This document shows, piece after piece, positions 1 through 64,000 of a DNA stretch of 64,000 nt. The notes under the pieces are model-generated. The model saw nothing but the letters and a program-made list of their open reading frames with translations. It was not told where the DNA came from and did no database searches. How positions within the stretch are numbered: the first letter of the stretch is position 1; each line of letters starts with the position of its first letter. The DNA is from an uncultured Actinomycetota bacterium (GTDB lineage Bacteria; Actinomycetota; Actinomycetes; JACCUZ01). Both the position numbers and the translations under genes were made by a program. Location: NCBI GenBank assembly GCA_963728425.1, contig CAVSKC010000014.1, positions 167,389 through 231,388 on the forward strand. Reading direction: 5' to 3'.

Positions 1-188
1 AGCACCTGCCCCAGGAAGATCGTCACTAGGCCCCACAGTGCGGCTACCACCCTGCGATGCCGGCGGCTTGCTGAGCGTGCGAGTGCTGACCAGCAGGCGG
101 CACTGTGGGGCCGGACAACGATCATGCTGTCTCACTGCCGGCCGGTCCGCGCCGCTCCGGCCGGGCGCGACAGTAGCGTTGCCCCGTC

Positions 189-1883
<1,695 letters not shown>

Positions 1884-1892
1884 CCCCACATC

Positions 1893-2802
1893 GTGCCCTG
1901 CGCCGCCACGACCTCTACGCTCGCACCCGTGCCCCTGCGCCCGGTCAGCCCCGTCCCGGCCGGCATCCTCTGCGTCATCGGTGGTGCCGAGGACCGCACC
2001 GGGTCGCGGGTCGTGCTGCGCGAGTTCGTCCGGCTGGCCGGCGGCGACGGGTGCCGGCTCGCGGTCGTGGCCACCGCATCCTCGCTCGGCGAGGAGATCC
2101 TCGACTCGTACGACGTGGTGTTCCGCGAGCTGGGTGCCGGCGACGTACTGCGGCTGCGACCGGAGTCGCGGACGGATGCGGACGACCCCGCACTCGCCGC
2201 CCGGCTCGGCGATGTCGACGCCGTGTTCATGACCGGGGGCAACCAGCTCAAGCTGACCCAGGTGGTCGATGGCACCGCCTTCGGCGAGGCGGTGCGGGCG
2301 GCGTACCTGCGCGGCGCCCTGGTGGGCGGCACGTCGGCAGGGGCCAGCGCCGTCAGCGAGCACATGATCGCCTTCGGGGACGAGACGGACACCCCTCGGC
2401 AGGGCGTGACGGCGTCGGCCGCCGGGCTGGGCCTTCTGCCGGACGTCATCGTCGACCAGCACTTCTCGCAGCGGAACCGCTACGGCCGGCTGCTGTCCTT
2501 GGTGGCGCGGTCGCCGCGACTGCTCGGCATCGGCATCGACGAGGACACGGCGGCCGTCGTACGCGGGGGGCACCTGCTCGAGGTGACCGGCAGCGGCTGC
2601 GTGATCGTGGTCGACGGGTCGTCCGCGGTGAGCGACGCGCACATGGCCGAGCTGGGCGCGCCGCTGCTCGTGTCCGGGGTCCTCGTGCACACGCTGCCGG
2701 CCGGAGCCCGGTTCGACCTGACCACCCGTCGTCTGGTCGACTTCCACGAGGAGAACCTCGCCCACCAGATCGCCAACCGCCCCGCGGAGGACACGACAAT
2801 GA
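1893..2802 (+). CDS. cphB: cyanophycinase (peptidase S51)
   Basis: Within ORF 1506..4223 I see ILCVIGGAED, MTGGNQLKL, GGTSAGASA (Ser nucleophile context) and VDQHFSQRNRYGRL. The start is GTG at 1893 or 1929. There is no in-frame stop before 4223, so the given end is the TGA of the ATGA junction, which lies in another frame (see finding). Confidence 0.8.
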
Positions 2803-5568
2803 GCCCCGAGACGCGCACTACGAGCGGCCAAGCCGGACCTCGCGATCCTGCAGACGCGTGTCTACCGGGGGCCGAACCTGTGGTCGTACGAGCCGGCCGT
2901 CCACCTCGTGGTCGACCTCGGCTCGCTGGAGGACTACCCCACCAACACCATCCCCGGCTTCGTCGACGGGCTGCTCGAGGCGCTGCCCGGCGTGGGGCTG
3001 CACTCGTGCTCCCGCGGTCACCGCGGCGGCTTCCTGGAGCGGTTGAAGGAGGGCACCTGGCTCGGGCACGTCGCCGAGCACACCGCCCTGCAGCTGCAGA
3101 AGGAGGCCGGCCACGAGATCCGCCGTGGCAAGACCCGGGGCACCGGGGTCCGGGGCCAGTACAACGTCATCTACGGGTACGTCGACGAGCAGGTCGGCCT
3201 CGCCGCCGGCGCCCTTGCAGTCCGCCTCGTCAACCACCTGGTCCGCGCCGACCCGGAGTTCGACTTCGACGCCGAGCTGGAGCGGTTCCTGCTGCGGGCC
3301 CAGCGGACCGCATTCGGGCCGTCGACCCAGGCGATCCTGGACGAGGCGGTGTCCCGCGACATCCCGTGGCTGCGGCTCAACGAGCACTCGCTGGTGCAGC
3401 TCGGCCAGGGCGTCCACCAGCAGCGGATCCGGGCCACGATGACGTCGAACACCTCGGCCCTGGCGGTCGACATCGCGGGCGACAAGGAGCTGACGACCCG
3501 GCTGCTCGCCGCCGCCGGACTGCCGGTGCCCCGCTCGGAGTCGGTGCGCACGGTGGACCAGGCCGTCAAGGTCGCCAACCGGATCGGCTACCCCGTCGTG
3601 TGCAAGCCGCTGGACGGCAACCACGGCCGCGGCGTGATGCTCAACCTGCAGGACGCCGACGAGGTCCGCGCCGCCTTCCCGACCGCGCAGGAGGAGTCCC
3701 GCCGCGGCTGGATCGTGGTCGAGTCGTTCGTCACCGGCAAGGACTACCGGGTCCTCGTCATCGGGGGCCGGATGGTGGCCCTGGCCGAGCGAGTACCGGC
3801 GCACGTCGTCGGCGACGGCCTTCGCACCGTGCTCGAGCTGGTCGACGAGACCAACGCGGACCCGCGCCGCGGCGTCGGCCACGAGAAGGTGCTGACCCGG
3901 ATCAAGGTGGACGACGCCGCGGTCGAGCTGGTGCGCGAGCAAGGCTTCGCGATGACCGACGTACCGCCCGACGGCGTCCAGGTGAAGCTCACGCTCACCG
4001 GGAACATGTCCACCGGCGGCATCTCGATCGACCGCACCCTCGAGGCGCACCCGGACAACGTCGAGATCGCCGAGGAGGCCGCCCGGGTGGTCGGCCTGGA
4101 CGTGGCCGGCATCGACTTCATCTCCCCCGACATCGCCGAGCCCGTGCGCGAGACCGGCGGCGCCATCTGCGAGGTGAACGCGGCGCCGGGGTTCCGGATG
4201 CACACCCACCCGACGGTTGGTGACGCGCAGTTCGTGGCCAGCCCGGTGCTGGACTCGCTGTTCCCCGCCGGCCGGCCGAGCCGGATCCCGATCGTGGCCG
4301 TCACCGGCACCAACGGCAAGACGACGACGTCACGGATGATCGCGCACGTGTTCAAGGGCATGGGCCGCAAGGTCGGCATGACGTCGACCGACGGCATCGT
4401 GATCGACGAGCGGCTGGTGATCCGGTCCGACGCCAGCGGGCCGAAGTCGGCCCGGATGGTGCTGCAGAACCCGCGGGTCGACTTCGCGGTGTTCGAGGTC
4501 GCCCGCGGCGGCATCCTGCGCGAGGGTCTCGGCTACCAGCGCAACGACGTCGCCGTGGTGCTCAACGTCGCACCGGACCACCTCGGGATGCGCGGCATCG
4601 ACACCCTCGAGCAGCTGGCCGAGGTCAAGCAGGTCGTCGTCGAGGCCGTGCCGCGGGACGGGTTCGCCGTCCTCAACGCCGACGACCCGCTGGTGCGCGG
4701 GATGCGCCGCCGCTGCTCCGGCGAGGTGGTCTGGTTCACGATGGCCGAGGCCGGCAGCGAGGTGCTCGAGATGGTCGAGGACCACTGCCGGCGTGGTGGC
4801 CGCGCGGTGCTGCTCGAGCGCAGCGACCTCGGCGAGATGATCGTGATCCGGCACGGCCGCCGCGCCATGCAGCTGGCCTGGACCCACCTGCTGCCGGCCA
4901 CCTTCGGCGGCAAGGCGAAGATGAACGTACAGAACTCGCTGGCCGCCGCCGGCGCCGCCTTCGCGGCCGGCGCGCAGCTGCACGACATCCGGCAGGGCCT
5001 GCGGACGTTCACCACGTCGTACTACCTGTCCCCCGGCCGGCTGAACCAGATCGACGTCGGCGGCACGATGGTCATCGTCGACTACTGCCACAACGCCCCC
5101 GGGATGCGGATGCTGGGCGACTTCGTCGAGCAGCTGGCCGAGAGCGCCCAGCAGACCTCGGAGCTGGCCAAGCCGCAGCGGGTCGGCGTGGTGGCCACCG
5201 CCGGCGACCGACGGGACGAGGACATGCGCGAGCTGGGCGCGGTCGCGGCCGAGCACTTCGACGTCCTTGTGGTCCGTGAGGACGAGGCCCTGCGCGGCCG
5301 GCCGCGCGGTGCGGTTGCGGCTCTGGTGGCAGACGGCGCGCAGGCCCGGATGGCCGAGGGCGCCCGCTGCAAGCAGGTCGAGATCGTGCTGGAGGAGATC
5401 CCGGCGGTGCACCACGCGATGGCCCGCGCCAACCCGGGTGACCTCGTCGTGCTCTGCGTGGACAAGCACGGCCCGGTGCTCGCCGAGCTCGAGTCGATGT
5501 CGCACCAGGCGCAAGCCGGCGCCCACGTCGGCGAGGCGGTGGGCGACCCCGACGCGGCCACGTCGTGA
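2799..5568 (+). CDS. cphA: cyanophycin synthetase CphA (N-domain, ATP-grasp G-domain, Mur-ligase M-domain)
   Basis: ORF 2908..5568 has the ATP-grasp region GYPVVCKPLDGNHGRGV and the Mur-ligase P-loop VAVTGTNGKTTTSRM. The conserved N-terminal strand ILQTRVYRGPNLWSYEPAVHLVVDLG lies in the same frame upstream of the first canonical start (GTG 2908). The likely ATG at 2799 is in another frame, so there is a frame break at about 2805-2845. Confidence 0.9.
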
Positions 5569-6152
5569 GCCGCCGCTACCTCGTCCTGCACGGCTGGCAG
5601 AACCACCGGCCCCCCGAGCACTGGGAGTGGCTGCTGGTCGACGCGCTGCGTGCCCGCGGCGAGCAGGTGCTCTACCCCCAGCTCCCCGCGGCGGACCACC
5701 CGGTCCTCGACGACTGGCTCGACGTCTTCGCCGGCGAGTGGCGGCAGATGGGCGGCGGCGAGCGAGTCGTGGTCGCGCACAGCCTGTCCTGCCTGCTCTG
5801 GCTGCACGCCGCCGAGCGCGGACTGGTCGACCCGCCCGCAGACCGGGTGCTGCTGGTGGCGCCGCCGAGCCCGGCCGTCACGTCGTCGTACGACGACATA
5901 GCCGGCTTCCTGGCACCGGAGGACCCGGCGTCGGTGTGGGCCTCGTCGCTTGCGACGGTGCGGCTGGTGGCCTCCGCCGACGACCCCTACAGCACCGAGG
6001 GCACCGCGGACGCGCTGTACGGCGGCCCGCTGGGCCTGGACAGCGAGATCCTGCCCGGGGCCGGCCACGTCACGATCGAGGACGGCTTCGGGCCCTGGCC
6101 CGCGGTGCTGGACTGGGCGCTGGACCCGGTCACCCGGTTCGGTTCCGCCTGA
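5565..6152 (+). CDS. YdeN/RBBP9-family serine hydrolase (alpha/beta fold)
   Basis: 195-aa ORF with LVLHGW, nucleophile context VVAHSLSC, ASADDPY and GAGHV (Ser-Asp-His order typical of this family). Its GTG start overlaps the cphA stop (GTGA). Confidence 0.75.
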   Translation: MSRRYLVLHGWQNHRPPEHWEWLLVDALRARGEQVLYPQLPAADHPVLDDWLDVFAGEWRQMGGGERVVVAHSLSCLLWLHAAERGLVDPPADRVLLVAPPSPAVTSSYDDIAGFLAPEDPASVWASSLATVRLVASADDPYSTEGTADALYGGPLGLDSEILPGAGHVTIEDGFGPWPAVLDWALDPVTRFGSA

Positions 6153-6187
6153 CCGGGAGCGCTCGGCGGGCGCTACGGTCAGTAGTC

Positions 6188-7337
6188 ATGGCGCCGCTCC
6201 CACCCCCGCCCGCGCAGTCGGTCGGCTTCTGCCGGTCCGCCGACGGGGTCCGGATCGCCTACTCCCGCCTCGGCCAGGGGCCGCCGCTGGTCGTGTCCAC
6301 CTGCTGGCTGAGCCACCTCGAGTACGACCTGCAGAGCCCGGTCTGGCAGCACTTCGTCCGGGGCCTCGGTGAGGTGTCCTCGACCGTGCGGTACGACGAG
6401 CGCGGCTTCGGCCTGTCCGACTGGGATGTCACGGACTTCTCCTTCGAGGCCCGGCTGAACGACCTGGAGGCGGTGGTCGACGCCGCCGGGCTGGAGCGGT
6501 TCGCCCTGCTCGGGATGTCGCAGGGCGGTCCGGTCGCGGTCGCGTACGCCCACCGGCACCCGGAGCGGGTCAGCCGGCTGGCCCTGCTCGCCAGCTATGT
6601 GGCCACGGTCGGACAACGGCTCCGAGACCATGCTGATGGAGGAGACCTTCACCAAGATGATCGAGGTCGGCTGGGCCCGGCCGGAGGGCCGCTTCCGGCG
6701 GGTCTTCACCGATGCGCTGATGCCCGGCGCGAGCCCGGAGCAGATGACCTGGGTCGACGAGCTGATGCGACGGTCGACGAGCACCGAGAACGCGGTCGCG
6801 TTCCGCCAGGCCCGGCTGAACGTCGACGTGACCGACCTGCTGCCGCAGCTCCAGCTGCCGACCCTGGTCATGCACTCCCGCGGCGACCAGATGAACCCGA
6901 TCGCGGGCAGCCGGCGGCTGGCTGCGGAGATACCCGGGGCCCGGCTGGTCACGCTGGAGTCGGACAACCACGTGCTGCTGGACGGCGAGCCGGCCGCCGA
7001 GGTCTTCTTCGCCGCCATGGCCGACTTCCTGGCACCTGACGCGGCGGCTGCGGCAACCGGCCTACCGGTGGAGGTGCCGCGCCAGTTCGGGGCGCCCGAT
7101 CCGGCCGCCCTCGCGCAGCTGACCGGGCGGGAGCGCGAGGTGCTCGACCTGGTCGCGGCCGGCCGGGAGAACCGGGAGATCGCCGAGGCGCTCACCCTCA
7201 GCGTCCGCACCGTGGAGCGGCACCTGCAGACGGTCTACCGCAAGCTCGGGCTGACCGGCTCGGCCCAGCGGACCGCAGCCGCCGCCCTGGTGCGCGGTGC
7301 GGGCGACTACGCGCGCGCCGCCACAACCGGCGGCTGA
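6188..7337 (+). pseudogene. alpha/beta-hydrolase-domain / LuxR-type HTH fusion regulator; one frame break
   Basis: The N-terminal hydrolase fold (LLGMSQGGPVAVAYAHRHP) lies in the frame of ORF 5267..7039. The continuation and C-terminal LuxR HTH (LTGREREVLDLVAAGRENREIAEALTLSVRTVERHLQTVYRKLG) lie in ORF 6597..7337. The frame switches near ~6605. Confidence 0.8.
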
Positions 7338-7412
7338 GCCAGCCGGAAGTTACGCGTCGGCGCCGTGTCGCGGGTCCGCCGCGCTCCTTAACGTCGTGAG
7401 CACACCGACGAC

Positions 7413-8266
7413 ATGAGGAGTTCCCGCATGACCATGACCACCGACCAGCTCGAGGCCGACCGCGCGCTCAAGGCCAAGCACCGCGCGATGTGGGCGCTGG
7501 GCGACTACCCCGCCGTGGCCCGCGACATCGTCGGCGACCTCGGCCCGATCCTGGTGCAGGCCAGCGGCGTCGGCCCGGGCGAGCGGGTGCTCGACGTAGC
7601 CGCCGGATCGGGCAACGCCAGCATCCCCGCGGCCGCTGCCGGCGCCTCGGTCATCGCCTCGGACCTGACCCCCGAGCTGTTCGAGACCGGACGCAAGGCC
7701 GCCGCCGAAGCCGGCGTCGAGGTCGACTGGCAGACGGCGGACGCCGAGGCGCTGCCCTACCCGGACGCGTCCTTCGACACCGTCCTGTCCTGCCTCGGGG
7801 TCATGTTCGCCCCGCACCACCAGGCCGGCGCCGACGAGCTGGTCCGGGTCCTGCGTGCCCGGGCGGCACCCTCGGCCTGCTCAGCTGGACCCCGGAGGGC
7901 TTCATCGGGCAGATGTTCGCCACCATGAAGCCGTACGCGCCGGCGCCCCCGCCCGGGGCGCAGCCGCCGCCGCTGTGGGGCAACGAGGAGCACGTCCGAG
8001 CCCTGCTCGGCGACCGCGTCACCGAGGTCTCGGCGTCGCGGGCGTCCCTCATCGTCGACGAGTTCGCGACGCCGGGCGACTTCCGCGACTACTTCAAGGC
8101 CAACTACGGCCCGACGATCGCGGTCTACCGGGCGATCGCCGACGACCCGGAGAAGGTCGCCGCGCTGGACCGCGAGCTCGAGGAGCTCGCCCGTCGGTTC
8201 GACCGCGGTGACAGCCGCTGCGTGCTCGAGTGGGAGTACCTGCTGCTCACCTGCGAGCGCACCTGA
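7413..8266 (+). pseudogene. class I SAM-dependent methyltransferase; one frame break
   Basis: SAM motif I VLDVAAGSGNAS is in ORF 7413..7928. The motif LRPGGTLGLLSW and the C-terminal part are in the frame of ORF 7490..8266. The frame switches near ~7858. Confidence 0.8.
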
Positions 8267-8548
8267 GGGTCGCGCCCTGAAGGTGAGATGGCCCGGTCCG
8301 TGCCGGAGAGCCATTGGTTGGTTCCGATGGACGTTCGCGCTTTGGTTGTCGCGTGGCTGTTCACAGCCACGTGGCTGACTCTGAGACACAACTGTGGCTG
8401 GTGCGGCGCGACACGCGTTAGTTCGTCTCATCAGGCGCCTCAGCACCAGTTGTGTCCGGGAGTCAGCGCGCGTGGCGGCCGCCCGGTCGAGTACTGCCGG
8501 GTTCCGATCGTCTTGGTCACCTGTCTCAGCTGCACGGTGAGGGGCGCG

Positions 8549-10258
8549 TCAGGGCGCCGCGGCGGCCAGGACCTTGGCCCGGATCTCGTCCGGGCCGTCC
8601 GCCGTGGCGCCCGCCGAGGCCAGCCAGGCGGCGATCTCGCCCCGCTCGGCGTGGCACATGACGCCGATCACGTCGCCGGGGACGGCCTGGTCGACGAGCG
8701 CCTGCAGCCCGGCCAGCTCGGTGGCATGCACCGGTACGTCGTGCACGCCGACCGCCGCGGCGCCCTCCTGGAGCAGCTCGGCGAGCTCGTCGGCGTCGCG
8801 GCCCCGCAGGTAGTGCTCCTTGTGCCCGATCACGACCTGGTCGGCGCCGCGGGCGGCCATCTCCCCCACGGCGCGGATGATCTCGTCGGTGCGGTCGCCG
8901 GGGGTGCCCATCACCAGCCGCACCGACGCGTCCGGTCCGCCCAGCCCGCGCAGCACCTCGAGCAGGGCCGCCACTCCTGCCTCGTTGTGGGCCAGGTCGA
9001 CCACGACGGTCACGCCGTTCAGCTCGTAGACGTTCATCCGGCCCGGGTTGTCCTCCGACCCGGGCCGGAACGACCGCAGCCCGTCGACCACCGCGGCCCG
9101 GGGCAGCCCGACGCCGAGGCCGGCGCCCACCGCCGCCAGCGCGTTCTCCACGTTGACGTGCGAGAGGCCGGCCAGGGTCATCGGCACGTCCACCACGGGG
9201 ACCAGCGGGTCCGGCTCGACCCGGGGCTCGAGCACGGTGATGTCGCCGTCGATCAGCGTCACCGCCCGACCACCCTCGTCAAGCACCTTCCGCAGCGCCG
9301 GCGACCCCGGGTCCCGGGAGAAGACGCACACGTTGGCAGTGACACCGAGCCGCATCGCGAAGGTCCGGGGGTCGTCGCCGTTGAGCACGACCCAGCCGCG
9401 GGCCCGGGTGACGCGGGTGACCACCGCCTTCACCTCGGCGAGCTGGTCGACGGTGTCGATGCCCTGCTGCCCGAGGTGGTCGGCGCTCACGTTCGTCACG
9501 ACCGACACGTCGTTGTGCACGACGCCGAGGCCGCGCAGCAGGATCCCGCCGCGCGCCGTCTCGGTGACCGCGAGCTGCACCCGCGCGTCGTCGAGCACCC
9601 GGCCGGCGCCGCTCGGCCCGGAGTAGTCACCCGGCTCCACCAGCTCGCCGTCGATGTACACCCCGTCGGTCGACGACCAGCCGACGACCAGGCCGGCACA
9701 CCGGCCCATCCTGGCCACCATCCGGGACGTCGTCGTCTTGCCGTTCGTGCCGGTGACCGCGACGACTGGGACGTGCGGGCGCCGGGCACCGGGTGCCTCA
9801 CCGAGCTCGGAACGGCGCACCAGTGCGGCCGCCGCGGCCAAGACGGCGTCGACGTCCTCGGCCGGCAGCGCGTCGAGCACCCCGGCGACCGCGTGGCCGA
9901 GGGCCTGGGCCCGGTCGCGGTGCCGCCAGGGAAACGCGACCACGGTGCGGTGCAGCTCGGCCGTCGGCCGGCTGCGGACGGCAAGCCGGCTGGTGCCGGA
10001 CTCGCGAGCCACCCGGCGTACGACGGCAACGACGACCCGAAGCGCGAACCGCTGCCGCAACCCCGTCCCCGCAGCGCCCGGTCGGGCCGCGGCGAGGCCC
10101 AGCGACTGGCCCACCTCGCGGGCCGAGGCGTCCGGCAGCGCCAGCAGGGTCGAGATGTCGAGCGTCAGCTTGACCGCGGCGCGGGGGAAGTAGAGGTTCG
10201 CGCCCTCGAGCACCCGCAGCTCGACCAGCGACGGCCGCACGGCGTCCAGGGGAACCAA
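8549..10258 (-). CDS. CphA-like ligase: cyanophycin-synthetase N-domain plus Mur-ligase M-domain, lacking the ATP-grasp domain
   Basis: Intact 569-aa ORF. The N-terminus LVELRVLEGANLYFPRAAVKLTLD parallels CphA ILQTRVYRGPNLWSYEPAVHLVVDLG. The P-loop VAVTGTNGKTTTSRM sits at about residue 170, against about residue 500 in CphA. ARGGIL, NVSADHLGQQGIDTVDQLAEVK, LNGDDP and GDRTDE all mirror the CphA M-domain in this window. A TTG start lies 6 nt after the inhA stop. Confidence 0.8.
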   Translation of the reverse strand: MVPLDAVRPSLVELRVLEGANLYFPRAAVKLTLDISTLLALPDASAREVGQSLGLAAARPGAAGTGLRQRFALRVVVAVVRRVARESGTSRLAVRSRPTAELHRTVVAFPWRHRDRAQALGHAVAGVLDALPAEDVDAVLAAAAALVRRSELGEAPGARRPHVPVVAVTGTNGKTTTSRMVARMGRCAGLVVGWSSTDGVYIDGELVEPGDYSGPSGAGRVLDDARVQLAVTETARGGILLRGLGVVHNDVSVVTNVSADHLGQQGIDTVDQLAEVKAVVTRVTRARGWVVLNGDDPRTFAMRLGVTANVCVFSRDPGSPALRKVLDEGGRAVTLIDGDITVLEPRVEPDPLVPVVDVPMTLAGLSHVNVENALAAVGAGLGVGLPRAAVVDGLRSFRPGSEDNPGRMNVYELNGVTVVVDLAHNEAGVAALLEVLRGLGGPDASVRLVMGTPGDRTDEIIRAVGEMAARGADQVVIGHKEHYLRGRDADELAELLQEGAAAVGVHDVPVHATELAGLQALVDQAVPGDVIGVMCHAERGEIAAWLASAGATADGPDEIRAKVLAAAAP

Positions 10259-10264
10259 CCGTCC

Positions 10265-11032
10265 TTACGCGCCCATGGCGTGCACGCCGCCGTCGACGTG
10301 CACGATCTCCCCCGTGGTGCGCGGGAACCAGTCCGACAGCAGGGCGACACAGGCCCGCGCGGCCGGCTCGAAGTCGGACACGTCCCAGGCCAGCGGTGCC
10401 CGGCTGGACCAGACGTCCTTGAGCTCGTCGAAGCCGGGGATCGACTTGGCCGCCGTGCTCAGCAGCGGACCGGCGGCCACCAGGTTCACCCGGACACCTT
10501 CCGGTCCGAGGTCCCGGGCCAGGTAGCGCGACGTCGACTCGAACGCGGCCTTGGCCACGCCCATCCAGTCGTACTTCGGCCAGGCCAGCGACGCGTCGAA
10601 GGTCAGGCCGACCACCGAGCCGCCGGTCGGCATCAGCGGCTGGGCCGCCACGGCAAGGGCCTTGAGCGAGTACGCCGAGATCTGCAGCGCCGTCGCGACG
10701 TCGGACCACTCGGTCTTGAGGAAGTTGCCGCCCAGCGCCGCCTCCGGGGCGAAGCCGATCGAGTGCAGCAGCCCGTCGAGGCCGTCGACGTGCTCGCGGA
10801 CCCGGTCGGCGAGGGCGTCGAAGTCCTCCGCGTTGCTCGCGTCCAGCTCGATCACCGGCGGCGCGGTGGGCAGCCGCTTGGCGATCGTCTGGGTGATCCG
10901 CATCGTCCGGCCGAAGGACGTGAGGACGAGCTCGGCACCCTCCTGCTGCGCGATACGTGCGACGTGGAACGCGATGGAGGACTCCATCAGCACCCCGGTC
11001 ACGAGGATCCGCTTGCCGTCCAGGATGCCCAT
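10265..11032 (-). CDS. inhA: NADH-dependent enoyl-ACP reductase (InhA/FabI)
   Basis: 255-aa ORF with LDGKRILVTGV..SSIAFH, HSIGF, WMGVAKAALES and ALLSDW, closely resembling mycobacterial InhA along its full length. Confidence 0.9.
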   Translation of the reverse strand: MGILDGKRILVTGVLMESSIAFHVARIAQQEGAELVLTSFGRTMRITQTIAKRLPTAPPVIELDASNAEDFDALADRVREHVDGLDGLLHSIGFAPEAALGGNFLKTEWSDVATALQISAYSLKALAVAAQPLMPTGGSVVGLTFDASLAWPKYDWMGVAKAAFESTSRYLARDLGPEGVRVNLVAAGPLLSTAAKSIPGFDELKDVWSSRAPLAWDVSDFEPAARACVALLSDWFPRTTGEIVHVDGGVHAMGA

Positions 11033-11773
11033 CTAGTGCCCCATTCCTAGTCCGCCGTCCACGGGTATCACCGCACCCGTGATGTACCCCGCGTCCTCGC
11101 TGGCGAGGAACCGCACGACGTTCGCGACCTCGTCCACCGAGGCGAACCGGCCGAGCGGGATCTGCCCGCGGTACGTCTTCTGCAGGTCATCGGGCAGCTC
11201 GGCCGTCATGTCGGTCTCGACGAAGCCGGGCGCCACCACGTTGTAGGTGATGCCGCGCGAGCCGAGCTCGCGGGCGAGCGACCGGGCCAGGCCCACCAGG
11301 CCGGCCTTGGACGCCGCGTAGTTGGTCTGCCCCGCGGAGCCGAGCAGCCCGACCACCGAGGAGATGAAGACGACCCGGCCGCGGCGCAGCTTCAGCATCC
11401 CCTTGGAGGCACGCTTGGCGACCCGCCACGAGCCCGCGAGGTTGGTGGCCACGACGGTGCCGAAGTCCTCCTCGGACATCCGCATGATCAGCTGGTCGCG
11501 GGTGACCCCGGCGTTCGCGACCAGGACCTCGACGGGTCCCTGCTTCTCCTCGACCTCCGCGAAGGCGGCCTCGACCGACTCGGGGTCGGTGACGTCGCAG
11601 CGGACGCCGGCCAGTCCCTCGGGCGGCTGGCCGGACCGGTAGGTGACGGTGACCCGGTCGCCGCCGGCCGCGAGGGCGCGGGCGATGGCCAGGCCGATGC
11701 CGCGGTTCCCGCCGGTCACCAGCACGGACCGGCCGGAGGGGGCCGCGGTGGGCTCGGATGGCTGATCGGTCAC
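11033..11773 (-). CDS. fabG: 3-oxoacyl-ACP reductase FabG (MabA-like SDR)
   Basis: 246-aa ORF with VLVTGGNRGIG, NAGV, the SDR catalytic context YAASKAGLVG and PGFVETDM. It lies immediately upstream of inhA, as in the mycobacterial fabG1-inhA operon. Confidence 0.9.
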   Translation of the reverse strand: MTDQPSEPTAAPSGRSVLVTGGNRGIGLAIARALAAGGDRVTVTYRSGQPPEGLAGVRCDVTDPESVEAAFAEVEEKQGPVEVLVANAGVTRDQLIMRMSEEDFGTVVATNLAGSWRVAKRASKGMLKLRRGRVVFISSVVGLLGSAGQTNYAASKAGLVGLARSLARELGSRGITYNVVAPGFVETDMTAELPDDLQKTYRGQIPLGRFASVDEVANVVRFLASEDAGYITGAVIPVDGGLGMGH

Positions 11774-11887
11774 GGGCGCGACGCTATCGGGCTACCGCCG
11801 GGTACCCCAACCGGGCCTCCGACCCGGCTGGTTGCGGCCGGACGGCGGCATCCAGCGCTCGCATGGGCCGCGTTAGGGTCTGTTCCG

Positions 11888-12883
11888 ATGCGCGCGATCC
11901 AGGTCAAGCGGTTCGGGGGCCCCGAGGTGCTCGAGGTCGTCGACCTGCCCGCGCCCACAGCCCAGGGCTCGCTGCAGCTGCTGGCGGTGACCGCGTCCGG
12001 CGTGAACTACGCCGACACCCACCAGGCGGCCGACGACTACCTCGCGCCGCAGACGCTCCCGTTCGTGCCGGGCGCCGAGGTGGTCGGTGTCGACCCGGAC
12101 GGGCGCCGGGTGGTCGCGCTGGTGCCCTCCGGCGGGTACGCCGAGCAGGCGCTGGCCCATCCGGGCACGACGTTCGCGCTGCCGGACGAGGTCGACGACA
12201 CCACCGCCCTCGCGTTCGTGCTGCAGGGGACAACGGCATGGCACCTGCTGCGCACCAGCGCGCGGATGGCGCCGGGCGAGACGGTCGTCGTGCACGCGGC
12301 AGCCGGCGGTGTCGGTTGCCTCGCCGTGCAGCTGGCCCGCGAGCTGGGCGCCCGCCGCATCATCGCGACCGCCTCCTCGCCGGAGAAGCGCGACCTCGCT
12401 CGCGACCTCGGAGCCGACGTCGCGCTCGACCCGGGGCCGGTCACCGGCGACTCGACCGACCTGCGCGACGCCCTGGTCGAGGCCAACGAGGGCCGGCCCG
12501 TCGACATCGTCCTGGAGATGGCCGGCGGCCGGGTGTTCGACGCGTCGCTGCGCGCGCTGGCGCCGTTCGGCCGGGTCGTCACCTACGGGATGGCCTCCCG
12601 AGTGCCGCCGACCCCGGTGCAGCCGGACCGGCTGATCGGCACGTCGCGGTCGGTCGTCGGCTTCTGGCTGGCCCACGCGCTGCGGCTGCCCGGCGGCCTG
12701 CGACCGGCGATGGAGGAGCTGCTGGACCTGCACGCGGCCGGCCGGCTGCACGCGGTGGACGGCGGTCGGTACCCGCTGGAGCACGCCAGGCGGGCGCACG
12801 AGGACATCGCCTCCCGGCGTACCCAGGGCAAGCTCGTCCTCGACCTCGCTCTGACCCCTGACCCGCTAGAACCTCTTACCTAG
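11888..12883 (+). CDS. NADPH:quinone oxidoreductase / MDR-family zinc-type alcohol dehydrogenase-like protein
   Basis: 331-aa ORF with GVNYADT, PFVPGAEVVG and the Rossmann motif VHAAAGGVG; length and layout are typical of Qor. Confidence 0.8.
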   Translation: MRAIQVKRFGGPEVLEVVDLPAPTAQGSLQLLAVTASGVNYADTHQAADDYLAPQTLPFVPGAEVVGVDPDGRRVVALVPSGGYAEQALAHPGTTFALPDEVDDTTALAFVLQGTTAWHLLRTSARMAPGETVVVHAAAGGVGCLAVQLARELGARRIIATASSPEKRDLARDLGADVALDPGPVTGDSTDLRDALVEANEGRPVDIVLEMAGGRVFDASLRALAPFGRVVTYGMASRVPPTPVQPDRLIGTSRSVVGFWLAHALRLPGGLRPAMEELLDLHAAGRLHAVDGGRYPLEHARRAHEDIASRRTQGKLVLDLALTPDPLEPLT

Positions 12884-12905
12884 CCCGCACTCGAGGAGAC
12901 CACCC

Positions 12906-14414
12906 GTGCCTGAGATCGACGCGGCCTTCACCGACCTGCCGCTGCGCCGGCTCGCCGACGCCGCGCTGAGCCGGGCCAAGCCCTCGGTGCCGAGCACGCC
13001 GACATCCGGATCGAGCGCATCAAGGACTCGCGCCTGAGCCTGCACGACGCCCGGCTGGACGGCACCAGCGACGGCGAGGACGTCGGGTTCGCGGTGCGGG
13101 TGGTGCTACGACGGCTCGTGGGGGTTCGCCTCGCACGTCGACCTGACGCCGGAGTCGGCGGAGCGGGTCGCCGAGCAGGCCGTCGAGGTGGCCAAGGTCA
13201 GCCGGCCGCTGTCGACCCAGCGCGTCGAGCTCGCCGACGAGCCGGCGTACGGCGACGTGACCTGGGTATCGCCGTACGAGGTCGACCCGTTCTCGGTGCC
13301 CGACTCGGACAAGGTCTCGCTGCTGGCCGACTGGAGCTCGGGCCTGCTGGCGCACGACCTCGTGGCGCACGCCGACGCATCCGTGCACTCGGTGCTCGAG
13401 AACAAGTTCTACAGCCGACCTGGCCGGGACGACGACGACCCAGCAGCGGGTCCGCATCCAGTGCCAGCTCGAGGCCGTCGGCATCGACAAGGAGTCCGGC
13501 CGCTTCGACACCATGCGCACGCTGGCGGCACCGGCCGGGCGCGGCTGGGAGTACCTGACCGGCAGCGGGTACGACTGGGCGGCCGAGCTCGACGAGCTGC
13601 CGGAGCACCTGACCGAGAAGCTGCGGGCGCCGTCGGTCGAGGGCGGTGACTACGACCTGGTCATCGACCCGACCAACCTCTTCCTCACCATCCACGAGTC
13701 GATCGGGCACGCGACCGAGCTCGACCGGGCGCTCGGCTACGAGGCCAACTACGCCGGCACGTCGTTCGCGACCTTCGACCAGCTCGGGACGCTGAAGTAC
13801 GGCTCCCCCGTGATGAACGTGACCGGTGACCGGGCCGCCGAGCACGGGCTGGCCTCGATCGGGTGGGACGACGAGGGCGTCGCCGGGCAGCAGTGGGACA
13901 TCGTCAAGGACGGCCTGCTCGTCGGCTACCAGCTCGACCGCGCCGATGGCCCGGCTGAAGGGCCTCGGCCGGTCCAACGGCTGTGCGTTCGCCGACTCCC
14001 CCGGGCCACGTGCCGATGCAGCGGATGGCCAACGTGTCGCTCCAGCCGGCCGCTGGCGGGCCCTCGACCGAGGAGCTCATCTCCAGGGTCGACCGCGGCA
14101 TCTACGTCGTCGGCGACAAGAGCTGGTCGATCGACATGCAGCGCTACAACTTCCAGTTCACCGGGCAGCGGTTCTTCAAGATCGAGAACGGCCGGCTGGC
14201 CGGCCAGCTGCGCGACGTCGCCTACCAGGCGACGACCACCGACTTCTGGGGCTCGCTGGAGGCGGTCGGCGGGCCGGAGACCTACTACCTCGGCGGCGCG
14301 TTCAACTGCGGCAAGGGCCAGCCCGGCCAGGTCGCGGCGGTCAGCCACGGCTGCCCGGCGACACTGTTCCGCGGCGTGCGGATCCTCAACACCCAGGCGG
14401 AGGCGGGCCGATGA
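12906..14414 (+). pseudogene. tldD: TldD-family metalloprotease; about 5 frame breaks
   Basis: The protein is spelled across the GTG 12906 frame and ORFs 13188.., 13513.., 13826.. and 13983..14414. It has the HESIGHATELD metal site, WDDEGV, RSNGCAF, MANVSLQP, GIYV and the C-terminal GGAFNCGKGQP. Frame switches lie near ~12985, 13107, 13418, 13946 and 14007. Confidence 0.85.
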
Positions 14415-15831
14415 GCACCACGACAGTCACCGGCGTGAAGGCGCAGGAGGTCGTCGAGCGCGCACTGCAGCTGTCGACCAGCGACGGCTGCATCGTGATC
14501 GCGCAGGAGTCCAGCGAGGCCAACCTGCGCTGGGCGGCGAACACCCTCACCACCAACGGCGTGATGCGCGGCCGGCAGCTGACCGTCATCGCGACGATCG
14601 GCGGCAGCGAGGGAACGGCCACCGGCGTCGTGTCGCGCAGCAACGTCGGCCTGGACCAGGTCGAGTCGCTGGTGCGCGCGGCCGAGGAGGCTGCCCGCAC
14701 CGGCCGCTCCGCAGAGGACGCACGGCCGCTCATCACGCCGGACCAGCTGCCGGCCGGTGCGCAGGGCTGGGAGGAGGAGCCGGCCGAGACGTCGATCGGG
14801 GTCTTCGGCGCAGCTCGCCTCGACGCTCGGCGAGGTGTTCCTCGACGCGCGGGCCGCCGGCCGCGAGCTGTTCGGCTTCGCCGAGCACCAGCTGCACACG
14901 ACGTACCTGGGCACCTCGACCGGCGTGCGGGTGCGGCACGCCCAGCCCACCGGCCGGATCGAGGTCACCGGCAAGACCGCCGACTGGTCCCGCTCCTCCT
15001 GGGTCGGGCAGAGCACCCGCGACTTCAGCGACATCGACATGGCCGCCGTGGACGCCGAGCTGGCCCGCCGCCTCAGCTGGGCGAAGCGCCGGGTCGACCT
15101 GGACGCCGGCCGGTACGAGACGCTGCTGCCGCCGAGCGCGGTCGCCGACCTGATGGCCTACATGTACTGGACCGCAGTGGCGCGCGACGCCGACGACGGC
15201 CGCACGGTGTTCAGTCGGACAGGGCGGCGGCACCCGGGTCGGCGAACGGCTCGCCGACCAAGCCGCTGCGGGTGTGGAGCGACCCGGCGGCCGAGGGCCT
15301 CCAGTGCGACCCGGTCGTGTTCGCGACGTCGTCCGGCTCGTCGCAGTCGGTCTTCGACAACGGGCTGCCGCTCAGCGAGACCGACTGGATCGCGGACGGC
15401 GAGCTCAGGGCGCTCATCCAGACCCGGCACTCGGCCGAGCTGACCGGACTGCCGATGACACCCGGGCGTCGACAACCTGCTGATGGGCTCGGCCGACGCG
15501 ACCCGCGGGCTGGACGAGATGGTCGGCCGACACCCAGCGCGGCCTGCTGCTGACCTGCCTCTGGTACATCCGCGAGGTCGAGCCGCAGACGCTGCTGCTC
15601 ACCGGGCTGACCCGGGACGGCGTGTACCTGGTCGAGGGCGGCGAGGTGGTGGCCGAGGTGAACAACTTCCGCTTCAACGAGAGCCCGGTCGACCTGCTGG
15701 GCCGGCTCACCGAGGTGGGCCTCACCCAGCGCACCCTGGCGCGGGAGTTCGGCGACTACTTCACCCGTTCGGCGATGCCGACCTGGCGGGTCGGCGACTT
15801 CAACATGTCCTCGGTCAGCAAGGCGAGCTGA
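14411..15831 (+). pseudogene. pmbA: PmbA/TldE-family protein (TldD partner); about 5 frame breaks
   Basis: The ATG overlaps the tldD stop (ATGA). The protein is spelled across four frame segments and ends in ORF 15622..15831 (YLVEGGEVVAEVNNFRFNESPVDLL). Frame switches lie near ~14812, 15213, 15262, 15467 and 15530. Confidence 0.8.
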
Positions 15832-15849
15832 GCCGGCACTGAGCAGGTG

Positions 15850-16149
15850 TCAGTTGCCCCGGCAGAGGCCCAGCGTGCCCGGCGCGCCGTGTGGCAGCCC
15901 GTAGTAACGCCACGAGTCGGCCGCGGTCTGAACCTGGGACGCGAGCTGTCCCTCGGGGTCTCCCAGGTCGAAGTCGTTCAGCCCGCTGGCGGCACAGGCC
16001 GAGTGGGCGTGATCCAGAGCGCCGGTCGTGTTGGTGTTGTTGAGTGTGTTCGGCGGGCCCTTCACCTCACCGGCGAGCACCGGACCAGCTGAGACACCGG
16101 CAACGGCGACCGCGCAGGCGGCGATCGCGAAGAACCGCTTGATGACCAT
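15850..16149 (-). CDS. small secreted hypothetical protein (signal peptide, cysteine-containing)
   Basis: 99-aa ORF with an N-terminal signal-like MVIKRFFAIAACAVAVAGVSAGPVLA. A good SD (GGGAGAG) lies 5 nt upstream of the ATG. No family was recognised. Confidence 0.6.
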   Translation of the reverse strand: MVIKRFFAIAACAVAVAGVSAGPVLAGEVKGPPNTLNNTNTTGALDHAHSACAASGLNDFDLGDPEGQLASQVQTAADSWRYYGLPHGAPGTLGLCRGN

Positions 16150-16587
16150 CGTCTCTCCCGTTCCCCTGGCGGCGCCGACAGGCGCCAGATCTCCAGAACC
16201 TTGTGGAGTTCACCTATGGGTGATCGTGTGCCGGGGGCACCTGCCCAACCATGGCCTATCTGGGTGGTTGACCGCCCGTGCCGGATCCGATCACGGACTG
16301 TCACCCGTCGAGCTGCGCCCGCGGGCACGTGCTGGGGCGCCGGGACTCGCGCTGCCGTCCCCACCCGATCGGCAGCGCGAGCCCCTGCTCGCGCGGCCCA
16401 CTGTTCGACCGCTCACCTGGCTCATCGGGCTCGCACCCGGCGGCGTTACGGACGGGCGGCAGGTGACGGTGCCGTCAGGAAGGAGTCACGACCCGGGTGG
16501 GTCGCCGGCTCCCGCGTGGGCACAGGTCGCGGCCGCCGGTGCTCCTTCGTGACGGCACCGGCCGACCGGCGTACGCCGGGATGACGG

Positions 16588-16800
16588 TCAGGCGTCCTCG
16601 AGGCGGAAGCCGACCTTCATGCCGACCTGGAAGTGCTGCGGTGCCCCGTCCACGACCTGGCCGCGGACCTGGGTGACCTCGAACCAGTCGAGGTGCCGCA
16701 GGGTCTGCGCCGCGCGGGCGATCCCGTTGCGGATGGCGTCGTCGACACCGGTCTCGGAGGTGCCGACGATCTCGGTGACGCGGTAGGTGCGATTGCTCAT
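16588..16800 (-). CDS. dodecin-family flavin-binding protein
   Basis: The internal ATG of ORF 16588..16890 gives the 70-aa protein MSNRTYRVTEIVGTSETGVDDAIRNGIARAAQTLRHLDWFEVTQVRG..MKVGFRLED, the characteristic dodecin pattern and size. Confidence 0.8.
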   Translation of the reverse strand: MSNRTYRVTEIVGTSETGVDDAIRNGIARAAQTLRHLDWFEVTQVRGQVVDGAPQHFQVGMKVGFRLEDA

Positions 16801-16847
16801 GGCGGGCTGCTCCCGGGGCTCGACAGGTGACCTACTGTGAAGGTGTG

Positions 16848-17162
16848 ATGCGTCGACCCGGCAGGCCAGGCCGCAAGGTCGAGCGCGCACCGGTCTACCA
16901 GATCACGGGTGCCCGCCGGGGGGTTCGCGACGACGTCGACTCCCGGACCCGCCGCTACCTGATCTCGATGGGCATCCGGACCGTCTGCTTCGTGCTCGCC
17001 GTGCTGTTCCACGGATGGGTCCGCTGGGTGCTGATCTTCCTGGCCCTGACACTGCCCTACGTGTCCGTGGTGTTCGCCAACGGCGGCCGGGAGCGGATCG
17101 AGCAGATGCCCGACGCGGACCTCGCCCAGGACCGGCGCGCCATCGACGGCACTCAGGGCTGA
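16848..17162 (+). CDS. DUF3099-like small membrane protein
   Basis: An Arg-rich N-terminus is followed by two hydrophobic helices (RTVCFVLAVLFHGWVRWVLIFLALTLPYVSVVFANGG). The start is ATG 16848 or GTG 16827. Confidence 0.65.
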   Translation: MRRPGRPGRKVERAPVYQITGARRGVRDDVDSRTRRYLISMGIRTVCFVLAVLFHGWVRWVLIFLALTLPYVSVVFANGGRERIEQMPDADLAQDRRAIDGTQG

Positions 17163-17318
17163 CGTGACACCGATTCGTGCAATACTCATTACTGAGCGTC
17201 GCGCCCCGGGGCGGCCGGTGGCTGGCCGGGGTGCGGACGCAGCGAGCGCGATGCCGGGCGGCTCCCCCCGTGGCTGCCCGGCATCGCCCCTGGCCTTGCC
17301 CCCTGTGGAGCAACCGCG

Positions 17319-17543
17319 GTGAGCACCGAGACCACCTCGCCGGTCTGCTCGGCCAAGGGCTGCAAGGCACCCGCGACCTGGGTCCTGGCGTGGAACAACC
17401 CCAAGCTGCACGCGCCGGAGCGGCGCAAGACCTGGACGGCGTGCGACGCCCACCGCGAGCACCTCACCGGCTTCCTCGAGACGCGGGGCTTCCTGCGCCA
17501 GACCGTGCCGTACGCCGAGTGGCCCGCCGACGAGCCGACCTGA
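17319..17543 (+). CDS. small Cys/His-rich hypothetical protein (possible zinc-binding)
   Basis: 74-aa GTG-start ORF with strong GC3 codon bias. Residues C10, C15, C52 and H55/H58 (CSAKGC ... CDAHREH) suggest a zinc site. No family was recognised. Confidence 0.55.
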   Translation: MSTETTSPVCSAKGCKAPATWVLAWNNPKLHAPERRKTWTACDAHREHLTGFLETRGFLRQTVPYAEWPADEPT

Positions 17544-17556
17544 CCGGAGCCTGAGG

Positions 17557-18543
17557 TCAGCCGCCGATGGCTGACATCGGCCGGGTCGGCTGCAGGAAGC
17601 CCGGGTCGTCGATGCCGTGGCCCGGCAGCTTGGCCAGCAGCGAGGCCCGCATCCGGGCGCCGAGCTCCTCGTCCGAGGCGCCGGCCCGCATCGCCCCACG
17701 CAGGTCGGACTCCTCCCGAGCAAACAGGCAGTTGCGCAGCTGTCCGTCGGCGGTGAGCCGGACCCGGTCGCAGGAGCCGCAGAACGGCCGGGTGACCGAG
17801 GCGATGACGCCGACCCGGCCGGGGCCGCCGTCGACGACCCACTCCTCGGCTGGAGCACTGCCCCGCTCGTCCTCGCCCACCGGGGTCAGGTCGAACTCCG
17901 CCTGCAGGCTGGCCAGGATCTCCTCGGCGGTGACCATCGTGGCGCGGTCCCACCCGTGCTGGGCGTCCAGCGGCATCTGCTCGATGAACCGCAGGTGGTA
18001 GCCCTCGCCCAGCGCCCACCGGAGCAGCGGCGCGGCCTCGTCGTCGTTCACGCCGCGCATCAGGACCGTGTTCAGCTTCACCGGCGTGAGGCCGGCGTCG
18101 GCCGCACCGGCCAGCCCGGCCAGGACGTCGGCGAGCCGGTCCCGGCGGGCCAGCGTGACGAACCGCTCGCGGTCCAAGGTGTCGAGCGAGACGTTCACCC
18201 GGTCCAGGCCGGCGGCGGCCAGCGCGGGAGCCACCTTGGCCAGCCCGATGCCGTTCGTGGTCACCTGCATCCGTGGCCGCGGCGACAGCGCGCCGACCCG
18301 CTCGACGATCGACACCAGACCCCGGCGCAGCAGCGGCTCGCCGCCGGTGAACCGCACCTCGGTCACGCCCAGGCCGACGGCCACCGAGACCAGCCGCACC
18401 AGCTCGTCGTCGGTGAGCAGCTCAGGCCCGGGCAGCCACTCCAGGCCCTCGGGCGGCATGCAGTAGGAGCAGCGCAGGTTGCACTTGTCGGTCAACGAGA
18501 CCCGCAGGTCGGTCGCGACGCGACCATAGGTGTCCACCAGCAC
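17557..18543 (-). CDS. moaA: GTP 3',8-cyclase MoaA (radical SAM, molybdenum cofactor biosynthesis)
   Basis: 328-aa ORF with the radical-SAM motif CNLRCSYCMP, the C-terminal cluster FCGSCDRVRLTADG and the terminal GG. Confidence 0.93.
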   Translation of the reverse strand: MLVDTYGRVATDLRVSLTDKCNLRCSYCMPPEGLEWLPGPELLTDDELVRLVSVAVGLGVTEVRFTGGEPLLRRGLVSIVERVGALSPRPRMQVTTNGIGLAKVAPALAAAGLDRVNVSLDTLDRERFVTLARRDRLADVLAGLAGAADAGLTPVKLNTVLMRGVNDDEAAPLLRWALGEGYHLRFIEQMPLDAQHGWDRATMVTAEEILASLQAEFDLTPVGEDERGSAPAEEWVVDGGPGRVGVIASVTRPFCGSCDRVRLTADGQLRNCLFAREESDLRGAMRAGASDEELGARMRASLLAKLPGHGIDDPGFLQPTRPMSAIGG

Positions 18544-18593
18544 CCGCCCACCCTACGTCGCCGTACCGACGTCCGGCGGTTACCGTCGGGACG

Positions 18594-19368
18594 GTGTACC
18601 GGTTCCTGCTCACCCGCCGCTGGCTGGGGCTGCTCGCGCTGGCCCTCGCCGTGGCGGCGGCCTGCGTGCTGCTGGGCCGTTGGCAGCTGCACCGGCTGGA
18701 GGCGCGGCACGCCAAGAACCACGTGATCACGAGCAACGCGACGGCCCGCCCGGTGCCGCCGGACGGCCCTGATGTCCACCGCTCGAGGCCCCGGCACCGA
18801 CGACCAGTACGCCCGGGTCCGGGTCACCGGGCACTACGACCGGGCGCACCAGCTGCTGGTGCGCAACCGACCGTTCGAGGGCGCGAACGGCTACTACGTG
18901 CTGGTCCCCCTGGTGCCCGCCGACGGACCGGCGCTGCTGGTCGACCGCGGCTGGGTGTCCGCGGGCGAGTCGGCCACCGATCTGCCGCGGGTGCCTGCGG
19001 CGCCGACCGGCGAGGTCACCGTGGTCGCCCGGGTCCGCCCCAGCGAGCCGGCGTCCACGACCGGCACGCCGCCGCGGGGCCAGGTGACCCGCATCGACGT
19101 CGCCTCGATCCGAAAGGACCTCCCCTACGACGTGTACGCCGGGTACGGCGACCTGGTGCGCGAGCAACCGGCTCCTCGCAACGCCCCCGCGCTGCTGCCG
19201 CCACCCGAGACCAGTGAGGGCCCGCATCTGGCCTACGCCGTCCAGTGGTTCCTGTTCGCCTGCTGTGCCCTGGCCGGCTACGTGGTGCTGGCCCGCCGCG
19301 AGGCAGCGGACCGGCGACGGGCCCTGGCCGGCCCCACGACCACCGTCGCCGTCCGGATAGCGGGTTAG
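18594..19368 (+). pseudogene. SURF1-family cytochrome oxidase assembly protein; one frame break
   Basis: The N-terminal TM segment and RWQLHRLEAR are in ORF 18594..19217. The rest (YRVRVTG.., LVDRGWV, GPHLAYAVQWF) is in ORF 18772..19368. The frame switches near ~18760. Confidence 0.75.
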
Positions 19369-19379
19369 GAGAGCACGCC

Positions 19380-21194
19380 ATGGCGTCCCGCATCGAGGAC
19401 TACGCCCTCATCTCGGACCGGATGTCCGCCGGGCTGATCGGCCGGGACGGATCGCTGGACTGGCTGTGCGTTCCCCGGTTCGACTCCGAGGCGGTCTTCG
19501 CCGCCCTGCTGGGCACCGAGGACAACGGCCACTGGCGGTTGGCCCCGCGCGACGGCCCCGCGACTTGCACCAGCCGGCGCTACCGCGGCGACACCTTGAT
19601 CCTCGAGTCGCAGTGGACGGCGCCGGGCGGCGCCGTCCGGGTCATCGACTTCATGCCCGAGCGTGGCGAGGCGCCGGACGTCGTGCGGATCGTCGATGGC
19701 ATCGACGGCCGGGTGGACATGCGCAGCGAGCTGCGGCTGCGGTTCGGCTACGGCGACGTCGTCCCGTGGGTCCGGCACCTCGACGGCATGCTGGAGGCGG
19801 TCGCCGGGCCGGATGCGATGTGGCTGGCGTCCGACGTGGCGCACCACGGCCGCGACTTCGCGTCGTTCGCCGACTTCACCATCGAGGCGGGCCAGCGCGA
19901 GTCGTTCGTGCTGACCTGGAACGCGTCGTACAAGCACCGACCCGACCCGGTCGACCCGGTGGCCGCACTGCTGGAGACCGAGCGGTTCTGGCAGAGCTGG
20001 GCCGACAGCTGCACCTACGAGGGGCCGTACCGCGACGCCGTCCTTCGCTCGTTGCTCACCCTGAAGGCCCTGACCTACGCACCGACTGGCGGCATCGTGG
20101 CGGCGGCCACGACCTCGCTCCCGGAGGAGATCGGCGGGTCGCGCAACTGGGACTACCGCTACTGCTGGTTGCGGGACGCCGCGTTCACCCTGCAGGCACT
20201 GGTCAAGACGGGTTACACGGAGGAAGCCGCCGCCTGGCGGGAGTGGCTGCTGCGCGCCATCGCCGGCAGCCCGGAACGGCTGCAGATCCTCTACGGCGTC
20301 GCCGGCGAGCGGCAGGCGATGGAGCGCGAGCTGACCTGGCTGTCGGGGTACGAAGGCTCGTCGCCGGTCCGGGTCGGCAACGGCGCGGTCGACCAGCGCC
20401 AGCTCGACGTCTACGGCGAGGTGATGGACACCCTGTGGCTGGCCCGCTCCTACGACCTGGACCCGAGCGAGGACGCCTGGCGGATCCAGCGCGGCCTGAT
20501 GACGTGGCTGGAGAGCGGCTGGAAGGAGCCGGACGAGGGGCTCTGGGAGGTGCGTGGCGGGCAGCAGCACTTCACCCACTCCAAGGTGCTGGCCTGGGTG
20601 GCGGCGGACCGGGCCGTGCGCACCGTGGAGCAGGGGCAGTTCGAGGGGCCGCTCAACCGCTACCGGTCGCTGCGCGACGAGATCCACGCCGACGTGTGCG
20701 CCAACGGGTACGACGCCGACCGGCAGACGTTCACCCAGTCCTACGGCTCGAAGGCGCTGGACGCCGCGCTGCTGCTGATCCCCCAGGTCGGTTTCCTGCC
20801 GCCCGAGGACGAGCGGGTCCGCGGCACCCTGCGGGCCGTGCAGAGCGGGCTCGCGGTCGACGGGATGGTCCGGCGCTACAACACCGAGCACACCGACGAT
20901 GGTGTCCCCGGCGACGAGGGCGCCTTCCTGGCCTGCAGCTTCTGGCTGGCCGACGCGCTGGTGCTCGACGGTCAGGTGGCCGCGGGCCGGGCGCAGTTCG
21001 AGCGGCTGCTGTCGCTGTGCAACGACGTCGGGCTGCTCGCCGAGGAGTACGACGTGGCGGCCGGGCGGCAGCTGGGCAACGTGCCGCAGGCCTACAGCCA
21101 CCTGGCCCTGGTCAACTCGGCGCTCAACCTCGCCCAGGTCCCTGCCCAGGGCGAGACCGCTCCGGCGGAGCAGCGCGCTGCCCGCGCCGGCTGA
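19380..21194 (+). CDS. glycoside hydrolase family 15 protein (glucoamylase/trehalase-like)
   Basis: 604 aa from the internal ATG of ORF 19245..21194. It has IEDYALISD, SLDWLCVPRFDS, NWDYRYCWLRDA, QLDVYGE, EGAFLACSFWL and QAYSHLALV, the typical GH15 layout. Confidence 0.85.
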   Translation: MASRIEDYALISDRMSAGLIGRDGSLDWLCVPRFDSEAVFAALLGTEDNGHWRLAPRDGPATCTSRRYRGDTLILESQWTAPGGAVRVIDFMPERGEAPDVVRIVDGIDGRVDMRSELRLRFGYGDVVPWVRHLDGMLEAVAGPDAMWLASDVAHHGRDFASFADFTIEAGQRESFVLTWNASYKHRPDPVDPVAALLETERFWQSWADSCTYEGPYRDAVLRSLLTLKALTYAPTGGIVAAATTSLPEEIGGSRNWDYRYCWLRDAAFTLQALVKTGYTEEAAAWREWLLRAIAGSPERLQILYGVAGERQAMERELTWLSGYEGSSPVRVGNGAVDQRQLDVYGEVMDTLWLARSYDLDPSEDAWRIQRGLMTWLESGWKEPDEGLWEVRGGQQHFTHSKVLAWVAADRAVRTVEQGQFEGPLNRYRSLRDEIHADVCANGYDADRQTFTQSYGSKALDAALLLIPQVGFLPPEDERVRGTLRAVQSGLAVDGMVRRYNTEHTDDGVPGDEGAFLACSFWLADALVLDGQVAAGRAQFERLLSLCNDVGLLAEEYDVAAGRQLGNVPQAYSHLALVNSALNLAQVPAQGETAPAEQRAARAG

Positions 21195-21204
21195 CCGGTG
21201 CGCC

Positions 21205-22152
21205 TCAGCGCAGGGCAGGCTGCACGAGGGTGAGGCTGCCGGCGTCGGCATCCAGCTCGGCCTCGACGCCGAGGGGGACGGTCAGCTGCGGTACCGCGTG
21301 ACCGAACGGCAGGCCGGAGACCAGCGGCACCCCCAGCGGTGCCAGCCGCTCCACCAGCGTCTCGTGCGCGGCGGGCCCGCAGTCGCGCCACGAGCCCAGC
21401 ACGATTCCCGCGACCCCGTCGAACCACCCGGTGCGCAGCAGCTGGGTCAGCATCGAGTCGATCCGGTACGCCGGCTCGGCGACGTCCTCGAGCACGGCCA
21501 GGCCGCCGCGGGCCGGCCGGTGCTCGGGCGTGCCGACGGTGTTGGCGAGCAGCGCGAGGGTGCCGCCCACGAGGACGCCGCGGGCGCGGCCGCCGACCTC
21601 GCACTGCAAGCCGCCGCTGACGAGCACCCGGACCGACTCGGGGTCGAACAGGGTGGACCGCAGGTGCTGCACCGACTCGTCGTCGGGCGCCGCCCCGGCG
21701 AACGCCTCGGTGGCCGCCATCGGCCCGGCCAGGGTGACCAGGCCGAGCCGGTTGGCGACGGCCTGGTGCAGCACGGTGACGTCGCTGAAGCCGACCAGCA
21801 CCCGGGGCCCGGCCACCCGCATCGCGTCCCAGCCGAGCAGGTCGACGACCCGCGCGGCGCCGGATCCGCCCCGGGCGCAGACGACGGCCTGGGTGGCCGG
21901 GTCGCACCAGGCTTGTTGCAGGTCGGCCGCCCGCTGCTCGTCGGTGCCGGCCAGGTGCCGGCGGCTCTCGAGCGCGTGCCGGCCCACCACGACGTCCAGC
22001 CCCCAGGAGCGCAGGGTGGCGACCCCGCGGTCCAGCCGCTCGGGGACCAGCGTGCCGCTGGTGGCCACTACGGCCACCCGGTCGCCGGGCACCAGCCGCC
22101 GCGGCCGGTCCAGCGGCTGCAGCGGCTGCAGCGGCCGCGGCAGCTCGGTCAC
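21205..22152 (-). CDS. ldcA: LD-carboxypeptidase (peptidase S66, LdcA/MccF family)
   Basis: 315-aa ORF with nucleophile context VGFSDVTVLH, LEDV.E and GLPFGHA. Confidence 0.85.
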   Translation of the reverse strand: MTELPRPLQPLQPLDRPRRLVPGDRVAVVATSGTLVPERLDRGVATLRSWGLDVVVGRHALESRRHLAGTDEQRAADLQQAWCDPATQAVVCARGGSGAARVVDLLGWDAMRVAGPRVLVGFSDVTVLHQAVANRLGLVTLAGPMAATEAFAGAAPDDESVQHLRSTLFDPESVRVLVSGGLQCEVGGRARGVLVGGTLALLANTVGTPEHRPARGGLAVLEDVAEPAYRIDSMLTQLLRTGWFDGVAGIVLGSWRDCGPAAHETLVERLAPLGVPLVSGLPFGHAVPQLTVPLGVEAELDADAGSLTLVQPALR

Positions 22153-22844
22153 GCGGCGGTCGGCGGCGGCGGGACGTCCACCTCGATCTCGCCGCCGAGC
22201 CGGGCGCCGGTCCGCAGGGCCAGGTCGTCACCGCTCCAGAAGCTGCCCGGGTCGTACCAGCTGGGGCGCCGCCCGGCCGGCAACAGGCCCATCGCCTCGT
22301 AGGTGAGGGCAACCACCTCGGCGCAGTAGGCGGTCTCCAGGCCGACGTCCCGGGGGTCGTGCCCGAACTTCGGCAGCCGGCCGCCGACCCACCGGCCCGC
22401 CAGCCGGGCCGTCGACGGGAACGGGGTCCCGTCGAGCTTCGCGACGGTGCGCAGCACGGCGTCCTCCATCGCCGGGGTGACCGGCCGGTCCAGCTGGCGC
22501 AGCCAGGCCCGCTGGCCGTACCGGTGCGCCCAGACGTGAACCGCGTCGGCCAGGTCGTGCAGCTGGACGCCACGCTGGTGGGTGCCGGACCAGACATCGG
22601 GCAGCGACCGGCCCAGCTCGGCGTGCCACATCAGCGGCGGCAGGTCGTCGAGGACGATCGCCATGCCCACGTGGTTGACCGGGCTGTTGGTCGTCACCCG
22701 GATCGCCCGGTCGGCGGCGCTGCTGCCGCGGAACAGCCACAGGTCGCCGGTCCGGGTGAGCTCGACGGCACCCGCCAGCGACAGCCGGGGCTCCGGCGTC
22801 GTCCTCTCTCGTCCGCTCGGCACGCTGGGTAGCCTAGGCAGCAT
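22149..22844 (-). CDS. YiiX/C92-family permuted papain-like amidase (NlpC/P60 superfamily)
   Basis: The internal ATG of ORF 22149..22940 gives GDLWLFRG, NHVGMAIV and YCAEVVALTYE (His before Cys, the permuted order). The start is uncertain, and the stop overlaps the ldcA start. Confidence 0.6.
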   Translation of the reverse strand: MLPRLPSVPSGRERTTPEPRLSLAGAVELTRTGDLWLFRGSSAADRAIRVTTNSPVNHVGMAIVLDDLPPLMWHAELGRSLPDVWSGTHQRGVQLHDLADAVHVWAHRYGQRAWLRQLDRPVTPAMEDAVLRTVAKLDGTPFPSTARLAGRWVGGRLPKFGHDPRDVGLETAYCAEVVALTYEAMGLLPAGRRPSWYDPGSFWSGDDLALRTGARLGGEIEVDVPPPPTAA

Positions 22845-23010
22845 GCGGTGGTGGAAGGTGCTGGGGCTCGCGGGACTCGTCGGGGTTGCCGCGACCGGGG
22901 TCGTGGTGACCCGAGCGGCCCGCCAGCGCACGGCGTACACGCCGGACGAGGTCCGGGCCCGCCTGCTGGCCCGGCACGCCGAGGCCGAGGCCCGCGCGAC
23001 CGGTTCCTAG
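22843..23010 (+). CDS. small single-pass membrane protein (hypothetical)
   Basis: 55 aa: MRWWKVLGLAGLVGVAATGVVVTRAARQR followed by a charged tail. Its ATG overlaps, by 2 nt, the divergent start codon of the 22149..22844 gene. Confidence 0.4.
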   Translation: MRWWKVLGLAGLVGVAATGVVVTRAARQRTAYTPDEVRARLLARHAEAEARATGS

Positions 23011-23088
23011 CCGCCTGCAACCCGGGCGCCCGGTCGCGAGTCATCCTCGTGACGACGCTCCACCACCAACCACGAGGGACGGCACCCG

Positions 23089-23448
23089 ATGCCGCTCCGG
23101 GCCACCCTTGCGACCGCGGCACTGGCCGCGCTGGCTGCCGGCAGCGCGCCGGCGATGGCTGCCACCGTCGGCCCGACCGCCGTACCGTCCGCGGCCTCGT
23201 CTACGCGGCCGGGGCAGCCGGTGAGGAGGGCGCCGCCACGGTGCCGATGGAGCGGGTCAGCGGCACCCCGCTGGACGGCGTGCACCAGCATGTGGCTGCC
23301 GAAGGGCGAACTGAGGGCGGCGAGCGATGGACGGTTCCGGAGCTCGGACCTGCGGGCCCGCAGAGACGGCTCCTGGCGGGTCGCGTACGCCGGCAGCGCG
23401 CGGTTCGACAAACAGCTGTCACGCTCCGTCGCCGTCGACGTTCCCTAG
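23089..23448 (+). CDS. secreted hypothetical protein (signal peptide); the middle is probably out of frame
   Basis: Signal peptide MPLRATLATAALAALAAGSAPAMA. The tail SDGRFRSSDLRA..GSWRVAYAGSARF looks like a small beta-sandwich domain. A better-looking middle (RGLVYAAGAAGEEGAATVPMERVSG) lies in another frame, suggesting compensating breaks near ~23190 and ~23297. Confidence 0.45.
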   Translation: MPLRATLATAALAALAAGSAPAMAATVGPTAVPSAASSTRPGQPVRRAPPRCRWSGSAAPRWTACTSMWLPKGELRAASDGRFRSSDLRARRDGSWRVAYAGSARFDKQLSRSVAVDVP

Positions 23449-23496
23449 CGCGGCGGTTTGACGGCGCGAGGCCGGGACGGGGCAGGATGTGCCGAC

Positions 23497-24258
23497 ATGG
23501 ACCTCGGACTGCAGGACCGCGTGTACGTCGTCACCGGCGCGAGCCGCGGACTCGGCCTGGCCACGGCCACCGTGCTGGCTGAGGAGGGGGCGCAGGTGCT
23601 GATGTGCGCCCGCGACGAGGCCGCCCTGCAGAAGGCTACCGAGTCGCTGGCGGGTGACCGGGCGATGGCGCTGCCCGGCGACCTCACCGACACCGCCCTG
23701 GGCGAGCGGCTGGCCGCCGCGGCCATGGGGCGCTGGGGCCGCCTGGACGGCGTGCTCATCAGCGTCGGCGGGCCGGCGCCCGGCGAGACGCTCGGCCTCA
23801 GCGACGACGCCTGGCGGGCGAGCTTCGAGTCGGTGTTCCTGGGCGCGCTGCGCATCGCCCGCGCGGCGACCGCGGTGATGGGCGAGGACGGCGGCTCGCT
23901 GGTCTTCGTGCTGTCCACCTCCGTCAAGCAGCCGATCGCTGGGCTGGCGGCCTCGAACGGGCTGCGTCCCGGCCTGGCCATGCTCGCCAAGACGATGGCC
24001 GACGAGCTCGGGCCGCGGAACATCCGGGTCAACGGCCTGCTGCCCGGTCGGATCGACACCGACCGGGTTCGCGAGCTCGACGGTGGTGGCGCGAAGGGCC
24101 GCAAGGCGCGGGCGGAGTCCGAGTCGCGAATCCCGCTGGGCCGCTACGGCGAGCCCGCCGAGTTCGGCCGGGTCGCGGCATTCCTGCTCTCCCCCGCCGC
24201 ATCGTTCGTCAGCGGGACGATGGTGCCGGTCGACGGCGGGATGATGCGCACGATCTGA
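23497..24258 (+). CDS. SDR-family oxidoreductase
   Basis: The internal ATG of ORF 23458..24258 gives VYVVTGASRGLG, RVNGLLPG, the C-terminal FVSG..VPVDGG and a length of 253 aa. Confidence 0.85.
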   Translation: MDLGLQDRVYVVTGASRGLGLATATVLAEEGAQVLMCARDEAALQKATESLAGDRAMALPGDLTDTALGERLAAAAMGRWGRLDGVLISVGGPAPGETLGLSDDAWRASFESVFLGALRIARAATAVMGEDGGSLVFVLSTSVKQPIAGLAASNGLRPGLAMLAKTMADELGPRNIRVNGLLPGRIDTDRVRELDGGGAKGRKARAESESRIPLGRYGEPAEFGRVAAFLLSPAASFVSGTMVPVDGGMMRTI

Positions 24259-24268
24259 CCGAGCCGGT

Positions 24269-25210
24269 ATGACGGGTAGCGTGCCGCCGGTGAACGTCTG
24301 GGACGCCGAGCACGCGCTCGACGCGGACCAGGCGCGGCAGCTGCTGGCGGAGCAGTTCCCCGAGCTCGCCCTCGACTCGGTCGAGCCACTCGGGGTCGGC
24401 TTTGACAACACGGTCTACCTGGTCGACGGGGAGTGGGCGTTCCGGTTCCCGCGACGGGAGGTGGCGGTGCCGCTGATGGCCCGCGAGCTCGGGCTGCTCC
24501 CGGACCTCGCCGGCCGGCTGCCGCTGGCGGTGCCGGTGCCCGAGCTGGTGGGCCGGCCGGCGGGCGGCTACCCGTGGCCGTTCTGGGGCGCTCGACTGGT
24601 CCCTGGGCAGGAGCTCGCCGACGCCGGCCTGTCCGACGAGGAGCGCGTCGCGCTCGGCGCGCAAGTGGGCGGCTTCCTCGCGGCCCTGCACGATCCGGCC
24701 GTCGCCCGGGACCTCGGCGGCCACCTGCCGCACGACCCGATGCGCCGCGGGACGCCCAGCACCCGCGGGCCGATGGCCCGGGACCTCCTTGACCGGCTGG
24801 CCGGGCGGGGGAGCTGGCAGCCGGGCTCGGCGACCGACCGCGCGGTCGACCAGGTGATCGCGGCAGCGGATCCGCTCGGGCCACCCGACAGCGAGCCGGT
24901 CGTGGTGCACGGGGACCTGCACCTGCGGCACCTGCTCGTCGGTCCCGACGGGCTGGCAACCGGGGTCATCGACTGGGGTGACTCCTGCCTCGCCGACCCG
25001 GCCCTGGACCTGTCCCTGGCCTTCGGCGCCTTCAGCGGACCGGCCCGCGCGGCGCTGCTGGCCGCCTACGGCCGACCCCTCGACGAGAAACGAGAACTAC
25101 GGGCCCGGGTGCTCGCTCTGGCGCTGTGCGCCGCGCTGGCCGACTACGGCGACCTCGAGGGCCACGCGACGCTGCGGGCCGAGGCACTGGCGGGTGTCGC
25201 GCGGGCGGTA
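24269..25210 (+). CDS. aminoglycoside/choline-kinase-type phosphotransferase (APH family)
   Basis: The N-terminal ~310 aa of ORF 24269..25825 has VHGDLHLRHLLV and IDWGDSCLADPALDL (catalytic and Mg loops). The ORF has no stop here and runs in frame into the next gene (see finding), so the end given is the domain boundary. Confidence 0.8.
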
Positions 25211-25211
25211 C

Positions 25212-25758
25212 GTGACACGGCGACCGGCGCCGGCGTCGCTCTCGCCGCGGCGCTGCTGCTCGCCGGCTGCACGCCCGACGGGTCGGCCGCTCCGAGCGAT
25301 CTGCCCGACCCCATGCCGGTCGCGAGCCGCAGCGGCGACGGGCCCTGTCTGAGCGGCTACGACGCCGGGAGGGTCGAGGGTGCGCAGCTGGTCGGGGTCG
25401 ACGCGCACCCACGGGCCGTGGTGCTCCTCTGGTACCCGGGGCGCAACGACGTGACTGCACGGTCCGGCGCACGGCCGGCGGCACGGCTGTGGCCCGCCGG
25501 CTGGCCGCCGACATCCGCTCAGCTCCAGAGTCCACGGGAAACTCGAGCTGCCCGGAGGATGACGGGTCGGTGGTCTCGCTCTACTTCACGGTGGACCCCG
25601 AGGCCCGCCCGCAGCGGGTGGACGTCCGGCCGAGCGGCTGCTCTTCGATCGTGGCGCCGCACCGCAGGGTGCGTGATGCGACGTCCCAGCTCATCCTCGA
25701 CCTGGCCCGCGTCGCGCCGTCGCCGTGGCGGGCGCGCCTGCAGGCCCGGGTCTCGTGA
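25212..25758 (+). pseudogene. putative lipoprotein (lipobox LLAGC); start unresolved, one frame break
   Basis: GAGVALAAALLLAGCTPDGS is a signal plus lipobox, read in frame with the APH ORF. The C-terminal half continues in ORF 25489..25758 (SSCPEDDGSVVSLYFTVDPEARPQRVDVRPSGCSS). The frame switches near ~25480. Confidence 0.5.
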
Positions 25759-25764
25759 GCCCGG

Positions 25765-27669
25765 TCAGGCCACCTCGACCGGCGTACTCGTCGACGTCTC
25801 CTGCGAGGCGAACTGGGTCTCGTAGAGCTCGGCGTACAGCCCGCCCGCCGCGAGCAGCTGGGTGTGCCGGCCGCGCTCGACGACCCGGCCGTCGGCGATG
25901 ACGAGGATCTGGTCGGCGTCCCGGACGGTCGAGAGCCGGTGCGCGATGACCAGCGAGGTCCGACCCTCGAGGGCGATCTTCAGGGCCCGCTGCACCGCGA
26001 CCTCGGACTCGGAGTCCAGGTGCGCGGTCGCCTCGTCGAGCACGACGACGTCCGGGGCCTTGAGCAGCAGCCGGGCCAGGGCCAGCCGCTGCTTCTCGCC
26101 GCCGGAGAGCCGGTAGCCGCGGTCGCCGACCGTCGTGTCCAGCCCGTCGGGCAGCGACGCGACCAGGTCCCAGATCTGGGCAGCGCGCAGCGCGTCGAAC
26201 AGCTCGGCATCGGTGGCCTGCGGCCGGGCGTAGAGCAGGTTGGTGCGGATCGTCTCGTGGAACATGTGCGCGTCCTGGGTCACGACGCCGACCACCTCGT
26301 GCAGCGACGCCAGCGTCACGTCGCGCACGTCGTGGCCGCCGACCAGGACCTCGCCCTCGACCGTGTCGTAGAGCCGGCCGACCAGGCTGGTGATGGTGGT
26401 CTTGCCGGCGCCGGACGGCCCGACCAGGGCGGTCATCGTCCCCGCCGGTACGGTGAACGACACGTCGTGCAGGACCTGCTGGCTCGGTGCCTGGTCGAGG
26501 ACCGCGACCGACTCCAGCGAGGCCAGGGAGACCTCGTCCGCGGTCGGGTAGCGGAACGACACGTTGCGCAGCTCGACGGCGGTGGTGCCGCGCGGCAGCA
26601 CGTCGGCGTCCGGCTTCTCGTCGATCATCGGCGGCAGGTCGAGCACCTCGAAGACGCGCTCGAAGGAGACCAGCGCCGTCATCACGTCGACCTGCACGTT
26701 GGACAGCGCGGTGAGCGGGCCGTACAGCCGGCCGAGCAGGGCGGTGAGGGCCACCAGCGTGCCGAGGGTGATCGTGCCGTCGATGGCCAGCACGCCGCCG
26801 ACGCCGTAGACGAGCGCTGTCGCCAGCGAGGCGACCAGGGTGAGGCTGGTGAAGAACACCCGGCCGTACATCGCCTGCTTGATGCCGATGTCGCGCACCT
26901 GGCCGGCCTTCGTGGAGAACGCCGCCGACTCGTCGGGCAGCCGGCCGAACAGCTTGACCAGCAGGGCGCCGGAGACGTTGAAGCGTTCGGTCATCGTCGT
27001 GCCCATGCCCGCGTTGAGCTGCATGGCCTCGCGGGTGATCGCCTGCAGCCGGCGACCGACCCAGCGGGCCGGGAGCAGGAACAGCGGCGTCAGCACCAGC
27101 GCGCCGAGGGTGATCTGCCAGGACAGGTAGAGCATCGTGGCGAGCACCAGGATCAGGCCGATGACGTTGGAGACCACCGAGGACAGCGTCGAGGTGAACG
27201 CCTGCTGGGCGCCGACCACGTCGGTGTTCAGCCGGCTCACCAGCGCACCGGTCTGGGTGCGGGTGAAGAAGGCCACCGGCATCCGCTGCACGTGCGCGAA
27301 CACCCGGGTGCGCAGGTCGTAGATCAGGCCCTCACCGACCTGGGAGGACAGCAGGCGCTGCCACAGCGTGAGTCCCGCGTCGACCACGGCCAGCAGGGCC
27401 ACGCCGAGCGCGACGGTCACGACGGTCGACTTGCTGCCGGCGTCCGGCTGGGACACCTCGTCGACGATCACCTTGAACAGCAGCGGGAGCGCCACCACGA
27501 GCAGCGCGTCCAGGACCACCAGGACCAGGAAGACGACGATCTGCCGCCGGTAGGGCCGCGCGAAGTCGACGATCCGCGGGATCGTCCCCGGCGCGAGCTT
27601 GCGCTTCGCGACCTCGCCGTCCCGGGTGAGCGACCGCATGGCCGCCCACGGGTTCTGGTGCATCGACAC
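25765..27669 (-). CDS. ABC exporter, fused permease/ATPase (MsbA/MdlB type)
   Basis: 634-aa ORF with six N-terminal TM helices, Walker A GPSGAGKTT, signature LSGGEKQR and Walker B VVVLDEATAHLD. Confidence 0.9.
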   Translation of the reverse strand: MSMHQNPWAAMRSLTRDGEVAKRKLAPGTIPRIVDFARPYRRQIVVFLVLVVLDALLVVALPLLFKVIVDEVSQPDAGSKSTVVTVALGVALLAVVDAGLTLWQRLLSSQVGEGLIYDLRTRVFAHVQRMPVAFFTRTQTGALVSRLNTDVVGAQQAFTSTLSSVVSNVIGLILVLATMLYLSWQITLGALVLTPLFLLPARWVGRRLQAITREAMQLNAGMGTTMTERFNVSGALLVKLFGRLPDESAAFSTKAGQVRDIGIKQAMYGRVFFTSLTLVASLATALVYGVGGVLAIDGTITLGTLVALTALLGRLYGPLTALSNVQVDVMTALVSFERVFEVLDLPPMIDEKPDADVLPRGTTAVELRNVSFRYPTADEVSLASLESVAVLDQAPSQQVLHDVSFTVPAGTMTALVGPSGAGKTTITSLVGRLYDTVEGEVLVGGHDVRDVTLASLHEVVGVVTQDAHMFHETIRTNLLYARPQATDAELFDALRAAQIWDLVASLPDGLDTTVGDRGYRLSGGEKQRLALARLLLKAPDVVVLDEATAHLDSESEVAVQRALKIALEGRTSLVIAHRLSTVRDADQILVIADGRVVERGRHTQLLAAGGLYAELYETQFASQETSTSTPVEVA

Positions 27670-27796
27670 CGGCGCCTCCTGTAATCACTGTTACACCTGT
27701 CTGCAAGCCGCAACGCTGGCCGGACGCGGGTGCTTCCCTGATGACGGTACGTCGACCTGCCGACAGGTCACCCCGGCAGCGCGGGTGAGCCGCCGG

Positions 27797-28948
27797 TCAG
27801 AAGGCGTTCACACCGGTGAGCGCCCGGCCGATCAGCAGCTTCTGCACCTGGCTGGTGCCCTCGTAGAGGGTCGTCACCCGGGCGTCCCGCAGCATCTTGG
27901 CGGCCGGGTACTCGTCGACGTACCCGTAGCCACCGTGGACCTGGATGCAGTTGTTCGCCACCCGGATCGAGGCCTCGGTGGCGAACAGCTTGGCCTTCGA
28001 CGCGGCCAGCGAGTACCGCTCACCGCGAGCCTTGAGATCGGCCACCGCCCAGGTCAGCAGCCGGGAGGCGTCCACGTCGACCGCGGAGTCGGCGATCATC
28101 TCCTGCACCAGCTGGTGGCCGGCGATCGGCTTGCCGAACTGCTCGCGCTGGGTCGAGTACGCGACCATCGTGTCCAGCGCGGCCTGCGCGATGCCGGTGC
28201 ACGAGGCCGCGATCGACATCCGGCCGTCGTCCAGGGCCGACAGCGCGACCTTGAGCCCGGCGCCCTCGTCGCCGAGCAACGCCTCGGGGGCCACCTCGAC
28301 GCCGTCGAGCACCAGCTCCGCGGTGTCGCAGGACCGCAGCCCGAGCTTGCCGTGCAGCGGGTTCGCGGTGAAGCCGTTGCTGTCGGTCGGCACCAGGAAC
28401 GCCGAGACGCCCTTGGCCCCTGGGCCACCCGTGCGGGCCATCACCAGCGCCACCTGGGCGATCGACCCGTTGGTGATGAAGACCTTCCGGCCGCTGATCC
28501 GCCACCGGCCACCGGGCAGCGCCTCGGCGCTCGCGCGCAGGTCGGCCGGGTTGGAGCCATGGTCCGGCTCGGTCAGCCCGAAGCAGCCGAGCACCTCACC
28601 GGTGGCCATCCGCGGCAGCCACTGCTGCTTCTGCTCCTCGGTCCCCCACCGGTCGATCGAGCCGGCGACCAGCCCGAGGTGCACCGACATGATGGAGCGC
28701 ACGTTGGCGTCGCCGCGGCTGAGCTCCTCGATGAACAAGCAGTAGGTCAGCGGGTCGGCTCCCCCACCGCCGTACGCCTCGGGGATCGACATTCCGACGA
28801 AGCCGGTCTTCTTGAGCCCGTCCAACGCCTCCTGCGGGAACCGCTCCTCGCGGTCGTTGCGCAGCGCGTCCGGGGTGACCACCTCGGCTACCCATTCGCG
28901 TACCGCCAGCTGCACCGCCCGCTGGTCGTCGCTCAGGACGAGGTCCAC
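27797..28948 (-). CDS. acyl-CoA dehydrogenase
   Basis: 383-aa ORF with GCFGLTEPDHGSN, QREQFGKPI and the C-terminal YEGTSQVQ. Confidence 0.92.
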   Translation of the reverse strand: MDLVLSDDQRAVQLAVREWVAEVVTPDALRNDREERFPQEALDGLKKTGFVGMSIPEAYGGGGADPLTYCLFIEELSRGDANVRSIMSVHLGLVAGSIDRWGTEEQKQQWLPRMATGEVLGCFGLTEPDHGSNPADLRASAEALPGGRWRISGRKVFITNGSIAQVALVMARTGGPGAKGVSAFLVPTDSNGFTANPLHGKLGLRSCDTAELVLDGVEVAPEALLGDEGAGLKVALSALDDGRMSIAASCTGIAQAALDTMVAYSTQREQFGKPIAGHQLVQEMIADSAVDVDASRLLTWAVADLKARGERYSLAASKAKLFATEASIRVANNCIQVHGGYGYVDEYPAAKMLRDARVTTLYEGTSQVQKLLIGRALTGVNAF

Positions 28949-29749
28949 TCAGCTTCCCTTCATCAGGTCACGCAGCCGGCCGGCCTGGGCTGCCCGCTCG
29001 GCGGCCCGCTGCTCGTCGTACGTCCGTCTGCTCGCTCCGCGCAGCAACGCCTTGGTCGCGCGCACCGCGCCGGCCGGGGACGCCAGCAGCGCCGCGGCCA
29101 GGTCTCGGGTGGCCGCCTCGAGCTCCTCGACCGGTACGACGATGGTGGCCAGGCCTGTCGCCGCCGCCTCGGCCGCGCCCACCCAGCGCCCGGTGGCGCA
29201 GATCTCGAGGGCGCGGGAGTAGCCGACCAGGTCGACCAGTGGCTGGGTGCCGCCGAGGTCGGGGACCAGCCCGAGGGACGGCTCCTTCATCGACAGCTGC
29301 GCGTCGTCCGCGAGCACCCGCAGGTCGCAGGCCAGCGCCAGCTGGAAGCCGGCGCCCACCGCGTGGCCCTGCACCGCCGCGATGCTGACGATCCGGTCGT
29401 CGCGCCACCAGGCGAAAGCCTGCTGGAAGCCGTCGATCACCGCGTCCAGAGCCGCATCGTCCAGGGCGGCCAGCCCGACCAGGCCGGGCTCGCCGTCGAC
29501 CCCGGTGGTGAACATCGCCCGGTCCATGCCGGCCGAGAACGACGCACCCTCGGCGCGCAGGACGACGACCCGGACGGCGTCGTCGGCGAGCAGGGCTTCA
29601 CCGACCGCGATCAGGGCACGCCAGGTCGCCGGGGTCTGGGCGTTGCGCTTCTCGGGGCGCGCGAGGGTGACCGTCGCCAGGGCGCCGTCGCGCTCCAGCC
29701 GGACGCCGGCGCTGGTCCAGGTCTCGGGCGACCCTGGCGCGGTGGTCAG
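28949..29749 (-). CDS. enoyl-CoA hydratase/isomerase (crotonase family)
   Basis: The C-terminal ~265 aa of ORF 28949..30094 has VTLARPEKRNA, SFSAGMD and AAVQGHAVGAGFQLALACDLRV. There is no canonical start near the N-terminus; the only candidate is a CTG overlapping the upstream stop (CTGA). Confidence 0.85.
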   Translation of the reverse strand: MTTAPGSPETWTSAGVRLERDGALATVTLARPEKRNAQTPATWRALIAVGEALLADDAVRVVVLRAEGASFSAGMDRAMFTTGVDGEPGLVGLAALDDAALDAVIDGFQQAFAWWRDDRIVSIAAVQGHAVGAGFQLALACDLRVLADDAQLSMKEPSLGLVPDLGGTQPLVDLVGYSRALEICATGRWVGAAEAAATGLATIVVPVEELEAATRDLAAALLASPAGAVRATKALLRGASRRTYDEQRAAERAAQAGRLRDLMKGS

Positions 29750-29955
29750 GACTTCTTGCCGCGGGTCGCGCCGCCGCGACCGCGCAACGTGACGCCCGAC
29801 TCGGCCAGGATCCGGTGCACGAAACCGTACGACCGCCCCGTCTCGGAGGCGAGCTCGCGGATGCTCGACCCCGACGTGTACTTGCGCTTGAGGTCCGCCG
29901 CCAGCTTGCTGCGGTCGCCTCCGGTGATCCGCGCGCCCTTCTTGAGCTCGGCCAC
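29746..29955 (-). CDS. small helix-turn-helix DNA-binding protein
   Basis: 69-aa GTG-start ORF with the HTH-like segment SIRELASETGRSYGFVHRILAESGV and a basic tail RGRGGATRGKKS. It lies immediately upstream of the hydratase and dehydrogenase genes. Confidence 0.7.
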   Translation of the reverse strand: MAELKKGARITGGDRSKLAADLKRKYTSGSSIRELASETGRSYGFVHRILAESGVTLRGRGGATRGKKS

Positions 29956-30051
29956 GCCAGCCTCCTGAAGTCGGTGTCCCGGGCCCCATGATCACCCTCC
30001 CCACCCAACAGCGCCAGACCCGATCTCGCCCCCCGCCCCGGCTGTCCGCAT

Positions 30052-30135
30052 TCGACCACGTATGGCAGGCAGGACGGTACTTGGCGAGGCGCATACACCT
30101 CGCAAAGTGCCGACACGCCTGCCATACGTGGTCGA
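30052..30135. repeat. perfect 19-bp inverted repeat (TCGACCACGTATGGCAGGC / GCCTGCCATACGTGGTCGA) with a 46-nt spacer
   Basis: Read directly: left arm 30052..30070, right arm 30117..30135. A nested 6-bp hairpin (GCGAGG/CCTCGC) sits in the spacer. It lies in the 277-nt gap between the ABC-F stop and the HTH gene start. Confidence 0.85.
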
Positions 30136-30232
30136 CGGCAGCACGCCGGCGGACGCCTCAGCACGCGTGCACACGTGCTGAAGTGTCCGCACACGTGCTT
30201 TACGTGGTCGACGCCCCGGCGCTGACGGGGAG

Positions 30233-31840
30233 TCAGGCGAGTGCGACGAGGTCGGCGTAGTCGTCGTTCCAGAGGTCCTCGACGCCGTCCGGGAGCAGGA
30301 TCAGCCGTTCGGGCGCCAGCGCCTCGACCGCGCCCTCGTCGTGGGTCACCAGCACGACGGCACCGGCGTAGCTGCGCAAGGCGCCGAGGATCTCCTCGCG
30401 GCTGGCCGGGTCGAGGTTGTTGGTCGGCTCGTCGAGCATCAGCACGTTCGCACTGGACACCACCAGGGTGGCCAGCGCCAGCCGGGTCTTCTCCCCGCCG
30501 GAGAGCACGGCCGCCGGCTTGTTCACGTCGTCGCCGGAGAACAGGAACGAGCCCAGCACCCGGCGTACCTCGACGTCGTCCAGGTCCGGCGCCGCACTGC
30601 GCATGTTCTGCAGCACGGTGCGCTCAGGGTCGAGAGTCTCGTGCTCCTGCGCGTAGTAGCCGATCTTGAGCCCGTGGCCGGGCAGCACCTCGCCGGTGTC
30701 GGGCTCCTCGACGCCGGCCAGCAGCCGCATCAGGGTGGTCTTGCCCGCGCCGTTGAGGCCCAGGATGACCACCCGGCTCCCCCGGTCGATGGCCAGGTCG
30801 ACGTCGGTGAAGACCTCGAGCGAGCCGTACGACTTCGACAGCCCCTCGGCGGTCAGCGGCGTCTTTCCGCACGGCGCCGGCTCGGGGAAGCGCAGCTTCG
30901 CGACCCGGTCGGTGCGGCGCACCTCGTCCAGACCGGACAGCAACTTGGCGGCGCGCTTGTCCATGCTCTGCGCCGCGCGGGCCTTGGTCGCCTTGTAGCG
31001 CATCCGGTCGGCCTGGGCCTTGAGCACCGAGGCCTGCTTCTCGACGTTGGCCCGCTCCCGCTTGCGCCGGCGCTCGTCCGTCTCCCGCTGCAGGAGGTAC
31101 GCCTTCCAGCCCACGTTGTAGATGTCCAGCTCGGCCCGGTTGGCGTCGAGGTGGAACACCCGGGTCACCGAGTGCTCGAGCAGGCCGACGTCGTGGCTGA
31201 TGACCACCAGCCCGCCCTTGTACGAGCCCAGGTAGTCGCGCAGCCACAGGATCGAGTCCGCGTCCAGGTGGTTGGTCGGCTCGTCCAGCAGCAGGGTGGC
31301 GTCGCTGCCGGTCGAGGCGAACAGGATCCGGGACAGCTCCACCCGGCGGCGCTGGCCGCCGGACAGGGTGCGCAGCGGCTGTTCCAGCACCCGGTCGGGC
31401 AGGCCCAGGCTGGACGCGAACGACGCGGCCTCGCTCTCCGCCGCGTAACCGCCCGCGGCCTGGAACTCGGCCTCCAGCCGCGGGTAGCGGCGCATCGCCT
31501 TGTCATGCGTCTCGGCGTCGGCACTGGCCATCTCCCCCTCGGTGGCCCGCATCCGGCGTACGACGGTGTCCAGACCGCGTGCGGAGAGGATCCGGTCCCG
31601 GGCGAGCACCTCGAGGTCACCGGTGCGCGGGTCCTGCGGCAGGTAGCCGACGCTGCCGGACCGGGTGACCGCTCCGGCGGCCGGCTGGCTCTCGCCCGAC
31701 AGCACCCGGGTCAGCGTGGTCTTGCCGGCGCCGTTTCGCCCGACCAGTCCCACCCGGTCGCCTGGTGCGATCCGGAACGTCGCGTCCCCGAGCAGCAGCC
31801 TGGAGCTGACCCGCAGCTCCAGGCCGGTCGCGGTGATCAT
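30233..31840 (-). CDS. ABC-F family ATPase (two ABC domains, no TM domain; EttA/Uup-like)
   Basis: The internal ATG (MITATGLELRV) of ORF 30233..32779 gives 535 aa with two Walker A sites (GRNGAGKTT, GLNGAGKTT), two signatures (LSGGQRRR, LSGGEKTR) and a charged linker. Confidence 0.9.
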   Translation of the reverse strand: MITATGLELRVSSRLLLGDATFRIAPGDRVGLVGRNGAGKTTLTRVLSGESQPAAGAVTRSGSVGYLPQDPRTGDLEVLARDRILSARGLDTVVRRMRATEGEMASADAETHDKAMRRYPRLEAEFQAAGGYAAESEAASFASSLGLPDRVLEQPLRTLSGGQRRRVELSRILFASTGSDATLLLDEPTNHLDADSILWLRDYLGSYKGGLVVISHDVGLLEHSVTRVFHLDANRAELDIYNVGWKAYLLQRETDERRRKRERANVEKQASVLKAQADRMRYKATKARAAQSMDKRAAKLLSGLDEVRRTDRVAKLRFPEPAPCGKTPLTAEGLSKSYGSLEVFTDVDLAIDRGSRVVILGLNGAGKTTLMRLLAGVEEPDTGEVLPGHGLKIGYYAQEHETLDPERTVLQNMRSAAPDLDDVEVRRVLGSFLFSGDDVNKPAAVLSGGEKTRLALATLVVSSANVLMLDEPTNNLDPASREEILGALRSYAGAVVLVTHDEGAVEALAPERLILLPDGVEDLWNDDYADLVALA

Positions 31841-31960
31841 GGGAAGTCCTTCGGCGTCGCAGGTGCGGGTGGGCCCTAGCGCGAGTGGGTACAGCGAGGT
31901 GAGCTCACGGGCACGGCGCGGACATACGCCGTAGTCTACGCGGGCGCTGAACGAGGGAAG

Positions 31961-32866
31961 GTGCCCGCGGTGGGGATCAAGTTCGACGACCAGTCGGTGG
32001 ACACGTCCGGCGTATCCGACCAGCGCGGCCGCGGGATCGGCGGGCCGGCGGCCATCGGTGGCGGGGGGATCGGCGTCGTCGGCCTGATCATCTACCTGCT
32101 CATCAACGTGCTCGGCGGCGGCAGCGGTGTCGACACCACCCAGCTGGTCCCCCAGGACGGCACCGTGCAGGGGCAGGGCACCGGCGAGGGCGACCTGGAG
32201 ACCCGCTGCAACACCCAGGGAGCCATCGACAAGTACGACGACTGCTTCCTGGTCAAGGTCTACAACGAGATCAACGAGGTGTGGACCGACGAGTTCGCGC
32301 GCGCGGGCGAGAAGTACGAGCAGCCCGGGCTGACCTTCTTCACCCAGGCCGTGAGCACCGGCTGCGGCCAGGCGTCGTCGCAGGTGGGGCCGTTCTACTG
32401 CCCGCCGGACCAGATGATCTACATCGACATCGGCTTCCTGCAGCAGCTGCAGCAGCAGTTCGGTGCCCAGGGCCGCTACGCGCAGGCCTACATCCTGGCG
32501 CACGAGGCCGGTCACCACCTGCAGACGCTGTTCGGCACCGAGCGCAAGGTCCGGGCTGCTCAGCAGTCCCAGCCGAGCAAGCAGAACGAGCTCTCGGTGG
32601 CGATGGAGCTGCAGGCGGACTGCTACGCCGGCGTGTGGAGCAAGCTCGCCGACGACGCGGGGAACGTGTCGATCGGGGACGCCGAGGTGCAGCAGGCCCA
32701 GGATGCGGCCGCCGCGGTGGGAGACGACCGGATCCAGCAGCAGACCCAGGGCCGGGTGGACAAGGAGTCCTGGACCCATGGGTCGGCTGCGCAGCGCAAG
32801 CAGTGGTTCAGCACCGGACGTACCACCGGCGACGTGAACGCCTGCGACACCTTCAAGGGCGTCTGA
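31961..32866 (+). CDS. YpfJ-family neutral zinc metallopeptidase (membrane anchored)
   Basis: 301-aa ORF with an N-terminal Gly-rich region and TM helix (GGIGVVGLIIYLLINVL), GPFYCPPD and the zinc motif LAHEAGHHLQ. Confidence 0.85.
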   Translation: MPAVGIKFDDQSVDTSGVSDQRGRGIGGPAAIGGGGIGVVGLIIYLLINVLGGGSGVDTTQLVPQDGTVQGQGTGEGDLETRCNTQGAIDKYDDCFLVKVYNEINEVWTDEFARAGEKYEQPGLTFFTQAVSTGCGQASSQVGPFYCPPDQMIYIDIGFLQQLQQQFGAQGRYAQAYILAHEAGHHLQTLFGTERKVRAAQQSQPSKQNELSVAMELQADCYAGVWSKLADDAGNVSIGDAEVQQAQDAAAAVGDDRIQQQTQGRVDKESWTHGSAAQRKQWFSTGRTTGDVNACDTFKGV

Positions 32867-32921
32867 CCGGACCCGTCGGCCGGGCCGAAGCCTCGCCCCG
32901 TGACCGGATAGTTGCCGGTTC

Positions 32922-33200
32922 GTGACGGTAGCGGCCTGTCGGCTGTCGCACCCAACCGCAAGAGTGGCGCTCGTGCGTCACTTCTCGCTGCTGCGCCCCC
33001 TCGGGCGGATCTGGCAGCTCCGGCGGGCCCGGCGCCAGCACATCGAGGTGATCGACGCGTCCTGGCACGTGGACACCGAGGCGATCTGCCCCGACTGCCT
33101 GCAGTGGATCGGCCCGGCCGACTTCGTCCGCCGTAACGCCTTCGACCTGCTCGAGCACGAGGTGTGCCCGCCCGCGGTCGTCCGGCAGCACCGCGGCTGA
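32922..33200 (+). CDS. hypothetical small protein (CxxC-containing)
   Basis: 92-aa ORF with strong GC3 bias and a CPDC motif. The start is uncertain and no family was recognised. Confidence 0.4.
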   Translation: MTVAACRLSHPTARVALVRHFSLLRPLGRIWQLRRARRQHIEVIDASWHVDTEAICPDCLQWIGPADFVRRNAFDLLEHEVCPPAVVRQHRG

Positions 33201-33222
33201 GCGGGCCGAGCGCTCGGCAGGC

Positions 33223-33576
33223 TCAGACGTTGAAGCCGAGGGCCCGCAGCTGCTCGCGGCCCTCGTCGGTGATCTTGTCCGGGCCCCACGGCGGCATCCA
33301 GACCCAGTTGATCTTGGTCTCCTTGACCAGACCCGACAGCGCCGAGTTGGTCTGGTCCTCGATGACGTCGGTCAGCGGGCAGGCCGCCGAGGTGAGGGTC
33401 ATGTCCAGGGTGCACGCGTTGTCGTCGTCGACGTGGATGCCGTAGACGAGCCCGAGGTCGACCACGTTGATGCCGAGCTCGGGGTCGACCACGTCGCGCA
33501 TGGCCTCCTCGACGTCGTCGACCTTCGCGATGCCCCCGGGGGTGCCCGCGTCGGCCTGGGTCACGGTCTCGCTCAT
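33223..33576 (-). CDS. sufT: SufT/DUF59 Fe-S cluster assembly protein
   Basis: 117-aa ORF with VVDPELGINVVDLGLVY, TLTSAACP and WGPDKI; it is the last gene of the suf operon. Confidence 0.85.
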   Translation of the reverse strand: MSETVTQADAGTPGGIAKVDDVEEAMRDVVDPELGINVVDLGLVYGIHVDDDNACTLDMTLTSAACPLTDVIEDQTNSALSGLVKETKINWVWMPPWGPDKITDEGREQLRALGFNV

Positions 33577-34065
33577 GCGGTCTCCTCGATCGTCTGCACG
33601 TCGTCATCAGCAACCGCCTGCGCGGTCGCATCCTTCCAAGCCATCCAGCCCAGCAGCGCGCACTTGATCCGCGCGGGGTACTTCGACACGCCCGCGAATG
33701 CCACGGCGTCCTCGAGCACGTCCTCCTGCTCGGCGACCACCGCGTCGGTGTCGCCCTTGGTGCGCATCAGGGTGAGAAACGCGTCGTACGCCTTGGTCGC
33801 CTCGCCCAGCTCCTTGCCGACCACGAGGTCGGTCATCACCGACACCGAGGCCTGCGAGATCGAGCAGCCCAGCGAGTCGTAGGACACGTCCGAGACGACG
33901 GACTGCTCGTCCCAGTCCTTCGATCTTCACCCGCAGGGTCACCTCGTCGCCGCAGGTCGGGTTGACGTGGTGCACCTCGACGTCGAACGGCTCCCGCAGG
34001 CCCTTGTGGTGGGGCGTGCGGTAGTGGTCCAGGATGATCTCCTGGTACATCGACTCGAGCTTCAC
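33573..34065 (-). pseudogene. sufU: SufU (IscU-like) sulfur-transfer scaffold; one frame break
   Basis: The N-terminal VKLESMYQEIILDHYRTPHHKG..NPTCGDEVTLRV is in the frame of ORF 33607..34797. The C-terminal SYDSLGCSISQAS..ARIKCALLGW is in ORF 33573..33887. The frame switches near ~33915. The GTG start overlaps the sufS stop. Confidence 0.85.
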
Positions 34066-35363
34066 CGGACACCTCCCGGTCGGCCGAAGAAGCGCTTGAC
34101 GTGCTCCAGGCCGTCGACCAGCGCGTCGACCTCGGCGGTGGTCGAGTAGAGGTAGAACGACGCGCGGGTGGTCGCCGGGACGCCGTAGCGCAGGCACACC
34201 GGCCGGGCGCAGTGGTGCCCGACGCGCACCGCGATGCCGAGCTCGTCGAGCACCTGGCCCACGTCGTGCGGGTGCAGGTCGCCGAGAGCGAAGGAGATGG
34301 CGGCACCGCGCGGCCTCGGGCGTCGCGGGGCCGATGATGCGCAGCCCCTCGACCTGCTGCAGGCGGTCCAGCGCGTACGCCGTGATGTGGCGCTCGTGCG
34401 CGTGCACCGCGTCCATGCCGATCCCGGTCAGGTAGTCGACCGCCGCGCCGAGGCCGACGGCCTGGGCGATCGGCGGCGTGCCCGCCTCGAACTTGTGCGG
34501 CAGCCCGGCGAAGGTCGAGGACGCCATCGTGACCGTCTCGATCATCTCGCCGCCGCCGAGGAACGGCGGCAGCGCCTCGAGCAGCTCCTGGCGGCCCCAC
34601 AGCACACCGATGCCGGTCGGGCCGCACATCTTGTGGCCGGTGAAGGCGACGAAGTCGGCGCCGAGCGCCTGCACGTCCAGCGGCATGTGCGGCGCGGCCT
34701 GCGAGGCGTCGACCACGACCAGCGCACCGACCTCGTGGGCGCGGCGGACCAGCTCCTCGAGCGGGTTGACCGTGCCCAGGATGTTGGACACCAGCACGAA
34801 CGAGACGACCTTGGTGCGCTCGGTGATGACGCTCGTCGATGTCGGACAGGTCCAGCCGGCCCTCGTCGGTCAGGCCGAACCAGCGCAAGCGTCGCGCCGG
34901 TGCGAGCGGTGACGAGCTGCCACGGCACGATGTTGGAGTGGTGCTCCATCTCGGTGATGACGATCTCGTCGCCCGGGCCGAGGCCCCGTCCCGGCGAGCC
35001 CCGGTCGGCCCACGCGATGACGTTCGCGGCCAGGTTGAGCGCCTCGGTGGAGTTCTTGGTGAAGACCACCTCGTCCCGGTCGGCGGCGTTGACGAAGGCG
35101 GCCACCTTGTCCCGCGCGCCCTCGTACAGCGCCGTGGCCTCCTCGGCGAGCACGTGGATGCCGCGGTGCACGTTGGCGTTGTGCCGCTTGTAGTAGTCGT
35201 CGAGGGCGTCGAGGACCTGACGCGGCTTCTGCGAGGTCGCCGCGTTGTCCAGGTAGACCAGCGGCTTGTCGCCGTGGACGAGCCGCTCCAGGGCCGGGAA
35301 GTCCTTGCGGACCTTCTCGACGTCCAGGGCGGGGGCGCCCACCGGAGCGGTTACCGAGCTCAT
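34062..35363 (-). pseudogene. sufS: cysteine desulfurase SufS (class V aminotransferase); three frame breaks
   Basis: The protein is spelled across ORFs 34542..35363 (LDNAATSQKP, HHSNIVPW), 33836..34888, 33607..34797 (FTGHKMCGPTGIG) and 34062..34262 (RVGHHCARP). Frame switches lie near ~34888, 34835 and 34310. Confidence 0.9.
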
Positions 35364-36138
35364 GCCTGTGCAACCACCTTGGGAAGGAACTTCTCGTAGC
35401 CCTCGGCCTCGAGGGTGTCGGCCAGCTCCGGGCCGCCCTCCTCGACGATCCGGCCGCCGACGAAGACGTGCACGAAGTCCGGCTGGATGTAGCGCAGGAT
35501 CCGGGTGTAGTGCGTGATCAGCAGTACGCCGGTCTCGCCGCCGGCCCGGACCCGGTTGACGCCCTCGGAGACGACCTTGAGCGCGTCGATGTCCAGGCCG
35601 GAGTCGGTCTCGTCGAGGATCGCGATCTTCGGCTGGAGCAGCTCGAGCTGCAGGATCTCGTGGCGCTTCTTCTCGCCGCCGGAGAAGCCCTCGTTGACGC
35701 TGCGCTCGGCGAAGGACGGGTCGATCGACAGGCGCGCCATGGCCTCGCTCACCTCCTTGACCCAGGTGCGCAGCTTGGGCGCCTCGCCGTCGATCGCGGT
35801 CTTGGCGCTGCGCAGGAAGTTGGACACCGAGACGCCGGGCACCTCGACCGGGTACTGCATCGCGAGGAAGAGCCCGGCCCGGGCGCGCTCGTCGACGGTC
35901 ATCGCCAGCACGTCGTCGCCGTCGAGGGTCACGGTGCCGCCGGTGACGGTGTACTTGGGGTGGCCGGCGATCGAGTAGGCAAGGGTCGACTTGCCGGAGC
36001 CGTTCGGGCCCATGATCGCGTGCGTCTCGCCGGCCTTCACCGTCAGGTCGACGCCGCGCAGGATCTCGCGGGTCGGCTCTGCGCCCTCGCTGCCGGTGTC
36101 GACCGTGACGTGCAGGTCGCGGATCTCAAGGGTGCCAT
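35360..36138 (-). CDS. sufC: Fe-S cluster assembly ATPase SufC; start codon out of register by one nucleotide
   Basis: The C-terminal ~255 aa of ORF 35360..36478 has TLEIRDLHV, Walker A GPNGSGKST, FSGGEKKR and ILDETDSGLD. The ATG at 36136..36138 is 1 nt out of frame; restoring one base after it gives MSTLEIRDLHV. Confidence 0.9.
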
Positions 36139-36478
36139 CGTGCGGCTCAGCTCTCCTTGGCGTGACGTTGACGAGGATGTCGTCGCCGTCGATCTTCACG
36201 GGGTACACGGGTACGGGCTGGGTGGCGGGCAGGCCGGTCGGCTCGCCGGTGCCCAGGTCGAAGCGCGAGCCGTGCAGCCAGCACTCGAGCGTCTGGCCCT
36301 CGATCTCGCCCTCGGACAGCGCCACGTTGGCGTGCGAGCAGACGTCGTGGATCGCGAAGACGTCTCCGTCGCTGCGGACCACCGCCACCGGCACGCCGTC
36401 GAGGACGACCCGGACGGCGGTGCCGTCGGCGACGTCCGCGACCGCGCAGGCCCGGGTGTACTGGTCGAGGTCGGGCAC
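36126..36478 (-). CDS. Rieske-type [2Fe-2S] ferredoxin of the suf operon (currently fused in frame to sufC)
   Basis: The N-terminal ~105 aa of ORF 35360..36478 has Rieske motifs CSHANVALS and CWLHGSRF. A natural TGA at 36126..36128 comes into frame if one base is restored near 36135. Confidence 0.8.
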
Positions 36479-36480
36479 GG

Positions 36481-37691
36481 TCAGTGCACCGCCGCTTCCA
36501 GCTCAGCCTCGACCCGGGCGATCAGGCGGTCCTGGACGTCCGGGATGCCGATCTGGTTGATCACGTCGGCGAAGAAGCCGCGGACCACCAGGCGGCGGGC
36601 CTCGTCGGCCGGGATGCCGCGGGACTGCAGGTAGAACAGCGCCTCGTCGTCGAACCGGCCGGTGGCGCTGGCGTGGCCGGCGCCGACGATCTCGCCGGTC
36701 TCGATCTCGAGGTTGGGCACCGAGTCGGCGCGCGCGCCGTCGGTGAGCACCAGGTTGCGGTTGAGCTCGTAGGTGTCGGTGCCCTCGGCCTCGGCCCGGA
36801 TCAGCACGTCGCCGATCCAGACCGTGTGCGCGTCCTCGCCCTGCAGCGCGCCCTTGTAGGCGACGCTGCGAGCGGCAGTGCGGCACGGCGTGGTCGACGA
36901 ACAGGCGGTGCTCGAGGTGCTGGCCGGCGTCGGCGAAGTAGACAGCCGAGCATCTCGATGTCTCCCCCGGTCCCGGCGAACCGCGCCTCGGTCGCGACCC
37001 GGACCAGGTCGCCGCCGAAGGACACGACGATGCTCTTGAACCGCGCGTCCCGCCCGACCGTGACCGAGTGCTGGGCCGGCGTGCACGGCGTCGTCGTCCC
37101 AGTCGTCGATGACCACGACGGTGAGCTTGGCGCCGTCGCCGACCAGGAACTCGACGTTGTCGGCGAAGGTCGCGCTGCCGACGTGGTCGAGCACGACGAG
37201 CGCCTCGCCGAACGGCTGCACGTCGACCAGCAGGTGGCCGAAGGCCGGCCCCTTGTCGACGCCGTCGCCGCGCAGCGTGACGACCGTGGGTGCGCTCGCG
37301 ACGGTGTCCCGGGGGACCGTCAGGACGGTGGCCTTCTCGAACGACGACCAGGCGCGGGCCGCCACCCGGTCGGCCGGCATGCCGGCCTGGCCGAGGCGGG
37401 CGTCGCCGCGGGCCAGGGTCTGCACCTCGACCTCGGGCGCCGGGTCGACCTGGACGGAGACTGCGCTGTTTTCGACGCCAGCGTCCCCGTCGTCCTCGTG
37501 CAGGTGCCGCAGGCGGTGCAGCGGGGTGAACCGCCAGTCCTCCTCGCGGCCGGTGGGCACGTCGAAGTCGGACAGCTCGAACGAGCGGTGCCGCTCGCCC
37601 CGGCTGTCGCCGGGGACGGGCACCGCGCCGTGCGAGTGCGGCTTGCCGCTGAACCCGCCGGTCTCCGGACTGAGGATCTCGGACGCGACCG

Positions 37692-37695
<4 letters not shown>
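36481..37695 (-). pseudogene. sufD: Fe-S cluster assembly protein SufD; three frame breaks with net zero shift
   Basis: ORF 36481..37695 is open, but its middle ~75 aa is Arg/Pro-rich nonsense. The true SufD text (QHSVTVGRDARFKSIVVSFGGDLVRVATEARFAGTGGDIEMLG, YFADAGQHLEHRLFVDHAVPHCRS) lies in the frames of ORFs 36801..37025 and 36503..36886. Frame switches lie near ~37078, 36948 and 36868. Confidence 0.85.
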
Positions 37696-39109
<1,414 letters not shown>

Positions 39110-39113
<4 letters not shown>

Positions 39114-39808
39114 TGAGCGCTCCTCCGGTTGTCGGCGCCCGGGTCGTCCTGGTCATGCCGGACGGTCGGGACGTGGGTCGTGCAGACGCCATCGCCGTGG
39201 GCGATGGTGGCCAGTCGTTGGACATGCGTGCCGAGCAGGCGGGCGAAGACCTCGGTCTCGGCCTCGCACAGCTCGGGGAACTGCACCGCGACGTGCGCGA
39301 CGGGGCAGTGGTGCTGGCACAGCTGCTCCCCCGCAGCCGGGCCGCTCCCGGCCGGGCGCGTCGTGGCAGCGTAGCCGTCGCCCGACAGGGCGGCCGCGAG
39401 CGCCTCGGTGCGTTGCCCGGGGGCAGCCGCCTCGACGACCGGGCGGTAGCGGGCCTCGAGCTCGCCGACCCGCTGGCGGGCGAAGTCCGCCACCGCTTCC
39501 CGGCCGCCGGTCTCGGACAGGAAGCGCAACGCGCTGGCCGCCAGGTCGTCGTACTCCTGGTCGAAGGAGTCACGACCGGCGTCGGTGACTGCGAACAGGC
39601 GGGCCGGCCGGCCGCGGCCACGGACTGCGCTGGCGCGCGGCGCGCGCTCCTCGATCAGCCCGTCGGCGAGCAGCGCGTCCAGGTGACGACGGACCGCGGC
39701 GGGGGTGAGGCCGAGGTTCTCGGCCAGCAGGGCCGCGGTGGTCGGGCCGTTCTCCATGACGGTGCGCGCGACGCGGTCGCGCGTCCTATCGTCCAGGCCG
39801 GTTTTCAC
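39110..39808 (-). CDS. sufR: SufR-type transcriptional regulator (winged HTH with C-terminal Cys cluster)
   Basis: 232-aa GTG-start ORF with the N-terminal w[26 protein letters not shown] and C-terminal cysteines CQHHCPV..C..C. It is the first gene of the suf operon. Confidence 0.8.
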
Positions 39809-39870
39809 AACACCAGTGTGCCGTTATTACCCGCGCATCGCAAACACGGGGTCCTCCCTAGACTCGGCGG
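39809..39870. promoter_or_regulatory. divergent promoter/operator region between sufR and the ABC-2 exporter
   Basis: This 62-nt gap contains an AT-richer stretch (minus strand GGTAATAACGG, a -10-like TAATAA about 15 nt before the sufR GTG) and the short palindrome ACAC-CA-GTGT. The operator assignment is inference only. Confidence 0.35.
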
Positions 39871-40797
39871 GTGCCCGCGCCTCCCGCTGTCGAGGTCGTC
39901 GACCTGGTCAAGCGCTACGGCTTGACCGCGGCGGTCGACGGGCTGACCCTCGAGGTGGCCGCGGGCACGATCACGGCGGTTCTCGGCCCCAACGGCGCCG
40001 GGAAGACCACGACGGTCGAGACCTGCGAGGGGTACCGGCGCCCGGACAGCGGCACCGTCCGGGTCCTCGGGATGGACCCCTGGACCGATGCCCGGGCGCT
40101 GCGCCCCCGGGTCGGCGTGATGCTCCAGCAGGGCGGCGTCTATCCCGGCGTGAAGGCCGAGGAGATGCTGCGCCACGTCGCCTCGCTGCACGCGCACCCG
40201 CTCGACGTGCCGACCCTGGTCGAGCGCCTCGGCCTCGGCGCGGCCGGCCGCACGACCTACCGGCGGCTGTCCGGCGGGCAGCAGCAGCGGCTGTCGCTGG
40301 CCATGGCCGTGGTCGGACGGCCCGAGCTGGTCTTCCTCGACGAACCGACCGCCGGGCTCGACCCGCAGGCGCGCCGGGCCACCTGGGAGCTGGTCGAGGC
40401 GCTGCGGCACGACGGCGTGACCGTGGTGCTCACGACTCACTTCATGGACGAGGCCGAGCGGCTGGCCGACGAGGTCGTGGTGGTGGACCACGGCCGGGTG
40501 ATCGCGGTCGGCAGCCCCGGCGAGCTCACCGCCGCCGGCGCCGGCGGCAGCCTGCGGTTCGACGGCCCGCCTGGCCTGGACGTCGCCGGGCTCGCGGCGG
40601 CCCTCCCGGCGGCCAGCCGGGTCGACGAGGTGGCGCCGGGCCGCTACGTCGTGCACGGCGACGTCGACACCCACCTGCTGGCCGACCTCACCCGCTGGTG
40701 CGCGGACCGGGAGGTCATGCCGGAGGGGCTGACGGTCGGCCGCCGGTCCCTCGAGGACGTCTTCCTGGACCTGACCGGCTCGGACCTGCGCGCGTGA
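39871..40797 (+). CDS. ABC-2-type exporter, ATP-binding subunit
   Basis: 308-aa ORF with Walker A GPNGAGKTT, LSGGQQQR and LVFLDEPTAGLD. Confidence 0.9.
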   Translation: MPAPPAVEVVDLVKRYGLTAAVDGLTLEVAAGTITAVLGPNGAGKTTTVETCEGYRRPDSGTVRVLGMDPWTDARALRPRVGVMLQQGGVYPGVKAEEMLRHVASLHAHPLDVPTLVERLGLGAAGRTTYRRLSGGQQQRLSLAMAVVGRPELVFLDEPTAGLDPQARRATWELVEALRHDGVTVVLTTHFMDEAERLADEVVVVDHGRVIAVGSPGELTAAGAGGSLRFDGPPGLDVAGLAAALPAASRVDEVAPGRYVVHGDVDTHLLADLTRWCADREVMPEGLTVGRRSLEDVFLDLTGSDLRA

Positions 40798-41576
40798 GCA
40801 CGACCACGAACTCGGGCACCTTCGCGCCGGACCCCGGCGCCGCGCCGCTGGGCCGGATGCTGGCCGCCCAGACGGGGCTCGAGGTGCGGATGGTGCTGCG
40901 CAACGGCGAGCAGCTGCTGCTCACGGTGGTCATCCCGGTCCTCGTGCTCACCGTCTTCGGCAGCGTCGAGGTGATGGACCTCGGGAACCGCGCTGCCCGG
41001 GTCGACTTCCTGGTGCCCGGCGTGCTCGCCCTGGCCGTCATGTCGACCGCGTTCACCGGCCTGGCGATCGGCACCGGGTTCGAGCGGAGGTACGGCGCGC
41101 TCAAGCGGCTGGGCGCGTCACCGCTGCCGCGGGGAGCGCTGCTGGCGGCCAAGGGCCTGGCGGTGCTGACGATCGAGGCCCTCCAGGTACTGCTCCTCGG
41201 CACGGTCGCGCAGCTGATGGGCTGGGACCCGCGCGGGTCGTGGCTCGCCGTCATGCTGCTGGTGCTCGCCGGCACCGCCGCGTTCAGCTCGCTGGCGCTG
41301 CTGATGGCCGGGACCCTGCGGGCCGAGGCGACCCTGGCGGCCGCGAACCTGGTCTACCTCCTGTTCCTGGTCAGCGGCGGCATCGCCGTGCCGCTGGACC
41401 GGTTCCCGGACTCGGCCCGCCCGGTCCTCGACGCCCTGCCGGCCGGCGCGCTGTCGGAGGGTCTGCGGGTGGTGCTCCGCGACGGGCACGCGCTGCCCTG
41501 GTGGTCGGTCGGCGTCCTCGTGGGTTGGGCAGCGGTCGGCGGCGTCCTGGCCGCCCGCACCTTCCGCTGGGAGTAG
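40794..41576 (+). CDS. ABC-2-type exporter, permease subunit
   Basis: The GTG start overlaps the ATPase stop (GTGA). The ~260-aa protein has six hydrophobic segments (last part of ORF 39705..41576). Confidence 0.85.
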   Translation: MSTTTNSGTFAPDPGAAPLGRMLAAQTGLEVRMVLRNGEQLLLTVVIPVLVLTVFGSVEVMDLGNRAARVDFLVPGVLALAVMSTAFTGLAIGTGFERRYGALKRLGASPLPRGALLAAKGLAVLTIEALQVLLLGTVAQLMGWDPRGSWLAVMLLVLAGTAAFSSLALLMAGTLRAEATLAAANLVYLLFLVSGGIAVPLDRFPDSARPVLDALPAGALSEGLRVVLRDGHALPWWSVGVLVGWAAVGGVLAARTFRWE

Positions 41577-41595
41577 CGCCCGTACGCTGGGTCCC

Positions 41596-42747
41596 ATGCT
41601 CGACCGATGGCGCGGCTGGACACCCAGCCCGACCGCCGTACGCCGGGTGTTCCTCGCCACGCTGGTCGCCAACGTCGGCATCGTGGTCACCGGTGGAGCG
41701 GTGCGGCTCACGGCATCCGGGCTGGGCTGCCCCACGTTCCCGCGCTGCACCGACAACAGCCTGGTGGTGACCCGCGAGATGGGCGGCCACGGGCTGGTCG
41801 AGTTCGGCAACCGGATGCTCACCTTCGCCCTGTCGGCCGTCGTGGTCGCGGCCGTCGTCGTGGCCTGGCGGGCCGGGCGGCGCGACCTGCGGGCCGCCGC
41901 GCTGCTGCTCTTCGGCGGGATCGTCGCCCAGGCGGTGCTCGGCGGCGTGACCGTGCTGACCGGCCTGAACCCGGTCACCGTGATGGCTCACTTCCTGCTG
42001 TCGGTGGCGCTGATCGCCGTCGCCACCCGGGCGCACCTGCTCTCGGCCGGCCAGCGGGTGCAACCGCGGCGCGAGGTGCACCCCGCCGTGCAGCTCGGCG
42101 GTCGCAGCCTGCTCGTGGTGACCGCCCTGCTGCTGCTCGCCGGCACCGTGGTGACGGGCACCGGTCCGCACTCGGGCGACAAGAACGCCACCCACCGGCT
42201 GCCGTTCGACCTGGTGGAGGTCACCCAGCTGCACGCCGACCTGGTCTTCCTGCTCGTGGGTCTGACCATCGGGCTCGCCGTCGCGCTGCAGGCCACCGAC
42301 GTACCTCCCGTGCTGCGACGGCGGGTCCGGGTGCTGCTCGGGGTAGTGCTCGCCCAGGGTCTGGTCGGCTACGCCCAGTACGCCACCGACCTGCCGGTGG
42401 CTCTCGTCGCGGTGCACGTGCTGGGCGCCTGCCTGGTCTGGGTGGCGGCGCTGCGACTGGTGCTGGCGATGACCACCCAGGTGGCCGCCGTCACCTCGGG
42501 ACGGACGGTGCAGGAGCTCAGCCGTCTCCCCCGCCACGACCTGACGAGCCGCTACCGCTACCGCTGCCGTCGTCCCCGCCCCTGCCGTCGTCGACCGAGA
42601 ACTTCGCCGCACCGCCCGAGCACCAGCTGTGCACCTCGACCCGGCCGTCACCGCTGGTCGCCTCGAACCGGACCCGGGCGTCGACCACCTGGCCGCCGTC
42701 CACGTCGTCGATCTGCCAGCCGATCGCCGGCGAGGCGCTCACCGTGA
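41596..42747 (+). CDS. ctaA: heme A synthase CtaA (COX15 family); 3' end probably over-extended
   Basis: It has GGAVRLTASGLGCPTFPRC, multiple TM helices and conserved His residues (GNRMLTF, MAHFLLS, GTGPHSGD, VAVHVLGA). The last ~75 codons are Arg/Pro-rich and overlap the convergent gene at 42518..43054. Confidence 0.8.
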   Translation: MLDRWRGWTPSPTAVRRVFLATLVANVGIVVTGGAVRLTASGLGCPTFPRCTDNSLVVTREMGGHGLVEFGNRMLTFALSAVVVAAVVVAWRAGRRDLRAAALLLFGGIVAQAVLGGVTVLTGLNPVTVMAHFLLSVALIAVATRAHLLSAGQRVQPRREVHPAVQLGGRSLLVVTALLLLAGTVVTGTGPHSGDKNATHRLPFDLVEVTQLHADLVFLLVGLTIGLAVALQATDVPPVLRRRVRVLLGVVLAQGLVGYAQYATDLPVALVAVHVLGACLVWVAALRLVLAMTTQVAAVTSGRTVQELSRLPRHDLTSRYRYRCRRPRPCRRRPRTSPHRPSTSCAPRPGRHRWSPRTGPGRRPPGRRPRRRSASRSPARRSP

Positions 42748-43054
42748 CCAGCCCGGCGCGGCACGAGCCGGCCACGAAGCCGCCCCGCGTGGTGACGCTG
42801 TGGACCGTCGGCTCCGGATCCGTGGCTGCACCGGTCCCGGTGGGGCGGGGGCTGCTCGCCGACGAGTCCGTGGGTCGCGGGCTCGAGGTGCCGCCCGTCG
42901 GGCGGCTGTCCGCGGTCGGCGGAGGGGCGGCGGCCGTCGCACCCGCGGGGTCGCTGAAGGGCTCGCCCACGAGACCTGCTGCGGCGAAGCCGACCCCGAC
43001 CGAGGCCGCCGCGAACAGCGCCCACACGGCCGCGAGGGCCCACCGCCTGTCCAT
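42518..43054 (-). CDS. membrane-anchored hypothetical protein (TM helix, Pro/Ser/Thr linker, small C-terminal domain, Gly/Ser tail)
   Basis: 178-aa ORF with the anchor WALAAVWALFAAASVGVGFAAAGLV, a low-complexity linker, then GFVAGSCRAGLVTVSASPAIGWQIDDVD..RVEVHSWC. No family was recognised. Confidence 0.5.
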   Translation of the reverse strand: MDRRWALAAVWALFAAASVGVGFAAAGLVGEPFSDPAGATAAAPPPTADSRPTGGTSSPRPTDSSASSPRPTGTGAATDPEPTVHSVTTRGGFVAGSCRAGLVTVSASPAIGWQIDDVDGGQVVDARVRFEATSGDGRVEVHSWCSGGAAKFSVDDGRGGDDGSGSGSGSSGRGGGDG

Positions 43055-43157
43055 GCCGACGATCCTGCCCGCTAGTCACCTAACGTGCGGTTAACGCCGG
43101 CCCAGCACGGGCCCAGGTTCGCGCCGACCGGCGGGGAGCACCGATAGCGTCAGCGAC

Positions 43158-43850
43158 GTGGCCGTGCTGCTGATCGTCGAGGACGACCTGCGCATCCGCA
43201 CGGCGTTGACCCGCGCCATGACGGAGCGGGGCCATGCCGTTTCCTCCGAGCCGGCCGGGCTGCCCGCGCTGCAGCGGATCATCGACGACCCGCCGGACCT
43301 CGTCGTGCTGGACCTCGGCCTGCCCGACGTCGACGGCCTGCAGGTGCTGCGGATGCTCCGGCCGGTCAGCAGCGTCCCGGTGATCGTGGCCACCGCCCGG
43401 GACGACGACGTGGCGACCGTGGCCGCGCTGGACGCCGGCGCGGACGACTACCTGGTCAAGCCGTTCAGCGCCGAGCAGCTCGACGCCCGGATCCGGGCCG
43501 TGCTGCGCCGCTCGGCGGCCCCCGGCACCACGGTGCTCGAGGTCGGCGACCTCGTCGTCGACATCCGGGCCCGGACGGCGGTGCTCGGTGGCCGGTCGCT
43601 GGACCTGCGGCCCCGGGAGTTCGACCTGCTGGCCTACCTCGCCGCCCGGCCGGGCGAGGTGGTGACCAAGCGGACCCTGCTCGCCGACGTCTGGCAGTCG
43701 CCGTACGGCGGGGCCGACAAGACCGTCGACGTGCACCTGTCCTGGCTCCGGCGCAAGCTCGGCGAGACCGCCGCCGCCCCGCGGATGCTGCACTCGGTGC
43801 GTGGCGTCGGCGTGAAGCTGGTCCCGGCCGCGGCGCCGGACCTGGACTGA
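43158..43850 (+). CDS. OmpR/PhoB-family response regulator
   Basis: 230-aa ORF with the receiver domain (LIVEDD, DLVVLDLGLPDVDG, DDYLVKPF) and a winged-helix output (REFDLLAYL, TVDVHLSWLRRKL). Confidence 0.9.
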   Translation: MAVLLIVEDDLRIRTALTRAMTERGHAVSSEPAGLPALQRIIDDPPDLVVLDLGLPDVDGLQVLRMLRPVSSVPVIVATARDDDVATVAALDAGADDYLVKPFSAEQLDARIRAVLRRSAAPGTTVLEVGDLVVDIRARTAVLGGRSLDLRPREFDLLAYLAARPGEVVTKRTLLADVWQSPYGGADKTVDVHLSWLRRKLGETAAAPRMLHSVRGVGVKLVPAAAPDLD

Positions 43851-43856
43851 GGCGAC

Positions 43857-45150
43857 GTGCGACGCCGGCTGGCGCTGCTCGTCGCGGCCACGACGTCGGT
43901 GGTGCTGCTGGCGTTCACGCTCCCCCTGGCGGTGCTCATCGACCGGGCCGCGACCAACGCGGCGGTCACCTCGGCCGGGGACCGCAGCCAGCGGATCGTG
44001 CCGGCCGTCGCGGCGGGCAGCGCCGACGAGATCGCGCAGGCCGTCGCGACGGTGTCCGACCCCGACTACGTCGTGCGGGTGCGGCTGCCGTCCGGCGACG
44101 TCATCGGCCGGCCGTTCCGCACGGCGGCACCACCGGTGGACCCGGAGCTGCGCGCCACCGCCGTACGGACCCTGGACGACGGACGGGTGATCCTGGACCA
44201 GCCGGTCGTGCGGCAGGACGGTACGGCGGTGATCAGCACCCTGATGCGCGAGGACGTGCTGGACGCAGGGGTGTGGCGAGCCTGGGCCGTGCTGGCCGCG
44301 CTGGCGCTGACGTTGTTCGGGCTGGCCCTCCTCGTGGCCGACCGGCTGGCCCGCTCGATGACCCGGCCGATCACCGAGCTGGCCGCGACCGCCGAGCGGC
44401 TCGGGCGCGGCGACCTCACGGCCCGGGTCGAGCCCGGCGGCCCGGACGAGGTGCGCGAGGTCGGCGCGGCGCTCAACCGGCTGGCAGCGCGCATCAGTGA
44501 GCTGCTGACCCGCGAGCGGGAGTCGGTGGCCGACCTGTCGCACCGGCTGCGCACGCCGGTCACGGCGCTGCGGCTGGACGTCGAGTCGCTGCCAGGCGGA
44601 GACGGCCGCGACCGGCTGATCTCCGACGTCGACGAGCTGACCCGGCAGATCGACGCGCTGATCCGGGAGGCCCGGCGCCCGGTCCGGGAAGGGGTCGAGG
44701 CCCGCTGCGACGCCCGGGCGGTGGTGGCCGAGCGGGTGGCGTTCTGGGCCGGCGCTGGCCGAGGACCAGGGCCGGGTGGTCGCGCTGGTGCTGCCGGCCG
44801 GGCCGAGCCCGGTGCGGGCCGCCGCAGCGGACCTCGAGGCGGCGCTGGACGCGCTGCTCGGCAACGTCCTCGCGCACACGCCGGAGGGCGCACGGGCTGG
44901 CCGTGGCGCTGGCTCCGGGACCCGACGGCAACGTGGCTGCTGGAGATCGACGACGAGGGGCCGGGCTTCGCCGACTCGCGCCGTGCTCGAGCGGGGCGAG
45001 AGCCGGGCCGGGTCGACCGGGCTCGGGCTGGACATCGCCCGGCGCACGGCGGTCGCCTCCGGCGGGGACCTGACGATCGGGCGCAGTCCCGGCGGCGGCG
45101 CCCGGGTCACGATGCGGCTCGGCCCGCCGACCAGCGCTCCGGACTGGTGA
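43857..45150 (+). pseudogene. sensor histidine kinase (TM-HAMP-HisKA-HATPase); about 4 frame breaks
   Basis: The N-terminal TM, HAMP and H-box (ESVADLSHRLRTPVTAL) are in ORF 43857..45287. The N-box (LGNVLAHTPEG), G1 (LLEIDDEGPGF) and G2 (GSTGLGLDIARR) are spread over three frames. Frame switches lie near ~44755, 44890, 44930 and 44975, and the protein ends in ORF 44776..45150. Confidence 0.8.
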
Positions 45151-45155
45151 GTTCC

Positions 45156-45222
45156 GGGGCTCGAGCGAGCCGAATGAGCCCTGAAAGACACCGGTCGACG
45201 GCAGCCAGCGCGCTTCGACCGG
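45156..45222. terminator. two GC-rich hairpins in the convergent gap between the kinase and ctaB (possible bidirectional terminator)
   Basis: GGGCTC(45157-62)/GAGCCC(45176-81) and CCGGTCGA(45191-98)/TCGACCGG(45215-22), read directly. There is no U-tract, so this is only a weak call. Confidence 0.3.
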
Positions 45223-45228
45223 CATCGG

Positions 45229-46200
45229 TCAGAACGGCAGCAGCGGGTCGATCGCGACGGCGACGAACAGCAGCGTCAGGTAGGTGATCGAGCCGTGGAA
45301 GAGGCGCATCGCGCCCGCCTCGACCGACGTGCCGGCCAACGGGGACCCGCTGGCCTCGAGCCGGGCCCGGCGCAGCAGGAGGTGCGCCTCGCGCAGGAAG
45401 GCAGCGCCCAGGACCAGCGCGGCCGACGCCGTAGACCGGGGTGGTGCCGGCGACCGGCCAGAGCAGCAGCGAGGTCGCCACCATCACCCAGCTGTAGGCG
45501 ACGATCCGCCGGCCGCACGGTGACGTGCCGGCCACGACCGGCAGCATCGGCACGCCGGCCGCGGCGTAGTCGTCGCGGAAGCGCATCGACAGCGGCCAGT
45601 AGTGCGGCGGCGTCCAGAAGAAGATCACGCCGAACAGCACCACCGGCGTCCAGGCCAGCGAGCCGGTCACGGCCGACCAGCCGATCAGCACCGGCATGCA
45701 GCCCGCGGCGCCGCCCCACACGATGTTCTGCGGGGTGCGGCGCTTGAGCGCCATCGTGTAGACCCCGACGTAGAACGCGATCGCTGCCAGCGCCAGCGCG
45801 CGCGGCAGCCAGCCGGTGGTCGCCGCACAGCCAGCCGACCGACGACGGCCCCGAGCACCAGCCCGAAGACGAGCGCCTCCCGCGGGCTCACCAGGCCGGT
45901 GGCGAGCGGGCGGCGCTCGGTGCGGTGCATGACCTGGTCGATGTCCCGGTCGAGGTAGCAGTTGAGCGTGTTGGCGCTGCCCGCGGCCAGGGCGCCGCCG
46001 ACCAGCGTGGCGGCGACCAGGCGCAGCGACGGGATGCCGCCCTCGGCCAGCAGCATCGTCGGCACGGTGGTGACCAGCAGCAGCTCGATGATGCGCGGCT
46101 TGGTGAGGGCGACGTAGCCGGCGACGGCCTGGCGGGCGCTGCGTGGGGGCCTCGAGCCGACCGGCACGGCCGCTGCGCGGCGTGAGTCGACGGCCGTCAC
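45229..46200 (-). pseudogene. ctaB: protoheme IX farnesyltransferase CtaB (heme O synthase); about 2 frame breaks
   Basis: The N-terminal part ([23 protein letters not shown]) is in ORF 45685..46434. The middle ([29 protein letters not shown]) is in ORF 45107..46237. The C-terminal [26 protein letters not shown] plus stop is in a third frame ending at 45229. Frame switches lie near ~45840 and ~45420. Confidence 0.85.
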
Positions 46201-46381
46201 ACGAACCTCTTCTGTCTGCTTGTCGGGCGACTTGCACGCTACTTGCCGGATCGGCCGTTTGTGCCTGGGGCCCTCGGGCAGTCCCACTCTATCTGCCCGA
46301 TGATCTGGTGGCTGCCCCGCGGGTAGGCTCGCGACGCAGTTCCTTTCGCGACCCGCCGTCACGTCGAAGGAGTCTGACCGT
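46201..46381. promoter_or_regulatory. divergent ctaB / tkt intergenic region (putative promoters)
   Basis: This 181-nt lower-GC gap has a -10-like TAGGCT near 46324 and an SD (AAGGAG) about 10 nt before the tkt GTG. The promoter assignment is inference only. Confidence 0.3.
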
Positions 46382-48504
46382 GTGAGCACGTCGAAGCTCG
46401 AGTGGACCGAACTCGACAGGCGGGCGGTCGACACCGTCCGGGCGTCTGGCGATGGACGCGGTGCAGAAGGTCGGCAACGGCCACCCCGGGACGGCGATGA
46501 GCCTGGCGCCGGCGGCGTACCTGCTCTTCCAGCGGTACCTGCGGCACGACCCCACCGACCCGGACTGGCTCGGCCGGGACCGGTTCGTCCTCTCCGCCGG
46601 GCACTCCAGCCTGACGCTCTACATCCAGCTCTACCTGTCCGGCTACGGCCTCGAGCTCGACGACCTCAAGGCACTGCGGACCTGGGGCTCGCTCACCCCC
46701 GGCCACCCCGAGCACGGGCACACCGCCGGCGTCGAGACCACGACCGGACCGCTGGGGCAGGGGGTCGGCAACGCGGTCGGCATGGCGATGGCGGCCCGCC
46801 GGGAGCGCGGCCTGTTCGACCCGGACACCGCGCCGGGCGAGAGCCCGTTCGACCACAACGTCTGGTGCATCGCCTCCGACGGCGACATGGAGGAGGGCAT
46901 CTCCGGCGAGGCGTCGTCGCTGGCCGGCACCCAGCGGCTGGGCAACCTCATCCTGATCTACGACGACAACCACATCTCGATCGAGGACGACACCTCGATC
47001 GCGCTGTCGGAGGACACCGCGGCGCGCTACGCGGCCTACGGCTGGCACGTGCAGCGGGTGGACTGGCTCGCCGACGACGGCATCGTACGACGAGAACGTC
47101 CAGGCCCTCGCCACCGCCTTCGACGCGGCCCGCGCGGTCACCGACCGCCCCTCGTTCATCTCCCTGCGCACCATCATCGCCTGGCCGGCACCCAACGCCC
47201 AGAACACCGGCAAGGCGCACGGCAGCGCGCTGGGCGAGGCCGAGGTCGCAGGCCACCAAGAAGGTCCTGGGGTTCGAACCCGGACCAGACTTTCGACGTC
47301 GACCCGGAGGTGCTCGCGCACGCCCGCGAGCGTCGTCGAGCGCGGCCGTGCCAGCCACGCCGAGTGGGACGCGGCGTTCGCCACCTGGGCGGCGAAGCAA
47401 CCCGGACGGCAGAGGCGCTGCTCGACCGGATGCGCGCCCGCACGCTGCCCGAGGGCTGGGCCGCCGCGATCCCCCAGTTCCCCGCCGACCCCAAGGGGAT
47501 GGCGACCCGCAAGGCCTCCGGCGCGGTCCTCAACGCCATCGTGCCCGTCCTGCCCGAGCTGTGGGGCGGCTCGGCCGACCTGGCCGAGTCCAACAACACG
47601 ACCCCGAAGGGCGAGCCGTCGTTCCTGCCCGAGGACCGCCAGTCCAAGGAGTTCCCCGGTGGTCTCGTACGGCCGGGTGCTGCACTTCGGCATCCGCGAG
47701 CACGCGATGGGCTCGATCATGAACGGGATCGCCCTGCACGGCGGCACCCGGGTCTACGGCGGCACGTTCCTGGTCTTCAGCGACTACATGCGCCCCGCGG
47801 TGCGGCTCGCGGCGCTGATGGAGCTGCCGGTCACCTACGTGTGGACGCACGACTCGATCGGGCTCGGCGAGGACGGCCCCACCCACCAGCCGATCGAGCA
47901 CCTCGCGGCGCTGCGGGCCATCCCGGGGCTGGACGTCGTGCGGCCGGCCGACGCCAACGAGACGGCGGTCGCCTGGCGGACCATCCTCGAGCACACCGAC
48001 CGGCCCGCCGGGCTGGCCCTGACCCGGCAGGACCTCCCCGTCTGGGACCGCGAGGTCTTCGGCTCGGCCGAGGGGACCGCGCGAGGTGGCTACGTGCTCG
48101 TCGACGCCTCCGACGGGCAGCCCCAGGTCATCATCGTGGCCACCGGCTCGGAGGTGCAGCTCGCCGTCGCGGCCCGCGAGCGCCTCGAGGCGGAGGGCAC
48201 ACCGACCCGGGTCGTGTCGATGCCGTGCGTGGAGTGGTTCCGCGGGCAGGACGCCTCCTACCAGCAGCAGGTGCTGCCCAGCGGCGTGAAGGCCCGGGTC
48301 AGCGTCGAGGCCGCCGTCGCGATGGGCTGGCGGGACGTCGTCGGGGACGCCGGCGAGATCGTCAGCATCGAGCACTTCGGAGCCAGTGCCGCCCACACCG
48401 TGCTCTTCGAGCAGTTCGGGTTCACGCCCGACCGGGTCGTGGCCGCCGCCCACGCGACGCTCGAACGCGTCGGCGCCATCACCGGCAGCACGACCGGCAA
48501 CTGA
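46382..48504 (+). pseudogene. tkt: transketolase; about 7 frame breaks
   Basis: The protein is spelled across ORFs 46382.., 46452.. ([38 protein letters not shown]) and 47659..48504 ([28 protein letters not shown]), plus a third frame for residues around [14 protein letters not shown]. Frame switches lie near ~46446, 47093, 47252, 47282, 47325, 47405 and 47660. Confidence 0.9.
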
Positions 48505-48532
48505 GACCCACCCCGACCGAGGGAGCAACCCC

Positions 48533-49654
48533 ATGACCGACACCTTGCGCCAGCTCTCCGAGGAGGGCGTGGCGATCTGGCTCGACGACATGAGCCGAGG
48601 TCGCCTCACCACGGGCAACCTGGCCGACCTGATCCGTGACCGGTTCGTCGTCGGCGTCACCACCAACCCGACGATCTTCCAGAAGGCGATCAGCGACAGC
48701 GAGCTCTACGACCGGCAACTGCGCGACCTCGCGGTCCGCGGCGTCGACGTCGAAGAGGGCGTGCGCATGATCACCACGATGGACGTCCGCTCCGGCTGCG
48801 ACGTGCTGCGCGCCGCGTACGACGCCAGCGACGGCGTCGACGGGCGGGTCTCCATCGAGGTCGACCCCCGGCTGGCCCAGGACGCCGAACGCACCATCGC
48901 CGAGGCCAGGCAGCTCTGGTGGCTGGTCGACCGGCCCAACCTGTTCATCAAGATCCCGGCCACCAAGGCCAGCCTGCCGGCCATCTCCCAGTGCCTGTCC
49001 GAGGGCATCAGCGTCAACGTCACCCTGATCTTCTCCATCGAGCGCTACCGCGCCGTGATGGACGCCTTCATCGACGGCGTCGAGCGGGCCCGGGCGGCCG
49101 GCCGCGACCTGACCAACCTCGGGTCGGTGGCCTCGTTCTTCGTCAGCCGGGTCGACACCGAGGTGGACAAGCGGCTGGACAAGCTCGGCTCGCCGGAGGC
49201 CACCGAGCTGCGCGGCAAGGCGGCCATCGCCAACGCCCGGCTCGCCTTCCAGGCCTACGAGCAGGTCTTCGCCGGCGAGCGCTGGACCGCGCTGGCCGAG
49301 GCCGGGGCCAAGCCGCAGCGGCCGTTGTGGGCGTCTACCGGCGTCAAGGACCCGGCGTACGACGACACGATGTACGTCGTCGAGCTGGTCACCCGGGGCG
49401 TGGTCAACACGATGCCGGAAGCGACGCTGGACGCGGTGGCCGACCACGGCGTCATCCGCGGCGACACGATCCGTGGCGAGTACGCGTCCGCGGCCGCGAC
49501 GATGACGGCGCTGGCCGACGTGGGCATCGACATGGCCGACGTCGTCGACGTGCTCGAGGTCGAGGCCGTCGAGAAGTTCGAGACGTCGTGGAACGAGCTG
49601 CTCGAGTCGACCCAGGGTGAGCTGACGCGGCTGGCGAAGGCGGGCAGCCAGTGA
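48533..49654 (+). CDS. tal: transaldolase (long actinobacterial type)
   Basis: The internal ATG ([13 protein letters not shown]) of ORF 48386..49654 gives 373 aa with [17 protein letters not shown] and NVTLIFS. Confidence 0.93.
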
Positions 49655-51246
49655 GCGTCAGCGTCCGCACCGGCAGCGTCGCCGGCGGGGGCAGCGACCT
49701 GACCGGGCTGGCCAAGCGGCTCGCCGAGCGGGACCCCACGATCTGGGGGCCGGACGCCGAGGCCGAGGCCGCCCATCGGCTCGGCTGGCTGGACCTCCCG
49801 GAGACCTCCGAGGCGCTGCTCCCCCAGCTCCGGGAGCTGCGGGAGCGGCTGACCGCGCGTGGCATCGACCACGTCGTGCTGGCCGGGATGGGCGGCTCGT
49901 CGCTGGCGCCGGAGGTCATCACCCGCACTGCCGGAGCGGACCTCACCATCCTGGACAGCACCGACCCGCACCAGGTCGGTGCCGCGCTGGCCGACCGGAT
50001 CGACCGCACCGTGCTGGTCGTCGCGTCCAAGAGCGGCGGCACCGTCGAGACGGACTCGCACCGGCGTGCCTACGAGCAGGCGTTCCGCAAGGCCGGGCTG
50101 ACCGACGCCGAGCTCGCCGAGCGGATCGTCGTCGTGACCGACCCCGGCTCGCCGCTGCACGACGAGGCGATCAAGGCGGGGTACGCCGTGGTGCTGGCCG
50201 ACCCGACCGTGGGCGGTCGCTACAGCGCCCTGTCGGCCTTCGGGCTGACGCCGAGCCTGCTGGCCGGTGCCGACGTGGAACGGCTGCTCGCCGACGCGCG
50301 GGTGCTCTCCGCGGACCTGCTCGACGACGACAACCCCGGCATCCAGCTCGGCCGGGCGATGGGCGACGCGGCCACAGCGGGCCGCGACAAGCTGGTGCTG
50401 GCCGACGCCGGCTCCGGCATCGTCGGCTTCGGCGACTGGGCCGAGCAGCTGGTCGCGGAGTCGACCGGCAAGAACGGCACCGGCATCCTTCCGGTGGTCG
50501 TGGAGAGCATCGAAGCCCCCGGGTTCGCCGATGCCGGCCCGGACGCGTTCCGGGTCGTCCTCGGACCGGGCCGGCCGGGCGTGGACGCGGCGGCCGTCAG
50601 CGGCTCGCTCGGTGCCCAGTTCCTGCTCTGGGAGTACGCCACCGCCGTGGCCGGAAAGATCCTCGGCATCAACCCGTTCGACCAGCCCAACGTGGCTGAG
50701 TCGAAGGCAAACACCGCGAAGATCCTTGACGAGGCCGGCGACGGGCCGCTGCCCGAGGGCACCCCCGCCCTGGTCGAGGGTGCCGTCGACGTCCACGGCG
50801 ACCTCCCGGCCCTCGGCTCCCCCACCGACCTCGCCGGCGTGCTCGCCGCGCTGCGCGGCCAGGTCGCCCCGACCGGCTACCTGGCCGTGATGGCCTACCT
50901 GGACCGGCACGGCGACGACGACGCGGCCGGGCTGCGGCCGAGGCTGGCGGCGGCCTCCGGCGGTCGCCCGGTGACGTTCGGCTGGGCGCCGCGGTTCCTG
51001 CACTCCACCGGCCAGTTCCACAAGGGCGGCCCGCAGGTCGGGGTCTTCCTCCAGATCACTGGTGCCGTCAGCCGGGACGTGGACGTGCCGGGTCGCCCCT
51101 ACACGTTCGGCCGGCTGCAGCTCGCGCAGGCGCTGGGCGACCTGCGCGCCCTGACCGAGCGGGGACGCCCCGTCGTCCGGCTGCATCTCACCGACCGTGC
51201 CGCCGGGATCCGGCAGCTCCTCGCGGCCGCAGAGGCGACCGGATGA
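49651..51246 (+). CDS. pgi: glucose-6-phosphate isomerase
   Basis: 531-aa GTG-start ORF (GTGA overlap with tal) with SIS/PGI motifs [22 protein letters not shown] and GGRYSALS. Confidence 0.85.
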
Positions 51247-52829
51247 CGGCCAGCTACCCACCGCTGCGCGACCTGCCGCCGGAGGAGCCGCCGCTGGTCC
51301 GGACCACCCCGCTGCCCAACCCGCTGCGCGACGCCCGCGACCGCCGGCTTCCGCGGGTGCCAGGGCCGTGCGCGCTGGTCGTGTTCGGGGTGACCGGCGA
51401 CCTGGCCCGCAAGAAGCTGATCCCCGCCGTCTACGACCTGGCCAACCGCGGCCTGCTGCCACCCGGGTTCGCGATGGTCGGCTTCGCCCGTCGCGACTGG
51501 GGGGACGGCGACTTCGCCGAGCTGGCCCGCAAGGCCGCGCAGGACGGTTCCCGCACCGGCTTCCGGGACGACGTCTGGGCCCGGCTGTCCGACACCATCC
51601 GGTTCGTGCCCGGCTCGTTCGACGACGACCAGGCCTTCGACACGCTGGCCCAGACGCTGATCAGCATGGAGGAGACGCACGGCATCCAGGGCAACGCGGC
51701 GTTCTACCTCTCGATCCCGCCGGCGATGTTCCCGGTCGTGCTCAAGCAGATGCAGCGCACCCGGATGGCCGACAACTCCCAGCGCGGTGGCTGGCGGCGC
51801 GTCGTTGTCGAGAAGCCGTTCGGCCACGACCTGCAGAGCGGCATGGACCTCAACCGGCTGGTGGACGAGGTCTTCACCGCCAAGGACGTCTTCCGGATCG
51901 ACCACTACCTGGGCAAGGAGACCGTCCAGAACCTGCTGGCGATGCGGTTCGCCAACACGCTGTTCGAGCCGGTGTGGAACGGCAACTTCGTCGACTCGGT
52001 GCAGATCACGATGGCCGAGGACGTCGGCATCGGCAGCCGGGCCGGCTTCTACGACACCGCGGGTGCCGCCCGCGACGTGCTGCAGAACCACGTGCTGCAG
52101 CTGCTCGCGCTGACCGCGATGGAGGAGCCGGTCGCGTTCGACGCGGAGGCGATCAGGACCGAGAAGACCAAGGTGCTGGGCGCGATCGAGCTGCCTGCCG
52201 AGCTGGAGCGCTACGCCGTGCGCGGGCAGTACGACCAGGGCTGGCTGGGCGGCCAGCGGGTGGTGGCCTACGTCGACGAGGAGAACGTCCCGAAGACCTC
52301 GACCACCGAGACGTATGCGGCCGTCCGGCTCAACGTCGAGACCCGCCGCTGGGCCGGCGTGCCGTTCTACCTGCGCACCGGCAAGCGGCTCCCCCGCCGT
52401 GTCACCGAGATCGCGGTCGTGTTCAAGAAGGCGCCGCACCTGCCGTTCGCCAAGACCGACACCGAGGAGCTCGGCCACAACCAGCTGGTGGTGCGGGTCC
52501 AGCCGGACGAGGGCATCACGCTGCGGTTCGGCTCGAAGGTGCCGGGCTCGTCGATGGAGGTCCGCGACGTCTCGATGGACTTCCTGTACGGCGAGGCGTT
52601 CACCGAGTCGTCGCCGGAGGCCTACGAGCGGCTGCTCCTCGACGTGCTCATCGGTGACGCCACCCTCTTCCCGCGCAACGAGGAGGTCGAGCTGTCCTGG
52701 AAGGTGATCGACCCGCTGGAGGCGTTCTGGGCCGGCAGCAAGCCCGCGCGCTACCGGGCCGGTGAGTGGGGACCCCGGGAGGCCGACGAGATGCTGGCCC
52801 GCGACGGCCGGGTCTGGAGGCGGCCATGA
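51243..52829 (+). CDS. zwf: glucose-6-phosphate 1-dehydrogenase
   Basis: 528-aa ORF (ATGA overlap with pgi) with VVFGVTGDLARKKL, the active-site RIDHYLGKE and QNH..Q. Confidence 0.95.
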   Translation: MTASYPPLRDLPPEEPPLVRTTPLPNPLRDARDRRLPRVPGPCALVVFGVTGDLARKKLIPAVYDLANRGLLPPGFAMVGFARRDWGDGDFAELARKAAQDGSRTGFRDDVWARLSDTIRFVPGSFDDDQAFDTLAQTLISMEETHGIQGNAAFYLSIPPAMFPVVLKQMQRTRMADNSQRGGWRRVVVEKPFGHDLQSGMDLNRLVDEVFTAKDVFRIDHYLGKETVQNLLAMRFANTLFEPVWNGNFVDSVQITMAEDVGIGSRAGFYDTAGAARDVLQNHVLQLLALTAMEEPVAFDAEAIRTEKTKVLGAIELPAELERYAVRGQYDQGWLGGQRVVAYVDEENVPKTSTTETYAAVRLNVETRRWAGVPFYLRTGKRLPRRVTEIAVVFKKAPHLPFAKTDTEELGHNQLVVRVQPDEGITLRFGSKVPGSSMEVRDVSMDFLYGEAFTESSPEAYERLLLDVLIGDATLFPRNEEVELSWKVIDPLEAFWAGSKPARYRAGEWGPREADEMLARDGRVWRRP

Positions 52830-53962
52830 CCACCATCCTGTGGGACACCAACGGCGCCGAGATCGTCAAGACGCTCGCCGCGGAGCGTCGGGCAGCCGGC
52901 GCCCTGGCGTCCGGCCTGGCGCTGACCCTGGTCGTCGTGACCGAGGAGGAGTTCGCCGAGGAGGCGCAGCGCGCGGCGACAACGGCCGCGTCCGCGCACC
53001 CCTGCCGGCTGCTCGTCGTCGTGCGCCGCCGGGTTGAGGCCGACGACCGGCTGGACGCCGAGGTCCAGGTCGGTGGCCGGCTCGGGGCGAACGAAGCCGT
53101 GATGATGCGGATGTACGGCCGGCTGGCGCTGCACGCCGAGTCGGTGGTGCTGCCGCTGCTCGCCTCGGACGCGCCCGTCGTCACCTGGTGGCACGGGCCG
53201 ACGCCGGACAAGCTCGCCTACGACGCGCTCGGTGTGCTCGCGTCCCGCCGGGTCACCGACGCCACCACGGAGGGCGAGGACGCCATGGTCGCGCTCAAGC
53301 GGCGGGCCAAGGACTATGCACCCGGGGACACCGACCTGGCGTGGACCCGGACCACGCCCTGGCGGGCGCTGCTTGCCTCGGCGTTCGACGACATGGGTGA
53401 AGAGATCACGTCCGGGGAGGTGCACTCGGAGCACGGGAACCCCAGTGCCGCGCTGCTCGCCGGCTGGCTGACCTCGCGGCTCGGCGTGCGGGTCAAGCGG
53501 GTCGACTCGGCCGGACCGGGCATCACGGCGGTGGAGCTGCGCTTCACCGGCAAGAGCCGGCTGCGCATCGACCGGCCGGACGGGTACCTGGCCACGCTCT
53601 CCCGCACCGGCATCTCGGACCGACAGCTGCCGTTGAAGCGGCGCGAGCTCGGCGAGCTGCTCGCCGAGGAGCTGCGCCGGCTGGATGCCGACCAGCCGTA
53701 CTCGGACTCGCTCTCGGCCGTGACCGGCGAGAAGGGCCTCGAAGCACGGCCGCCGATGCGGACCCTGGTCTGGCGGGACCCGGCCCGTCGGGCCGCTGCC
53801 AGCAAGCCGGCCAAGCCGGCCAAGAAGCCGGCATCCAAGGCAACGACGAAGGCGGCGCCGAGGTCCGTGGCCAAGTCCGCCACCAAGGCCGCCACGACGA
53901 AGACCGGGTCCAAGGTCCCAGCCCGCAAGGCCGCGACCGGGAAGAAGAAGCCGGCCCCATGA
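52826..53962 (+). CDS. opcA: OpcA (glucose-6-phosphate dehydrogenase assembly protein) with a basic Ala/Lys/Pro-rich C-terminal tail
   Basis: The internal ATG (MTTILWDT) of ORF 52766..53962 overlaps the zwf stop (ATGA). The OpcA-typical PCRLLVVV, APVVTWWHG and DLAWTRTTPWR are present. The last ~55 aa are SKPAKPAKKPASKATTKAAP..GKKKPAP. Confidence 0.9.
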   Translation: MTTILWDTNGAEIVKTLAAERRAAGALASGLALTLVVVTEEEFAEEAQRAATTAASAHPCRLLVVVRRRVEADDRLDAEVQVGGRLGANEAVMMRMYGRLALHAESVVLPLLASDAPVVTWWHGPTPDKLAYDALGVLASRRVTDATTEGEDAMVALKRRAKDYAPGDTDLAWTRTTPWRALLASAFDDMGEEITSGEVHSEHGNPSAALLAGWLTSRLGVRVKRVDSAGPGITAVELRFTGKSRLRIDRPDGYLATLSRTGISDRQLPLKRRELGELLAEELRRLDADQPYSDSLSAVTGEKGLEARPPMRTLVWRDPARRAAASKPAKPAKKPASKATTKAAPRSVAKSATKAATTKTGSKVPARKAATGKKKPAP

Positions 53963-54738
53963 GCCCCCCCACCGTCCTCGTGCACCGCGACCCGGCGGAG
54001 CTCTCGGCCGCGGTCGCCGCCCGGCTGATCACCCGGCTGGCCGACGTGCAGTCCGCCCGGGGTGCGGCCTCGCTGGTCATGACCGGCGGGTCGATCGCCC
54101 GCTCGACCCTGGAGGCGGTGGCCAAGTCGCCGGCTCGCGGCGCGGTCGACTGGAAGCGGCTGGACGTCTGGTGGGGCGACGAGCGGTTCCTGCCCGCCGG
54201 GGACGAGGAGCGGAACGAGACCCTGGCCCGCGAGGCGTTGCTCGACGCGGTACCCGTGGACCCGGCCCGGGTGCACCCGATGCCGGCCAGCGACGGCCCG
54301 GACGGTGACGACCCGGAGGCCGCGGCTGCGCGGTACGCCGCCGAGCTGGCCGGGGCCGCGCGGCCGGAGGACCACGGCCCGGCACCGGCCTTCGACGTCT
54401 GCCTGCTCGGCGTCGGCCCGGACGGGCACATCGCCTCGCTGTTCCCCGAGCACCCGGCCCTGTACGACGATGCGCCGGTGCTCGCGGTGCGCAACTCGCC
54501 CAAGCCGCCGCCCACCCGGATCTCGCTGGGCTTCGCGGTGATCCAGGGCTCCCGCGAGGTGTGGGCGGTCGTGGCCGGTGAGGACAAGGCCAAGGCGGTC
54601 GCCCTCGCGCTCTCCGACGCCGGCCGGCACCAGGTGCCCGCCGCGGCGGCCCAGGGCCGGGACCGGACGCTCTGGCTGCTCGACAAGGCAGCGGCCGGCC
54701 GGCTGCCCGCCCAGCTCGGTCGGATCGCCTCGCCCTAG
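53959..54738 (+). CDS. pgl: 6-phosphogluconolactonase
   Basis: 259-aa ORF (ATGA overlap with opcA) with LVMTGGS, WWGDERF and LLGVGPDGHIASLFP. Confidence 0.9.
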   Translation: MSPPTVLVHRDPAELSAAVAARLITRLADVQSARGAASLVMTGGSIARSTLEAVAKSPARGAVDWKRLDVWWGDERFLPAGDEERNETLAREALLDAVPVDPARVHPMPASDGPDGDDPEAAAARYAAELAGAARPEDHGPAPAFDVCLLGVGPDGHIASLFPEHPALYDDAPVLAVRNSPKPPPTRISLGFAVIQGSREVWAVVAGEDKAKAVALALSDAGRHQVPAAAAQGRDRTLWLLDKAAAGRLPAQLGRIASP

Positions 54739-54774
54739 GTGTACTGACCCAGGCGATCGGCGCCCGCAGCTGAG

Positions 54775-55238
54775 TCAGCCGCCGGTCGAGGTCGAGGACG
54801 ATGTCGGGTGCGGGCAGGTGTGAGCCGCGCGCGACACCGCCCAGCCGTGGTTCTGGTGCGGCCCGCCCACCTTGCTGGAGTCCCGCGCGACCTTCGAGAC
54901 GCAGGCGCCGTGCTCGCCGCCCGGGGTGCCCTCGCCCGCGGTCCCGGCCTCGTCCGGCTTCCCCTTCTCGGCTTGCCGGTCTTCTCCGGCTTGCCGGTCT
55001 TCTCGGGCTTAGCCGTCTTCTCAGGCTTCGCGCTCTCGGTGGCCTCGTCGGTGGCCCCTTGGTCCCCGGTCACCACGGTCACCAGCCGGGTGGGTCCGGG
55101 TGCGCCGACGGCGGTCGCGACGACGAACCCGGCGACCAGTGCCACCGCGATCAGGGCGGCCAGCCTGGCCCCTCGCGTGGTGCGGTCGAGCAGCTGCGCC
55201 AGCATGTCGCCTCCCAGGGGGACCGTCACCGTGTTCAT
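54775..55238 (-). pseudogene. membrane-anchored hypothetical protein with (A/G)KPEKT tandem repeats; one frame break inside the repeat
   Basis: The N-terminal anchor ARLAALIAVALVAGFVVATAV and the repeats are in ORF 54735..55922. After the break (~54970) the plausible C-terminus KGKPDEAGTAGEGTPGGEHGACVSKVARDSSKVGGPHQNHGWAVSRAAHTCPHP plus stop (54775) lies in another frame. Confidence 0.55.
54964..55035. repeat. coding tandem repeat, 18-nt period (about 4 copies, encodes (A/G)KPEKT)
   Basis: Read directly: the CTTCTC motif recurs at spacings of 17, 18 and 18 nt. The 17-nt copy lacks one C relative to its neighbours, and this is exactly where the reading frame breaks. Confidence 0.75.
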
Positions 55239-55316
55239 CGGGCACCGGCCCGCCGCCGTTACCCCAGCCGGCCCGACCTTGGCGGGTCGCGCCCGGATGG
55301 GACACCATGGCTCGCC

Positions 55317-55799
55317 ATGACCCCACCCCGACAAGCGGACGACGTCCTCGTGACGCGCGCCATCGGGGCACCCGCCGAGGTCGTCTACGCGCTGGTCAGT
55401 GACGTGACCCGGATGGGCGAGTGGAGTCCCGAGACCGCGTCCTGCCGCTGGGTCGACGGCGCCCGGTCGGCCGAGGTCGGCGCCCGGTTCCGCGGCAGCA
55501 ACCGCCGGGGGCCGCTGCTGTGGACCACGACCTGCACGGTCACGGCTGCCGAGCCTGGCCGCCGGTTCGCGTTCACCGTGACCTGGACCGGGGTGCCGAT
55601 CTCGGACTGGGCCTACGACCTCGCACCGGCCGCCGGGGGCTGCACCGTCACCGAGTCGTGGACCGACCGCCGGCCCGGTCTCATGCGTGTCGCGTCGGTG
55701 CCGGTCATGGGCGTCGCCGACCGGGCCGGGCACAACCGGCGCGGCATGGAGGTCACCCTCACCGCGCTGGCGCTGGCCGCCGAGGCAACCGGACGCTAG
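55317..55799 (+). CDS. SRPBCC (START/polyketide cyclase-like) family protein
   Basis: 160 aa from the internal ATG of ORF 54801..55799. The pattern VTRAIGAPAEVVYALVSDVTRMGEWSPE .. FAFTV .. WAYDL .. TESW is typical of the SRPBCC fold. Confidence 0.7.
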   Translation: MTPPRQADDVLVTRAIGAPAEVVYALVSDVTRMGEWSPETASCRWVDGARSAEVGARFRGSNRRGPLLWTTTCTVTAAEPGRRFAFTVTWTGVPISDWAYDLAPAAGGCTVTESWTDRRPGLMRVASVPVMGVADRAGHNRRGMEVTLTALALAAEATGR

Positions 55800-55881
55800 G
55801 TCGGGCCCGCCGGACGCAACCGAATGGCGCCGGGGCGCGTCCAACCTCCACGTTCGCCCCGCCGGGCACCAGGAGGCCGCC

Positions 55882-57865
55882 ATGCACCGTCGTACCGCTC
55901 TGATCGGGGCGTTGGCCGCCACCGTGGCGGCGCTCGGCGCGGTCCAGCTCGCCCCGGGCGCGGCGCCGACCGCACGGGCCGCCGGGTTGACGAGCTACTC
56001 CGGCTGCGACGAGCTGCTGGCCGCGTACCGGGCCGAGCTCGAGCGGTCGGTGACGACCGGCGTCCTCGGCTGGCCCGAGCGGATGGTCTTCTCGGCCACC
56101 GCCGAGGTACCTGCCGCCGACGGACTGGCAGGCCGCGACTCGGCGGCGACCGGGGCGGTGGGCAGCGGGCCGACCGGGACCAACCTGCAGGAGCAGGGTG
56201 TCGACGAGCCGGACCTGGCCAAGCTGCGGGACGGGCGGCTGGTCGTGCTCACCGGGAGCCGGCTGAAGGTCGTCTCCGCCGAGGCCCAACCCCGGCTGCT
56301 CGGCTCGCTGACGATGCCCGGTGACCAGGCCTACGGCGGCGAGCTGCTGCTCGTCGGCGACCGCGCTGTCGTCGTCGTCCCCGGCTGGCGGCAGGACCCG
56401 CAGGCGGGCTCGAGCGGCGGCGGCGAGCGGCGGATGCTGATGCCGATCCGTCCGGGCGTCCCGACGACCGAGGTCGTGCTGGTCGACCTGACCGGGGACC
56501 AGCCCCGGTTGCTCGAGCGGTCGACGCTACGACGGTCAGTACGTGAGCGCCCGGCTCGTCGGGGGCACCTTGCGCCTGGTCACCACCACCCGGCCGCAGC
56601 CAGTGGTCGTCTATCCCACCGAGCCGGGCCCGGTGGCCGAGCGCCTGGCGCGCACGGCCAACGAGCAGGCGGCCGCCAGCGTCGGCCTGCTCGACGTGCT
56701 GCCCCAGGTGGTGCGGCGGGACGCGGACGGCACGGTCCTCGAGCACGGCGCCGCGGTGGCCTGCGACCAGACCTTCCACGCGCCCTACGCATCGGGCGCC
56801 AGCACCCTGCTCGTCACCACGATCCGGCCGGGCGACGGGCTGGCGGCCACCGACCGGACCGCGGTCACCACCGACGGCGACCTCGTCTACGCGGCCGAGG
56901 ACCGGCTCTACGTCGCGACCAGCCGGTGGGGCACCGTCGCCCCGATGGTCGCTGTCGACGACACGCGCGGTGCGATGGACCGGTCGCTGCCGACAGAGGT
57001 ACGGACCCAGGTGCACGCCTTCGACACGACCTCGGACACCGAGACCGAGTACGTCGGCAGCGGCTCGGTGCCGGGATACGTGCTGGGCCGGTGGGCGCTG
57101 TCGCGCTATGACGGCGACCTGCGGGTGGCCACCACCCGGCAGCCGCCGTGGGACACCGCCGGCCCCGACCTCTCGCTCGGGACCCCGGCCGAGACCTCCT
57201 CGATGGTGGTCAAGCTGGCCGAACGTGACGGCGCGCTGGTCGAGACTGGACGGGTCGCCGGCCTGGGCAAGGGCGAGCAGATCCAGGCGGTGCGCTACTT
57301 CGGCGACATCGCGGCGGTCGTGACCTTCCGCCAGACCGACCCGCTCTATCTGCTGGACCTGTCCGACGACCCGCAGGTCCTCGGGGAGCTGAAGGTTCCC
57401 GGCTTCTCGACCTACCTGCACCCCCTCGGCGACGGACTGCTGCTGGGCCTCGGCCAGGACGCCACCAGCACCGGCCAGGTCACGGGCATGCAGGTCTCTG
57501 TCTTCGACATCTCCGACCTGTCCCACCCGGTGCTCCGGGACCGGTTGCGGCTCGGGGAGGGCTGGTCTACCGCGTCCGACGACTCGCGCGCCTTCGGCTA
57601 CGACCCGGGCCGGCGGCTCGCGACCTTCCCGTTCACGTCGTACGACCCGAGCGGCGGGGGCCGGGAGCGCCCCGGCGCGGTCGGTGTCTCGGTGGCCGAG
57701 GACGGCACGCTGAGCCTGGCCGGCCGGCTGGACACGGCCGACGGCAGCTGGCCGCAGCGCGTGCTCAGCGACGGCGAACGGGTCTACGCGGTCAGCGACA
57801 ACACCGTGGTCGCCGGCGACGCGAGCACGATGGCCCGCACCGGCGAGCTCACCCTGGGCGGCTGA
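55882..57865 (+). pseudogene. secreted beta-propeller-domain protein; one frame break
   Basis: The signal peptide MHRRTALIGALAATVAALGAVQLAPGAAPTARA and N-terminal third are in ORF 55687..57111. The rest is in ORF 56543..57865, with the family hallmark VRYFGDIAAVVTFRQTDPLYLLDLSDDPQVLGELKVPGFSTYLHPLGDG. The frame switches near ~56528. Confidence 0.7.
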
Positions 57866-57891
57866 GCGGACGGCTGCGGTACCGTCACGGC

Positions 57892-59491
57892 GTGCCAGGC
57901 GAGACCTCGCCGGGCCCGGATCAGGTCCGCGCCGCCGAGCTGATCGCAGCACTCTGCCTCGCGACGGACCTCGGCACCGGCCTTCCCTTCGAGCACGGTC
58001 TGCACAGCACCCTGGTCGCGATGCGACTCGCCGAGCGTCTGGGCGTCGATGCGGAGACCTCGTCCCAGACCTACTACGCGTGTCTGCTCTTCTACGTCGG
58101 TTGCACCGCTGACGCCGAGGTCGTCGCCGACCTGTTCGACGAGGGTGCCTTGGCCACGCACTTCGCGCCGGTCATGTTCGGCGGACGGGTCGAGACAATC
58201 ACCGGCATCCTGCGGGCGCTCGCTCCTCGTGACGCCTCCCCGCCAGTCCGCGCCCTCCAGGCTGCCGGTCGGCTCCCGGGGGCAGTGCGCGGTCATCGGC
58301 GTCACATCACCGCGCTCTGCGAGGTCGCGGAGATGCTCACCGACCGTCTGGGCCTGCCGGCCTCGGTCCGGGGACTGTTCGTCCACCTGACCGAGCGCTG
58401 GGACGGGAAGGGCGAGCCGGCGGGCCTCAGGGGCGAGGCCGTGCCGCTCCCGCTACGCATCGTTCACGTCGCACGCGACGCGGCGTTCCAACACCTGCTC
58501 GGCGGCGCGGACCACGCCGCGCAGATCGTCCTGGCCCGGGCCGGGAAGGCGTTCGACCCGGAGGTCGCGACCCGGCTGGCCGACGACGCCGCCGAGATAC
58601 TCGAGCTGGATGACGAGTCAACAGCGTGGTCGGAGACGATCGCCCGCGAACCGGACCCGAGACTGATCCTCGAGGGATCCGCCGTCGATCGGGCGCTGGC
58701 GGCGATGGGTGACTTCGCCGACCTCGTGTCCCCCTACCTGGTGGGCCACTCCTCGGGGGTGGCGGAGCTGGCGGAGCAGGCCGGCCGGCGGTGCGGCTTC
58801 GGCGCCGCGGAGCTCACGACACTGCGACGGAGTGCCTTCGTCCACGACGTCGGGCGGGTCGCCGTCCCCACCCGCATCTGGCAGAAGCCGGCCGGGCTGA
58901 CGCCGGACGAGTGGGAGCGGGTCCGGCTGCACGCCTACCACTCCGAACGAGTCCTCGCGCCGGGACACGACCTGGCGGCCCTGGCGCCGGTCGCCAGCGC
59001 GCATCACGAGCGGCTCGACGGCTCGGGCTACCACCGCGGAGCAGCCGGCGCGGCACTCACGCCGACGGCGCGACTGCTGGCTGCGGCGGACGCCTACCAC
59101 GCGATGACCGAACCCCGCCCGCACCGTGGGCCGATGCCTGCGTCGGCGGCAGCCGAGGCTCTCGGCCGGGAAGCCGACATCGGCCGGCTCGACACCGACG
59201 CCGTCGCTGCCGTGCTGGCGGCAGCCGGCCAGCGGGTCCCGCGCTTCGCCCGGCCTGCGGGGCTGACCGAGCGCGAGGCGGAGGTCGTCGGCCTGCTGGC
59301 GACGAGGTCTGCAGACCAAGCAGATCGCGCGTGCCCTCGGGATCTCGGCAAAGACCGCTGACCGGCATGTCCAGAACGCCTACGGCAAGATCGGCGTGTC
59401 CACCCGGGCGGCCGCGGCACTGTTCGCCATGCAGCACGGCCTCACCGACTGGGGAGAACTCCCGATGGCCCGTTCCCGAGGGCACTCCTAG
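57892..59491 (+). pseudogene. tandem HD-GYP-like domains fused to a LuxR-type HTH; one frame break before the HTH
   Basis: ORF 57892..59361 has a degenerate first motif (LTERWDGKGEP) and a canonical second motif (HAYHSERVL .. SAHHERLDGSGYHRG). The LuxR HTH (GLQTKQIARALGISAKTADRHVQNAYGKIGV) is in another frame ending with TAG at 59489..59491. The frame switches near ~59303. Confidence 0.75.
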
Positions 59492-59545
59492 CGTCCAGAC
59501 AGAGCCCCGGGATCTCGCGTCGGGGCGGACGAGCGGGAGGCCGTC

Positions 59546-60239
59546 ATGAGGGGTGCACACGCCGTACGGGAGCAGATAGGACCGCAGGTCGCCGACCGCC
59601 CGGAGGCTCGGGCTCGCCAGGACTGGAGCGCCTGGGCCGGTGTCGTCGGGCCGGTCCTGTTCACCGCGCACGTACATGGTCCAAGAGGTTCTCCGCCGGG
59701 ACGAGTACAGCCCCATGGCAGAGCCGGTCAGTGCGCTGGAGGCCGGGCCCAACGGTTGGGTCCAGCAGGCGAACTTCGTGGTGTTCGGACTGCTCACGCT
59801 CGCCTTCGCCGTGGGTCTCCATCGCGGGATCCGGCCGAGCCGGAAGGGCCTCGTCGGGCCGGCGTTGCTCTTCGTCAGCGGGATCGGTCTGCTGCTCGCG
59901 GCGGCATTGCCCCTGAGGGAGGACGCCGCCGGCGTCACGTATGACCCCGGCGGGCACTTCGTCGCGGGCGTCGTGTTCTTCCTCAGCAGCGCGGTCGGGC
60001 TGGTCGCGGTGTCCCGGCGGCTGACCGGCGACCCGCGCTGGCGGGGCATCGCCACCTACACGCTCGGGTGCGGGCTGCTGGCGCTCGCGGGATTCGTCCT
60101 CCTGGGCGTACTCGCGATGCCGGATGACGCGCCGCTGCACGAGTGGGCTGGACTGGCCCAGCGGATCGTCATCCTCGGCCGTCCTCTTCCCGGCCCGGAT
60201 CGTGCTCTCGGTCAGACTGCTGCGGCTCGCCCGCTCGTG
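59546..60239 (+). pseudogene. DUF998-like integral membrane protein; two frame breaks
   Basis: The N-terminal part is in ORF 59546..59944 (WAGVVGPVLFTA) and the body in ORF 59640..60695 (EYSPMAEPVSALEAGPNGWVQQANFVVFGLLTLAF plus further helices). The natural C-terminus VLFPARIVLSVRLLRLARS plus TGA (~60237) lies in a third frame. Frame switches lie near ~59668 and ~60178. Confidence 0.55.
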
Positions 60240-60269
60240 ACGGAGCCGTTGTTGCGGGAGACTGTCGCC

Positions 60270-60695
60270 ATGGTCGAATCGCCGGACGTGGTCCCGATGA
60301 TCGCCTACCAGGACGGCCCGGCAGCAATGGACTGGCTGGCGGCAGCGTTCGGGTTCCGCGAGCAGACCCGCTGGGTGGACGACGACGGCGTCCTCAGCCA
60401 CGGCGAGATGGTGGCCGGTCGGGGGCTGGTCATGCTGGCCACGCCCACCCCGGACTACGAAGGACCGGCCCAGCACCGGGCGCACTGCGACCGGGCCGCC
60501 GCCTGGTCGAACGCACCGTGGGTCATCGACGGTGTCCTCGTGCACGTCGACGACGTCGCGGCCCACTTGGCCCGCGCCCGGGCAGCAGGTGCCACGCTGC
60601 TGTCCGACATCGAGGCCGGCCCCGGAGGCAGCTCGCTCTACCGGGTCGAGGACCTCGAGGGGCACCGCTGGATGTTCATGCAGCGGGCCGGCTGA
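60270..60695 (+). CDS. VOC (glyoxalase/bleomycin-resistance) family protein
   Basis: The internal ATG of ORF 59640..60695 is preceded by GGGAGAC. The 141-aa protein has PMIAYQDGPAAMDWLAAAFGF .. HGEM .. YRVEDLEGHRWMF. Confidence 0.7.
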   Translation: MVESPDVVPMIAYQDGPAAMDWLAAAFGFREQTRWVDDDGVLSHGEMVAGRGLVMLATPTPDYEGPAQHRAHCDRAAAWSNAPWVIDGVLVHVDDVAAHLARARAAGATLLSDIEAGPGGSSLYRVEDLEGHRWMFMQRAG

Positions 60696-60741
60696 CCGAC
60701 AGCCGGGAAGGAAATACGGATTCACCGGTCTTCCGCCGGTC

Positions 60742-62589
60742 TCAGAGGACGTCGACGTCGGCGTGGGTTGCGCCGCCGGACAGCCGGGCGTACCCGGGAC
60801 CGCGGTCGAAGAACGGCTCCGCCCCGGTACGCCGGTCGCGCACCGCCGCCCGCAGCTGGTCGGTGGCGGTCGAGTCGACGGTGGCCAGCGTGCCGTCGAA
60901 GGCGAGCACCACCGCGTAGTCACGGCGGGCTCCCTCGACGCTCACCTTCCCCCACTCGACGTCCTGGACGACCTCGGCGACCGGACGGTCCAGCGGGTCG
61001 CTCCAGCCGCCGCCACCCGTCGTACGGATCCTGATCACCTCACCGGCCTGCACCGGTTCCGCGTCGGCCAGGGCGTCGACCTCCCGCTCCCGTGGCCCAC
61101 CCGGGTCGACGGTCACCTGGAAGGACGCGCCGGCCCGACCGCCCTTGACCCCCCAGCAGGCGAGGATCGACCGGTCCGCTATCGACATGAAGTGCGCGTC
61201 GCGCAGCATCCGGACGTGCTTCTCGTAACCCAGCCCGCCCCGGTAGCGGCCCGCGCCGCCGGAGTCGACCGCCAGCCCCAGCCGCTCGACGAGGAACGGG
61301 AACCGTGACTCGGTGAACTCGGTCGGCAGGTTGCGCGAGTCGGGGACCACGTGAATGGTGTCCTCGCCGTCGGCGTAGTACCGCCCGCCTGAGCCGCCAC
61401 CGAGCACCTCACGCATCAGGTAGGGCTCGCCGTCGCGGTCGGTGCCGTAGACGCCGGTGTAGCGGATCGTCTCCTGGTCGGCGGGCATCCGGCCGTCGAC
61501 GGCCTTCGCCAGCACCCCGGCCAGGACGCCGAGCAGCCGCAGGATGACGAAGGTGCGGGCGTTCGTCGGCGCCGGGAAGATCGGTGTCAGCAGCGTGCCC
61601 GGCGGCGGGAACCGCATCTCGATCAGCGGCACGATGCCCTCGTTCACGTCCAGCTCGGCCATCCGTTCGGGGGTGTCGGCCAGGTTGCGCAGGATCGGCG
61701 CGAGCCACTTCTTGAGGAAGTTGCCGTCGGCGTAGTCGCCGCAGTGGTTGATCGGCCCGCGGGCCTGCGGCGAGGTGCCGGTGAAGTCGAGCACCAGCGG
61801 CACGTCGCGGGTCGAGTCCATCGTCAGCGTGATCCGCTGGGTGTGCAGCCGCGGCTCGTCCACGCCGTCGTGCTCCGCGTAGTCCTCCCACACGTAGGTG
61901 CCGTCCGGGATCTTCGCCAGGATCTCCCGCCGGTACGTGTCGGTGGTCTTGTCGATCAGCGCGTCGAAGCAGGCCTCGACCGTCTCCCGGCCGTAGCGGG
62001 TGAACAGCTCGCCGAGCCGGCGCGCGCCCATCAGGCAGGCCGAGCACTCGGCGTCCAGGTCGGCCGCCAGCGAGTCCGGCATCCGCGAGTTGCGGGTCAT
62101 GATCCGCAGCGCCGCCGCGTTGGGCACGCCCTGGTCCCACAGCCTGATCGGCGGGACCATCAGGCCCTCCTCGAACACCGAGGTCGCCGACGACGGCATC
62201 GAGCCGGGCACCGCTCCCCCGATGTCGTCGTGGTGCCCGAACGCCTGAACAAAGGCGACCACCTCGTCCTCGACGAAGACCGGCACCGTGACGCACAGGT
62301 CCGGCAGGTGCCCGATGCCGCCCTCGGACAGGTAGACGTCGTTGTGGAAGAACACGTCGCCCGGGCGCATCGTGTCGAGCGGGAAGTCGCGCGCCACCGG
62401 GTGCACCAGCGCGGAGTACGACCGGCCGGTCAGCTTGCGCAGCCTGCGGTCGTGGATGCCGGCCCGGAAGTCGTGCGCGTCGCGGATCATCGGCGACCGC
62501 GCGGTCCGCCCGATCGCGGTCTCGACCTCCTTCTCGATCGCGGCCAGCGACCCCTCGACGATCTCCAGCACCACCGGGTCGACGGTCAT
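60742..62589 (-). CDS. hyuB: hydantoinase B / 5-oxoprolinase family protein (HyuB)
   Basis: The internal ATG (MTVDPVVLEIV) of ORF 60742..62817 gives 615 aa with SPMIRDAHDF, NDVYLSEGGIGHLPD, HHDDIGG and GGGSGGR. The ATG overlaps the hyuA stop (ATGA). Confidence 0.9.
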   Translation of the reverse strand: MTVDPVVLEIVEGSLAAIEKEVETAIGRTARSPMIRDAHDFRAGIHDRRLRKLTGRSYSALVHPVARDFPLDTMRPGDVFFHNDVYLSEGGIGHLPDLCVTVPVFVEDEVVAFVQAFGHHDDIGGAVPGSMPSSATSVFEEGLMVPPIRLWDQGVPNAAALRIMTRNSRMPDSLAADLDAECSACLMGARRLGELFTRYGRETVEACFDALIDKTTDTYRREILAKIPDGTYVWEDYAEHDGVDEPRLHTQRITLTMDSTRDVPLVLDFTGTSPQARGPINHCGDYADGNFLKKWLAPILRNLADTPERMAELDVNEGIVPLIEMRFPPPGTLLTPIFPAPTNARTFVILRLLGVLAGVLAKAVDGRMPADQETIRYTGVYGTDRDGEPYLMREVLGGGSGGRYYADGEDTIHVVPDSRNLPTEFTESRFPFLVERLGLAVDSGGAGRYRGGLGYEKHVRMLRDAHFMSIADRSILACWGVKGGRAGASFQVTVDPGGPREREVDALADAEPVQAGEVIRIRTTGGGGWSDPLDRPVAEVVQDVEWGKVSVEGARRDYAVVLAFDGTLATVDSTATDQLRAAVRDRRTGAEPFFDRGPGYARLSGGATHADVDVL

Positions 62590-64000
62590 GACGCCTTCCT
62601 CACCACGAGGTTGCCGAAGCGGTCGACGGTCGCCGTGAACCCGGGGTGCAGCGGTACGGTGGAGCCGAACTCCTCGACGATCGCCGGCCCGACGACCAGG
62701 TCGCCCGGTGCGAGGTCCGGGCGCCAGTAGACCGGCGTGTCCACCCAGTCGTCGAAGAACACGGGCCGTACGCCGGTTTGCGCCCGGTCCGGTCCCCCCT
62801 CGCGGGGGGCGAGCCACGCAGCCGCGGCCGGTCGATCGGCCCGACGCCGGTGACCCGCAGGTTCACCCACTCCACCGGCTGCCGGGGGTCGCCGCGGAAC
62901 GCGTAGCCGTAGAGCTGCTCGTGCGCGTCGTGGAAGCTGTCGGCGACCTTCTCGGCCAGCGCGTCGTCGACCGCGCCGTCCGGGACGGGGACACGCACCT
63001 CGAAGGCCTGCCCGACGTAGCGCAGGTCCGCGCTGCGCAGGTAGCGGTGCTCGGACCGGGCGAAGCCTTCGCGGTCCAGCGCCGCCGCGGCCTGGCCCTG
63101 CAGGTCGTCGAGCACCCCGGCCACCAGGTCGTGGTCGAGGTCGGCGTGCCGGCTGACCGCCGTACGGACGTAGTCGTTGCGCACGTCGACCGTGAGCAGC
63201 CCGAACGCGGACAGGTTGCCCGGGTCGCGCGGCACCAGGACGCCGGCGAGCCCGAGCACGTCGAGCAGCCGGCACAGCAGCAGCGACCCGGACCCGCCGA
63301 ACGTCGCCATGGTGAAGTCGCGGACGTCGAGACCGCGCTTGACGGTCACCTCGCGCAACGCGTTGGCCTGGTTCCAGGCCGAGATCTCCAGGATCCCGGC
63401 TGCAGCCTGCTCCACCGGGAGCCCGAGCCGGGAGCCCAGCGCCTCGAGCCCGGCCCGGGCGGCTGCCACGTCGAGCGGGATCTCGCCGCCCAGCAGGTGC
63501 GGCGGGATGCGGCCGAGCAGCACGTGCGCGTCGGTGACCGTCGGCTCGGCGCCGCCGCGGCCGTAGCAGAGCGGCCCGGGGTCGGCACCGGCCGACCGTG
63601 GCCCGACCTTCAGCGACCCCTCGGGCGTCACCCAGGCCACCGACCCGCCGCCGGCACCCACGGTCACGACGTCGATCATCGGGATCTTGCTCGGGTAGCT
63701 GCCGACGGTGCCCTCGGTGGTCAGCGTCGGCTCGCCGCCGAGCACCACCGAGACGTCGGTGGAGGTGCCGCCGCCGTCGCAGGTCAACAACCGGTCGAAG
63801 CCGGCCTCGCGGGCGACCAGCGCGGCGCCCAGCGCACCGGCCGCGGGGCCGGACAGCACGGTGGTGATCGGCTGGTGCACGACCTCCTCGGCCGACAGCA
63901 CGCCGCCGTTGGACTTCATCACGTAGAACGGCACCCGGTCGTCCCCGGGCTGGGCCAGGTCCCGCAGCCGGCCGGCGATGTTCGCGACGTAGGACGCCAT
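62586..64000 (-). pseudogene. hyuA: hydantoinase A / 5-oxoprolinase family protein (HyuA); N-terminus beyond the window, one frame break near the 3' end
   Basis: ORF 62600..64000 has TVLSGPAAG, CDGGGTSTDV and VGAGGGS. The last ~70 aa (VFFDDWVDTPVYWRPDL..AIVEEFGSTV) are in the frame of ORF 62586..63275. The frame switches at about ~62790-62830, in a C6/G6 homopolymer region. Confidence 0.9.

Follow-up and report, generated by a model that had tools for sequence, protein, structure and literature searches.

Results

A CphA-type gene without an ATP-grasp domain lies close to cphA1 and cphB

In the window, by which we mean the whole 64,000-nucleotide stretch of DNA that was analyzed, genes for cyanophycinase (cphB), cyanophycin synthetase (cphA1), and a serine hydrolase–type protein occupy one strand, and a second gene of CphA type follows fabG- and inhA-type genes on the other (Table 1). 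We refer to it as N+M, for its CphA-type N domain and Mur-ligase M domain. Its translation bore out the intact 569–amino acid reading frame proposed in a preliminary description of this DNA, as well as its distance of about 3 kb from the cyanophycin operon (2980 nt to the cphA1 stop at 5568). The same description had considered N+M collinear, apart from the missing G domain, with a CphA encoded at 2799..5568. The collinearity holds, but 2799..5568 is not a single open frame: the ATG at 2799 belongs to the cphB frame, and the cphA1 frame has a TGA at 2800-2802, with its first ATG, GTG, or TTG at 2908. CphA1 scored 1154 bits with TIGR02068 (cut-off 850), contained the Cyanophycin_syn, ATP-grasp, and Mur ligase domains of Pfam, and was 91% identical to the CphA1 of locus L081. 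The cphB frame has no in-frame stop in the window's sequence. The overlap of the Ser_hydrolase gene with cphA1 recurs in L081 and was not found in other loci.

Table 1. Positions of the N+M gene, its domains and motifs, and the neighboring genes in the window.
Feature	Position	Strand	Remarks
cphB, cyanophycinase (Peptidase_S51)	1974..2802	+	Pfam; tblastn with the L081 CphB; junction analysis
cphA1 (N+G+M)	2803..5568	+	Contains Cx19HxxEH; convergent to N+M; first canonical in-frame start 2908
Ser_hydrolase (PF06821) gene	5565..6152	+	Pfam; 4-nt overlap with the cphA1 stop
N+M gene	8549..10258	-	Intact ORF, TTG start, 569 aa; CphA-type N domain plus Mur-ligase module
Mlid (residues 401-569 plus stop)	8549..9058	-	Mur_ligase_C; GDR(T)DE(I) at 454-460, HK-x-x-YLRGR at 479-487
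Mcore (residues 161-400)	9059..9778	-	ATP-binding core of the Mur-ligase module
D260-H261-L-G	9470..9481	-	Equivalent to SuCphA1 D585/H586, aligned to 7lg5; invariant in the family
P-loop G170-T177 (GTNGKTTT)	9728..9751	-	Includes Lys174; invariant in the family and CphA1
N domain (residues 1-160)	9779..10258	-	CphA N domain, divergent and basic; Cx19HxxEH zinc site absent
inhA/N+M junction	10256..10267	-	Stop TAA 10265-10267, GGACGG spacer (6 nt), TTG 10256-10258
inhA-type enoyl-ACP reductase	10265..11032	-	Directly upstream of N+M; Pfam adh_short_C2, E 2e-69
fabG-type ketoacyl-ACP reductase	11033..11773	-	First of three genes; Pfam adh_short/KR

Both Mur_ligase_M (residues 168-379; 59.9 bits, cut-off 24) and Mur_ligase_C (residues 406-534; 56.1 bits, cut-off 28.4) exceeded their Pfam gathering scores, which together with a P-loop of the form GxxGK(T/S) places N+M in the Mur ligase superfamily. 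Pfam detected neither an ATP-grasp family nor any other domain in the protein, including nothing like the extra C-terminal domain that MurT carries. Among NCBIfam models, TIGR02068 covered only residues 160-536 (model positions 476-849; 378 bits, cut-off 850) and NF010623 reached 334 bits (cut-off 877); thus, N+M did not match a full-length CphA1 model above its curated cut-off. The distance from the GPN motif to the P-loop is 151 amino acids, as compared to about 480 in CphA1. The architecture without a G domain that had been proposed was accordingly supported by Pfam and NCBIfam, and likewise by hhalign and Foldseek.

The same NCBIfam comparison left the other Mur-type families (MurE, MurT, MurC, MurD, MurF, and FolC) at 25-93 bits, against cut-offs of 160-1020. 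MurE, the next-best family after TIGR02068, scored 92.7 bits (cut-off 476), FolC 43.4 bits (cut-off 163), and MurT 29.9 bits (cut-off 800). Assignment to an already characterized family such as MurT or FolC, which together with an absence of co-occurrence with cphA would have refuted the preliminary description, was therefore rejected. We found more than 100 full-length homologs with 64-97% identity and, in the searchable literature, no description of the protein. N+M is thus a genuine relative of CphA that is conserved but has apparently not been studied.

The AlphaFold model of N+M (pLDDT 84.6) had CphA1 structures as its best Foldseek matches in the PDB (E 1e-34 to 1e-32, query-normalized TM 0.70-0.75), with MurE behind them at about 1e-19. 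The whole-chain superposition gave an RMSD of about 9.5 Å, so the placement of the N domain relative to the M domain is not established. The loop of residues 258-268, which contains D260 and H261, was modeled with a pLDDT below 50.

The N-terminal region is a divergent CphA N domain

The resemblance of the first 160 residues to the CphA N domain, suggested earlier by eye, proved to be real, although it is invisible to simpler searches. It was undetected by BLASTP against the window's CphA1, by Pfam (no match to PF18921 even at E<=10), and by an HMM of the N domain searched against PDB sequences. Profile-profile alignment with hhalign, in contrast, matched the region to the CphA N domain with 95.3% probability (E 2.4e-8, 146 collinear columns; 0.2% for a reversed-sequence control). 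In addition, a model of the N domain alone (pLDDT 91.9) retrieved exclusively CphA1 and CphA2 N domains as its top 13 PDB matches (Foldseek, TM 0.52-0.59). From the profile-profile and fold searches, we conclude that the N-terminal 160 amino acids are a divergent CphA N domain; an N terminus unrelated to CphA, which would have undone the original proposal, can be set aside.

The domain has lost the Cx19HxxEH zinc site that is found in about 80% of CphA1s (PMC9262961): the aligned helix reads VVAVVRRVARE, and the preceding loop has no Cys. Its most conserved motif across the family is the invariant loop G(P/A)NLYFPR, and the matching loop of CphA1 contacts the M domain (PMC9262961). Within CphA1, N plus M is a self-contained unit. 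The N domain of N+M is basic (net charge +6, pI 11), whereas those of the partner CphA1s are acidic (-2, pI 6.5); CphA1 as a whole carries a net charge of -20.

The M domain keeps the catalytic motifs and differs at the putative incoming-substrate site

BLASTP aligned N+M with the window's CphA1 in the M region alone (39% identity over 418 amino acids, E 4e-64). Over the first 140 amino acids of this region, 79 positions (56%) are identical, in line with the earlier estimate of about half, and the P-loop GTNGKTT begins at residue 170, whereas that of CphA1 begins at residue 501 (counted from 2803), as had been described. We found 53 conserved M-domain positions common to the N+M family and 78 CphA1 sequences, including the P-loop, D260/H261, GDR, and RGR; none of these four motifs varies among more than 40 divergent N+M members. 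In SuCphA1, the D585/H586 pair has been mutated to inactivate the M domain (PMC9262961), and the K499A mutant of TeCphA1, which corresponds to Lys174, was impaired (PMC9427784). N+M thus has a CphA-type M domain in which the equivalents of the catalytic D585/H586 and of the P-loop Lys are present and invariant. Judged by these motifs, its catalytic apparatus is predicted to be intact, the activity itself being inferred.

The lid presents a different picture. Its two motifs correspond to GDRRDxD and (E/Q)D-x-(D/N)-x-RGR in CphA1. R804 and D807, invariant in all 23 sampled CphA1s, are replaced in the N+M family by T/A/P/G and I/M/L/V, respectively. In a column-by-column comparison with CphA1 and Escherichia coli MurE, the DNPR motif of MurE aligned with YLR of N+M: the position of MurE N414 is taken by an invariant Tyr483, Lys480 is inserted, and the Arg of DNPR aligns with the invariant R485. 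In Mcore, SuCphA1 E607, a polymer contact, corresponds to Arg282. The assignment of the lid residues to the substrate site relies on analogy with MurE, without an Arg-bound structure for comparison. With this reservation, the residues suggest that the substrate preference of N+M is probably unlike that of CphA1. Because residues invariant in CphA1 at the MurE-type site for the incoming amino acid are lost, the addition of Arg in trans is not the sole reading of the inferred function, and another reading may be better.

N+M is linked to cphA1-cphB across lineages and to fabG-inhA only in some Actinomycetota

Among 23 loci with enough flanking sequence, the window included, 22 carried cphA1 within 8 kb of N+M (26 nt to 7.5 kb), and cphB adjoined cphA1 wherever the sequence of the locus reached far enough. 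The co-occurrence with cphA on which the original proposal depended is therefore near-universal. The two genes are convergent in 21 loci, and in L083, N+M follows cphA1 by 26 nt on the same strand. In L010, cphA1 was absent from 7 kb upstream and 2.9 kb downstream. The cphA1-linked loci are labeled Actinomycetota, Chloroflexota, Methylomirabilota, and Thermohalobaculum (four labeled phyla); N+M is found next to cphA1-cphB in soil Actinomycetota as well as in metagenome-assembled genomes labeled Chloroflexota, Methylomirabilota, or Alphaproteobacteria. The N+M/cphA1 pair also occurs in the cultured strains Kribbella sp. NBC_00889, Kribbella orskensis VKM Ac-2538, and Terrabacter aerolatus NBRC 106305. 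By this adjacency across lineages, N+M belongs to the cyanophycin cluster.

On its other side, the TTG start was confirmed to lie 6 nt after the inhA stop, with the AGGA noted previously overlapping the stop codon. The same tight junction is present in L001-L009, L017, L018, L020, L081, L082, and L085, and the inhA products of the window and L081 are 98% identical. Co-transcription of N+M with fabG-inhA is likely in the lineage of the window. The linkage to fabG-inhA was seen in 15 of the 18 Actinomycetota-type loci with upstream sequence, the window included. It was absent in L010-L016, L083, and L084, that is, in L010-L012 and all loci labeled Chloroflexota, Methylomirabilota, or Thermohalobaculum, so it is not conserved wherever N+M occurs but restricted to some Actinomycetota. 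The fabG-inhA...Rv1486c order around N+M resembles that of the Mycobacterium tuberculosis inhA locus, which points to inherited synteny. The linkage is thus probably an inherited gene order and not a functional tie to fatty-acid synthesis; the informative, conserved partner of N+M is cphB-cphA1, not the FAS-II genes.

N+M and its partner CphA1s are co-inherited

In an outgroup-rooted tree, the N+M family was a clade of its own and the sister group of all CphA1 M domains, a position which implies that N+M is not the product of a recent deletion. The partner CphA1s form one clade, and their tree is mirrored by that of N+M, indicating co-inheritance. The partners differ from other CphA1s at only 11 positions of the alignment, one of which is the start residue, and mostly conservatively. 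Since they look fully functional, N+M is an addition to CphA1 and not a substitute for a dead M domain.

Discussion

Cyanophycin biosynthesis has been described with two enzymes, CphA1 (N, G, and M domains) and CphA2 (N and G domains with a dead M domain). CphA1 (7LG5, 7LGJ, 7LGQ, and 7WAE) is the best match of N+M in both sequence and structure. The two share the fold of the N domain, the GPN-aromatic loop for contact between N and M, and a complete M domain (Mcore and Mlid) with the P-loop, DH pair, GDR, and RGR. They differ in the zinc site and charge of the N domain and in the replaced R804 and D807 of the lid; moreover, without an ATP-grasp G domain, N+M cannot extend the Asp backbone as CphA1 does. 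Like N+M, CphA2 (8FXH and 8FXI) is a reduced CphA paralog whose N domain is noncatalytic and has no zinc motif. However, it keeps G, its M domain is truncated and inactive, and it polymerizes β-Asp-Arg (PMC10273328). With a complete M domain, intact motifs, and no G, N+M is not a CphA2 and, as the preliminary description had claimed, represents the opposite reduction. MurE and other peptidoglycan Mur ligases have the P-loop and a similar three-part build (a substrate-holding N-terminal part, an ATP-binding middle, and a C-terminal domain), but the N-terminal domain of N+M is of CphA type instead of a UDP-binding domain 1, and the gene lies outside any dcw-type cell-wall cluster. With MurT (which acts with GatD) and FolC, N+M has only the superfamily in common.

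Considering the observed architecture, the homology of both parts, the conserved ATP and catalytic motifs, the loss of the zinc site, and the linkage to cphA1-cphB, we lean toward N+M being a free-standing, ATP-dependent Mur-type amide (isopeptide) ligase that acts in trans with CphA1 and CphB, and thus probably an unrecognized third enzyme of the cyanophycin nitrogen-storage pathway. Its activity, cyanophycin as its substrate, and the group that it adds are inferred, the substrate solely from homology and gene neighborhood, in the absence of biochemical or expression data. As in CphA1, the N domain and Mcore would form a groove holding the polymer. Mcore would bind ATP and phosphorylate a free carboxylate on the chain held there, for which the β-carboxylate of an Asp without a side chain is the likeliest candidate. 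Mlid would then bring in an amino acid, and the amine of this amino acid would attack the acyl-phosphate. The much more basic groove and the different residues for the incoming substrate suggest either that acidic, under-arginylated chains are preferred or that a group other than arginine is added. The M site of CphA1 takes only chains with an unmodified C-terminal Asp (PMC9427784), and how such chains would be supplied to a free enzyme is unclear, which speaks against a ligase acting in trans. L010, the one locus without a nearby cphA1, is a separate observation against it.

More tentatively, N+M could constitute a third class of cyanophycin enzyme with chemistry beyond that of CphA1, and perhaps also an ancestral layout. 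This reading would fit the sister position to the CphA1 M domains, the changed residues at the substrate site, and the preservation of the loop for contact between N and M. Possible reactions include the addition of a non-arginine side chain, of a residue on the free α-carboxylate of Arg side chains, or of a C-terminal cap. The layout of N, core, and lid may itself be ancestral, CphA1 having arisen by insertion of the ATP-grasp domain between N and M. A plain helper, which would perform CphA1 M chemistry on chains that CphA1 has released, adding L-Arg to their terminal Asp, and so raise the rate or rescue stalled intermediates, appears unlikely to us. N+M is indeed most similar to CphA1 M domains and has all their ATP and catalytic motifs, and complementation in trans between CphA1 protomers indicates that chains can move between active sites (PMC9262961). 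It is harder to reconcile such a helper with the replacement of R804 and D807 and the family-specific Tyr and Lys in the lid, with a polymer groove turned from acidic to basic, with the deep split from CphA1 M domains, or with partner CphA1s whose own M domain is already intact.

Other roles are less convincing. As most Mur ligases use small substrates, and an M20 peptidase gene adjoining N+M in L012-L015, L021, and L083 hints at dipeptide metabolism, the enzyme might make β-Asp-Arg, a minimal primer, or a short peptide from free amino acids instead of acting on the polymer. We regard this as improbable, since it leaves unexplained why the N domain, known from CphA1 as the part that holds the polymer, has been retained, and since the partner CphA1 has the primer-generating Cx19HxxEH and should not need supplied primers. 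We give very little credence to a ligase of the cell envelope or fatty-acid metabolism, an idea that rests on the place of N+M as third gene in the fabG-inhA operon, 6 nt past the inhA stop, in 15 Actinomycetota-type loci including the window. That linkage is missing in L010-L016, L083, and L084, where the linkage to cphA1 persists; the scores with Mur families and FolC fall far below their cut-offs, and the M. tuberculosis-like order points to inherited synteny. Equally hard to credit is a noncatalytic protein with a scaffolding or regulatory role, bound to CphA1 or to cyanophycin granules: docking of the basic N domain on the acidic CphA1 is conceivable, and the inactive M domain of CphA2 offers a precedent (PMC10273328), but motifs invariant in so many divergent members would be unexpected in a dead enzyme.

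A conserved N+M protein beside cphA1-cphB would be a third player in cyanophycin biosynthesis. If it alters the side-chain composition or processes intermediates, the natural cyanophycin of these organisms may differ from the Asp-Arg polymer, and the enzyme could become a tool for tailored polymers. N+M also represents a natural experiment on how CphA1 was put together out of an ATP-grasp enzyme and a ligase of Mur type, and its function is directly testable, as the gene pair is present in cultured Kribbella and Terrabacter strains.

A Mur-ligase region of the cyanophycin synthetase type

In the 569-amino acid protein, which we term N+M for its CphA-type N domain and Mur-ligase M domain without an ATP-grasp G domain, Pfam detected only Mur_ligase_M (residues 168-379) and Mur_ligase_C (residues 406-534). 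The NCBIfam cyanophycin synthetase model matched residues 160-536 at model positions 476-849 with 378 bits, well above the 93 bits for MurE but far under its family cut-off of 850 bits, since two thirds of the model has no counterpart in the protein. BLASTP aligned N+M with CphA1 (the N+G+M cyanophycin synthetase) of the window at 39% identity over 418 amino acids (E = 4e-64), and over the first 140 amino acids of the Mur-ligase region the two were identical at 79 of 140 positions. N+M has both the P-loop GTNGKTT and D260-H261, neither of which varies in the family. The latter pair corresponds to D585/H586 of SuCphA1, the CphA1 used for residue numbering, which are the residues mutated to inactivate the M domain (PMC9262961). 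Membership of the MurT, FolC, or MurE families was rejected, as the scores were far under the family cut-offs (93 bits for MurE).

A divergent CphA N domain

The preliminary description had proposed, by eye, that the N-terminal part of the protein is a CphA-type N domain. Simple searches missed this relationship: BLASTP against the window CphA1 gave no match for the N-terminal 160 amino acids, Pfam found nothing at E ≤ 10 in the N-terminal 168 amino acids, and ten divergent family members showed no PF18921 match at E ≤ 1. Searching 1.84 billion representative proteins with an N-domain profile retrieved 325 proteins, the full-length ones being 535-585 amino acids long. No CphA1-sized protein was among the best 150 of these 325 matches; thus, an HMM-versus-sequence search fails to bridge the two N-domain types. 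Because the N-domain HMM gave only noise (designed helical repeats) against PDB sequences, we turned to profile-profile and fold comparison. Comparing 42 family N domains with 29 CphA1 N domains yielded 95.3% probability (E = 2.4e-8) over 146 collinear columns at 21% identity, beginning at a common RV-x-x-GPN-aromatic strand-loop, while the reversed-target control gave 0.2%. The top 13 PDB matches of an AlphaFold model of the N domain alone (pLDDT 91.9) were all CphA1 or CphA2 N domains (E = 2.6e-4 to 3.7e-2, TM 0.52-0.59), followed by unrelated noise. The full-length model (pLDDT 84.6) matched CphA1 chains at E = 1e-34 to 1e-32, in alignments of ~875 columns consisting of N, a gap at G, and then M. 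Together, the profile and fold comparisons bear out the proposed N domain.

The CphA1 N domain has a zinc site, Cx19HxxEH (PMC9262961), which the CphA1 of the window keeps as C...HVAEH. In the alignment, N+M has in its place a helix, VVAVVRRVARE, without the cysteine. Because the site is lost, a cryptic peptidase activity of this N domain would not be expected from its sequence. Among the motifs of the family, conservation is highest in G(P/A)NLYFPR, the counterpart of the CphA1 loop with Y14 and I17, which packs against the M domain (PMC9262961). A short-N variant of the family occurs in loci L013-L016 and in protein P0267, with 117 amino acids from GPN to the P-loop versus ~151; the absent segment corresponds to the CphA1 region bearing the Cys ligand loop, and the genomes with this variant are labelled Chloroflexota, Methylomirabilota, and Thermohalobaculum.

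Differences from CphA1 in the M region

We found 53 conserved M-region positions common to the N+M family and CphA1. Two positions are fixed differently, with S549 of CphA1 being Gly217 and V616 being Thr284 in N+M. In the C-terminal part of the Mur-ligase module (Mlid), CphA1 carries GDRRDxD, whose second R and last D are invariant in 23 of 23 CphA1s sampled, whereas N+M proteins carry GDR(T/A/P/G)D(E/D)(I/M/L/V). The stretch aligned with the DNPR motif of MurE is (E/Q)D-x-(D/N)-x-RGR in CphA1 and (H/E)K-x-x-Y-L-RGR in N+M, with an inserted Lys and an invariant Tyr. As the DNPR residues of MurE bind the incoming diamino acid, the Mlid changes suggest, by analogy, that the incoming substrate of N+M may differ from that of CphA1. 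The charge of the proteins is different as well: the median net charge of the N domain is +6 (pI 11.1) in N+M versus -2 (pI 6.5) in the partner CphA1s, encoded near the N+M gene in the same genomes, while the M part has -19 versus -6 in CphA1. Arg282 of N+M takes the place of SuCphA1 E607, which contacts the polymer.

An old pair of genes

We built a neighbor-joining tree from the M regions of 25 N+M proteins and 23 CphA1s, using Escherichia coli MurE, MurD, and MurC as outgroups; the N+M and CphA1-M clades were each monophyletic and sisters to one another in 40 of 40 bootstraps. A recent deletion of the G domain from the adjacent cphA1 was rejected, since the family is monophyletic and falls outside all CphA1 M domains in all 40 bootstraps. 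The CphA1s with an N+M neighbor form one clade, and the partner and N+M topologies match. Thus, the N+M/CphA1 pair is old and co-inherited, although a tree built from distances leaves room for a long-branch effect on where the N+M clade falls. Between partner and other CphA1s, just 11 alignment positions differ, one being the start residue; most of the changes are conservative and none lies in a catalytic motif. We likewise rejected the idea that N+M makes up for a degenerate M domain in its partner, as the partner CphA1s retain all motifs.

Gene layout and sequence quality

The window has a G+C content of ~72-75%. The fabG, inhA, and N+M genes are consecutive, with spacing too small for a promoter: after the inhA stop TAA (10265-10267) come GGACGG and the TTG start of N+M (10256-10258), and the AGGA upstream of this TTG overlaps the stop codon. 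An alternative GTG start lies six codons inside the ORF, and the gap to inhA is at most 24 nt with either start. From the cphA1 stop to the N+M stop is 2980 nt. The 4-nt overlap of a Ser_hydrolase gene with the cphA1 stop suggests its co-transcription with cphB (the cyanophycinase gene) and cphA1. The same overlap is present in L081, the locus of an 84% relative; the gene was not found in more distant loci.

Features of the window and of related loci
Feature	Position	Strand	Remark
cphB	~1974..2802	+	Peptidase_S51; convergent with N+M gene
cphA1	to 5568	+	convergent with N+M gene
Ser_hydrolase	5565-6152	+	PF06821, YdeN-like
N+M gene	8549..10258	-	569 aa; third of three consecutive genes
inhA	10265..11032	-	second of three
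fabG	11033..11773	-	first of three
SerB	near 645 and 920		two frame shifts vs intact L081 orthologue
abhydrolase-LuxR gene	near 6600		split
SAM methyltransferase	near 7900		split
TldD	near 13415, 13942, 14004		three frame shifts vs intact L081 orthologue
PmbA			frame changed vs intact L081 orthologue
Ser_hydrolase	L081 11738-12325		
Rv1486c homologue	L081 20151-20876		
Rv1486c homologue	L082 17603-18337		
M20-family peptidase	L012 37-1149		
M20-family peptidase	L013 2295-3386		
M20-family peptidase	L014 3-932		
M20-family peptidase	L015 4283-5362		
M20-family peptidase	L021 8302-9357		
M20-family peptidase	L083 11098-12264		
Weak second Mur-ligase-like match	L060 7784-7999		
Weak second Mur-ligase-like match	L066 2270-2794		
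Weak second Mur-ligase-like match	L076 4597-5136		

The N+M gene, inhA, fabG, and the body of cphA1 are intact. The genes with frame changes relative to intact L081 orthologues and the two split genes lie within 189-1400, 6152-7337, 7413-8266, and 12906-15828. L081 lacks the abhydrolase-LuxR and methyltransferase genes, and only 37 nt separate its N+M stop from the following gene. The cphB-cphA1 junction (2790-2910) is abnormal. In the frame of 1974, cphB meets no in-frame stop until 4223, and the cphA1 frame has a TGA at 2800-2802 with no ATG, GTG, or TTG before 2908; a start at 2908 would remove the conserved first strand ILQTRVYRGPN. In relatives, by contrast, cphB and cphA1 overlap at GTGA (L081) or lie a short gap apart, with an ATG (L047). 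A single additional A within ACAATGA would be enough to give cphB its stop back. The frame changes and the abnormal junction look like assembly indel errors or gene decay.

Conservation of the neighborhood

Full-length homologues of N+M form more than 100 clusters (64-97% identity, 561-592 amino acids) labelled "Mur ligase family protein" or "cyanophycin synthetase," the named ones coming from Actinomycetota metagenome-assembled genomes (MAGs). P0151 (745 amino acids) and P0114 (752 amino acids) are longer gene models with a C-terminal TPR_5 and PF09349 (OHCU decarboxylase) domain, respectively. P0110 (825 amino acids) was called as an InhA-N+M fusion; its InhA part degenerates midway, so the fusion is probably a frameshift artefact.

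We examined 25 related loci (L001-L018, L020, L021, and L081-L085) in addition to the window; some are from cultured Kribbella and Terrabacter, others from MAGs carrying the labels Chloroflexota, Methylomirabilota, and Thermohalobaculum. The contig of a 91% relative stops 600 nt past the N+M gene, too early to inform on the spacer. L002 and L085 were left out because their downstream sequence is too short. In 22 of the 23 related loci with enough flank, cphA1 is no more than 8 kb from the N+M gene; the exception, L010, has just 2.9 kb of downstream sequence. All loci whose sequence extends that far have cphB beside cphA1. The cphA1 and N+M genes are convergent in 21 loci, with gaps of ~85 nt to 7.5 kb, and L083 has cphB-x-cphA1-N+M on a single strand, with 26 nt before N+M. 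In loci labelled Burkholderiales or Polyangiaceae, a second, weak Mur-ligase-like match (28-31% identity) precedes cphA1 and may be a degenerate tandem cphA copy.

Whether the fabG-inhA linkage is conserved had been left as a question: it holds directly upstream of N+M in Actinomycetota-type loci only. In the lineages without it, an M20 peptidase gene adjoins the N+M gene or lies within ~1.4 kb (L012-L015, L021, and L083), divergent in L013-L015 and co-directional in L012. This peptidase could be the dipeptidase of those cyanophycin clusters; a homologue was not detected in the window.

Function of the N+M family

An N+M-type enzyme was not found in the searchable full-text literature, where the searches turned up work on CphA1 and CphA2 (N+G with a truncated, inactive M) only; subscription-only literature was outside the search. 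The name "cphA3" leads to Aeromonas beta-lactamases, and a 2023 bioinformatics survey of cyanophycin genes makes no mention of such a gene.

A FAS-II or envelope role is a rival reading for a gene that follows inhA. In L081 and L082, the whole block lies between inhA and an Rv1486c homologue, in the order fabG-inhA-[N+M, cphA1, cphB, His_Phos, SerB]-Rv1486c, the homologue being a few genes past cphB. This order resembles the Mycobacterium tuberculosis inhA locus, fabG1-inhA-hemZ-Rv1486c, with the cyanophycin genes of the block occupying the hemZ place. Given this resemblance, the FAS-II linkage looks like inherited synteny in which cyanophycin genes are embedded.

We slightly favor the view that N+M works in trans, as an ATP-dependent ligase of cyanophycin chains or their intermediates, with both activity and substrate being inferred. 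Such a ligase would either favor more acidic, under-decorated chains or add a residue other than arginine. A plain arginine-adding helper, a ligase of small molecules, and a non-catalytic partner remain rivals to this in-trans ligase. In CphA1, N and M form a complete functional unit, and the N+M family is that unit alone, with intact ATP-chemistry motifs, encoded adjoining the synthetase and cyanophycinase genes.
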